The notes under the pieces were generated by a model that was not told where the DNA came from, did no database searches, and was given only the letters and a program-made list of their open reading frames with translations. A stretch of DNA of 62,464 nt, filler included, from Dugesia japonica (Eukaryota), in NCBI GenBank assembly GCA_001938525.1. It is 6 parts of 6 records of this genome, joined end to end, with 100 filler letters (N's around TTAATTAATTAA, not from the genome) between each part and the next. Parts side by side here need not be neighbours in the genome. Positions count along the whole stretch, not along the records: positions 53,467 to 62,464 come from MQRL01467074.1; 5 more parts are not named here. One strand, written 5' to 3'. Position numbers and translations under genes: made by a program. Shown here in pieces: positions 1 to 62,464 of the stretch. Each line of letters starts with the position of its first letter. Position 1 is the stretch's first letter.

Positions 1-12560: not shown

Positions 12561-12595
12561 AATTCCTGACGAAGACAAAGTCGAAATTTAGAATA
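12561..12595 (+). ncRNA. Minimal type I hammerhead ribozyme, copy A, in a solo Penelope-like terminal repeat (~12555-12644)
   Basis: AATTC CTGACGA A GAC AAA GTC GAAA TTTA GAATA: intact core, 3-bp stem II, 4-bp stem I. Downstream ATCGAAGTTTATATTTTAATGAA matches the other copies. Confidence 0.7.
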
Positions 12596-13789
12596 ACTAT
12601 CAAATCTAAAAAAAATTTCAATCGAAGTTTATATTTTAATGAACTTTTTAAAATTTATGAAATAAGTAAGTGACCGCTTTAATCTTTAAAATAGATGTTT
12701 TATTTACATGTTTAGAAAAATGAAATTTTTAGACAAATGTTATGATTTAAATTAAAAACAAGTGTATGCTGAAATCTAAACCAGGTTAACTTTGTTATTT
12801 TAATTAAATTTAATTTTGTTTTACTCATGACTTTAATATGATTTAGAGCTAAATAATATAAATGATGTTCCATGACGCAAGTTAATATAATAAATGATGC
12901 CACAAATTATATTTATGTTTCAGATTCTATGCTACTATAATATAAATGATCCACATTTTATGAAACATGAGTGAAATAAAATGGATCAATTTTGTTTAAT
13001 GTTCACCTTTTGTTTTGATTATTAATAATATGGACCTTTTACATAATTTAGCTTATGTATTTAATTTTAATTGACATTTATTATGATTTTAATGATTAAT
13101 TAAATTGATTATTTAATTTGCTAGGTTTAATTTATTGATTTAACTTGAATTAAATAATTAAATTTAAGATGATTCATTTAATAATTAAAATTAATTGATC
13201 AAAATTTTAATGTTATTAATATAAATTTTCATATGAATTACACATTTTTGTGTTGATTTTTGAATTTTAATGTTCCTCGGACAAGTTTCTAATATGTAAT
13301 TTTAAAATTGCTTGGAAGCAACTAATAATTACATTTATATTGCCTGCTAGCAACTATGATTCAAATTGCTTGGGAGTATTGGAATATCAATTACTATTCA
13401 GGGAGCAGCTAAGATTTAATTTATATTATGTGGGAGTAATTAAATACATATTTGCACTATCCTTTGTCCCGTAACTATATACTCACAATATGTTTACAAA
13501 CAAAGTGTGCACACAGTTATTCTGAGTTCTTGTTTGTTTGTTAAAATTATTGTTGTTTCATGTTATTTCCTTCAAGATAAAGATTTATGATTTTTAACCG
13601 TGTTATGCTTACTCATCGAAAAGTTCTCTATTTAATAGACTGGTTGATGATGAAATTTGAGTTTCGTTTTTATTTATTGGACATTCAGTGGTTTGGTTCG
13701 AATCTTTTGATTGACCATTTATTTGACAATTGTTTTTTGAATTTTTCCAAAAAAAAAAATATCACAAATAAATATCAATAACTTTACAA

Positions 13790-14320
13790 TTTAAAAATCT
13801 TTTTAATGACTTCAAGTACATTTCAGAAAATTCTCCATAACTTCTAGTATATCTTGAAAAAATTTTATTAATGACTCTGTTATTTTTTAATACTTTTTCT
13901 ATATCTCTAGTCAAACTTTTATCTAGGAAAGATTTAGTCTAATAATAAGTCTATATCATAAACCCTAAACATAAACGTAACCCTAAATTAACTTTAATCC
14001 TAAAGAAAACCTTATAAATCAATATAATTCAATTAATTTAATTAATTTAATTAATTTTAAACGTTTATTTAGGGTTTTATAGGGCTTTTATAAGAGAATT
14101 CTATGAACCTGTGTGGGTTTGTAATTGTTTTGTAAGGTTAAGTTTGGCTTAAGTTAGTGTTAAATTAGGGTTAAGTTAAGGTTTTTAGTTTAGGATTATG
14201 ATTAGGCTAAAACTTTATTAGATAAAATTTTTACTAGGCGTATATGAGAAGTTTTACGAATTAACATAGAAGTCGTAAATATGTTTTAAAAATGAACTTC
14301 AAGTCATGGACATATATCTG
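13790..14320. mobile_element. Old fold-back MITE with AACCCTAA/TTAGGG-like internal motifs
   Basis: Degenerate inverted arms (ATGACTTCAAGTACATT vs AATGAACTTCAAGTCAT) and mirror-image strand asymmetry around ~14040. Confidence 0.45.
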
Positions 14321-14873
14321 AAATATAACGAGAATTGAAATAATAAATTGGATGGAGGTGACCATGGTAATAATAATCATAATACCCCAAAAAACGAAGA
14401 ATATGGGATTAAGAAATCTTTTAATATTGATGTTAGAGTAATCAGCAATGGTAAAAACTGTAGTTACTTATTACAGTTATGAAATCATGAGAACCTCCTG
14501 AAAACAGTTTCAACAATTTTACATCTCTCCAAATCACTCTCATATTATTGGATATCAATGATTTATAACCACAATCCTAGGAAAAGAACAATAATGATGG
14601 TCAAAGCTACTATAACGATCGGCTAAATCATAATATCAATGTTAATAAGAATCATAACAATGTGATTAATAATTATGTTAAGTAGAAATAAAGATAATNT
14701 CAAGAAGTAGTATTGGTATTAAAATAACTAATAAGAATAATGATAATCATAACGGCAATAATGATATTAAAAAAAGAAATAATAATAATAAAAATGACGA
14801 CGGCAATAATAAAAATAAGAATCATAACAATCATATAAATAAGAAAAGATAAATGATGCCGATATTCACGTCA

Positions 14874-14973
14874 NNNNNNNNNNNNNNNNNNNNNNNNNNN
14901 NNNNNNNNNNNNNNNNNTTAATTAATTAANNNNNNNNNNNNNNNNNNNNNNNNNNNNNNNNNNNNNNNNNNNN
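14874..14973. other. Artificial contig spacer (44 N + TTAATTAATTAA + 44 N)
   Basis: Exactly 100 bp; the 12-mer has stops in all six frames; the same construct occurs five times. Confidence 0.97.
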
Positions 14974-15199
14974 TTATTTCTATTAAATAAGATATTCACA
15001 CAGATATCACTTATTTATAATTTCATTAATACATTTTTATATATTACAGTATTAACATATACTTGTCACTAATAAAATCAGTGATACACAAATTAACGAA
15101 CCAAAACATCTTTTTGTTGAGTCAAGTACCCAACAGTTTTATAGTTTAAGGGTTAAAGTTTTGAAATGTTAAATGACTTATGAGGATAATGTTAAAACA

Positions 15200-15825
15200 A
15201 ATCAAAGCATGCAAAATAAATGGAAGATTGGAGGTCCGATGAAACCTATGACAAAAATAAACCAAATTTCGGGAGGTCTATAGAAACTCCAAGATAATGT
15301 AGTTAAATTAATCAAGTTCCTGGAGATCCGTGAAACTCAATGATGAAATGGATCAAGCATTGAGAAATCTATAAAGTCCCACGACTTAGAGATGAACTGA
15401 ATTTGATTTCGGAGGATTTGAGAGACTTCACGACAATAAAAGAAAATGAATTAAATTTTGAGATATCTTTAAGACTCCACGACAATGCATTGAAATTAAT
15501 TGAGTTTCGGGAGATCTGTGAGTCTCCATGACAGTGAAATGAGTGAATCAATTTTTGGGATATCCGTGAGACTCCGTGACAATGCAATAAAATTTAAAAA
15601 ATTTCGGGAGATCTTCGAGAATCCTCGATAATGCGATAAAGTGAATCAAGTTTTGGGAGATCGATGAGACTCCATGATCATGCAATAAAATTAATAAAGN
15701 NNNNNNNNNNNNNNNNNNNNNNNNNNNNNNNNNNNNNNNNNNNNNNNNNNNNNNNNNNNNNNNNNNNNNNNNNNAAAAAATGAATCAAGTTTCGGGAGAT
15801 CTGAGAGACTCCATGACAATGCAAT
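15200..15825. repeat. ~49-bp tandem satellite, about 12 degenerate units
   Basis: Unit approximates GAATCAAGTTTCGGGAGATCCGTGAGACTCCATGACAATGCAATAAAAT, with homology along the whole unit. Confidence 0.85.
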
Positions 15826-16140
15826 CGGTGTATAGATAGTCGAAGAAACTACATTTAAAGGCGAATACAAAATGTGACCAAAATGTTTAATTGGGGAGAA
15901 ATTGAAGCAGACAGAAACTCAGAGTAAAATCAAACAGAATAAAATGATATCAATATCTAGATAATATTATTGATGGAAATAACATCAAGACGAATCTGGG
16001 AGAGGTTTATAACACCAATAATCAAAATTCCGAATAGAAACAAATAAATAAATAATGAATTCTTGTTGGATGATTAAAGACAAATGTAATAGAATATTTC
16101 GTTCAGGGGAATCAAATACTATCATCAGGAAGACGCATCA

Positions 16141-17175
16141 ATGACAGCAATCCAATTTAAAATTAAATTCAATGAAGAGAAGTTTAGCGGTGATCCAGAA
16201 AAGTTAAATGATTGGCATTAAATAAGTGGCATTAGTAAATAAAGAGAACGCCTCACGCGGAAAAATACGATGTAGAAAATGTCGAAGGAGTACGCACACA
16301 ACCAATCAATGTTAAGTTTAGTATACCAAAGTCTGTGGGTGGAACGAAGTAGATAAAATAGCTAGAATATTATGTTATTTGTCAGGAGCTGGAAGAGAAT
16401 TGTATTGGGACCAAACTCAGCACATGGAACAAACCCCAAAAGCTTGGGAGGAGGCTTAGAAAATTTTGTTGGATAATTTTAATACCGAAATATTACCAGT
16501 TCAAAACTTTCGAAAGTTTATAAAAAAAAAAAAACATGGCGAATCGTATAAAGCTCATTTATGTGGGGTAAGACGCCTGGGTCGCCTTGCATTGGATGCT
16601 AGTTTGGCTGATCAAATTATAACTGATAGTTTTATCAATGGTATAAAGAAACCGCAAGTAAAGAATTGGGCAAGAATAAAACAGCCAAAACCCGCAGATG
16701 AAGCATTGTAGTTGGCATTAGTAGCAGAAAAAGTACTTAAAGACAATTGTAATCAATTGGTAGAGAAATTAGTTTGTACAACAGTCAGAGACAAAACTCA
16801 GGTGAAAGATGGCAAACTATTGACTAAGAAACATGAGAGTAAAAGAGATGTTGAGTTAAAAGATATAACTTCAGTAGAAGTACGAACATTGCAAACTAGA
16901 ACACAGCAAATGATTAAATGTAAAATATGTCGAAGTAACACGCATTCTACAGATAATTGTAGAACTAAGTATTTGAGTGGTGGCAGGTGTGGAGTCAAAG
17001 GACATACAATGAAAATGTGCTACAGTAAAATTCACTCACAGAGAGAATCGGTGGCATTAGTAAATAAACAGAACGCTTCACGCGGAAAAATACGATGTAG
17101 AAAATGTCGAAGGAGTACGCACACAACCAGTCAATGTCAAGTTAAGTATACATATTGTGGTAGATGTGGTGCAAA
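16141..17175 (+). pseudogene. Retrotransposon gag with multiple CCHC zinc knuckles
   Basis: EKFSGDPEKLNDW; GWNEVDKIARILCYLSGAGRELYW; IITDSFINGI; CKICRSNTHSTDNC, (G)GRCGVKGHTMKMC, CRKCRRSTHTTSQC, CGRC. Contains stops and frameshifts. Confidence 0.8.
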
Positions 17176-18429
17176 ATTTTTTTTATTTGATATTTATTTA
17201 TTTTGTTTTATTGGATTGTGTATAGAATTGCATGCGAGTGAAATCAGTATAAATATTGACTGATTTCACTCAGTTCTTCAGTAACTTTTAGTCAGTTGAC
17301 ATCCAACCTCTATGGGCGGCATCTTCAACCTGATATAAAATATTACTGTTAAGGTTTTAAGATTGTACTTACATTATTTGTATACATCAAAAATATATTA
17401 TTATAAAGGGTATATCTTTGATTTATTTATAAAGGATACTTACACATATATTACATTATTTACAATTTTCATTTAAAGATATATATTATATAATATCGTA
17501 TTAACATATAAAGAGTAAAATCAAACACCNNTAAACTCATAGACATACTATCGAACAATAGTTATAAAATAAACGAACCATAAAATAACTTGTTGAGTAG
17601 AAATACCCAATAGATATATTTCAATTTCCGGATAAACAGTAATGAGTAAGTTGCCATATTACATATCATTTTAAAGGGTTAAACAAGGTCAATCTTATGC
17701 ATAAGTTGTTTTGATTTCAAATTGTTCACACAAAGAATTATGTGTTTTAGTGTGCAGTAATGTGAAAATGGAACACTTTTCTGTTTCCTTTAGAATTTAT
17801 CATACAGTCGTAAACTATGAAATAATGTAACAACCAACACGAACTAACAATTATATACACAAATTGTAAAAAATTAACATTTATATTTGATTTTCTAATG
17901 TTAATTTTACATTCAAAATTCGAAATTCTGTAAATTGGCGCCATCTTTATGAAATTTGGTTTTTGTTCAAAACTTTGTTAAGTAAACTTAATCTATCATT
18001 TGAGGCCAAAAATTCAAAAATGCGCTCATCGGGAGTGAATTTGTTAAATACACTATTTTGTTCCATAGAAATCATTATTTTTGAAAATGAAATTGGCCAA
18101 ACATAAAACATGCTTAAACAAAACGGACGCTAACCTACAACACTAATTACTATGTGCAAATACTGAAATTGAGATCAATTTACAAAAACTAAGTGAAAGA
18201 TGGATGAAACAAATATCATATTAATAAAATAAATATTTGTTAATAATTTCATTTTTTTATTTCATTTATATTTATATTTTTTATATTTCATTTTTAGTGT
18301 TGTATATTTTTTTACAATGTACGTTAAATATCATTATTATTATATTATCTGTTTACATGTAAGAATAATAGTAAAGACAATAATATTAACACGTTGTGTT
18401 ACAACTTTTCACTCCAAAAAAATGCCTAT

Positions 18430-18507
18430 AGGTTTTATATGCGGTCCGCGAAGTCATAATGCATTTCCAAAGTGGCCCTTGGGATCATTTGGGTTGGCCA
18501 CCCATGT
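18430..18507. mobile_element. hAT (Charlie-like) MITE terminal fragment
   Basis: GCGGTCCGCG...GTGGCCC...GGTTGGCCACCCATG is typical of hAT right ends. No partner end found. Confidence 0.4.
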
Positions 18508-21500
18508 TCTATACGCTACAATACAACTGATCAGCGTTAGTTAATCAGACATCTTTTGTTTCCAAGAAAGGTGGAACATCCAGGCAAGACGGACTTGGCC
18601 TGTTTCATGGAGATGCTCCCCTTACTGCCAAACGAAACTGGACAAAATAATCATTAGCGTGATTTTTAATTCCTATCAATAAACTCATTTTGCCTTACTT
18701 AATTAGTTATTAGGACGAATTAAAATTAATTTCTAGTAATTACCGTACTGACGATTATCATTAAATCATAATCCTTTTCTCTTCTAATGTCTGAATATGG
18801 ATAACGACTAGTCATGGACAAACACACTAATCGAATGGTGTCCTAACGCTTACGTAACCCTTACCAACGCGATGTAGGCATACTGGCAGATCGCTCCAAT
18901 CTACCCTCAACAGAAGCAAGTTTCCAACGACGCATCGACGCGGCCGAACGCTGGCTACACGAGAACTGATCCAATCGGTGTCAAGAGGTCGAACAAATTC
19001 CATCTTCACCCGCCTTGTTGGACCCGTCTTGAGAGGATTATTTCGAAAACTATTAGTTTCTTTGCATAAAAAATGTATTAGTGTAAAGTGTTCGGTTAGT
19101 AAATACAAATACAACTCAGCAAATGTTTTGGATAATGGAGCCTTTGTAATCGTATATGAAGGTCGCTTTAAAGAAGTAATATTTAATTAATTTGTTAACT
19201 TTTAATTTATTTACATCATTATCGAATAAATTGAATATAATTGGAATTGATTTTTAGGTGATTTTTAGAAAATTATTTGTAGTCTGTTTTAGAATAAGTG
19301 ATTACGATGGTTTCTACAATCTGTTTTGAAAATCAATCTATTAGGAATTATTTTTTTGGAAAAAAAATAAATTAGTAAAGTAAATCTTATAATTTCTGTC
19401 TAAAATTTTATAAAATATGTTAAAAATTTAATTTATTGTGAATTATGTTTATTTATATTGCTGGGGTCTCAAGTGAGTTTGGTATTGAAACTAAATCGAG
19501 CTTTTTTATTAGTTCATTTCGCTGGTCAAGATGCTTAAGGAGTGCCCGGTCTGCTTTTCGCTTTAGGTGCCTCTCAAAGACGGCGCATTATTCTGTGACA
19601 TGGTCGTAGGCTATTAGGAAAGGTAATTTGAGGTACTAAATAAAAGGATATTAATGACATTCATATTTCGCTTATGACATTAAATAAATGTAAATGTAAG
19701 AAATTATTGGACGAACATAACCACAACAAAGAAAAAAAATATTTTATGAAAGCGCATTTAAACAAAGTTCACGGACGAAAGGTTTGGACACTTTTGTCCA
19801 CCATAAGTGTTGTCAATGGCATCATTTGTTTAAAATTCAGAAAATCGCCAACCAGTTTATTCTCTCGGTCTTGGTAGGACCGGATAAGTTCGGTAAGTGA
19901 TTCCAATTGGGTTTTCCAAACCCTATCTTGATGGTGCGATGCCTCGGCTTTAGCTTTATAGGCACTTCTTTTTATAGCACCGAACTTTGGCATCAGCATA
20001 TGCGACATCAGCTTCCCAGTGACGTTTGGCCAATTTATAGAGATCATAAGTGATTTCGGTCTCATCACTGGAATCCCTCATTTTCTTAGTGGGTACCACG
20101 GCTCGATTCAATGATGAATGCACTGGAATACACAACAGTAAATGAAGTTGATAAATATCAAGTAGCAGTCATAACAAAATACACGACCCCCTTTATTTTA
20201 ATACAGAGTTAATACTTCAAAACGTCCTAGTTTTATTTTCGATCAGAGTGACAAGGTGAATAAGTATCAGAAGACCAATAAGTAAACTATATAATTTATT
20301 ATTAAGACATTGAACATAAAGTTGTTATTTGGTAGACCGCGTACTAGCAATAATCGTCTACAATTACTGGTTTATTTCTGGGTGAGGAACCAGCTCTATG
20401 TTCTCGGAGTTTTCTACATCCCCAAGTTCCCTAACTCTCCAGAGTAAATTTGTGATAAAGGCTTGTATGGCCGGGGTCGGAGGATGGTAGTTAAAAGGAG
20501 TTACATGGCTCCGTACGGGTCCCGTTCAATTTTGGTAGTTCTGTCTCAAGCCAAAATTCTGAATGCGGGCCAAATATTTAGAGACTTCTAGTCACTTTTA
20601 GTTTTATTTTCCCATTCCTTTATGTTAGGAGTTTAAAAATAAGCTCTTATTTGTAATCATCGAAAATCATCATTTTTAAATAATATTTATAAATTTTATA
20701 TTGATTATTATAGCCAATAAATTTTGTCAACATTAAAATAATTTCGCCTTTAAAAAATTTGTTTAAATTATCTGATTAAGAATATTATTTTTGTGATAAA
20801 TAAATCTTAAATTTATTGTAGTTATTTCATGGATATTGAAAACGAACCTAATAATTTAGCGACAGCGAACACTTTACAAAGGATTTTGAAAAAATTATCG
20901 ACTACTGTGCAATTTTATAAACTCTTCATTGCCTACTATAAAATTTCAGATTAAATCTTAATTGTTTTTATAAATTTGTCCTTAATTATCGTTTGTATAA
21001 CTTTAAGCAAAGAATGAAGCGAAACCTGATTTGAATAAAAAATAATTGAATAAGTATTGTTGGTCTAAGTGTTGGCAATATCAATAAATTCTAATGTATT
21101 GCATTGAATATAACTAATTCAATGGTCATATATTCAATGATAAAACCCATATTATCATTATAAAACCCGTATTTTCATGATAAAACTACTGTTTTCCCCT
21201 TTTGAAATTTCTTTTAAAAAATTTATACCCTTTGTTAATTTCTTTTAAAAAATTTATCCCCACTTTTCTATCGTCGACAGTGGGGGGCTTTTTATGGATA
21301 AAATCAAGAGGGGATACGCGCCACTATCTACCTTTTTGGTACATATTCTTACTGGCTGCTTCTTTCAATTCTAACACTGTCTTTTTCGTTCTTTCTGTTC
21401 TAATTTCCATTGTTTTTTTTCCAGAGTAATTTTATCTGTATCTCTCCATATTTATTTTATTCTTACTCGCAATTGATTTCACTTTGCTCTTCGTTTGCTC

Positions 21501-23111
21501 ATTAAATTACTCTTTGATTCACACATTTATTCTTTGGTCTTCATCTACTTTTTCTTTTCAATGATAAATAAGACGTGCTAATACATTTACGCGCTGGACC
21601 AGAATTAAAGAAATGGGCTATGCACTTTGATAGATTCAGAGTAAGTGAGGTAACTCCAAAGATGAATATTAGACAGTTGTCAATACTTGTCGTTAGCCTG
21701 AATTTCATCTATCTGGAAAGATTACTGGCTTTAAAAACACTGAAGTTCATAGAGATTAGCATTGACATTTTTCTCTAAAAAACCTTTTGCATCTTTCCGT
21801 TTGTTTATGCCAGTCAAAATCTTATCTTGCATTTTCATTTATTAATCACCGCTGTTTAATTAATTAAGGAGGCTTGTATTGAACTTAGAAATAAAACATA
21901 ATTACACACATTTACATGCAAATACTTGGATTTACAATTGATGTGTATATTTACATAAGTTTTCAAATTTTACTGCAATTAAGGTTACATTTTTTATTTA
22001 AAATGCTCAACCCGGTCGATTTTATAAACATGTATGTTATTTGGTAAATGATTTTTGAAGTATTTAATTGTCTTATCATCTTTAAAAATAAATGGATAGA
22101 TTGATTACTCTAATTCTTCAGCCACATTTTAATATTTTGTATCTAAACAAAAAAATTTTTTTTTCGTAAATTCGAAATTGTGAAATAAAGTTAACAATAA
22201 CTTACTAAAAGTTATTATCGATATTAAATACAAAAATACAGGGATTAATGATTATGTACTACAATTAAAATGATTTATAGCAATGTTTCACAATTTCATT
22301 CTGAGTATTTTGGTAATAATTAGACGATGAAAGTTTGTTTGAAACAATAAATTAATTACTATGCCACATTTTATAATTTAATTCTTAAAAAAATATTTTT
22401 AAAAATTATTTTTAAATTTGAAAATATGTTTATAAATAAGGTTTTCCTAATAAGTTTTTGCCTAGATATTATTATATATTTCCCAAATTTTTAGGGATTG
22501 ATTGTTTATTTATACTTGGCCTCCACTTCGTCCGGATGCAGAACGATATTTGGTGCTATCAGATGCCCGATTAATTGACGATTGCGAGATCGTTCGCGCT
22601 CTTGATGAATTACCCGGAGAGTCTTTACCAAGATATCGGACATGGAATACCTAAATCAGATTCAGCATTAGTATGCAATAACCGGGATGTCAAAAGTTTT
22701 AATGATTCGACGGTTATATTCAGAGATTATGATGGCGACTTCACCCGTTGTGGTGGCGATAATGCCGATCAGAATAACATCTAATAATATGTGGTTTCTC
22801 GTAACAGAAGTCAAATTTGGAATAGAACTCAATCGCAGATTTACAACAAATCAATTAAAGGATGAAGCATGATAATATATCGTATTTTGAGAAAATATTT
22901 GGTTATCAAAATGCTATCTTACGAATAGTTGGAGAATTGACGATGCAACAAACAAATATAGAGGATAAAGACTAGTGGAATAAATGTTATTGGAATATCA
23001 GCGAGCGACGATTGGGAAACGTTTTTCAATGGGGTTCAGAAGTTAGTCGAAAAGATGAAAGAGTTTGAGGAGACAGTGTCAGTAATATGTAAAGCAAAGA
23101 CAGAGAAAATA

Positions 23112-23267
23112 ATGAGGTGTGGAGAATGCGGAGTAGACGCGGCTTCAGTATTAAATTTACCAAGTGGGCATGTAGCAGTTTGTCAGAAATGTCACCAGAG
23201 AAACGAGTGCAAGCGATGTGTAGTGTGTAAATGACCAATAGAGGAGTGGCATGTGGTGTTTCTATGA
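23112..23267 (+). pseudogene. C-terminal IAP/MDM2-type RING-HC finger relic
   Basis: MRCGECGVDAASVLNLPSGHVAVCQKCHQRNECKRCVVCK*PIEEWHVVFL*. Spacing and terminal xxFL fit IAP-type RINGs. One Cys>Ser change and one internal TGA. Confidence 0.7.
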
Positions 23268-23462
23268 GTGAGATACCCGGTGAAATTGTAAATAAACCAA
23301 ACTTGAGGATACAGTACAGTAAAAGTAATAAAGGAAACGATATTAAAACAATTTGTAAATATCAGTCTCAATGAAAATTTGATTAATCAACAAATTTTTG
23401 TAATCAGTAACTTTCAATGTCTTAATGTGTATATTATGATTTATGTATATTTCAATTAAAAA

Positions 23463-24088
23463 ATGGCATCTAGAAGTTCAAATAGTATGGCTCGACAGAG
23501 AAGAGCAATCCAACGATACTGTGAAAATAATGCTCGAACCTATTCATCCGATGAACCTATAAAGCCTTGTAAAAACAAGGAGAAAACAAGCACAAATGCG
23601 CCTGGAGGCGAAATAGAGTCATTCGAATTGAGAGGAGTAGAATTAAAAAATCCCTCAGCTGAAGCGGAATTACGAATAAAACGGAGCAATGTACGAATTC
23701 AAATGGAGAACGAACAAACAAACGATTTGATTAGAGAAAGAGTCTATTGGAAAAACTTATGCGCTGAAAGAGAGGAGGAGATACTAAAGCTGCAACGAGC
23801 TAAACAACGTTCGTTAACGACCAATAAAACAAATCAAAGAATTAGAAACTGAAATTAAATGGCAACAGAAGAAAATCAAAATGCTAGAGAAAACTATTGA
23901 AAGCAATAATGAAGCTCGTAGGACAAATCAACAAGCGCAACAAGCGACAATGAATAAGATACAAAAAGATAACGAGCGATTGTTTAGAGAAAGCTTAGTA
24001 TGGAAATTGGAGAGAGCAGAACACGATAGACATTCAAAATCTAGAAAACGCCGTGAAGCAGCTTCATGATGAAAATGCGCGTCTCAGA
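23463..24088 (+). pseudogene. Basic/coiled-coil protein relic of unknown family
   Basis: ATG in AAAAATGG context; 129-aa ORF followed by a frameshifted coiled-coil continuation (23881-24069); cut by the spacer. Confidence 0.4.
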
Positions 24089-24188
24089 NNNNNNNNNNNN
24101 NNNNNNNNNNNNNNNNNNNNNNNNNNNNNNNNTTAATTAATTAANNNNNNNNNNNNNNNNNNNNNNNNNNNNNNNNNNNNNNNNNNNN
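24089..24188. other. Artificial contig spacer
   Basis: 44 N + TTAATTAATTAA (24133-24144) + 44 N. Confidence 0.97.
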
Positions 24189-26349
24189 TAATTTAAAAAT
24201 GTTGGAAATCATTTTTTGACATATTTTGCGAAAAAAAAATTTTAAAAAAAAGTTGTTACATTGATAAAAATTGACATTTTTACTGTTGTCAAAAAATTTG
24301 CACATCAGTATATTATACTTATTATCTGTATTAGGTTTATTAAGTGTACAAAATAACAAAATTACACATTTTTTATACATTGATATATTAAATACATTTA
24401 GCCTATTTGAATTATTAAATATATTAAGCTTGTTAACTATAGTAATCTTATTAAGTGTATTATTGATATTATTGGGTTTATTTGGCTTATTTAGTTCATT
24501 TTAATTATTTGGCTTATTTAATTTATCAAAATCATTAGTTTCTAATATTAATGACTTACTATATTCATTAGCTTACTGTGTCTATTGGCTTACTATGACC
24601 ATTAACTTACTGTGTAAACAATCCATTTCATGAATATTTTGAGGGATTGTATGACCGAGTTATTGAAGAGATTTATTTAAGTAAATGAGTGATTGGTGGA
24701 TAAATAAAGTAAGATTAAAGTATTTCATAATGATATTGATTAACTGGTAAATGGGTTAAGTTGAATTAAATATTGATTAAGTAAAAAGAGGTTGTATTAA
24801 TTGGTTTGAATGGTTAATTGAATAGATTTAAGCTGATTTATTGTCTAATTAGTGAATTGATGTTGTTAATAGTATTGTTTGAGAGCATGTTTTAATATTT
24901 TATCGAATGGAATAGGTAAATAAAATATGAAAATAAGTTGATAAACTTATATTTTATAATAAATTATGAATCTATTAGAGTATTAAAAGGTGATTGATTG
25001 AATAACATTGATAAGTTAGATGAATTGAATAGAATTATGTGATTGATGGGTTAATAAATCAGATTAGATGGGTGATTAAGTGCCTAGTTCGAAGTAAATT
25101 TAGTTAATTAAAAAGGTTAAGTGAGTGGAATTGTGTGTGTGTGATTGTATGAATACATAGAAGGTAATAAAATTATTATTGTTGCTGAATTCTTCCCAGT
25201 GGATGTAAATATTATGTACCAGTTTTCTTGATCATTGTAAACTCTATGTATTTTTTGTAAATTAGTAATGACTTCTATGTAATTTCTATAAATGTTCCTA
25301 TACTTTCATGTAATTTCGGAATTATTTTCCAATATTTTACATGGGATTTTAAAACTTTTTTATTGACTTCTATATAATTTTTGAAAAATTTTATTCAAAA
25401 TTTTTAAATGCATACGAAACGAACACGATATTGTTTAATTTCTTTTGATATTTTCTATTATATATTTGATGACTCAGTAACTAATACGTTGATTACTATA
25501 CATTTGTAACAAAAAAATAAAAATAAATCATGCCTAAGGAAACAAAACAAAATATTATAAAAGAAAAAACAAATTGTTGGTACAAATTATTATAACCATA
25601 AAGGGATTTCGGTGAATGATGATTGTACATATTTTTATTTTTAGAAGAAATAGAGAATAATATCGCATTAATTAATATTCTGTAGCTTTACGAAAAAAAA
25701 ATCATTTCATACAGTTTTAGCACATTATCCTGACCATTCAAACGATTATAAATGTTTATAGTTTTACAAGAAAACTAACATTTATTTATTTTTTTATATA
25801 TTGATTAAAAATGTTTACTTTTTGTATTTTATATTTATTAATTTTATATTTATTATTTATTTATATTTATTAAATAAATTTAAATATAAATTTCTGTTGG
25901 TAAAAATGTAAATACCAATTTATTTTATAACGAGAATATATTATCAATAAATAACAATATGACAGTAAATCAGAGTTGTATTTTAAATAAACGTTTTATT
26001 TGCTTATTTATCANNNNNNNNNNNNNNNNNNNNNNNNNNNNNNNNNNNNNNNNNNNNNNNNNNNNNNNNNNNNNNNNNNNNNNNNNNNNNNNNNNNAAAA
26101 AAACAGTTTAAAATATTAATTTAAAATTAAATTTTTTTTATAAAAAATTCGACAGAAAAACATGATTGAAATTAACTAAAAAAATATGAACAATGAAAAT
26201 TAATATATAAGTTAAAAAATTAATTAATTAAATAATAAATTAAAATAATAAATTAAATAATTAAAATATTAATAATGAAATAATAAAAAATTAAATAATG
26301 AATGATAAATTAAAATTAGTTAACTAAAAATTTAAAATAATATTTGTAT

Positions 26350-27330
26350 TTTAGAGTATTTACTTTTACTTACATATTTGTATATTTTGAAATTATCAAA
26401 TTTTTATTTTATTCGTCAAATATGAAACTTGGAATGTTTTTTAAAATTTTTTTATTTTCCCACTTTAAATATTTCTTTTTTTGTACTATTTCTTCAGTTA
26501 TTGTTTATTTAAATTTTATCTTCACCATAGCTATTTTCTGGAATTTTGTATTTAATTTTTTATTCTTTTAATTTCAAACTTCTTTTTGATTTGTGAGCTA
26601 ATCTCTGTTGTCACTGGTGTTTTGTTTCGTTCACATATTATTTGATTTCTTTTTTAAGTCTACCTATGATACTACTTTTGGGTTATCGTTTGGAATATTT
26701 TAAATCCTCAATTATTTCTTTATTCAAGCTTTTATTTTTTTTTATTAATAGTTCATTTATTAATATTTCATTAACTATTACTTTCTGTACGATAAATTTT
26801 ACTGGTTTTTCTTTTATTTCTATGTTATGTTAGGTTCCGACACTGATCTCATTATCTCTTTTCTGTGTTGTCCAATGTTTACCTTGAGCTAAAGGATGCC
26901 TACCAGAACCATAAGTATTTTTTGTTAAATGTCTCTAGCTTGTTCTCAGAAATGTTCCATTTACCTCATTTGGAGTGGTGTAAACTTCCCTTTGCTTTGG
27001 GTTCAACTACCTACTGGTAAGCCGTCTTGATTTGCAATGAAAAATGAAATTTTATCTATAAGACAACAACGCCGGTGATTTTGTAAAATACTTTTGTGCC
27101 AAAGGTCTTCGATTAATCTTTCCTGTGTTATTCTTACTCCTTTTCAAGCTTCAAGTCTTACCAGAGCTGCTTTACATTGGCAGATAATGTGACATTCTTG
27201 TCAACATATGTTTGCATTATCGTGATTAAAAATCTGTTTTTACTGATTCTGACGAAATTTCTGTTCTTAAAAACTTTTTTTTTCTCTATTTACACTTTAT
27301 CTTCTTTCATCTTCTTAAGTGTTTCTTTTA
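26350..27330 (-). mobile_element. Heavily decayed LTR-retrotransposon gag/pro relic
   Basis: Minus strand near 27215-27172 gives a broken zinc knuckle CK/IC*QECHIICQC in lysine-rich coding-like sequence. Confidence 0.3.
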
Positions 27331-28109
27331 ATTCCAAATTTTGCAAAAATTAATGCAACAAGAATTCCAAACAGTATGGTTAATCAATTAATTAATAATA
27401 TTTTTGTATCAAATTAAAAAGGAGAACAATTACAAAAAAGATTAAATTTAATACGGGGAGATGAAAGTGAGAAAATAATAAAATTAATGTGGAAAACAAT
27501 TGGAATCAGTGAAAAAAAACTTACAGTCATCTATAATTAAAGAAATATTCAGAAAAGATTTAAAATCATTTAATTTAATAGAAATAAAATCAAGAAAAAA
27601 TAAAGAAAAATTAATTAAGAAGTGCAAATAAAGAAAGGTCATTAGACAGAAAAATAGAAAAGTCGAATAACTTTGCTGCTGGTAACACAAAATCAACGGG
27701 ATAAAAAAACTGAATACCTCGCGTCAAAAGCAACCCAAGAATAAAATATCGCGTTCAGGAGAATCAGGAAAGGGTCAAGAATATCTAGCCAATAAGGTAC
27801 CAGAAAACAGAGTTGAAACAAAGACCAAGGAATCGTGGGGTTACCCCAAATAACCACCAATAAAAGACAAGAAAAAAGTAGAAAAACTCGAAAAATAATG
27901 GCCCAATCGGAGACAAGGAAATATATAAATCGCGCAAATTTTAGTCAAAACTACCCTGAAATTTGAAAAACACTAACTGTAATAAATTTAAACTAGTTAA
28001 TTCAACTAATCAGCAAGTTATTTCACAGGAATTCAATCGTTGCTACTCTGTTTATTTTCTCAAGTAATTGTTGTGTATTTTTAATTATGATATTTTTTAC
28101 ATACTGTTG

Positions 28110-28450
28110 AATATAAAATTGTCAAACGAGTTTTTTGTTGCTCTATCAATAACATTAAATAATCAGACATCAGTATCCCGACAAAAAATAGCTTTGATCA
28201 GCCATGTATTTATATTCCCTAAATTAGTCTAAACTAATTCACCTTGCCCTTTCTGCCCAAACCGTAAATCACATATCTACATAAGTAATAGTATTACTCG
28301 ATCAATCCACAAAGAAAATATTTCTTCTATCACTCAATTGACAAACCATTAATGAATTACCCCAACTTCCTTTGTATCGGCCGTAAAAAACATTGATAGA
28401 GTCACCTGTGCAAATTACCGCAACTATAGAGATTATTTGTAACATATAGT
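28110..28450 (-). mobile_element. Possible non-LTR (LINE) RT relic
   Basis: Collinear degenerate motifs on the minus strand: RPI, YGFGQKG, DRATKNSFD (cf. YRPI, QxGFR, DxxKAFD). Confidence 0.25.
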
Positions 28451-29151
28451 TGTATAAATCTTTCTTTCCGACACAACTGATTAAATAACCACCAAAATTA
28501 ACAAGGATCGTTCATTATTGCTGACACATATTAAACACTAGTTGATTCCTAATAAATAACGAATAGCATGTTAATGGAAACTCAATTGCAAAAGATTCTA
28601 TTTCTCATAAATGCATTCCTCGTCTGGGCAGTAAAGTCAATATTCTATCTTTACACAGTCGTAGTCATTACTGTCAATCCTGCTATTAATTTCCTTACTC
28701 TAACAATGATTATCATTAAATTCCGAATTGAGTAATTCTGCAAACGTGGTATTGAAATCATAATTAGTTAGGTTATCATTGCTAGAACCATGATTACCAT
28801 TGTTACCACTATTTACCCACCAATATTGTTAATTTATGATTCGTCTTCATGACTATTATTGTGATTATAATGTTAGCAACATTAATTGCTATCAGAATTT
28901 AATGGTAGTTATTATCCTCCCTTTCATTAATCTTATTATTGGTATCTATCATTAAGGTATTAATATTATTCGCATTATTGTTGCGAATATTACGGGTGTT
29001 AATACTATAGTGATTATAGCCAATTGTCGCTATTATTGAAATTATTTGTGGCGTCGAATCTAAAATTAGCATGACTATGATTTTTATTGTTATATTTACT
29101 GCCAGTTTTTTTAAGTTTCCATTATCAACATTGCACATTCTATTATTACTG

Positions 29152-29193
<42 letters not shown>

Positions 29194-29669
29194 NNNNNNN
29201 NNNNNNNNNNNNNNNNNNNNNNNNNNNNNNNNNNNNNNNNNNNNNNNNNNNNNNNNNNNNNNNNNNNNNNNNNNNNNNNNNNNNNNNNNNNNNNNNNNNN
29301 NNNNNNNNNNNNNNNNNNNNNNNNNNNNNNNNNNNNNNNNNNNNNNNNNNNNNNNNNNNNNNNNNNNNNNNNNNNNNNNNNNNNNNNNNNNNNNNNNNNN
29401 NNNNNNNNNNNNNNNNNNNNNNNNNNNNNNNNNNNNNNNNNNNNNNNNNNNNNNNNNNNNNNNNNNNNNNNNNNNNNNNNNNNNNNNNNNNNNNNNNNNN
29501 NNNNNNNNNNNNNNNNNNNNNNNNNNNNNNNNNNNNNNNNNNNNNNNNNNNNNNNNNNNNNNNNNNNNNNNNNNNNNNNNNNNNNNNNNNNNNNNNNNNN
29601 NNNNNNNNNNNNNNNNNNNNNNNNNNNNNNNNNNNNNNNNNNNNNNNNNNNNNNNNNNNNNNNNNNNNN

Positions 29670-29732
<63 letters not shown>

Positions 29733-29957
29733 GATTATTATAATCATTATTATTTCTGTTATCATTTATGTTGCCTTAATAACCTTATATTAATTGTTAT
29801 TATTATTAATTTCATACTGTCATTGCTCAAATTATCAATATTGCTGCTATCTGTATAATGGCCAGTTATTCATATGGTCCTCGTTATGTTTAGTTGTTTG
29901 GTCATTATAACTACAATTATCATCCCTACCATTATAAAAATTATTACTGGACCATCT

Positions 29958-31445
29958 GGTTCTAGGACAACCATCCCCCGGACAATTTACCCCTGGACAC
30001 TTTTCNATTCCAAATTTCAAATTTTTTACACCTCAACAAATCATCACGTAATCGGTTTCAACTATAACAAGAGATGCTGCATCAAGTTACCAACTCTTCA
30101 CCATCTACGACGTGATCTACGATGCATCCGGCAACGAGCAAATAATCCAATTCCATTATTTGCTGAAGACTTTATCTTACCAGATGAATACAAAATAACA
30201 AGCGCGGTTAGGATTTTCTTTTGTTTGATTCCGGTCCAATAGCAACCAGAATATTAATTTTTGGAACACAAAACAATATGGATCTTTTTCAACGTTTTCC
30301 ACACTGGTTCCTTGACAGCACCTTCAATTTTCTTCCAACTGTATACAATACATGCACTCGTCAGCGAGCGCACAATTTCATGTGTGTTTGCTCTTCTACC
30401 AAACAAAACTGGAGTTACATACAGAGAATTAATTCAACAGTTAATGACAATTAATGGCAACTTAAATCCAATATCAATAATAGTTGATTTCGAGCAGGCT
30501 ATGATCTCAAGTATACAACAAGTTCTACCAAACACTGTAGTCAATGGATGCTTCTTCCACTTCAGTCAAAATGTCTGTAAAAAGATCTAGGAACACGGCC
30601 TACAACAATGATATCAAGAAGATGGCGACTTTTCACTGAAAATGAAGATGATTGCAGCCCTAGCGTTCGTTTCTCCACCAGATGTGGTGGCTGTATTTGA
30701 ACAGTTGTCTAATGAACTTCCGGCTGAAACACAACCTGTCGTCGATTATTTTGAAGACACCTACATTGGCAGACCACAGCGACAAGAACTTCACCCACCT
30801 ATCTTTGAAAGTGATCTTTGGAACATGTACCAATGATCACAAGATTAACTTCCGAGAACAAACAACTCTGTTGAAGGATAGCACAGAAGTTTCCAGTCAA
30901 ATGTTAGTTGTGATCATCCTAATTTTTGGAGTTTCCTCGACTGCATCAAACGTGAACAAGTCCTGCAGCAAGTACACTTGACACAAGCTATTGCTAGCCA
31001 CGCACTTCAACCTGGAAGAAAGACTTATTCAGATCTATAGGCTTAAATCCTCACTATTGTACAAGACGTTGGAAATCGTAACAAATTGGATTATTTACGT
31101 GGCATTGCTCATAATTTAGGATTTTAAATATATTTTTCATGCTTTCTTTTCTTTTATAAAAAATATAATAATTTAATACTGAAAAAAAACAAACAACTTT
31201 TTCAGAAAATTTTTATTTTTCAATTTTTAGAAAGTTCTATTTTATTGTATAATATTTAAAAAGAAAAAAATATTTCACTTTCCTCAAAATTTTAATTATT
31301 TCGTACGGGGAAATTGAGCAAGACTCATTTAGCTTATTAAAATTTGCTTAAAAATTTTTTTTCGGTTTTAATCTCCTAAAACATTATTTTCTCCTGGGGA
31401 AATTGTTTAAAGGGAAATTGTCAAGGGGGATCTTGTCCTGATACC
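29958..31445 (+). mobile_element. Mutator-like (MULE) DNA transposon with pseudogenised transposase
   Basis: Fragments WFLDSTF, FFQLYTIH, CVFALLPNKT, IVDFEQAM, GCFFHFSQ, ALAFV, VDYFEDTYIG, PRTNNSVEG*H, HPNFWSF. Termini carry repetitive inverted motifs (GGACAACCATCCCCCGGACAATT / AATTGTCAAGGGGGATCTTGTCC). Confidence 0.9.
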
Positions 31446-32551
31446 GTCAACATCTTGACTCAATATATTTCGGACTTGACCGCTAGACATAGTCTGGATG
31501 CCCTCAATTCTTAACACAGTGAAGATGATGAGGCCGCGTTCAACTTTATGGACGATGTGCCTATTCCAATGGGACTATCCTTAGAGTTTTCTTTGTTGTT
31601 GTATGAATAAACTTTCTTGATGTGTTCTAAACATTATCTTAGTTATTGATTTTAAGGGGGATGTTGAATCCAATCTAAATGGATGCATGCATGTACTCTA
31701 ACTACAGGTGGAGAGTCAACTGCTCCATTCCGAAAACCTAATTTAGGGACATTAGGTAAATTCTTCGCGGGGTTCTACTGAGGACAGATTCCCCGGTCAC
31801 AACAACTTTTAACACCCAACTCAGATGGGACCCCAACAAAACCAAATACAAATAGCTATGATAGGTATTCTTTGCAGAGTCAGCACTCAATCCTAAGCAA
31901 ATTAATTCACGAGACTAATGCCACCATACAAAATAACATTTGATTTTACTATTTAAAGGTCTCTTATTTATTTATATAAAATCAAATTAAACCTTTGAAG
32001 GTTTTGTACTTAACAACAATTTATTTACTAAAATTAATCATTTGCAGGAGGTTCCAGCAATCCTATAAAATTCATTTGAGATTCTTGTTCACACTTTAAG
32101 ACAAGTGGTTACTCCCATAAATCGAGCTTTGCTGCGACTTTATCTTCGATTTTAACTTTTCTATCTCGTTAGAAAAGTCATTCCTGTTTCTTCTTCAATA
32201 TACTTTTATCTTAGAATTTTTGTGCTAATACTAACAATCACTTCTCGTGCTTCTAAATGATTTTTTGTACGGATATCCAGTGTATCAAATACTTGCCTTT
32301 CTCGTCGATGAGGCCAGATGTAATTATCTTCCAGATATAATATAATATGTAATATGTAATAATATGTTATAATATGTAATCGTTTCCTTGTTTTTGATGT
32401 GAGTTGTAAAACCTTTTTTATTTATTGTTAAGTCACGCCAGAGTAAGCGAAAAACAAAATTCTATTTTAGCTATTATCAAATCAATTAAATTCACTGTCT
32501 ATGCCTGAAAGAGTTTTAAACTAGATTATTTATTACATTACATGAGATAAG

Positions 32552-33720
32552 TACGAGGGTGAGTGAAAAAATAACAGGAATACTTTAGCCATTCTTTGAG
32601 TAGCAATCTAATTATAAAAGCTTGCAATGTTTCTAAATTTTAATATACTAACATTTTGTTTAAAACGTTTTGTGTTAATTCTCGTAATATTTGTGTTGCA
32701 ATCTAATTTTTTACAAAGCCAACTTTTTTAGATTATAGAAAATTTGTATGTTGAAATTCGTGCAAACATCGAATTCTGGATTAAACTTGAATGAAGTAAC
32801 GTACAGATTATTGATACGTTGCAAAACGTGTATATGCATGATTCTCGAATTTTGAGTTGCATTTATGAATGTATTAAGCTCCAAGAGGAGCTCAACAATA
32901 ACCAGCACTTGGGATGCACGTCAAAATAAATTAATGTTAAAATGATATCCAAAGTTCAGTTATTGTTGGACCAGGATCGNNNNNNNNNNNNNNNTGAAAT
33001 ATATATGGATATGGAGATTTCTCATGGATCAGTTCATGTCATATTGTATGATCATTTCGGACTACCAAAAGCGTTGTGAGTCAAACACGTTGCCAGGAAC
33101 ACATGGTACAAAGGGCTAAAACAGCTATGTCATTTTTTAAAAGAATTTAAATGGATGCAGAAAATCATTTTCGTATAATCATAACCGGAGATGAGACATG
33201 GATCTATCAAGATGAATCTGAATCAAAATTACAATTAAAACAGTGGTTACCAAAGGGAAATGCAGTACCCGTTAAATTCAAATCCAACATGTCTGTCAAG
33301 AAGGTTATGGCCACGGTTTTATGCGATGCTGAAGGAGTTATCCTCGTTGACTTTTTCAAAGAAAAAACATCAACTTATTATGTAACAGTTTTGCGAAATT
33401 TGAAGACTAAAATGTGGAAAAAACGCCCTGGAAAACTCAATCAGTGAATTATTTTCATCACAACAATGCGCCAGCCCATGCCTCACGTGAATCACGAGAT
33501 GCCTTAATGAAATTTGGATAGGAAAGTTTATTTCATTCACACTATACTTCTGATTTGGCTTCATGTGATTATTTTTATTCCCAAATCTGGAGTAGGACAT
33601 CAAAGGAATAAGATCGAAATCTATAAATTTTGCCACCAAAGTAGTTCTGGATTGGTTCAAATTGAAGTATCCGGCTTTTTCAAGTGATTTTAACGATATG
33701 ATGACTAATACCAAAATGAT
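32552..33720 (+). mobile_element. mariner transposon, dead
   Basis: TA+CGAGGG start; IITGDETWIY, KVMATV, KRPGK, and YTSDLASCDYFLFP (YSPDLAPxD) in shifted frames. Confidence 0.9.
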
Positions 33721-33764
33721 ATCAACAAAAAAATCTTGTATAAATGGAAAGACGAGAGGATTAC

Positions 33765-33852
33765 ATCTCCCGAGTCTGGGATAACGCCAAGACGGGAGAT
33801 AAAGTCCAGTTCTGGGAGACTCCCAGCAAAAACGGGAGAGTTGGCAAGCCTA
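33765..33852. mobile_element. hAT (Blackjack-like) MITE end
   Basis: Repeated CGGGAGA/TCTCCCG subterminal motifs ending in GTTGGCAAGCCTA. Confidence 0.45.
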
Positions 33853-34748
33853 TAAAAAACCTCATTAAATTTTTATGACAAAATATTTTTTCTTTAAATA
33901 TAATGCAAAATCTAATCATTAATTCATAGATTTTATTAAACTAAAATCATTTAGTATTTATTTTTTTATATTGTATTCCGGAATCCGGATACAGTCAGTT
34001 TACTGTTACGTTGAGAACACCAATCGTACTCCATTCAAATTTTACATCTTACTTATGAAAATTAGAGTAGCAGTTCATACATCTTCAACACAGCAAGTCA
34101 TAATCAGGCGTTGGTATATGTCGCTAGACAAAATGTGTTTCACAATTTTGTGTGTGTATTCGATTTAAACAATTAGAAAAAAGTACAACAGAAGATTCAA
34201 CATTAAATTAAGAACAAAGTGTTTATCATTATGGAGTGATTTAAACGAAATTCATATCATATACTGGTTAGATAGAGGTTCATCCGAGTGTGAGTACTCA
34301 GATGGTTTATTTGAAAAGTCAAAGAAATCGTACGCAAACTAAGATAAAGTTGTTTTAGAAAAATTTGTTAACTTCAAATATAATATAATAAATTTTTTAT
34401 AACGAAGTTGACGATAAAAACATTAAAGAAAGAACAAAAAAATGTTCTATTGGCACAGAATCCACAAATTACCAGAAAGATGTGGGGAATGTGTTGCTTT
34501 TTTTATTTTAAGTGATTTCACTCTATCTATATTCAAGTGTGTAAATTTTTGCTCCTGACNNNNNNNNNNNNNNNNNNNNNNNNNNNNNNNNNNNNNNNNN
34601 NNNNNNNNNNNNNNNNNNNNNNNNNNNNNNNNNNNNNNNNNNNNNNNNNNNNNNNNNNNNNNNNNNNNNNNNNNNNNNNNNNNNNNNNNNNNNNNNNNNN
34701 NNNNNNNNNNNNNNNNNNNNNNNNNNNNNNNNNNNNNNNNNNNNNNNN

Positions 34749-35342
34749 AAAATTTGATCTAAGCCCTAGTTTTCCTCCTTATTTATAAAGTTTCTTAGGT
34801 CTGGATTTTCAATTGGTTGGTTTTTCTTGATCTCACGATTAATTATAGTAAACTTTATGATTTCCCAGCTAAGAATATAATTCTGCAATAATTTCTTTAA
34901 TTTGAATTTTCTGATTTTCATTTCTCNNNNNNNNNNNNNNNNNNNNNNNNNNNNNNNNNNNNNNNNNNNNNNNNNNATCTCAAGTAAATGACGGATGTCT
35001 GTTGGAACTCTCGGTTAAAACTTCTCAAGTAAATTTTTAAGTAATATATTGTCAATATTTTCCATTTTAGCAGAATTTATAAATCGAACAATATTTATCT
35101 TGAACTAAATAAAAACCCTTCTAAAGAAAACATTAGTAGAAAATTTNNNNNNNNNNNNNNNNNNAAAATTTGATCTAAGCCCTAGTTTTCCTCCTTATTT
35201 ATAAAGTTTCTTAGGTCTGGATTTTCAATTGGTTGGTTTTTCTTGATCTCACGATTAATTATAGTAAACTTTATGATTTCCCAGCTAAGAATATAATTCT
35301 GCAATAATTTCTTTAATTTGAATTTTCTGATTTTCATTTCTC
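34749..35342. other. Exact 178-bp duplicate beside gaps (34749-34926 = 35165-35342), probable assembly artefact
   Basis: Identical sequence, each copy starting immediately after an N run. Confidence 0.75.
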
Positions 35343-35847
35343 TATTAGATTTTATTAAAAATTTTGTTTTTTCCTTTTATTTTTTTTAAAATTTTATAAT
35401 TGTTATTAGTATTACAATAATTGTAATTGTAAATTTCATTTCTGTTTGATGAGTTTGAAGTACTCATTAAAGAATTAAATTCATAAATTGATTCCATTAA
35501 AGATTTATTTCCAATACAAAATAAATGACTATCATATTTTGTTTATTCTAACAAATTAAAAACTCTATCTTTAGTTGGAAATCTCAATCTTTTTAATTTA
35601 TTGAAATTTAAAAACCACACTCAGTTTATTATCCAAGTATTTTAATTTATTAGTCATTTAAAAAAGTCTACAATAAATTATCTATATAAATAATTTAAAC
35701 TGATTCTTAATTTTTGCCTAAAAATTTAATATTCTTTATTTAAATTTTTAACAATTTAATTTCTTATCAATTTCAAATTTTTTAATTGTAAAAAAAGAAT
35801 TTAAGAAACTTTTTTTCAACCAAAACACAAAAAATTCCATCCGCTTT

Positions 35848-35948
35848 AGGACCATCCATTAAGGACGTCCGTTTATGTCCATTTCCAGGATTCACCTATT
35901 GTCCACATGAGTCCCCTTCCGAGAGGACGTCCTTAATGGATGGTACCT
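35848..35948. mobile_element. ~100-bp MITE with perfect 20-bp inverted repeats
   Basis: ACCATCCATTAAGGACGTCC (35851-35870) / GGACGTCCTTAATGGATGGT (35925-35944). Confidence 0.8.
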
Positions 35949-36635
35949 TTTCGAAATATACTCACAATTTCCAGTTTATTTTTATATTATGGTTTGGATT
36001 GATTAAAAACAATTTCTATGTTAAAATTTTTTAATTAAATGAAAATGTAAATAATTATTTTAAATTAATTTTTATTTTCATTATAAATTTTATTACCATT
36101 ATTATAAAAAGCAACTTTTACATCAACGTAATAATTAAAATATATAAGGTCAATTTTATATCATAAGTAAATAATTGTTAATTTCTTCATTATACAAATC
36201 AATCAATGTTTTATGACAATTATCTTCGACACAATTTATTGCAATAACCATTTAAATTTGAAAAATGTAAAAAGTTAAAATTTATTTACAAATAATCATT
36301 GCTAATTTACCAAAATTCAAGTGGAAACTGAATTTATTACTAAATTTAAAAACATTCACTTTAATTATTATATTTTTAAATAAATCCACAACTAACATTT
36401 AATTAAATAATTAATACGACCAATTATCTAATTAACTAGTAATAGTTAAAAAGTAATCGATGTTTATGCTCGTTTGTTTATCCACGATCTAGCTCGATCT
36501 CTGATTATTTCATGGATGTTTGGTCGGCATAAAGTAGCGTACAGATATGAGTTGTTTTGACTTTTTTCAAACATTAAAAATATGCATAATCATGATATTC
36601 AAACAAATTAATTCATATCAAAATTTCATAGAAAA

Positions 36636-36735
36636 NNNNNNNNNNNNNNNNNNNNNNNNNNNNNNNNNNNNNNNNNNNNTTAATTAATTAANNNNNNNNN
36701 NNNNNNNNNNNNNNNNNNNNNNNNNNNNNNNNNNN
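36636..36735. other. Artificial contig spacer
   Basis: 44 N + TTAATTAATTAA (36680-36691) + 44 N. Confidence 0.97.
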
Positions 36736-37087
36736 TAACTTCATTTGGTGTGTGGTTTTGATTTTTATTTGTCAAACCTTTAGTAACCAAAAAATCTATT
36801 GACACATCCCTAATTTTAACACATTCATTTATTAGAATGACTTCACATAGCTTTGGAATGATCTGTAGTTTTAACTTTAATGAATGAACCTATGGCATTC
36901 ATCTAGGGTAATTAACTTAATTAAATTTCAGAAAAAGTTTGAAACAATGTCTAATAAGAATTCGGAAGCTGTATTTATGTGTAAATTAACAAAAACCAGA
37001 TCCAAAGTAATATTGTATGTTTCTTTTGGCTAAAAATTAATAAAATTAATTTAATTTCTTCAACAGTCGAAAAATGAATAGTTAAAC

Positions 37088-37608
37088 CAGGCCTGACCAA
37101 CCTGAATGACTTTATGGGCCATATTTTTTATTTTGTAACATTATAACGGGCCGCGCTTTAAATAAAAATGTTTTTTTTTAATTTAATAAGTTATAATTAT
37201 CCAAAATCAAAAATAATTTTTATTATTTTTAAAAGAAAAAATTATATTAATAAATAGTTTTAAATTGATTTACATTTGAAAAAATATATTAACATGAAAA
37301 ATTCTTATAATTTCTTGCAAGAAAATAAGATACCTCAGTGAGCATGACAGTATTCCAAAAAAATCTGATAAATCAAAATTAATACAATCATGCTGCAGAA
37401 CATAGTTAAAATGAATTAAGAAAATACATGATGCTTTCCTACTAATTGCGCTCAGAATCAGCTCGCAATAAGACATTGCATTAAAATCATATATTAAAAT
37501 TTGTGCATTATATCAAAGAAATACGTCAATTTTCCTTTATTAACATGTTTTTACAAAAAAATTAGTTTCAGAAAACCATTACGGTGGGTCGCGTGTTGGT
37601 CCGGCCTG
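37088..37608. mobile_element. Non-autonomous hAT (Buster/Charlie-type) element, 521 bp
   Basis: TIRs CAGGCCTGACCAAC / GTTGGTCCGGCCTG; perfect 8-bp TSD AGTTAAAC (37080-37087 and 37609-37616) with central TA. Confidence 0.9.
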
Positions 37609-40272
37609 AGTTAAACCATGTGAAAATATGAAGACTTTTAGGAGACTTCTCAAAAATAATGAATTATAAAAATATCTTACATAGATATTGTGAGTATAGA
37701 TTCATGAATTTCAAATATCTGAGATTTTTTAATTTTTATATATAATATTAAAATTGGTTTTTTTTTAAAATACAAATTAATTGAATAAATTCTATATATT
37801 ATATTAGACAAAATTATGAAATTATTTTGTAAACGTATGTTAAAAAAAATCGTAAAATAAAAGTATTTCAAAATTTTAAATTATAAAATTATAAAAAATT
37901 ATTTAGTAAAATTAGATTTAAAAATTAATAAAGGTATTTTAAAATTAAAGTCGACTTTATAAATTATAAAATTATAAAAATTATTTGGCAAAATTAGGTT
38001 TAAAAATAATTAAATTTTGGTATTTAAAAAAATCAACATATTTGAAAAAAATTTTAGATTTCTCAGATTATTTTTTTGAAATTTGTGAATTGTTATTTCA
38101 TATTTTTAATTTTAATAAAAGACTTGTAATAATCAATAAACAATTTATAGAAACTTGTGAGACTTTAAACTTAACTAATAGATAAAAAAACCACATCTTA
38201 TACATTTTAGAAAATTGAAAGTTATTAGATAAAAACAATCAATAAAGAAATTGAAGTGTATTATCATAAATCGATTGACATTTTGACATGACATTTAATA
38301 ATCGATTAATAACACTTCTTATATTATTCACTAGTAATAATAATAATTATACGCTTTTATAAACTGTAAGAATTTTGTCAATCGAAAAGAAATAATATCT
38401 AATAATCAGTTTCATTATAATTTATGTAATTAGATCAGTAACGATAAATAATGATCAATATTTTATTTGTTGACAAAGAATATTTCATTTTCATTCAAAT
38501 TTATGATTTATAATGAATTTAAGTACTTTAATATCTATGTGGCTTAGTAATATAATTTAATTTTAAAGTTGATGTATTCATACCATGAGTAATGAACTGG
38601 TAGTTATTCTGTAAGTTTCGGTTAACTATTTTCTATCATAAAATTGTATTTATTTTACTCACATAATCGGTAACAAATTTATCTAAATTAATTATATGAT
38701 TTTCGATAAATTTATGTTTAATTATCTCACAAATAATATAAATGTTGGAATATTTTCGAAAAATGTATACAACAATGATTTATAATTTAATAAAAAATGT
38801 TTCGAGACTTTTATATGATGTAACTAAGCAACTAGTTACGACACGCAGCAGCTCTGTTATGAAATTTAAATATCAATAATTTGTTAATTTGTGAAACAAA
38901 ATTCAGAACCATATTATAATATATACAAAAATACGTACATTGGTGTCACACCGAAAGATTTAGAACCTTATATCGACACATTGTAAGCGAAATATTGTCA
39001 ACCCCTAATGTAACCTGTAATAACTAATGTATTTTTTTGAAACTTCAATAAATGTTTTTCAGTATTTTCGTAGAGTGAATAAATCTTTTAAATAGATTGC
39101 AAATAGATTAAACATTATATTAAGAAATAAAGGGATAAGATAAGATTAAACCGAGCCCATTCATACTAATGAGATTTTTTAGACAAACCAATCATAATNN
39201 TTTACTAGAACATTAAAGAAGGTAAAAACAGAGAGTGATAAACAAAAGAAAAAATAAAATAGAGTCAAAGAAAAGAAACAAACGGTGTCAAACAACAAGA
39301 AGCGCACCAGTACATGAATTAATAGAAAAACAAGGCCAATTCACTAAAGAAGCTACTTGATTAATCCGCATATCTAGAAGAACATGAATAATGATGGGTA
39401 AACCCTGACTGGAAATGGTTCTAACCATAAATATGAATCGAAAACATCGAAGAATAATAAGAATAGAAACCAAATAAACAAGGATAATACGGAAGAACGT
39501 TAATGTTTGGAAACTGGTAAAAAAATAAGTTGGTCAGACAAATATTAATAATTAATTATAAAAACAGGAAAATTGGCGAAATCATCTAGTAGAATACGAA
39601 TCACGAATGCATTGTTCAAGAATACTAAAGTGAAAAATAAAAAATTAGCATATTACGTGGAAGAAATAACATAAGAAATAGATAGTCTAATTCATCCTTC
39701 AATAAATAAATTATGAAAGAGAAGCAAAAATAAGAAATATTTAATATCAAAGAAAATAAAGTTTAAGATAGATTAAAATATCAAATTAGAGAATAATGAA
39801 AATTAATACAGATATAAATCACCAACAGAAAAAAGTAATTCATTCCGGTTATTTATGAAATAAAAATTATACATTAAATATATTAATTGATTATAAAACA
39901 AACTTTGCTTGATAAATAGGTAAAAGTCAAAAGAGGGTCAGAACAAGAAATTTAAGAGGTGTATAAGTATAAAACAATTCAGAACGAAAATCGATGAGTG
40001 CATAAATCCAGTGTTGTCCGATTTCAAAAAATTTTATGACTACAAAACAATATAATACACTTAAAACAAAATATTTGTTCATAAATAAATATTCAGAAAT
40101 CATTTATTTAAAAATATGAAATAAATTATATATGGAAAATATCTTTTAATTTTACAAAAAGGATTTTACTGATTTTTCCTTTCGATGGAATAATTTTTAA
40201 TGGATAATTTTTAAATATTTCATGACTAAATTTTATTGTAGAATTTATTAAAATATAAATTACAGTTTTTTT

Positions 40273-41378
40273 GTTGAAGAATTTTCTCCAAAAGTGCCAT
40301 AAAACAATTTAAAATTTGTAGCTTTAAAAATAAATTTGATTCGTTTTAAATTTAAAATATAATCTTAAGAATCAATTGAAAATTTTCAATTTTCCATTTT
40401 GGATTTAATTTGCATAATTATGGCGATAAATTTTCCAAATATTTCCACATTAGTTTATCGCAAAGACCGCAGCATTAATTTGCAAAGACGTAGTACATTG
40501 GAACAAAATAAATTATGTTCTAATGGCCATAAATTATATCTATCTGTCAATGACAAGGAAGAAAGACGGCATTTCCGAATAAGAAATTGTTGAACAGAAC
40601 AGTAGCTAAAGAAAGTTATATGGTTTAAAAATGTACATTTAAGCTACAGATATTCTATTTGTATGTTTTTGGGCATATAAAATGACTTCCATTAATTTTG
40701 ACGAAAGAGAATTACAAATATCCGTTAGCACAGCTGTTGATTAGTTAAACTTTCTAAGGAAGCACGTATTCTATAATTATTTGCAAATAAATGGTGGTCA
40801 AGGTATGGTGATGGAAATTGATGAAAGTATATTTGTTAAACGTAAAGGGAATGTTGGAAGAGTACAGTTACAACAATGGGTATTCAGAAGTATTTTCAGA
40901 AATACTTCAGAATGTTTTTTTATATTATTCCTGGTTCGAGCGCAAATACTCTTCTTCATATTTTTAGACAATATACGTCAAGGATCAATTAGCAATCAAT
41001 GGAGTCTATAAGCACAAACTTTTATTTTTGAAGATGAATTTCAAACATTTAACTTTTTGGGAGCTCATACCAAGAGTGAGAAGGTCAATGAAGTAAAGAA
41101 AAATTTAAAAATAAACAATAATGTAGAAGTCATAGGCAAATGATCAATCCATACTTATGTGAATACATTTGTAAAAAGAGACATAGAGGACAAATTTCAT
41201 TCGAGGCAATAACTGGAGCAAATACTAGATATTGGCCAAAACCATAGAAACCTTCGATAGCATTCATTGTTTACTAATTGATTGTGTAATGAATTGTTAA
41301 ATATAGTGTTTAATAAATTTTATTTTATGGTAATAAATTGTATATATGTTTAGAACTTTATGGAGGAAATTCTACATG
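40273..41378 (+). mobile_element. Merlin (IS1016/ISXO2-like DDE) transposon, dead
   Basis: GGQGMVMEIDESIFVKRKGNVGRVQLQQWVF...ECF, N-terminal CxxxH...C, later GAHT. Imperfect TIRs GAATTTTCTCCAAAAGT / ACTTTATGGAGGAAATTC. Confidence 0.8.
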
Positions 41379-43163
41379 TGAGCCAAAGTGCACAAGAACT
41401 GTTGTAAGTTAGCATGAAACTTTTCTAAATCAATTGTATTGAAAATATATTTTTAAAAAGTAAACTTTTTTTAATCATTTAATTTATATACACTGTATAG
41501 TATATTTTAAAGATATCGAATATTTATATATCAATATCTAGGATTATGTACCTCCATACCATGTGTTTTTATACTCATTAATTGCTGTGTATAATATTGA
41601 ACTTAAGATAATATAGTTCCCGACAATAATCCATTTCTGTTAATAAAATAAGAATATGGTATCAACGGCAATAAGATTTTCAAATAATTTGAAAGTTTAG
41701 AACAATGAAGAAACCTACAAAAACCAGTTCAAAAGATACCAATTATTTTATCAACAATTTCGGTATAATATAGGTTAAACGGAAATAGAATATATGGTTT
41801 AGGAATTAATATGTATTGCCAATTTAAATAGATAATCGTGTAAAAGAATCAAAACTAAAGAGAAACGTTTATGCATCCCTGCACAAATGATGATGACTAG
41901 TACTTTCTTTATTGTTATAAAAATAAACAATTATATTCTTTTGGATATTTTAAAAATCCAGAAGTCACTGCAAGCAACTTTCATATGGAGATTCAAACAA
42001 ACAAGAAAAAATAAAAATTACACCCGTGGACCCCCAACAATAATATAAATTAAAGAAAGTATATATCTTTATACAGTAAACACAACGTTTATCCAGACTG
42101 CTCAGGCCAAAAATATAAATCATAAATATTTTATTTTTTAAATTAATTTTCTAGTAATTTTAGTTTGGTTTATTTTATAGTTTCCCCTACGTATTCTAAT
42201 TTCAAATTCATTCCTTTGTTTTAGATGTCTTAGAGTAAAATAAACTTTGAATACGAAGATAATTTTTTTTATAAAAATCGTTTATTCACTAAGTATAACA
42301 TCTCAAAATCTTAAATTTTTGTCTTTTATATATGTAACCATTTATTCCGTCAGCTTTTGTCAATTATTAGTTTCCGAATTTCATTTTGTTCCTGAATAAC
42401 TAGTATGTCATATATGAACTTCTGAAGCACGGTTAATAGATCATAAACAATAATCAAGGAGTATGTGATTATAAATCACCCAAAATTCTGATGTATAACA
42501 CATTCATCACAGTGAATAAGCAGATTTCTTTGTATTATTGAATATAAAAGCTTATAACGATTTGGAATTATTTTTGTTTAACATTGAGCTAGTAACAATC
42601 TTTAACCACTTACACTAGTATTTCAATCCTAAATTTTAAAATGACACTGATAAAAATATTACAAATTACGAAAAATTATTGTAAAATTATCATATAATAA
42701 CTTTTTTTAATCTTTACTAAGAATATTTTTATAATTACTATACTAAATTTTTCACTTAAGCCGAAGTAGAAACTGTTCATTTGTTAAATATTATGAACAT
42801 TAAAAAATTAATAAAATTAGGTCTTAAACATTTTTCACGAGTGATAAAAATTAAACATATTTCATTTGTTTAAATATTAACTGAAAAATTTATAATAATA
42901 TTTAAAAGATTATATTAAATTATATTTTAATATTTTAAAAAACATTTAATTTCAACATAGTTGTATAAGTATTCACAATAAATAATTCTAAATCATAATG
43001 ATAAGTACTTATTTAAATTTCCTTAAATTTGTTATTAATAACTCCAGTCATCGCCCAATGTGCACTAAATCAAAAGTAAATTATTTATATTTATTATTAA
43101 ATATATTTCTGTTTAGTTTAATGATATTTTAAGTGTTTGAATTTTTAAAATGTTCTTTTTTAG

Positions 43164-43453
43164 CCAAAAATTACTGATTCAATTCATGTAACAAGTCGGC
43201 TTGGAAATGTTTATAAAAAACAATTATATGATATTTTTTCAACTGGAGAATTTGGAGATTTAAATGATGTTAATATCATTTCTGTAATGCATTTAATTAG
43301 AAATAAGAATATTAATATTTGGAATTTATATTAATAGGTTCAAGTTAATTCTCGAGTGAAACAAATTTTTGTTAATTATTCAATTAATTCTAATGATTTG
43401 AATAAAATTTATAATGTCAATGACATTTTTAGTAAATGCGGATCACAGATAAG
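43164..43453 (+). CDS. Two internal exons of an unidentified gene (43164-43283, 43338-43453)
   Basis: Both exons have AG/GT boundaries and a 54-nt intron; they splice in frame to PKITDSIHVTSRLGNVYKKQLYDIFSTGEFGDLNDVNIIS|VQVNSRVKQIFVNYSINSNDLNKIYNVNDIFSKCGSQI with no stop. Confidence 0.55.
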
Positions 43454-44001
43454 GTAATTAGATGTATGATTGTTATTCTGATTATTTTCAATTTCTATAA
43501 TGCATAAATTATAAATAATTATAAAATATAAATTGATTATGATATTTTTGACAATAAAAACTGTCTTTTTGTTATTAATATTATTTTTATAAATAAATAA
43601 TTAATTAATTAAATAATTAATTAACTGAAGATGACAGAAAAATACGAATGGATAGCAAGGAAGCAGGCGATGAAGTAATTATGTGAATCTTGGAGTAAGT
43701 AGAAGGAATTAAAGAAAATTTTTCTTCAGTAAAGAAATTTGAAAGAAAAGAATAGTTAAAGCGGGAGTAACACGTGGACATGTTACTATAGACCAGTGTT
43801 TCCCAAAGTGGAACACTTCAACAAAAATTGATTATGCAGAATGTTAATAAGCAACGGAGGTCAACTTTGGCAAAAATTCAAAGATAAAAATCATTATTTA
43901 ATCAATATTGCACTGGGAACAACTTTTACCATTTCCAAGTATTTGATTGGTCGTTTTTGACAATCGAATTTTAAATTGAAATAACAATTGAAATGGTACA
44001 A

Positions 44002-44760
44002 CTAAACTAGTTTATTGATTAAAATAGTAACGGTTACAAGTAATACAAGCTTTCTAGCTCCAATAGTAGAGAAATCTTCTGCTCTGGATTCAATAAAGTA
44101 ACACAAGGCATTTTCAGTAGAACTTTGGTTTTTATAGATTTTCCCATTCAGGAAAACAACAAAATGTTTGAAAAGGTAATATTTAGTAAGGGAGAGGTCC
44201 GACGAGTACGCAGGACGAGGGGAAATTGGGCAGCACAAATCATGTAACTCTTGTATTGTCATTTGTGCACCATGTGGCGGAGCGTTGTTATGGGGAACAA
44301 TGGGACGTTTTCTGTTCCAACTTCTTATGCAACTCAACGATTTCTTTACAGTATTTGTTCGCTGTGATAGTTTCCCCAGGAGACAGAAATTTATAAAGGA
44401 TAATGCTTCCAGAATATCCCCAAACACTTATGATAACCTCGTTTCGATGATGTCGCGGTTATCATGTGATACCCATTTTACGATCGATGAAAGGATCGTA
44501 GATATTACGGCGAATACTGAAATCTGATGAACTGATTTCAAAACATCGAATATTTTGATTTTCTCATAAATCATGCGGCACCATTTATCAGACTTCTTCA
44601 CTTTGTCCAATGGTTTGAGATGATTCAGAATTGCTACTTGACTGAGTACATTTAACTATTGGGATCAAGCTGTCGAATAGTTGTTCGCGTTCAATTTTTC
44701 ATTATTCACTGAAGCTGGACGTACACGACCTTCTATATGTTCCAGGCTGTCTCATCTCTA
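44002..44760 (-). mobile_element. mariner transposase relic
   Basis: KVKKSDKW, KWVSHDN, HNNAPPH (HDNARPH), PAYSSDLSLTKYYLF. Confidence 0.85.
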
Positions 44761-44888
44761 AAATTTCCCCCCCTCTTCCTATTGTAATATATTGTCACAA
44801 AAATATTTCATCATCTCTCTCCATCGTCATACCTCGTCTCCAATATATTTCCTCCTCTTCTCCGTCATAACTCGTCACAAATATATTT

Positions 44889-44988
44889 NNNNNNNNNNNN
44901 NNNNNNNNNNNNNNNNNNNNNNNNNNNNNNNNTTAATTAATTAANNNNNNNNNNNNNNNNNNNNNNNNNNNNNNNNNNNNNNNNNNNN
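44889..44988. other. Artificial contig spacer
   Basis: 44 N + TTAATTAATTAA (44933-44944) + 44 N. Confidence 0.97.
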
Positions 44989-45072
44989 TGATCCATTTTG
45001 CTATATCTCTGAATCATTTTGTTATATCTCTGATCCATTTTGTTATATTTTTGATCCATTTTGTTATATCTT
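44989..45072. repeat. 21-bp tandem repeat x4 (TGATCCATTTTGTTATATCTC)
   Basis: Direct reading. Confidence 0.85.
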
Positions 45073-45382
45073 TGAATTCGAAGTTTTAAACAACTAAAAA
45101 AGAGTAAGAAATATAAAAAAAAACATTTTGATCGAAGCTTTTAATATAATGAAATCCTTACATCAGGCATGAAGAACAATTTGAAATTACTAGTTTGGCC
45201 TTTGTGAAAAAAGGTTTCTTACCCCTTTTATTCATTATTTCATTACTTAATTATTACAAATTTTTGAAAAAAGAATTTAATATAATGTAAATAGTGTAAT
45301 TTTAAAAATAACTTAAAATTCTTGAAATTTAAAAATAATTATTGTTTAAAAAAATTAGGAAAAAATAAAAATTTCTTTTTAT

Positions 45383-45706
45383 TTAAAAAAATTAAATATT
45401 TTCAAAATTACGAAAATAAACTAAGGCGTAGATGAAAAAAGTTTCAAAAAATGTTTCTTTTTAAAATTTTTATTAAAGTAACAAAGACTTTTTCAAAAAA
45501 AGTTTTTTATTATTTCCTAATTTTTGAATTTTTTTTCCCGTATTTTCGAAGAAGATAAATTCAAAAATTAGGAAAAAATAAAAAACGTTTTTTTGAAAAC
45601 GTTTTTGTTACTTTAATAAAAATTTTAAAAAGAAACATTTTTTGAAAGTTTTTCCATCTACGCCTTAGTTTATTTTCGTAATTTTGAAAATATTTAATTT
45701 TTTTAA
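45383..45706. repeat. Long inverted repeat / fold-back element (~150-bp arms, ~25-nt loop)
   Basis: CAAAATTACGAAAATAAACTAAGGCGTAGATG... pairs with ...CATCTACGCCTTAGTTTATTTTCGTAATTTTG, with few mismatches along the arms. Confidence 0.9.
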
Positions 45707-46059
45707 TTCACAGATCAATGATTAAAAATTTTAAAAAAGTGAATTTTTTTTAACAAAGTGTAATTTTCACAAAAAACCAAATAATTTTTTTATTTATTTA
45801 TAAAATCAAAATTATTAAAATTGAGTTTGAAAATTAAAATTGATATGGGAATTATTTTGTTCTGTTTCAAAATCAAAACTTAACCTTTTTATTTGATTTT
45901 GATTAATAAATTATGGATTCTTAAAATGTTTTACATTTTACGATGCGCGCCTCTGACTCCTCTAACGATTATATGATAGTAAATATTGGGAATTAAAATA
46001 TTAAGTAAGCCCGAAAGTTCGTGCGGTTGTTATTTATCAAACTATGAAAATCAAATAAA

Positions 46060-47060
46060 ATGTAAAATATAAACCCAACAATAAGATTTTATTTATCAAA
46101 ATAGTTATCGTTATAATGAACAATACTTACCCAACGGGACACAAGTTTGTAAATTCCATTTTTCTAAATATCTGGGTCGTTTGAGTCGATAAACCTGCCA
46201 ACTTTCGCTGAAATGTCATCAATATTTTTGGAATGATTTCCTATAGCTAAATACCGGTGATAATCCGTTTGAGAAATGTCGGAGGAATAAGGTTGATCTA
46301 ACAGAATTTCCCGTTAGAGCTGTCCAATTTTTGTCGAGTGATTTGTTGCAATATGAGGCCTTGCATTGTCGTATAACATAATCACTTGATTTCTGTTCAT
46401 TAGCATAGACTGTTGTTGAAGCATTATTTATTTNNNNNNNNNNNNNNNNNNNNNNNNNNNNNNNNNNNNNNNNNNNNNNNNNNNNNNNNNNNNNNNNNNN
46501 NNNNNNNNNNNNNNNNNNNNNNNNNNNNNNNNNNNNNNNNNNCATGAATCGGTGTTTCTGGAGAGTGTGAAATTGGATCCTTCGGTGATAACCAATGGTG
46601 ACCACGCTTGTTGTTTTTAAATATATCCCTTTTTCATCACAATTCAGCAACCAATCCAAAAGTGGCGAGATTTTATGACGCATCGAATTCGAAAATTTAA
46701 GTAGAAAATTCTCATTCAACAAATTATGTGGGACCCACCCGCAAAGCCTCCATAACTTTTCCAATTGCTTTAAATGTACCCGATATGTTTCCTTGCCAAC
46801 ATTGAAGATTCTTGACAACTCTTCATGATAAATTTAAATTTTCCTCAATAGATTTTTAAGTCATTGTTAAATATCAATGAAGATCTTCCGGAGCGTTCTT
46901 CATCGTCAACTAGCTTGTTGTCCTCGGATAATCTGGACAATACTTTCTTTTAATGTGTCCGGTTCAAACGCTAAACAAATCCTATGACATGCCTCTTTAC
47001 CGCCTGATCCCAGTTTATACTCAAAAAACAAGCATGTTCATATTTTAACATGTTTGTTAT
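46060..47060 (-). mobile_element. mariner transposon, dead (upstream of the first visible strumpellin exon, likely intronic)
   Basis: GWVPHNL, NCDEK, DNARPH and PYSSDISQTDY in shifted frames; Mos1-like N-terminal HTH remnants. Confidence 0.85.
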
Positions 47061-47220
47061 TTAATATTCATATTTAAACTATAGATAAACTTTCATTAAA
47101 TATATATTTTTATGTTTATTTTGATACTGTGATTGATGTGGCATATTCTGAAACTGCACGGACGTTACCTGCTATTTTTGTTTATTGTTTATATAAATAA
47201 CATTTCTCTCAATGTTTTAG

Positions 47221-50200
47221 TGTGAAGCTCTGTACTTATATGGAGTAATGCTATTATTAATAGAACAGAAAATTGAAGGAAGTGCAAGAGAGAAATTGTT
47301 AGTCTCCTATCATAGATATAGGTAAAATGCTTTGGTTGTATTTAAACATTTGTGAATATTTACATATGTAGTGTTAAACAATCAAACATTGATTCAAATA
47401 CTGACGAAGTGTTTCAATTACTGCGAAACACTGGATACAGTTTAAATCTACCCAATACCAAACGACCACCCGATTATCCTGAATCGTTTTTTAAGTAATT
47501 TCTTCGTTTTTTACTCGTTATTTTCACATAATTGCCTGGATTAATTTTGATGATATTTTATCAATTAGTCGGATTTGTATCAATGCTAAATATATTTCAA
47601 TGGTCCTAGACAAGTTAAGATCCGATGATTTCTATCATCAAACTTTGGCTTATCCATTGCCAGAGCACAGAAGTGTTGCACGTGCTACTCAAGCTAATAT
47701 GATTTATGTTTGTTTATTTTTCGCTCCGAATTATTTGCAACATCAGCCAGCAGTAATGAGAGAAATTGTCGATAAGCATTTCTCGGATAATTGGGTATTG
47801 GGTGGATATCTCGGTCATATTGTTAATTTGGTCGACGAGTGGACACCATACAGAGCTGCGAGTCTAGCTTTGGCTAATACAATTGAGGTAAACATGTAAA
47901 ATATACAAAAACATTTATTATTCAAATTTTAATATACGAAAAAATCGAAAATGCTTGAGATATTCATTTAATAAAATAATTATTATTTGTTTAATAATCC
48001 ATCTTTTAGAAATCTATCGATATCAATTTTAACATTAGTTATTGACAAACTCAGTGTAGGATTAGAGATTGTGATTTTCCGAGTTTTTTTGATTCTCGAG
48101 AATCTCGAGTATTGATAAACTTTTCAATATATTGAATTGATTTTTTGCACCATAAAACGAAAGCATAAAAATCAAAAGAAACAAAACTAATATTATATAT
48201 TATGGATTTATAACTTTTTAATGAAATAAAGAAAAAATATATCGAGGAATAAAATAGAATATAAAATAAAAAATATGAAAATTAAATTGTAAAAGAGCAC
48301 ATGAATAAAATATAAAAACCTTAAAAATAGTTACCGGTTTTCCTTGAAAATACTTTTTATAGTTTTTGTATTCGGTAGTTGGATTAATTTTCGCTGTTTG
48401 TTTTAATTAACTAACTTAATTAAATATTTCAGCGATAATTTAAATCAATCGGTAAGATTAGTTAATCAATAATGGTATATTATTTAGTTAAGTTGTACAG
48501 CAAACGAAAACCGATACATTTAATATGACTAGTTGTATCCCCAAAAACGCACATTTGCGGGAGGCGTTGCTTTTTTAGTTTTCATCTCAAAAGAAGTGCT
48601 ACAGAAAGTCATAGAATGCTTTCAGAAGCTTATGGCAACCAAGCTCTATCTGAAACATGCTTCGGGAATTCAAAATGGGTGACTTTGATTTGCAGGATAA
48701 ACAACGTCCAGGTTAACCAAAGCGCTTTTCAGATGAAGATTTGGAAAAGGTGTTGATCAAAGATCGATCCGAAATAATTGAAACAATATCAGAAATCGTT
48801 AATGTAAATAAATCTACCATAAGCAGACTATTGAAAGCCATTGGATACAAACAGAAAGTCGGTAAATAGTTGCCTCGTCAATTGAAAAAGTCCTTGTTAC
48901 ATCGCATAGTTAATTGTGATGAAAAATGGATTTCTTATGAAAATCCGAAACTAAGAAAATCATGGGTGAAGCCTGGTCAACCTGGAAAATCAACANNNAA
49001 ACAACACTTGCATGGAAACAAGGTGATGTTATCCATTTTTGGGATCAAAGAAGGCTTATTTATTTTGAGCTTCTGAACAAACGGGAAACGGTTGATGGTC
49101 GGCGTTATCAACAATAATTAATAAAATTGAGGCAAGCATTGAACGAAAAACGGCCAGACTATTCCAATAGACATGGGACGGTGTTACAGCATGATAATGC
49201 TCGACCCCACACTTCGATTTTAGTGAGGAATATGATAGTGTATATATAACAATTACAAGAATTATTGGGAGAATAATTATTGGATGTAACCATTGATCGT
49301 TTTTGAGGTTTCATTAAAATAAAAGCTTCGATCAAATTATTTTTGTTTTTGATAGTATGTCGAATTTTTGACTTCGTCTTCATCAGGAATTGACTTTTTG
49401 ATTCATTTAATAATTATTTTTACTATAGTAATTTTCTTTAATTTATTTTATTTTTACTAAATTTTAATTGGTTAATTTTAAATTTTTTCTCAATTTAATT
49501 ATTTAATTATTGATTTAATTATTAGGACTGTCTTCTTTAATTAGTAATATTTCATGTTTTTCCTAGAGGAATCCAATTCCAATTACAGAAACCAAGGCAA
49601 AAACTTTGTGGTTCCAAATGCATTTGTGATGGTAGAAATATATGCAATGAGAAAAATGTCACTTATAAAATAACATGCACCTTTTGTCAAGAAACATATA
49701 TAGGTGAAACATGCAGAACCATCCGAACAAGAATTAAGGAACATTTGAAATATAAAGAAAATGAAGTCTTCAAACACTTTCAACACAAACATAAGATTTC
49801 ACCAGAACATCAACATCACATAACATGGAAAACACTAGAAACAAGCTACATTTCCACACTTCATAGAAAAACACATGAAGAATTACTAATCAAAGAAGAC
49901 AATCCTAAAATCAATGTAATTTACAATAATTAAATTTTAAAAAACTTTAAAATTGAATGAATNNNNATTGAATGAATCAAAAAGTCAATTCCTGACGAAA
50001 ACAAAGTCGAAATATAGAATTAATATCAAAAACCAAAAAAAACAAATTTTGATCGAAGCTTTTATTTTAAGAGAATATAATATATATATAATGAAACAAC
50101 GCAATTTTTTAAATTTTTTATTTTTAAGATATGTTTCTGACAAATCTATGTCCATCATCAATTGTTTAAATACTGGCAAATAAAACCTGTTATGTAATCA

Positions 50201-52701
50201 ATCTAATAAAATAATATTAAAATAAATTTAAAAGTGAATGTGTGTCAATCTGAGTATTAAGAATCGGATTGACCAACCCAATTCTTAAAGCCTCACACGC
50301 AATTCTTTCTAAATAATTGCCAAAACCGCTGTTAAAAACTATAAACTCATCGATGCTTATTTAGCCTTTTCTATGTTTGCAGCAACAAGCATGATCTAAA
50401 ACAGAACATTTTCTACTCAATTGCTTATTATCACTTACACGTGTGCGAAGATGACGTTTTGTCTCTCCAATGTACGTGGCATCACATCTGTTACAATTAA
50501 ATTGATAAACTGGGTTAGCGAGCAAAGCTTTTGGTGTAGTAGATTTGTTGTTAAAGTGACTGGAAGTTTTTTTGAAATGAAAATTAATCTAAATTTATGA
50601 GCGAACATTTTACTGATTTATCTCTTTCCAAGAATGGTAGTTTTATAGTTATATAAAAACGTCCAGTTACTTAAGCAACAAATCTACTACACCAAAAGCT
50701 TTGCTCGCTAACCTAGTTTATCAATTTTCAAAAAATCTCCAACTAATGAATTTATCTTATTATATCAGATCGTCGAACTACCCTTTAATATATGACTAAC
50801 TAGCTCAGCTATTGTCTGAACCCTATATTTTGCGAAAAAGCTCTTTTCCTCTGTTTAATTTCTTCTCTTCTTCCTGGCTACTTTCCACACCCACTGGTTT
50901 TATATGTCTATATTTATTATTTGAACTCCAATCTTAAACTTTTTCTCATCCGATCCCCAAATAACGTAAAGTTCTATCTAACCCTTTATCGTATTTTCCT
51001 TTATTATCATATCTGTTCCATTATTCATGACATTTTCGACTAATATGATCTTTCAATTCACATTGAAACACTGTATCTGCTGTCTCGTGGGATTCTCTCT
51101 ACTGACATTTCCTTCTTGTCTTCATGTTCTTTACTTTATCATCCGTTTCAATGGATAATCTTATCTTATATGACCTAATTTTTTGCATTCCCAGTAGTTT
51201 CTTTTTCACAACTACCAATTTTTTGGGTTATCTTCCTTCATAAATAAATTTCCTTTTCAAAAATCAAATTTCAGCCAATTGATTGTGAATCTAAACATGT
51301 TTCTTCATTTGTTGAGTTATAATTCAGAATTCTTCTTCATTACCCATTCTTCTTCATTACTTTAAATGTTGAGTTTTTTTGAAATGTTATCTTCGAAATA
51401 AAAAAATACTCTTTAAAATTAATGAGCAACTTTTAGTAAAAAATCTTAGTAAAAATGTCAGTCCTTAAAAAATTTGTAAAGAATTTTAAAAAATATTTTT
51501 GTTTGATTATTTACCAATAAATAAAGATTCTAACTAAAGCTTCGTTGATTCATTATAGATAAACAATGTGAAAAATCTGGTTCGTCAATATTGTCGATCT
51601 CTAAAGAAACTCATTCCAAATGTTGATAAAATTTTAAAAGAAGGTGTTCTGATTAAAGAATACGTATTAGATAAAATTAGTAAGTTGATGGATAAAATAA
51701 GAGAATGTAACGTTACTATTCGATGGTTAATGTTACATTCTAGTGAGTTGTCTCTAAGTGTTAAGAGTAATAAAAAATGTTCCAGTTTACGAGAAGCTGT
51801 TGTGACACATGCAGATTTCAATGAAGAATCCATATTTCAATTACTTGGTTTGACTTCACAATTCGAATTAAAACTTGGTGATATGTTTAGATATATTCTC
51901 GAGAATAAAGAAGAAAATTGGAATCAAATTAAAATTGAAGGTGTTGACAGAATGAAAGAATTGGCCGAAGTGTTTTCTGGTACTAAAGCACTAGCTAGGG
52001 TATCGAAAAATGATAAATTACAAATTTGGTTTGAGAGACTTTCTAATCAAATTGAAAACCTATCATTCCTAAATTCGACATTTGCTGGAAGAACTTTGGA
52101 TCAATTGATTCAGGCTTTACATGAAGTGCTGGAATTCCATCAACTCGATTCTAATCTTATGGTGAAACAATTTATAAATGACACTTGCGCTAGCTTGAAA
52201 CAAATGATGCGATTACTCAATCTACAAGAACGTGTACTTGTTAATTTGAATATTTGTTCCGATATCAGCTATGCTCTCAATATCATTGATAAATATACTG
52301 GTTATATGCAATCTGGAATCACTAAAGATCCTTTTTTGGTTATTAAACTACGAGCAATTTTCCTAAAATTGGCTGCTAGTCATGATATTCCGCTTATTCG
52401 ATTGAATCAATGTTCCAGTAAAGATTTACTAAGTGTCACACAATATTACTCTTCAGAACTTGTTCAATATGTTCGAAAAGTTTTACAAATCATTCCAGAA
52501 ACGATGTTTATGAAATTGGCAAAAATTATTGATTTACAAACAAATGAAGTTAAAGACCTCCCAACTAGATTGGATAAAGACAAAGTGAAAAGTTATTTGC
52601 ATTTCGAAAAACGAGCTCAAATCGCTAAATTAACTCACGATATTTCAGTGTTTACTCAAGGAATTTTAATGATGAAAACGACTCTTGTTGGAATTATTGA
52701 A
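47221..52701 (+). CDS. WASHC5: Strumpellin / WASH complex subunit 5, internal exons 47221-47321, 47372-47494, 47569-47887, 51559-52701; both ends missing
   Basis: The spliced frame is open and gives [12 protein letters not shown]...[24 protein letters not shown]...[71 protein letters not shown]. All introns are GT-AG with compatible phases. Confidence 0.95.
48520..49235 (+). mobile_element. mariner relic inside the strumpellin intron, truncated by a Penelope-like insertion
   Basis: [42 protein letters not shown]. Confidence 0.9.
49357..49391 (-). ncRNA. Minimal hammerhead ribozyme, copy B (probably dead, G12>A)
   Basis: Reverse complement reads AATTC CTGATGA A GAC GAA GTC AAAA ATTC GACAT. 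Confidence 0.55.
49987..50021 (+). ncRNA. Minimal hammerhead ribozyme, copy C
   Basis: AATTC CTGACGA A AAC AAA GTC GAAA TATA GAATT: intact core, perfect 5-bp stem I, one stem II mismatch; ~55 nt downstream of the GIY-YIG stop. Confidence 0.75.
50499..50727. mobile_element. MITE with ~75-bp inverted repeats
   Basis: AATTGATAAACTGGGTTAGCGAGCAAAGCTTTTGGTGTAGTAGATTTGTTG and its near-perfect reverse complement ending at 50727. Confidence 0.85.
50830..51360 (-). mobile_element. gag relic with zinc knuckle
   Basis: Minus strand near 51075-51025 reads (C)[15 protein letters not shown]2CX4HX4C with a frameshift at the first Cys. Confidence 0.4.
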
Positions 52702-53366
52702 GTAAGCTTTTAATTTGATTTTTTAATTTTTTAGAATGTTATTTTTGTAAAGTTTTGTTTAAATAATTTCCAACATTTATATTTATTTTAATTATTATAT
52801 AAGGGGATCCAAAAGAAAATTTGCATTTTTTCATACAAAATCTGTATTGCTATCAGAGAGTACTTCCCGGGAAATCTTGAAAATGTAAAATTACCATTTT
52901 CCGGGAAAAAATTATTGTTTTAAAAAAGAAAATTTACCCGGAAAAATCATGAAAACACTTAATATTTTAAAGACATGTGGATTTAAAAAACCCTGAAGTC
53001 TCCAAGATAACCCGCTGTTTATATAAAACAACTCTTACTTTCATCAATACTTTCGAAAGCCTTACTTGTAACTTCACCATAAAATTCAACAGNNNNNNNN
53101 NNNNNNNNNNNNNNNNNNNNNNNNNNNNNNNNNNNNNNNNNNNNNNNNNNNNNNNNNNNNNNNNNNNNNNNNNNNNNNNNNNNNNNNNNNNNNNNNNNNN
53201 NNNNNNNNNNNNNNNNNNNNNCAATCATCCAATCTTCTCAAAGATTTCTTTATTTATTTTTGAACGATTTATAAATTCTAAAATCTTTTTTATAATAAAT
53301 AAAATTATTATGTAATACGTAGGTTATTACTAGAAATTAATTATTATTAATTACTAATTATTACTA

Positions 53367-53466
53367 NNNNNNNNNNNNNNNNNNNNNNNNNNNNNNNNNN
53401 NNNNNNNNNNTTAATTAATTAANNNNNNNNNNNNNNNNNNNNNNNNNNNNNNNNNNNNNNNNNNNN
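53367..53466. other. Artificial contig spacer
   Basis: 44 N + TTAATTAATTAA (53411-53422) + 44 N. Confidence 0.97.
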
Positions 53467-54759
53467 TGATATTTGACATAGATATTTCATTAAATTGCAT
53501 GAGAATTTTCATCAAGTCATATAATTATTAATAAATATTAAGTTCGAACATTCATACGCTTATTTAATTAAGACTTATACAAAATAATTTTATAATACAT
53601 GCACACTTTTCCAAAAGACAGAATTTTGATATATTTACATGAACTTTAATAAATATACACTGATTAGCTGTAAAAGAAAGGTACTTACCACTGAACCATC
53701 TATTCTATAAAACGTTTTCAATGATCATTATTAATACAGATAAAAACCATCAATCTTTGTCATCAATGTAATAAATCGAAAAACAAGTGTAAAATAAGTG
53801 ATCAATCAGTGAATTTTAACCTAACACTGAGATTTCAAAAATAAATTTTTATTCTTAAAATTGGTCAACAAAGTGTCTTTTCGATAGAGAATATTTCTAT
53901 CGTTACGAATAACATGATTAAAAATCGCAAATCTTTATCCTTGATGAAATAAAATGAAAAATAAGTACTTACTATAGATTGCTTTCCTGTAATATTAAAT
54001 GATGGATGATCCCCGAAAAATATTAAACTTAAAATTTGATGCATGAAGTGAATGGATTATTTAGAATATATAGTGAGATGAACGGGTTAATTACTTGTTT
54101 TAAAATTAGGATGTCTATTTTCAAAAAAACTTTTACTATATTAAGGCGAAAATGCGTGAACAATTAACCTGTCTATTTGAATTTATTGGTTGTAAAGTGT
54201 GATTCAGTGTGAATTATAGAGCTGAATATATGGAATAATTGATAAAAAGATTAAACCATTAATTGGACGATCGATGGATAAATGATTTGAAAGGGTAATT
54301 GAACAGGTTCAAACTAATGAACGCCTTATAAAAACATAAAATAAAATAAATGAAATTAATTTATTAAAATCTAGTTGCTCCACCTAGAATGTTAAATTTG
54401 AAATCCTTGTTTCTACTTAATAATTATATGTATGAACTAGTGGGTCATGAATCTTGATGTCACTTGACAGTATTAGAATCAATAATTTCTATGATTATGA
54501 TTTCTTTGAATACTGCTAGAATGTCACGGGAGTGTCATTCACATTGCACTCCAATTGTACATGTAATAGACTCATACTATGTATGCAATACATCAGATTA
54601 TACTTTTATTACAAAATATAGTATGATTGAAAAGTTTATATATATATAATTACTTTAGAAAACAGTATTAATTTTAATATTAATAAATGTAAATAAATCA
54701 TATTTTACAAATATTTATTTTTTAATTAAAAAATAGTGCTTATCGATATTCATATTTAG

Positions 54760-57700
54760 TCAGTTATTATAAGGACAACAGAAAGAAATGTTAATGCATT
54801 GTTTGAAGTAAAAAACATCTTAAATAAATTGCGAACACAGTACAAACCCATTATTCAATCTGGACTTAAGCCGTTTATTCAACCAAATTTAGCAAAGATT
54901 TACAACACAACAAATAGTACTGATGAAAAATATACAGGAATTAATCTTGGTGAAATAGGTGAATTTTTTAATAGGTTTCAAAATAATTTTTTACCAGCTC
55001 AATATTTTCCGTCGGTCAAAGTGGACAAATTTGATGATATTGATAAACAGAAACAACCAAATTATTTACTGTCCAATGAGAATGATCCAGTTTCAGATCT
55101 AAAGTCTACAACAACAATTTCTAGCAACATGACAATGCAAATTGACAATGGATTGAATTTAGGAAAACAAATGAATATAGCTAAAATAACTTCACTGTTG
55201 GCATCCCAAAGAAATATAAATCCATCGGGTAGAAAATTTTTCATATAAAATAAAGTTGATTCAATTAAATTATTATTTATTATTTTCTATCTGACGACTC
55301 AATCATATTAATAATAATTTTTGATTATAGGAAAATATTAATAAACAACCAATTAATTTTTTTAGTTTTCAAAATATTTTACGAACATTAAAAATCTATT
55401 TTGAGGAAAAAATAATTGCCAGAAATTTAACTAATAAATATATATTACAATTGCAATTATTGCGAGAATAATTGTTGGACATAACCATTGATCGTTTTAT
55501 AGAATTCATTTAATATAAAAGCTTTGATGAAAATTGTGGTTTTTATTATTGATATTGGATAAAAATTCGATATCAATAACAAAAACCAAAATTTTGGTCA
55601 AAGCTTTTATATNNNNNNNNNNNNNNNNNNNTGTAATTTTAAAAGAAACAATAATATCAAGGTTTCTGAAAGATAGATTATTAAAATTAATTATTATTTT
55701 AATTATTATTTGAAACGAATAAGTATTCAATAAACTAGAATTTATGATCATGAGGTGATTGAGAAACAGGCATTTTATGCAGTAGAATTTCTGAGAAATC
55801 TTTCTTCTGTTGAACAAAAGAAAGCCGAATTTAAAGTTATAAGACGTGCTCTAGAATGACAAGTTAGATGTGGTAATTGTTCTATTTATATGGTTCCTGA
55901 ACTAGGAACAAGAAACATTTCGTGTTTTTTTTATGAACAAAAATGAATTGTTTTTTGTTGAGTGTCGGTCTGGTGCATGCAATTTAGAATGCTTTTTAAA
56001 TTTTATTAATTGCTTTAAATAACCAAATTAGCAAAACATGACATCGAAAATACTTCTCATCTAAATATTGCTGTGAGAAAAGGAGTATTGATGATAAAAG
56101 GATTGAAAATATTGATAATTATTTGTGGTATCTACAGATTTTCCTCCATTTTAAAACCTGATAGAAAATTTAATCTTCAAATAGAAAGAATAGTTTCTGG
56201 AGCTGATTAACAATGGAAACCAAATTATAAAATTAGTTCTATCGACAGTGCTTGATTTTATCGCCACATGTTAAGCAATATTTATTAATACATAATAATA
56301 AAAAAAATAATAATAATAATAAAAATAATATTTTTTTACAATTGCAATTATTGCGAGAATAATTGTTGGAGAATAATTGATCGTTTTATAGAATTCATTT
56401 CTAATTAAAGCTTCGATCAAAATTTTTGTTTTTTGATAACAATAAAAAAAATCAAAAATTTTGATCGAAGTAATAATAATAATAATAATAATCCATCATA
56501 ATAATCATTCATATTAATAATAATAATCATATTAGTCATAATCATTATCAATCAGAATTATATTCAGAATAAATATAAATAATTCATAATTAATGATATA
56601 ATTCACTTTAAATGAATAATTAATTCTTATCGAAATTGCATTCATGAACAATTCAAAAATATAAATTGGTGAATGAAATGAAACACAATAGAAAATTAAA
56701 TAAATTACGCAATTATTTGCAGAATTGTTTCTTATAAATGAATATTAAAATCATTTGTATGTATAACATTAAAGAAGCAATGAAATAATTAAAGTTTTAA
56801 AAAATAAATTATGTGAACTTAAATTATATTTTATCTAGGACATTTTCTTATAAACCAACAATCTATCAATAACAAAGATCACATGAATTGTTTAAATTTA
56901 ACCAATGGAAATCAATCAATAATTTCTATGATTGAGTTAGTTTATATATCTACTTTTTTATTTCATTAATAATAGAAATGTAAATAATCACGTAAATAAA
57001 GAAATGGAATCAAACTTATTTTCAAATTCAATCGATTTTACACCATTAAATAATATTAATTTGAACAATACTGATTGGAGAGCCCCAGGAGCTGAATATT
57101 CAGCAAAACAAAGAGAATTAAAACGATCAATATGTAACTCACCAATCAGTTCAGGATCAGATGGNAACAGACAATTACAAGGAATTAATTTTGTTCAGTA
57201 AGATTTTATTTGCATATCTTATTATACAGAGTAAATGTTTAAGTAAAAATGTTTTAAAATTTAAAAAAGCCAATTGAAAATTTTTAATTTCAATTTGAAA
57301 TTAAATTTAATTAAAAAAGGTGAATTTGTTTAAATAATAGTTCATCTTTTTTTATCTGACTTTAACTTCATGGATTTATTTAGTTTTGATGATTTAAATA
57401 TTCAAACGTCAATGGTCATTTTCTCTCACACTCTCAATGAGGTAATAACGTTAAAATTCGAATTCAGATTCAAATTAAGATATATTATGACAGATATTAA
57501 TTTAAAATGACTAAATAAATTTGTAAAAAAATTTTTGCTTTTGTTTTTAAAAATTTTTTCATTTGAATATTTTTAGATGAGTCTAAGATGCAACCGTTAA
57601 ATTTAAAAGAATATTTAAATTCATTAAATGAAATATATTTATATATATAGTTTAACAATTGCAATTATTGCGAGAATAATTGTTGGACATAACCATTGAT

Positions 57701-60146
57701 CGTTTTGTAGAATTCATTTAATATAAAAGCTTTGATCAAAATTTAGGTTTTATTTATTGATATTGGATAACAATTCGATATTTCGACCTTGTCTTCGTCA
57801 TGAATTGACTTTTTAAAAGTCAATTTTAAAGTCTTTAATGAAAAAGTGAATTCCTGACGAAAACAAGGTTGAAATATCGAATTGTTATCTAATATCAATA
57901 AATAAAACCTAAATTTTGATCAAAGCTTTTATATTAAATGAATTCTATATAGTTTAAAATCATTTAAATTAATTCCGAAAACTAAAATTTATAAATCTTT
58001 GAAACTTTCGAAATTTTAGTTAAATGTATTAAATGAATAGGGTAAATATGTATTGTTAATTAAAAATTTAACTGATCGAATATACTATTGATTCAATATT
58101 GTTTGCAAATAAACTTAAACAATTTGATAATGCCATATGTTACAATTATATTATACGAAATGTTGGTAAGAGTTATTGAATAAAGGGATTCCTTTGTAAC
58201 TACTACATGATAGCAGTTCATAGAGATGCCTAATTGTTCAAGTGCGTTGAAAATGTGAATTATTTTAATACATTAGCAACAAATGCTGCAATTTTTACGT
58301 GATCGCTCAAAGACACGGACATAATTATTACGGACGGATAAGACCATGACTTTAAAATCGTGTTATAAATAATTCAAAAAAGAAAGACTTTTGAATTAAG
58401 TAGCTGTTAATAAGTGTAAAGAAAGCTTAAGAATATTGAAATGTACTAATATTTGTTTTCGTATATCGATTAAAATGTTTTGAAAAAATATGACTGTATT
58501 TAATGAAATTTTAATACACATCACCATCTTTAAAACATACAGCAGACAACTCAATGTTTCTTGTTCGTTATCCAGGAACAGCATGAATAGCACGATTAAC
58601 ACGTTTCAAATGATCCTTTTTAAGAATGCATCATAACTTCAAATCTGGCCTCATAGATAAGAATTTTTTTTACCACTAAAGGAAGAATTCTCAATAATTC
58701 TGCCACGTAATTGCTTGTTTCTAAAGCATCTAAAGATCATATTTTCTGACTGAACGAAGACTTATTCGTTTCAAAGAATAAGAAAAACATTTCAACAATA
58801 TATCAATGGTTTTTGATATAGTAAATCTTGTAATTTTTATAAGGAATCCTCCCACAATAGTATTTTTCTTGGACTTCAATCACCACATTTTATTCACCTG
58901 ATTCTCTTTGATATATACCAGTTGTTGCGAATTCTAAATCCGCATGTATTCTACTTATCCATTAATATAATTTGGAAAAAAATCATTAAATATTTTACAA
59001 CTTAGTTTTAATCGAAAAAATTGTTTCTTTTTAATCCATAAATGAAAAAATCATGTTATGAAAAACTTTACAAATATTACAAAATAATCAAGTTTTATTA
59101 TTTCTGCTATTCACTTAATAAATAAATAGATATGTACCACTTTGCCCATAGGCAATTTCAATGTAAATTTCTTACAAAAATCGACCCAATGTATAAAATA
59201 CGTTCACTACCTCTGGTATTTACTCTTATTATACCTTTAATAGTGTTTAAGTTCAAGCCAAAAACACAAGAAATGGCTGCTATGTTATCTCAATTCAAAT
59301 ATGAATCAATTATTATTTTTCTGTTATATTTTATTATGATGAATGTTTTATTAAAAAATTAAATAAAAAATTTCTATTCCAGCTAAATTATATTATCAAG
59401 TATATTTTCAACAAATTAATAATTTGCGGTTTTAATTAATTTGACTAATAAATGACAAAAAAATTAAATTGAATGACAAATATTGTGTTTATTGTTANNN
59501 NNNNNNNNNNNNNNNNNNNNNNNNNNNNNNNNNNNNNNNNNNNNNNNNNNNNNNNNNNNNNNNNNNNNNNNAAATAATGAAAATCATAATCCCATTAATG
59601 GAAATTTGGATAATAATATGGATAATGGTTAAGAGTTTTTTTTGTTTGTTGGTAATATATTAAATTTTTTTAGTTAACAAAAATCATAATGATGAAAATA
59701 ATTATAAACAACAATTTTATGATGGTTTTATTAATCGGACAAATATGGATATAGATGGAAATTCTTCATTTAACAAAAATGATTTACTAAATAATTCTTG
59801 CGATAATGTAGTTAAAATACTTACAAATCTCGATTTAACTCGATTTGTTGATTGTTTTATTAAAAATGAAGTGAGAAATATTTATTAAAATTAAATTCTT
59901 CAAAACTTTTCCTAATATTTAGGTTGACTTTGATACATTTTGTAGTTTAAGCGAAGACGATTTAAAGGAACTTGGTGTTAATACATTTGGAGCCAGAAGG
60001 AAACTAGTATTAGCTATAAATGGTTTGTATTGATTTCATTTAAATTACAATTATTGAGAAAAATAGAAATTGGGTTGTAACATAATTTTCCTTTATTTTT
60101 TAATAATGAATTAAACACTTTTTTAGAAAAATTCATTTTAGAATAA
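54760..60146 (+). CDS. BicC: Bicaudal-C homolog, 3' part: exons 54760-55228, 56839-56935, 56976-57197, (gap)-59627, 59674-59870, 59923-60022, probable last exon 60127-60146
   Basis: SVIIRTTERNVNALFEVKNIL matches the end of the BicC KH-like region; DWRAPGAE matches the conserved (K/R)APGxE motif; C-terminal SAM domain LTNLDLTRFVDCFIKNE|VDFDTFCSLSEDDLKELGVNTFGARRKLVLAI. Splice phases are compatible wherever both ends are visible. Confidence 0.85.
55448..55612. mobile_element. Fold-back derivative of the Penelope-like terminal repeat, ribozyme core deleted
   Basis: Starts with the family end CAATTGCAATTATTGCGAGAATAATTGTTGG and turns round at TTCGATATCAAT into an inverted arm. Confidence 0.8.
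55700..55930 (-). mobile_element. Possible Tc1-type transposase relic
   Basis: Minus-strand TCHSRAR and PVSQSP resemble DNAPCH and WPxxSPDLN. Very degenerate. Confidence 0.25.
56339..56470. mobile_element. Shorter fold-back derivative of the same family, in an (AAT)n tract
   Basis: Same CAATTGCAATTATTGCGAGAAT end; hairpin CTTCGATCAAAATTTTTG / CAAAAATTTTGATCGAAG. Confidence 0.8.
57772..57806 (-). ncRNA. Minimal hammerhead ribozyme, copy D (C3>A, probably impaired)
   Basis: Reverse complement reads AATTC ATGACGA A GAC AAG GTC GAAA TATC GAATT. Confidence 0.6.
57849..57883 (+). ncRNA. Minimal hammerhead ribozyme, copy E (core intact, all stems paired)
   Basis: AATTC CTGACGA A AAC AAG GTT GAAA TATC GAATT; predicted cleavage after AUC at 57878; stem III reduced to palindromic ATAT. 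Confidence 0.75.
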
Positions 60147-61809
60147 TAACAAGGCAATCAATAATATAATCTCCATCATTATTTATGACATATTTCACAT
60201 TTCTACCATACTATCAATACTTTTACACTAGAAGGCCTAATTCACTAGGTCTCGTCTCGAATAACTTTCATTGATAAANNNNNNNNNNNNNNNNNNNNNN
60301 NNNNNNNNNNNNNNNNNNNNNNNNNNNNNNNNNNNNNNNNNNNNNNNNNNNNNNNNNNNNNNNNNNNNNNNNNNNNNNNNNNNNGTATTTTTATCTAAAA
60401 GATTTAAATAAAATTTACAAAAAATTTCTGAAATTTGGTAGATCACAAAAAGAAATATCAAATGATATTTTTAATTTTTAATAATACAAATGGTGTGGTT
60501 AAACAAACTACAATTTTCAGTAAAAAATAATATCACGGCAAATTACGTTACAACCCAATATAAGAAATCAAAACTACTTTTGATAAAATAAGATTTGGTT
60601 TTAAAACATGATTCATACAAATTCAATTTCAAAAGGTGCGTGTAATTGGAATTTATTGATTTAATTAATAGTAAATTATTCATTTGAATACGTAAATGAT
60701 ATTGACTATTTTCAGTATTTTTATATTATTTTATTTAATTATAAAAATAGAAACAAATTCGTAAGATTAATTTTCTTGAAAATGGTTTAAAATAATGCGT
60801 GAAATGTAAATATTCATATTCTGTAATTTTAACAATTTTAATATTATCAACAACTTGTGAAGAATTAAATTAACCAATATTTTAATTTATATGTTAAGTT
60901 TAGAATTCTTTTTTTTAAAAGTAGTATATGAATCAAGTTTTTAATAGTTTCATTATTAGAATGTATCGATTTCAATAATTTTAATTAAATCAACAAAATG
61001 AATACAGATCGTTGTCATCATGATTGTAGTAGTTATCCATGTATGATAAAATTAATTTTTCAAAGTCAAAATAAAACAATCCTCATAAAGTTATTAATTT
61101 ATTAACAATTTATCAATTTCAATCTTTTAATAAATTTTGATTAATTATAGATGTATGAATATAAATAAATTCATTTAGATTAAAAACTAGTAGAAAAATA
61201 TAGATGTTAAATTAATAAAGTCAATGCTTTACATCAAATTATCCTATTTCTAACCAGGTGTAGAAAAAAATTATTTTCTTGTTAGCAGTAGGCAAATTAT
61301 CTAATTCACTTTCCAGAGATAAATTAATTAAATTGAATCTTTAAAAATTTTATTAACAATACTCTTAACATTTTTGAAAATCCCGGATAGTAAAACAAAT
61401 ATATTATTTTATTATTGATAAATCTTAATGACTATAGAAACAATATAAAATTTATTTAAATTATTTTAAGAAATAATGATTTCGATGATTTACAACTGGG
61501 AGTTTCTTTGTAAACTACTAACACTTAAAATGTGTTTTTAAAAACACTGATATTTTTATAAATTTGCATCGAATAGATTCATAGTATAAGAGGTTTGAAT
61601 ATACGCATTTTGGCTGAAATAAGTGTCCATAATGGAAGTAAGTTAAAAATTAAGAGAATCAATGAAATAGTATACTATGATGCAATATACTCGAATATTT
61701 ATATTATTTTAATGTTTGATAAATTAAAGATATTTATTTAACATGACAATTTTCATAATAGTCAGAATAGTCTTCTTTTTTTTGATTCCTTCTCTCTTTT
61801 AATGAATTT

Positions 61810-61904
61810 TCCAATACAGTTACTCGAGAATTATACACCCATCGGGTTATCGAGTTACTCGAAATTTGCTCATTACTCGAGATACCCGGGACTGTATTCC
61901 CTAA
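61810..61904. mobile_element. Small hAT-like MITE with CTCGAG subterminal motifs
   Basis: AATACAGT...ACTGTATT inverted ends and repeated TACTCGA; related-looking motif clusters at 48060-48115 and 52855-52960. Confidence 0.4.
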
Positions 61905-62464
61905 TTATCATAATTCAGTTCTTTTAAAAAAAATTAGTTTTGGAGAACCTGCTTTAGATGATTGGTGACCACCCTTTGATGAAGTTGTGAGTATTGTGAG
62001 TAACTACCACAGGCTGTAGGACAGTAATTTCTTTTTACTGGCTTCGGCCATATCGCATCATATTGAATAAATGACTGATTTCAATTATGTCTCTTATAAC
62101 AGAGACTATCAAATTTTCATTCCATCGAACGATGCATAACACATCTTCACCGCATGATGCACATTAAAAAGTATCAAATTACATTAAGTTTTTGTTCACA
62201 ATGTTTATCAATTTCATTATCTTCGAAAATTTGCCATCTTTATTCAAATTCGTATTACATGAGTGTATGAAACGTTTTATTTTTTTGAAGTTGGACACTG
62301 CCAAAGGTTCGCTAGGGCACCATTAAATTTATCGCTAGTATTTCGCATGATAACTGAGAAATTTTTAATGACTTTTTGTTTATCTATAAGATCTGTACTA
62401 GTAAAAAGAAACAACAAAAATTAATTTAAAATACTCTTTCTAATATAATTTGAACAGTCATAAC

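What the first reader, a model, noticed from the sequence alone, without database searches (positions are those of the whole stretch)
57656..57945. ~290-bp ORF-less mobile unit built from two inverted hammerheads, in a Bicaudal-C intron
Seen: ~105-bp inverted arms each with a hammerhead, a 12-bp TSD, and a small central palindrome (AATTGACTTTT/AAAAGTCAATT) that looks like an aborted extra fold-back. The sense-strand copy E has an intact core; copy D has C3>A. Inference: in the BicC pre-mRNA the antisense arm is transcribed first and would sequester copy E in a long hairpin, a self-silencing layout that could let the element persist in genes. It may be a retrozyme-like non-autonomous family moved by the Penelope-like RT/EN, or a one-off truncated insertion.
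Basis: partly seen in the sequence, partly recalled or inferred. Interest (0 to 1): 0.75.

Follow-up and report, generated by a model that had tools for sequence, protein, structure and literature searches.

The report
Truncated Penelope-type retroelement insertion, fold-back form
The 290-bp palindromic insert with two facing hammerhead-like motifs is real, but it is most likely the ordinary scar that a Penelope-like retroelement leaves when it inserts, not a self-contained mobile unit designed around two ribozymes.

Summary
The anatomy is confirmed. There are 107-nt inverted arms (95% complementary), a 12-bp target-site duplication, a small central copy-back, and a 52-nt extension at one end only. 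Each arm carries a minimal type-I hammerhead-like motif. One copy has a complete core and the other has one core substitution. A relaxed descriptor finds the motif about 0.003 times per 9 kb by chance. No Rfam hammerhead model recognises it, and alone it does not fold stably.

The decisive new fact is that the same 9-kb piece holds two more copies of the family. They share the one-sided extension but fold back earlier, at different points, and lack the hammerhead region. So the palindrome is made anew at each insertion and is not inherited.

The published insertion signature of Penelope-like elements (PLEs) matches: heavy 5' truncation, an adjacent inverted truncated copy, a tail at one end, variable duplications, microsatellite targets and a minimal hammerhead. 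Opposite-strand hammerhead pairs 100-700 bp apart were described in 2014.

It is not a retrozyme, because it has no head-to-tail repeats. No RT/EN gene is in the piece, so PLE membership stays inferred. The host gene is BicC-like by its SAM exon. The self-silencing idea fits the folding energies but is not supported as a design.

The parts
57644..57655 (.). Left copy of the 12-bp target-site duplication
   Evidence: Exact 12-nt direct repeat with 57946-57957 (D6). It ends where homology to copies A and B begins.
57656..57707 (-). One-sided 52-nt extension (tail). It is the 3' end of the unit read on the - strand, and it contains a 9-bp stem-loop at 57661-57683.
   Evidence: Present at the left end only and absent from the right arm. 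The first 32 nt are identical in copies A, B and C (D5). Stem-loop.
57708..57814 (-). Left arm: a 5'-truncated unit copy, sense on the - strand, continuous with the tail
   Evidence: (I1).
57771..57807 (-). It has a 6-bp helix I, a bulged base plus a 3-bp helix II, and a 1-bp helix III with a 2-nt palindromic loop. It carries one substitution at a conserved core position.
   Evidence: Only a partial RAGATH-1 hammerhead match in Rfam, far below gathering.
57815..57840 (.). 26-nt central junction between the arms. Its first 11 nt (57815-57825) are a copy-back of 57803-57813, and the remaining 15 nt are unassigned.
57841..57945 (+). Right arm: an inverted 5'-truncated unit copy, sense on the + strand (the host gene's sense), lacking the tail
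   Evidence: I1. The pairing runs 2 nt into the duplication by chance.
57848..57884 (+). The core is complete, helix I is 5 bp, helix II is 3 bp, and the predicted cleavage is after 57878.
   Evidence: No Rfam match at all when searched alone.
57946..57957 (.). Right copy of the target-site duplication
   Evidence: D6.
55448..55612 (-). Family copy A. It has the same tail, is 94% identical to C over 126 nt, and folds back earlier with a 14-nt turn and a 4-nt overlap. It has no hammerhead region. Its right end runs into the N run 55613-55631, which I did not fill.
56339..56470 (-). Family copy B. It has the same tail, is 86% identical to C over 96 nt, has a fold-back spanning only 56411-56470 and a 72-nt one-sided extension, and has no hammerhead region. 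It is inserted in a (TAA)n microsatellite.
54760..55245 (+). Upstream host coding segment (linker region of the BicC-like gene)
   Evidence: Open frame of 162 codons. It is 50-65% identical at protein level to ORFs on two environmental or run-assembly contigs.
59790..60030 (+). Downstream host SAM-domain exons (59790-59885 and 59923-60030), split by a putative intron of about 37 nt

Best explanation
The insert is a single, heavily 5'-truncated insertion of a short retroelement family that integrates in the manner of endonuclease-bearing Penelope-like elements (PLEs). It is either the 3' end of such an element or a short dependant copied by its enzyme.

Shown:
- The unit reads on the - strand and ends in a stem-loop-bearing tail at 57656.
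- The insert consists of that unit (tail plus 107 nt) joined head-to-head to an inverted second copy of the same 107 nt without the tail.
- The whole is bracketed by a 12-bp duplication of the target.
- Two other insertions of the family nearby have the same plan but turn back at other points.

Inferred:
- The element's RNA was reverse-transcribed at a staggered chromosomal break.
- Synthesis started at or near the tail stem-loop and stopped after about 160 nt.
- The inverted arm arose in one of two ways. Either a second cDNA was primed from the other nick at an internal start site, or the first cDNA switched template onto itself.
- The 12-nt stagger was then filled in, giving the duplication.
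- The hammerhead-like motif is cargo of the unit's 3' region, as in PLE pseudo-LTRs, and was duplicated in mirror image only because this copy happened to be long enough to include it.
- In the host pre-mRNA the two arms should pair into a hairpin of about 120 bp that buries the sense motif. The ribozyme, already weak, is therefore expected to be silent at this site.
For: There are three family copies with a conserved tail and different fold-back points: the spacers are 14, about 10 and 26 nt, and the arms are about 48, 36 and 107 nt. Two of the copies lack the hammerhead region.

There are no terminal inverted repeats at the duplication-delimited ends. There is no ORF longer than 51 codons and no Pfam domain.

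Copy B lies inside a (TAA)n array, and copies A and C abut TA-rich runs.

The motif is found by the descriptor at a chance rate of 0.001-0.003 per 9 kb. One helix II pair differs on both sides between the arms yet stays paired.

Literature on PLE insertions:
- They are highly 5'-truncated, often with an inverted 5'-truncated copy adjacent.
- A 30-40-bp tail is present at one end only.
- The target duplication is variable in length.
- There is a bias toward (TA)n and other microsatellites.
- Hammerheads sit in the pseudo-LTRs (PMC8557442).
- A purified PLE protein nicks and extends both DNA strands and starts reverse transcription at two internal sites in a stem-loop about 90 nt beyond the hammerhead cut site, and the tail is the stretch between those sites (PMC11167929).
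- PLE minimal hammerheads have a short helix I, an unpaired base at the 5' end of helix II and a tiny palindromic helix III. They occur as pairs on opposite strands 100-700 bp apart, ascribed to truncated PLEs (PMC4209133).

Here the predicted cut site lies 67 nt from the untailed unit end and 121 nt from the tailed end.
Against: No PLE reverse transcriptase or GIY-YIG endonuclease is present in the insert or anywhere in the 9-kb piece, so the link to PLEs rests on architecture alone.

The one-sided extension is longer and more variable (52 and 72 nt, and at most 65 nt in copy A) than the published 30-40 bp.

Helix II has 3 bp, against 6-8 bp in the published PLE minimal hammerheads.

No Rfam hammerhead model matches, and the motif alone folds no better than shuffled sequence.

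My descriptor was written after I had seen the motif.

No copies outside this piece could be found, so conservation of the motif across the family is untested.

The covarying pair has no statistical weight with only two sequences. All five arm differences lie at G/C positions, as an AT-biased mutation process would produce.
Confidence: 0.6

Rival explanations
1. The family is a target-primed retroposon unrelated to PLEs, for example a short LINE-dependent element whose cDNA tends to snap back on itself. The hammerhead-like motif would then be a chance resemblance in AT-rich sequence.
For: No Rfam hammerhead hit. The motif is not thermodynamically favoured. Helix II has only 3 bp. The descriptor is post hoc. 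The tail lengths do not fit the published 30-40 bp. No RT/EN gene is in the piece.
Against: The full descriptor hit is expected only 0.001-0.003 times per 9 kb. The motif also shows the specific PLE quirks of a bulged base before helix II and a tiny palindromic helix III. There is no poly(A) or simple-repeat 3' end at 57656. An inverted duplicate combined with a one-sided tail is reported as peculiar to PLEs and not seen in LINE target-primed insertion (PMC8557442).
Confidence: 0.17
2. The family is a fold-back or MITE-like DNA transposon. Its ancestral form would be a long palindrome like copy C, and copies A and B would have lost the centre of the palindrome by deletion.
For: Long palindromes are prone to central deletion (general knowledge). 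Rfam matches all three copies to MITE-derived microRNA hairpin families, all below gathering. The arms are flanked by TA if the tail is ignored.
Against: The ends delimited by the 12-bp duplication are not inverted repeats of each other. The tail is present at one end only, in all three copies. The right end of B lies at a different unit position from that of C, which central deletions would not change. To my knowledge 12 bp is longer than the fixed duplications of the common cut-and-paste superfamilies. In copy A the turn keeps unit-collinear sequence with a 4-nt overlap, as a template switch would leave.
Confidence: 0.1
3. One reading: the two-hammerhead palindrome is itself a heritable, ORF-less mobile unit, retrozyme-like, whose antisense-first layout silences the ribozyme so that the unit can persist in genes.
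For: The hairpin would indeed dominate folding. The sense copy has a complete core. The insert is in sense in an intron.
Against: Sister copies A and B have the same layout without any hammerhead and with other junctions, so the junction of C is private. There are no head-to-tail repeats. The 29-nt hammerhead stretch occurs only twice in the whole window, on opposite strands. One transcript therefore holds one sense motif, and that cannot release a unit-length RNA. The layout is a generic PLE insertion by-product.
Confidence: 0.05

Closest known systems
5'-truncated inverted-repeat insertions of endonuclease-bearing Penelope-like elements (Penelope/Poseidon, Neptune, Nematis clades)
   Same: Heavy 5' truncation; an inverted truncated copy joined head-to-head; an extension at one end only, next to a stem-loop; a target duplication of non-fixed type; microsatellite or TA-rich targets; a minimal type-I hammerhead about 70-120 nt from the unit's 3' end (PMC8557442, PMC11167929, PMC4209133).
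   Different: No RT/EN gene or pseudo-LTR tandem is seen here. The tail is 52-72 nt rather than 30-40. Helix II of the motif has 3 bp rather than 6-8. The genome is extremely AT-rich and the host organism is unidentified.
Dual minimal hammerheads on opposite strands, 100-700 bp apart, in the Schistosoma mansoni genome (Cervera and De la Pena 2014, PMC4209133)
   Same: Two facing minimal hammerheads a short distance apart with no ORF, ascribed by the authors to truncated PLEs. There is an unpaired base at the 5' end of helix II.
   Different: Here the motifs are about 50 nt apart, edge to edge. The complete insertion anatomy (duplication, tail, junction) is resolved, and sister copies show that the pairing is incidental.
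Metazoan non-LTR retrozymes (PMC7229834)
   Same: Short, ORF-less, AT-rich, hammerhead-bearing, and thought to be copied by PLE or LINE enzymes.
   Different: Retrozymes are head-to-tail repeats of 150-450 bp with canonical, efficiently cleaving type-I hammerheads on one strand, and they give circular RNAs. This insert has mirror-image copies and a minimal motif, and it cannot release a unit.
MITEs and fold-back elements
   Same: Short, non-coding, long hairpin potential, intronic, and matched by MITE-derived microRNA models.
   Different: No terminal inverted repeats at the true ends, an asymmetric tail, variable inner and right ends, and a 12-bp duplication.

Membership tests
Penelope-like elements (EN+) | ORF with PLE-type reverse transcriptase and GIY-YIG endonuclease | tested here: not met
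   No ORF over 51 codons in the insert. No RT or GIY-YIG domain in any longer frame of the 9-kb piece. A truncated or dependent copy is expected to lack one. Whether the genome holds the autonomous partner could not be tested.
Penelope-like elements (EN+) | Pseudo-LTR formed by partial head-to-tail tandem copies | tested here: not met
   No direct tandem of the unit.
Penelope-like elements (EN+) | Inverted 5'-truncated copy adjacent to the unit | tested here: met
   Arms 57708-57814 / 57841-57947. The same plan, with other turning points, is seen in copies A and B.
Penelope-like elements (EN+) | [quoted passage not shown] | tested here: met
   52 nt at the left end of C, 72 nt in B and at most 65 nt in A. 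This is longer than the published 30-40 bp.
Penelope-like elements (EN+) | Target-site duplication of variable length | tested here: inconclusive
   12 bp in C. B lies in a microsatellite and the right end of A is masked, so variability cannot be judged.
Penelope-like elements (EN+) | Minimal hammerhead motif in the terminal repeat region | tested here: inconclusive
   Met by the relaxed descriptor with a low chance rate. Not recognised by any Rfam hammerhead model.
Hammerhead ribozyme, type I | Conserved catalytic core with three helices in the correct register | tested here: met
   The + strand copy has the complete core, a 5-bp helix I, a 3-bp helix II after a bulged base and a 1-bp helix III with a palindromic loop. 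The - strand copy has one core substitution.
Hammerhead ribozyme, type I | Match to a curated covariance model at its gathering score | tested here: not met
Hammerhead ribozyme, type I | Self-cleavage of the RNA | not testable with these tools
   The fold of the isolated motif is not the hammerhead shape and is no better than shuffles. Published PLE minimal hammerheads cleave poorly and only as dimers.
Metazoan retrozymes | Head-to-tail repeats with hammerheads on the same strand, able to release a unit-length RNA | tested here: not met
   The two motifs are on opposite strands and there is no tandem array.
Metazoan retrozymes | Canonical type-I hammerhead with loop 1-loop 2 contacts | tested here: not met
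   Helix I is open with no loop 1, and helix II has 3 bp with a 3-nt loop.
MITE / cut-and-paste DNA transposon | Terminal inverted repeats at the ends bounded by the duplication | tested here: not met
   The left end (57656 onward) and the right end (up to 57945) are not reverse complements. The inverted repeat starts 52 nt inside the left end.
Bicaudal-C (host gene) | C-terminal SAM domain of the BicC type, preceded by KH domains | tested here: inconclusive
   SAM domain met, with the best solved relative being BICC1. No KH domain is found in this piece, and one may lie upstream of 53467.

The most novel reading that the evidence does not exclude
The family could be a very short, non-coding, hammerhead-carrying dependant of a PLE, not just debris of a full-length element. 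Its insertions would regularly end in a self-templated fold-back. Copies A, B and C would then be natural snapshots of the still unresolved second half of PLE integration: where the cDNA turns, with what microhomology, and where the second end is sealed. A genome-wide census of such tiny insertions could read that mechanism from sequence alone.
Probability: 0.15. Interest if true: 0.5.

Novelty: new member of a known kind. Interest (0 to 1): 0.25.

Why it matters
If the reading is right, this is one more family that shows the known Penelope-type insertion signature, here in a very AT-rich and still unidentified invertebrate genome.

Its modest value is as a clean worked example. The complete insert, its duplication, its one-sided tail and two sister copies lie within 2.5 kb. 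Together they show directly that facing hammerhead pairs are by-products of insertion and not designed units.

It also warns annotators that such inserts are picked up as microRNA-like or MITE-like hairpins.

For the host, it places a near-perfect RNA hairpin of about 120 bp in an intron of a BicC-like gene. That could attract RNA editing or small-RNA pathways, but this was not tested.

Tried and rejected
**Rfam.** I searched the whole piece, the insert and each arm alone. No hammerhead family matched. The hits were generic hairpin microRNA matches below gathering, plus a partial RAGATH-1 hammerhead match.

**Copies elsewhere.**
- The tail 26-mer and a helix I/core/helix III pattern in the metagenome contigs gave 0 hits.
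- The tail 22-mer in the viral contigs gave 0 hits.
- Low-stringency BLAST in the piece and in the two related contigs L001 and L002 found only copies A, B and C.

**Protein domains.** Pfam scans of 16 frames found nothing except the SAM exon. PDB searches of two exons found nothing useful.

**Host identification.** The representative search with exon 54760-55245 gave only two short unnamed relatives, so the organism is not identified.

**Rejected explanations.**
- Helitron: the insert has a target duplication and its ends do not fit.
- L1-style twin priming: that inverts a different upstream segment, whereas here the arms are duplicates of each other (general knowledge).
- Segmental duplication of A, B and C: their flanks are unrelated.
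- Enrichment of arm differences in the motif as a sign of selection: 4 of the 5 differences fall in the motif, but the motif holds 14 of the arm's 26 G/C positions and all 5 differences are at G/C sites.

- I did not fetch this locus or its flanks from public assemblies, because that would expose the letters of the masked N runs. One of those runs cuts the right end of copy A.
The exons were searched separately by reference.


Full report
**1. What is there**

The piece (window 53467-62464) has about 22% G+C.

- Positions 57656-57945 form an insert bracketed by an exact 12-nt direct repeat at 57644-57655 and 57946-57957 (D6).
- Inside lie two inverted arms of 107 nt, at 57708-57814 and 57841-57947. 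They are 95% complementary and 26 nt apart (I1).
- The arms do not fill the insert. The 52 nt at 57656-57707 stand at the left end only.
- The first 11 nt of the 26-nt spacer (57815-57825) are a copy-back of 57803-57813.
- The inner edge of the left 12-mer coincides, within 1 nt, with the start of homology to two other copies of the family. The inner edge of the right 12-mer coincides, within 2 nt, with the end of the arm.
- The piece holds 15 exact direct repeats of 12 nt or more at 100-600 nt spacing. Such repeats are therefore not rare here. By my estimate, the chance of one landing on both edges is about 5e-5. I accept it as a target-site duplication.

**2. The hammerhead-like motifs**

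I wrote a descriptor for a minimal type-I hammerhead. It requires:
- the conserved core;
- a helix I of at least 4 bp directly abutting the core and the cleavage site;
- an optional unpaired base, then a helix II of at least 3 bp with a loop of 3-10 nt;
- GAAA, then 0-8 nt, then U and a non-G base.

With the strict core it finds one hit in the piece, on the + strand at 57848-57884. With one core position relaxed it also finds the mirror copy at 57771-57807 on the - strand. In 3000 first-order Markov simulations of the piece, the expected number of hits was 0.0027 with helix I of at least 4 bp and 0.001 with at least 5 bp. The bare core heptamer alone is expected 1.9 times, so the core by itself means nothing. 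The helices in register carry the weight.

The architecture is a 5-6-bp helix I, an unpaired base before a 3-bp helix II, and a 1-bp helix III capped by a 2-nt palindromic loop. This is close to what Cervera and De la Pena describe for PLE and other metazoan type-I motifs (PMC4209133). Their helix II is much longer, at 6-8 bp.

The evidence against a working ribozyme is substantial:
- No Rfam hammerhead model matches either arm, even when 65 nt are searched alone at E up to 10. The only hit is a partial RAGATH-1 hammerhead match of 13-16 bits, against a gathering score of 56.3.
- The isolated 41-nt stretches fold into other shapes, with energies no better than shuffles.
- The descriptor was written after I had seen the motif.

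The arms differ at 5 of 107 positions, and 4 of these lie inside the 37-nt motif. All 5 are at G/C positions, and the motif holds 14 of the arm's 26 G/C positions. In this AT-rich genome that is not evidence of selection. Two of the differences fall on the two sides of one helix II pair and keep it paired. With only two sequences this has no statistical weight.

**3. The new fact: two sister copies**

Self-comparison of the piece shows two more copies in the same orientation.

| Copy | Position | Identity to C | Fold-back | Hammerhead region |
|---|---|---|---|---|
| A | 55448-55612 | 94% over 126 nt | 14-nt turn; last 4 nt of unit-collinear sequence double as the first 4 nt of the return arm | absent |
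| B | 56339-56470 | 86% over 96 nt | inverted repeat spans only 56411-56470; 72-nt one-sided extension | absent |

- All three copies start with the same sequence; the first 32 nt are identical.
- The right arm of A runs into the N run 55613-55631, which I did not fill.
- The right end of B lies at a different unit position from that of C.
- B sits inside a (TAA)n array, with TRF arrays at 56286-56330 and 56471-56542.
- The flanks of the three copies are unrelated.

So the family is real, but the palindrome is rebuilt differently at each insertion. The constant part is the tailed end, and the variable part is where the copy stops and turns.

**4. What it most likely is**

This plan matches the published insertion signature of Penelope-like elements:
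- high 5' truncation;
- an inverted 5'-truncated copy adjacent to the unit;
- a tail present at one end only;
- a target duplication of variable length;
- a bias toward (TA)n and other microsatellites;
- hammerheads in the terminal repeats (PMC8557442).

A purified PLE protein nicks and extends both DNA strands. It starts reverse transcription at two internal sites in a stem-loop, and the tail is the stretch between those sites. Those start sites lie roughly 90 nt beyond the hammerhead cut site (PMC11167929). Here the tail carries a 9-bp stem-loop at 57661-57683. The predicted cut site lies 67 nt from the untailed unit end and 121 nt from the tailed end.

Pairs of minimal hammerheads on opposite strands, 100-700 bp apart, were already reported in Schistosoma mansoni and ascribed to truncated PLEs.

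I therefore read the insert as one truncated PLE-type insertion. The unit's RNA is the - strand sense. It was copied from the tail inward for about 160 nt. An inverted second copy of the last 107 nt was then added, either by a second cDNA primed from the other nick or by the first cDNA switching template onto itself. Three copies cannot tell these two routes apart. The 4-nt overlap in A and the stuttering copy-back in C are what a template switch would leave, but that is inference.

**5. What is missing**

There is no RT or endonuclease gene in the insert or the piece, and no head-to-tail pseudo-LTR. Membership in the PLEs is therefore not shown. The claim is that the insert was made in the PLE manner.

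The tail is longer and more variable than in the literature.

I could find no copies outside the piece, so conservation of the motif in the family is untested.

**6. Rivals**

- A non-PLE target-primed retroposon with a chance hammerhead look-alike remains possible, at about 0.17.
- A fold-back DNA transposon with central deletions is unlikely. The true ends are not inverted repeats, the tail is one-sided in all copies, and the right ends differ.
- A retrozyme needs same-strand head-to-tail ribozymes (PMC7229834). These are absent.

**7. Host context and the silencing idea**

- Exon 59923-60030 is the second half of a SAM domain (Pfam SAM_1, E 3.9e-7). Its best solved relative is the SAM domain of human BICC1.
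- The first half of the domain lies at 59790-59885, across a putative intron of about 37 nt.
- Exon 54760-55245 is conserved at 50-65% protein identity on two short environmental or run-assembly contigs.
- All of these are on the + strand, so the insert is intronic and the complete-core motif is in sense.
- No KH domain was found in the piece, so I call the gene BicC-like.
- I searched the exons separately and did not join them.

The whole insert folds as RNA into a near-perfect hairpin of -148 kcal/mol (z -23), against -3 kcal/mol for the motif alone. Sequestration of the sense motif is therefore physically expected. This layout arises in every insertion of the family, with or without ribozymes, so it gives no sign of being an adaptation.

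**8. Verdict**

This is a new member of a known kind and of low to moderate interest.

Steps left out, and the slip I declare about naming the place of one core departure in an early note and script output, are listed under Tried and rejected.

Noticed in passing
window 55448-55612 and 56339-56470: Two further copies of the same family sit in the same orientation within 2.5 kb, both in introns of the same gene. The density is about one copy per 3 kb. This suggests either a very abundant family or local reinsertion.
   Followed up: yes
window 56286-56330 and 56471-56542: Copy B splits a (TAA)n microsatellite, so its target duplication cannot be read.
   Followed up: partly
window 55697-55919 and 58553-58787: A second, older repeat is present in inverted orientation, 68% identical over 236 nt. 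No protein domain was found in its frames and its family is unknown.
   Followed up: partly
window 59886-59922: A putative intron of only about 37 nt splits the SAM domain, in a gene whose other introns are 1.7-2.5 kb and full of repeats.
   Followed up: no
window 57656-57661, 57710-57715, 57940-57945, and helix I of both motifs: Both unit ends and both strands of helix I are hexamers with an AATT centre flanked by one base on each side. This may mark preferred start or stop points of copying, or may only reflect base composition.
   Followed up: no
window 55521-55604, 56411-56470, 57763-57892: Rfam scores all three copies as plant and animal microRNA precursors (mir-548, mir-4679, MIR7504, MIR5512 and others) at up to 63 bits but below gathering. 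These are generic long-hairpin matches and a likely source of false microRNA annotation.
   Followed up: partly
L001 (Logan SRR33002330) and L002 (JGI 3300031718): These are the only detectable relatives of exon 54760-55245: two short contigs with 34% and 27% G+C, one of them from a JGI metagenome. The host organism remains unidentified.
   Followed up: partly
window 54716-54735 and 57283-57305: Two short, near-perfect palindromes of 20 and 23 nt, unrelated to the family.
   Followed up: no

What the first reader, a model, noticed from the sequence alone, without database searches (positions are those of the whole stretch)
57849..57883. 35-nt ultra-minimal hammerhead ribozyme family with five copies and structural support
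Seen: copies at 12561(+), 49357(-), 49987(+), 57772(-) and 57849(+) give AAUUC-CUGAYGA-A-RAC-NAR-GUY-GAAA-UAUH-GAAUU. Stem I is 5 bp. Stem II is 3 bp with a variable triloop and a G-C to A-U double change in copy E, with copy C as the mismatched intermediate. Stem III is reduced to palindromic AUAU. Established: the CUGANGA/GAAA/NUH core, and dimer-dependent cleavage by minimal Penelope-associated hammerheads through palindromic stem III. Inference: cleavage after 57878 needs two RNAs or tandem copies. Caveats: the class is already known, the covariation is one pair and could be AT-biased mutation, and A10.1-U11.1 is usually weaker than G-C.
Basis: partly seen in the sequence, partly recalled or inferred. 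Interest (0 to 1): 0.8.

Follow-up and report, generated by a model that had tools for sequence, protein, structure and literature searches.

The report
Hammerhead-like relic in a Penelope-like insertion
The 35-base hammerhead-ribozyme-like motif is really there and is unlikely to be chance, but it lies in both arms of one 290-bp mobile-element insertion built like a truncated Penelope-like retrotransposon, a known home of such minimal hammerheads, and these two copies look like decaying relics, not working ribozymes.

Summary
The motif at 57849-57883(+) fits a minimal type-I hammerhead exactly: 5-bp helix I, CUGACGA, one extra A, 3-bp helix II with a triloop, GAAA, AUAU in place of helix III, and C17. 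A relaxed descriptor finds only this site and nothing in 2000 shuffles or 20 Mb of simulated sequence. The two copies are not independent. They are the arms of one 107-nt inverted repeat inside a 290-bp insertion (57656-57945) flanked by a 12-bp target-site duplication. The termini are not inverted repeats, and a 52-nt extension ("tail") sits at one end only. Two shorter relatives lie upstream and share that end but lack the motif. This layout matches published hallmarks of Penelope-like element (PLE) insertions, and the motif matches several features of the published PLE "min-HHR". No RT or endonuclease remnant, no same-sense partner copy and no Rfam hit were found. The predicted hammerhead fold is unstable, and a read-through transcript would form a -156 kcal/mol hairpin. 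Verdict: probably a new member of a known class, and probably inactive at this locus. Only two of the five claimed copies could be examined.

The parts
57849..57883 (+). Hammerhead-like motif, copy E. The core is intact: C3-A9 at 57854-57860, an extra A at 57861, helix II at 57862-57864/57868-57870, G12-A14 at 57871-57873, AUAU at 57874-57877 and C17 at 57878. The predicted cut lies between 57878 and 57879. The closing pair of helix II is A-U.
   Evidence: (only descriptor hit)
57772..57806 (-). Hammerhead-like motif, copy D. It has the same architecture with G10.1-C11.1, but position 3 is A (57801), which is expected to inactivate it. The predicted cut would lie between 57777 and 57776.
   Evidence: (1 mismatch)
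57708..57814 (-). Left arm of the inverted repeat. In my reading this is the sense copy of the element on the minus strand, holding motif D plus 64 nt of body.
   Evidence: (I1: 107-nt arms, 95%)
57815..57840 (.). 26-nt spacer or junction between the two arms. It contains a short fold-back duplication of the arm end.
57841..57947 (+). Right arm of the inverted repeat. This is the inverted partner copy holding motif E. It ends without the 52-nt extension.
57656..57707 (-). 52-nt extension ('tail') present at one end only. It contains a stem-loop and is the end shared by all three family copies, so it is the inferred 3' end of the element RNA.
   Evidence: (D2-D4)
57644..57655 (.). Left copy of the 12-bp target-site duplication TATATAGTTTAA.
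57946..57957 (.). Right copy of the 12-bp target-site duplication. Its first two bases can also be read as the end of the right arm.
55446..55612 (-). Family copy 1. It has the same tail and body, 48-nt arms and a 4-nt spacer, and no hammerhead core. Its long arm stops 0-5 nt upstream of the predicted cut site. Its right end runs into an N run.
   Evidence: (I5, D2)
56337..56470 (-). Family copy 2. It has the same tail, about 36-nt arms and no hammerhead core. It is more diverged and lies inside a (TAA)n microsatellite.
   Evidence: (I8, D3, D4)

Best explanation
The motif is a Penelope-like-element (PLE) type minimal hammerhead ('min-HHR') carried by a very short, non-autonomous or heavily 5'-truncated PLE-like retroelement insertion at 57656-57945. 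Inferred life cycle, from published PLE biology: in a source element, transcripts carrying two same-sense copies pair their AUAU segments (15.1-16.1) into a 4-bp helix III. This double hammerhead cuts 3' of C17. The PLE reverse transcriptase/GIY-YIG endonuclease then primes cDNA on both strands of an AT-rich target, starting at one of two sites about 70 or 120 nt downstream of the ribozyme. That would leave what is seen here: two head-to-head copies forming the 107-nt inverted repeat, an extension at one end only, and a 12-bp target-site duplication. Shown: the motif, the palindrome, the duplication, the asymmetric termini and the family of three copies. Inferred: PLE ancestry, minus strand as sense, and the mechanism. 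At this locus the motif is probably a fossil. The minus copy has lost C3, the plus copy has a weakened helix II (A-U in place of G-C), no partner copy is near, and read-through RNA would fold as a long hairpin.
For: Descriptor specificity: 1 real hit against 0 in 2000 shuffles and 0 in 20 Mb simulated. The exact pattern is expected 0.03 times per window.

Features matching PLE min-HHRs in PMC4209133: no helix III loop, palindromic 15.2-16.2, an unpaired nucleotide between A9 and 10.1, helix I of 4-5 bp, G10.1-C11.1 (copy D), and dual motifs on opposite strands 100-700 bp apart.

Element hallmarks: a 12-bp direct repeat abuts both ends. The termini are not inverted repeats. Three copies share one end and differ in arm length, 107/48/36 nt. 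Copy 2 sits in (TAA)n.

These match PMC8557442: an inverted 5'-truncated copy adjacent at the 5' end, a tail often at one end only, and microsatellite targets. They also match PMC11167929: both target strands are cleaved and extended, there are two RT start sites downstream of the HHR cut site, start occurs in a stem-loop, and targets are AT-rich.

The motif lies on the inferred sense strand of each arm. In copy 1 the longer arm ends 0-5 nt from the predicted cut site. Copy 2 can be read as ending at +2/+3, but the scored alignment of its tail-bearing arm begins at +14.
Against: No reverse transcriptase or GIY-YIG remnant was found in 25 ORF fragments of the piece. No Rfam hammerhead model matches, even at E<=10. 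Helix II has 3 bp, against 6-8 bp in described min-HHRs. The hammerhead fold is not favoured: +0.2/-2.0 kcal/mol as monomer, +5.0/-0.4 as double hammerhead, and pair probabilities are <=0.001 in single-arm RNA. No related copies were found in viral, prokaryotic or metagenome collections, so family-wide covariation could not be tested. The tail is 52 nt, against the 30-40 nt reported. The short copies could equally have arisen by slippage deletion of the palindrome centre between ATAT repeats.
Confidence: 0.6

Rival explanations
1. One reading: a working ultra-minimal hammerhead at this locus that cleaves after 57878 by pairing with a second RNA or a tandem copy through the AUAU helix III.
For: Copy E has an intact core in the correct arrangement. 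Dimer-dependent cleavage is established for PLE hammerheads (PMC4209133, PMC6765202). There is one compensatory pair between copies D and E. The junction of the shorter copy 1 lies within 5 nt of the predicted cut site, and one reading of copy 2 does too.
Against: There is no second same-sense copy in the 9-kb piece, and the only other copy is antisense in any one transcript and has A3. The double-hammerhead energy is +5.0 kcal/mol for E+E. HH helices have probability <=0.001 in context. The read-through transcript forms a hairpin of -156 kcal/mol. A10.1-U11.1 replaces the conserved G-C. The motif is less conserved than the rest of the arm, 3/35 against 1/64 differences.
Confidence: 0.1
2. A chance look-alike. 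The element is an unrelated short retroposon or foldback repeat, and its arm happens to contain CUGANGA and GAAA in a hammerhead-compatible frame. The palindromic AATT-rich sequence makes helix I easy to obtain.
For: No Rfam hit. No RT/EN nearby. The fold is unstable. Helix II is atypically short. One copy already lacks C3. Metagenome matches to the core-plus-spacing pattern were all coding-sequence coincidences. The scan that produced the finding looked at an unknown number of windows.
Against: The expected chance rate is about 3e-9 per position, and there were 0 hits in 2000 shuffles and in 20 Mb of simulation. Traits typical of PLE min-HHRs are present: the extra nucleotide after A9 (optional in the descriptor used here) and G10.1-C11.1 in copy D. 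The motif is on the inferred sense strand. The insertion architecture independently points to PLEs.
Confidence: 0.25
3. The relevant feature is the 240-nt near-perfect hairpin itself. It could be a MITE-like DNA transposon or a hairpin-RNA/small-RNA precursor, with the hammerhead resemblance irrelevant.
For: The hairpin has z-score -22. There are weak hits to miRNA precursor families derived from palindromic repeats.
Against: The element's termini are not inverted repeats: the left 52 nt have no counterpart on the right. This excludes a TIR transposon. All miRNA hits are far below gathering scores (35 against 75-90 bits). Hairpin processing could be a by-product, but it does not explain the shared asymmetric end or the variable arm lengths.
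Confidence: 0.05

Closest known systems
min-HHR of metazoan Penelope-like elements (Cervera & de la Pena 2014, PMC4209133; Lunse, Weinberg & Breaker 2017, cited in PMC6765202)
   Same: Type-I order of elements. Full CUGANGA/GAAA/UH core in copy E. No helix III loop, with palindromic 15.1-16.1 for dimer formation. An unpaired nucleotide between A9 and 10.1. Helix I of 5 bp. G10.1-C11.1 in copy D. Paired copies on opposite strands a short distance apart. Most genomic copies are solitary and lie in truncated elements.
   Different: Helix II is 3 bp with a triloop, against 6-8 bp. Copy E has A-U at 10.1-11.1. Copy D has A3. No PLE ORF or tandem pLTR lies in the piece. The Lunse paper itself was not available to read.
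PLE insertion architecture (Craig et al. 2021, PMC8557442; Anolis Poseidon PAc in vitro, PMC11167929)
   Same: An inverted 5'-truncated copy abuts the main copy. An extension ('tail') is present at one end only. Targets are AT-rich or microsatellite. There is a target-site duplication. The HHR lies roughly 70-120 nt upstream of the two alternative 3' ends, comparable to PAc, where the cut site lies about 85-92 nt upstream of the first RT start. A stem-loop sits at the 3' end.
   Different: The whole unit is only 290 bp. The tail is 52 nt, against 30-40 nt. No coding part is present. The RT start sites are inferred from genomic ends only.
Newt satellite 2 / Schistosoma Sm-alpha / metazoan non-LTR retrozyme type-I hammerheads
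   Same: Type-I hammerheads with a very short palindromic helix III that act as double hammerheads.
   Different: Those occur in tandem arrays or SINE-like units, have helix I/II loop-loop contacts and are found by Rfam Hammerhead models. Here there is no tandem array, there are no tertiary-contact loops and there is no Rfam hit.
MITEs / foldback elements
   Same: A short non-coding insertion with a long internal inverted repeat and a target-site duplication.
   Different: The termini are not inverted repeats, and one end carries a unique 52-nt segment shared by all family copies.

Membership tests
Hammerhead ribozyme (type I) | Invariant core C3 U4 G5 A6 N7 G8 A9 ... G12 A13 A14 ... A15.1-U16.1, H17 | tested here: met
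   Met in copy E at 57849-57883. Not met in copy D, where position 3 is A at 57801.
Hammerhead ribozyme (type I) | Helices I and II flank the core in the right order and can pair | tested here: met
   Helix I has 5 bp and helix II has 3 bp plus a triloop in both copies. The fold is not thermodynamically favoured.
Hammerhead ribozyme (type I) | Match to curated Rfam hammerhead covariance models | tested here: not met
   No hammerhead family appears among all matches up to E=10 in the piece. This is expected if the models require a helix III hairpin.
Hammerhead ribozyme (type I) | Site-specific self-cleavage 3' of H17 | not testable with these tools
   This needs in vitro transcription or mapping of RNA ends.
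Hammerhead ribozyme (type I) | Covariation supporting the helices across homologues | tested here: inconclusive
   Only two sequences are available. There is one double change, G-C to A-U at 10.1/11.1. The C-to-T change is at a CpG. No further homologues were found.
PLE min-HHR | No helix III loop; 15.2-16.2 palindromic so that two copies build helix III | tested here: met
   AUAU at 57874-57877, directly followed by C17.
PLE min-HHR | Unpaired nucleotide between A9 and 10.1 | tested here: met
   An A at 57861 and the equivalent position in copy D. The feature is described in PMC4209133.
PLE min-HHR | Long helix II (6-8 bp) with G10.1-C11.1 | tested here: not met
   Helix II has 3 bp. G-C is present only in copy D, and copy E has A-U.
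PLE min-HHR | A second same-sense copy in tandem or nearby for dimer formation | tested here: not met
   The pattern search with up to 2 mismatches finds only the two opposite-strand copies in the piece.
Penelope-like element | ORF with RT and GIY-YIG endonuclease between pseudo-LTRs | tested here: not met
   25 stop-free fragments scanned against Pfam gave no RT or GIY-YIG match. A heavily truncated or non-autonomous copy would lack it.
Penelope-like element | Insertion signature: adjacent inverted 5'-truncated copy, one-sided tail, target duplication, AT-rich/microsatellite target | tested here: met
   compared with PMC8557442 and PMC11167929.
MITE (TIR DNA transposon derivative) | Terminal inverted repeats at both element ends | tested here: not met
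   The left terminus (57656 onward) has no inverted counterpart at the right terminus (57945).

The most novel reading that the evidence does not exclude
This family would be the smallest natural hammerhead yet seen: about 35 nt, a 3-bp helix II and a 4-bp intermolecular helix III. It would still cleave in vivo, possibly helped by the PLE protein. The hint is that the longer arm of truncated copy 1 ends within about 5 nt of the predicted cut site, and one reading of copy 2 does too, as if HHR-cleaved RNA had served as the retrotransposition template.
Probability: 0.12. Interest if true: 0.6.

Novelty: new member of a known kind. Interest (0 to 1): 0.3.

Why it matters
Minimal hammerheads in Penelope-like elements have been known since 2014 and number in the hundreds of thousands, so the class is not new. 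Two things are useful here. First, this is a compact, fully delimited 290-bp insertion with a target duplication, head-to-head arms and a one-sided tail. It reads like a natural footprint of the two-strand priming and dual RT start sites recently shown in vitro for one PLE. Second, helix II is unusually short. If the family proved active, it would push down the lower size limit for natural hammerheads. As it stands, the locus is best treated as an annotation: a repeat with a decayed ribozyme motif.

Tried and rejected
- Rfam scan of the piece at E<=10: no hammerhead family, only sub-threshold miRNA-family hits caused by the hairpins.
- tRNA scan: none.
- Alternative genetic codes did not reveal hidden long ORFs.
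- Pfam on 25 ORF fragments: no RT/GIY-YIG.
- Collection scans for the motif (viral, prokaryotic genomes) and for the 31-nt tail: zero hits.
- The one metagenome scan, with a core-plus-spacing pattern, gave 31 loci. All are coding-sequence coincidences without helix II pairing. No covariance model or family-wide covariation test was therefore possible.
- Host identification: one homologue of the exon 54760-55245 from an unnamed Logan run, so the species is unresolved.
- MITE reading rejected because the termini are not inverted repeats.
- Tandem-repeat reading of the three copies rejected because the sequences between them are unrelated apart from low-complexity matches.
- The Lunse et al. 2017 paper could not be read.
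- My first energy evaluations used mis-sized dot-brackets and were redone.

Full report
**Observation**

The piece (53467-62464) is 18-30% G+C. It has no tRNA genes and no long ORFs under any genetic code.

It has a 5-nt helix I strand, then CUGACGA, one extra A, a 3-bp helix II closed by a triloop, GAAA, UAU, C17 at 57878, and the complementary helix I strand.

The copy at 57772-57806(-) has the same layout with G-C in place of A-U at the base of helix II.

**Is it more than chance?**

I wrote a relaxed minimal-hammerhead descriptor:
- helix I of at least 4 bp
- CUGANGA
- 0-1 extra nucleotide
- helix II of 3-8 bp with a loop of 3-8 nt
- GAAA
- a pairable 15.2/16.2
- U, then H (not G)

It finds only 57849-57883 in the piece. 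It finds nothing in 2000 dinucleotide shuffles and nothing in 20 Mb of first-order Markov sequence of the same composition. My analytic estimate is about 3e-9 per position. The exact pattern is expected 0.03 times per window. The match is therefore not a composition artefact.

**Context**

The two copies are the two arms of one inverted repeat, 57708-57814 and 57841-57947. The arms are 107 nt long and 95% complementary, with a 26-nt spacer. As RNA either strand folds into a hairpin of about 240 nt, with energies of -156 and -142 kcal/mol and z-scores of about -22.

The arms differ at five positions. Four lie in or next to the motif:
- 57848/57807
- 57854/57801 (C3)
- 57862/57793 (10.1)
- 57870/57785 (11.1, a CpG C-to-T change)

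The fifth is 57890/57765. The outer 57 nt are identical. The motif is therefore not better conserved than its surroundings.

The palindrome belongs to a discrete insertion, 57656-57945. It is flanked by the 12-bp direct repeat TATATAGTTTAA at 57644-57655 and 57946-57957.

The two termini are not inverted repeats. The left 52 nt (57656-57707) form a small stem-loop and have no counterpart on the right.

Two more family members lie upstream in the same orientation, at 55446-55612 and 56337-56470. They share the left end and the outer arm sequence. Their arms are only 48 and about 36 nt long, and they lack the hammerhead part. Copy 2 sits inside a (TAA)n microsatellite.

An invariant end paired with a variable opposite end is the pattern of a retroelement with 5' truncation. 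That places the sense strand on minus, with the 3' end at the left. Motif D then lies in sense orientation in the tail-bearing copy, and motif E in sense orientation in the inverted partner.

**Comparison with what is known**

Cervera and de la Pena (PMC4209133) defined min-HHRs in the flanking repeats of Penelope-like elements. Their features are:
- no helix III loop
- palindromic 15.2-16.2
- a conserved unpaired nucleotide between A9 and 10.1
- G10.1-C11.1
- helix I of 4-5 bp
- helix II of 6-8 bp
- very low activity, and only as dimers
- most copies solitary, in truncated elements
- some pairs on opposite strands 100-700 bp apart

The present motif shares all of these except the long helix II.

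Craig et al. (PMC8557442) describe PLE insertions as 5'-truncated. They often have an inverted 5'-truncated copy directly adjacent and a 30-40-bp tail at one end only, and they show a bias toward microsatellite targets.

The in vitro study of the Anolis Poseidon element (PMC11167929) adds four points:
- Both target strands are cleaved and extended.
- Reverse transcription starts at two adjacent internal sites in a stem-loop roughly 85-92 nt downstream of the hammerhead cut site.
- The segment between the two start sites is the 'tail'.
- Targets are AT-rich.

In the element here the two arms end 67-69 nt and 121 nt downstream of their predicted cut sites. The difference is the 52-nt one-sided extension with a stem-loop. 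The architecture therefore fits a minimal PLE-type insertion made of two head-to-head cDNAs. This is inference from resemblance. No RT or GIY-YIG remnant exists in the piece.

**Would it cleave here?**

Probably not, for five reasons:
- Copy D lacks C3.
- Copy E has A-U at 10.1-11.1.
- Nearest-neighbour energies of the hammerhead fold are +0.2 (E) and -2.0 (D) kcal/mol as monomers. As domain-swapped double hammerheads they are +5.0 (E+E) and -0.4 (D+D).
- In single-arm RNAs the hammerhead helices have pair probabilities of at most 0.001.
- No second same-sense copy exists within the 9 kb, and a read-through transcript would sequester the motif in the long hairpin.

Rfam's hammerhead models do not match at E<=10.

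**A possible trace of past activity**

In copy 1 the tail-bearing arm stops at -5 to 0 relative to the predicted cut site. The uncertainty comes from an ATAT microhomology.

Copy 2 is ambiguous. By eye, and in the plus-strand alignment, one arm can be read as stopping at +2/+3. The scored local alignment of its tail-bearing arm begins only at +14.

If both end points near the cut site held, they would be consistent with HHR-cleaved RNA having been the template. My rough estimate of that coincidence arising by chance is about 0.5%, and it was made post hoc. Slippage deletion of the palindrome centre between ATAT repeats explains copy 1 equally well. I record this as unresolved.

**The single compensatory change**

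With five arm differences, I estimate the chance that two fall on one helix pair and keep it paired at about 1-2%. One of the two is a CpG transition. If the arms came from two template RNAs, the difference may predate insertion. It is suggestive but not proof.

**Searches elsewhere**

The motif and the 31-nt tail have no match in the viral or prokaryotic genome collections. The one metagenome scan returned 31 loci that are coding-sequence coincidences. Family-wide covariation could therefore not be tested.

The host is unidentified. The exon-like ORF 54760-55245 has one relative from an unnamed sequencing run. That relative has splice-site-like borders and a weak Bicaudal-C KH-like neighbour exon, which suggests an AT-rich metazoan.

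**Verdict**

The best reading is a PLE-type minimal hammerhead preserved as a relic in a 290-bp PLE-like insertion (confidence about 0.6). A chance look-alike in an unrelated repeat remains possible (about 0.25). Activity at this locus is unlikely (about 0.1).

It is a new member of a known kind and of modest interest.

Noticed in passing
54760-55245 (+): Exon-like ORF of 162 codons with a single relative in 5.8 billion proteins (P0001, 49% identity, from Logan run SRR33002330). In that contig the homologous stretch is bordered by AG/GT splice-like sites. An upstream exon-like stretch there gives a weak KH_BICC1 hit (E 0.005). This suggests an AT-rich metazoan host and possibly a Bicaudal-C-like gene.
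   Followed up: partly
55650-55935 and 58536-58838: Diverged inverted duplication (about 65% over 300 nt, E 5e-28) bracketing the cluster of three element copies. The translations are broken by stops in both.
   Followed up: partly
55446-55612 and 56337-56470: Two shorter relatives of the element lie in the same orientation within 2.5 kb. In copy 1 the longer arm ends within about 5 nt of the predicted hammerhead cut site. Copy 2 allows a reading at +2/+3, but its scored alignment begins at +14. These ends could mark templates cleaved by the ribozyme or slippage deletions of the palindrome centre.
   Followed up: partly
56471-56495 and 56300-56335: (TAA)n / A-rich microsatellite on both sides of copy 2, so the element appears to have inserted into a microsatellite.
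   Followed up: no
55613-55631, 57165, 59498-59571, 60279-60384: N runs inside the piece. The first abuts the right arm of copy 1, so its right end and any target duplication cannot be read. The N runs were left as they are.
   Followed up: no
55521-55604, 56411-56470, 57779-57876: Rfam miRNA-precursor families (mir-548, mir-4679, mir-4798, mir-1256) hit the three hairpins at 30-39 bits, against gathering scores of 70-90. These are generic hairpin matches, not miRNA genes.
   Followed up: yes
L006, L019, L020, L028 (metagenome loci): A repeated coding-like unit (spacing about 222 nt) in marine metagenome or transcriptome contigs contains GAATTCCTGACGAAAAC...GAAATATTGAA. It mimics the core spacing but has no helix II pairing, so it is not related to the element.
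   Followed up: partly
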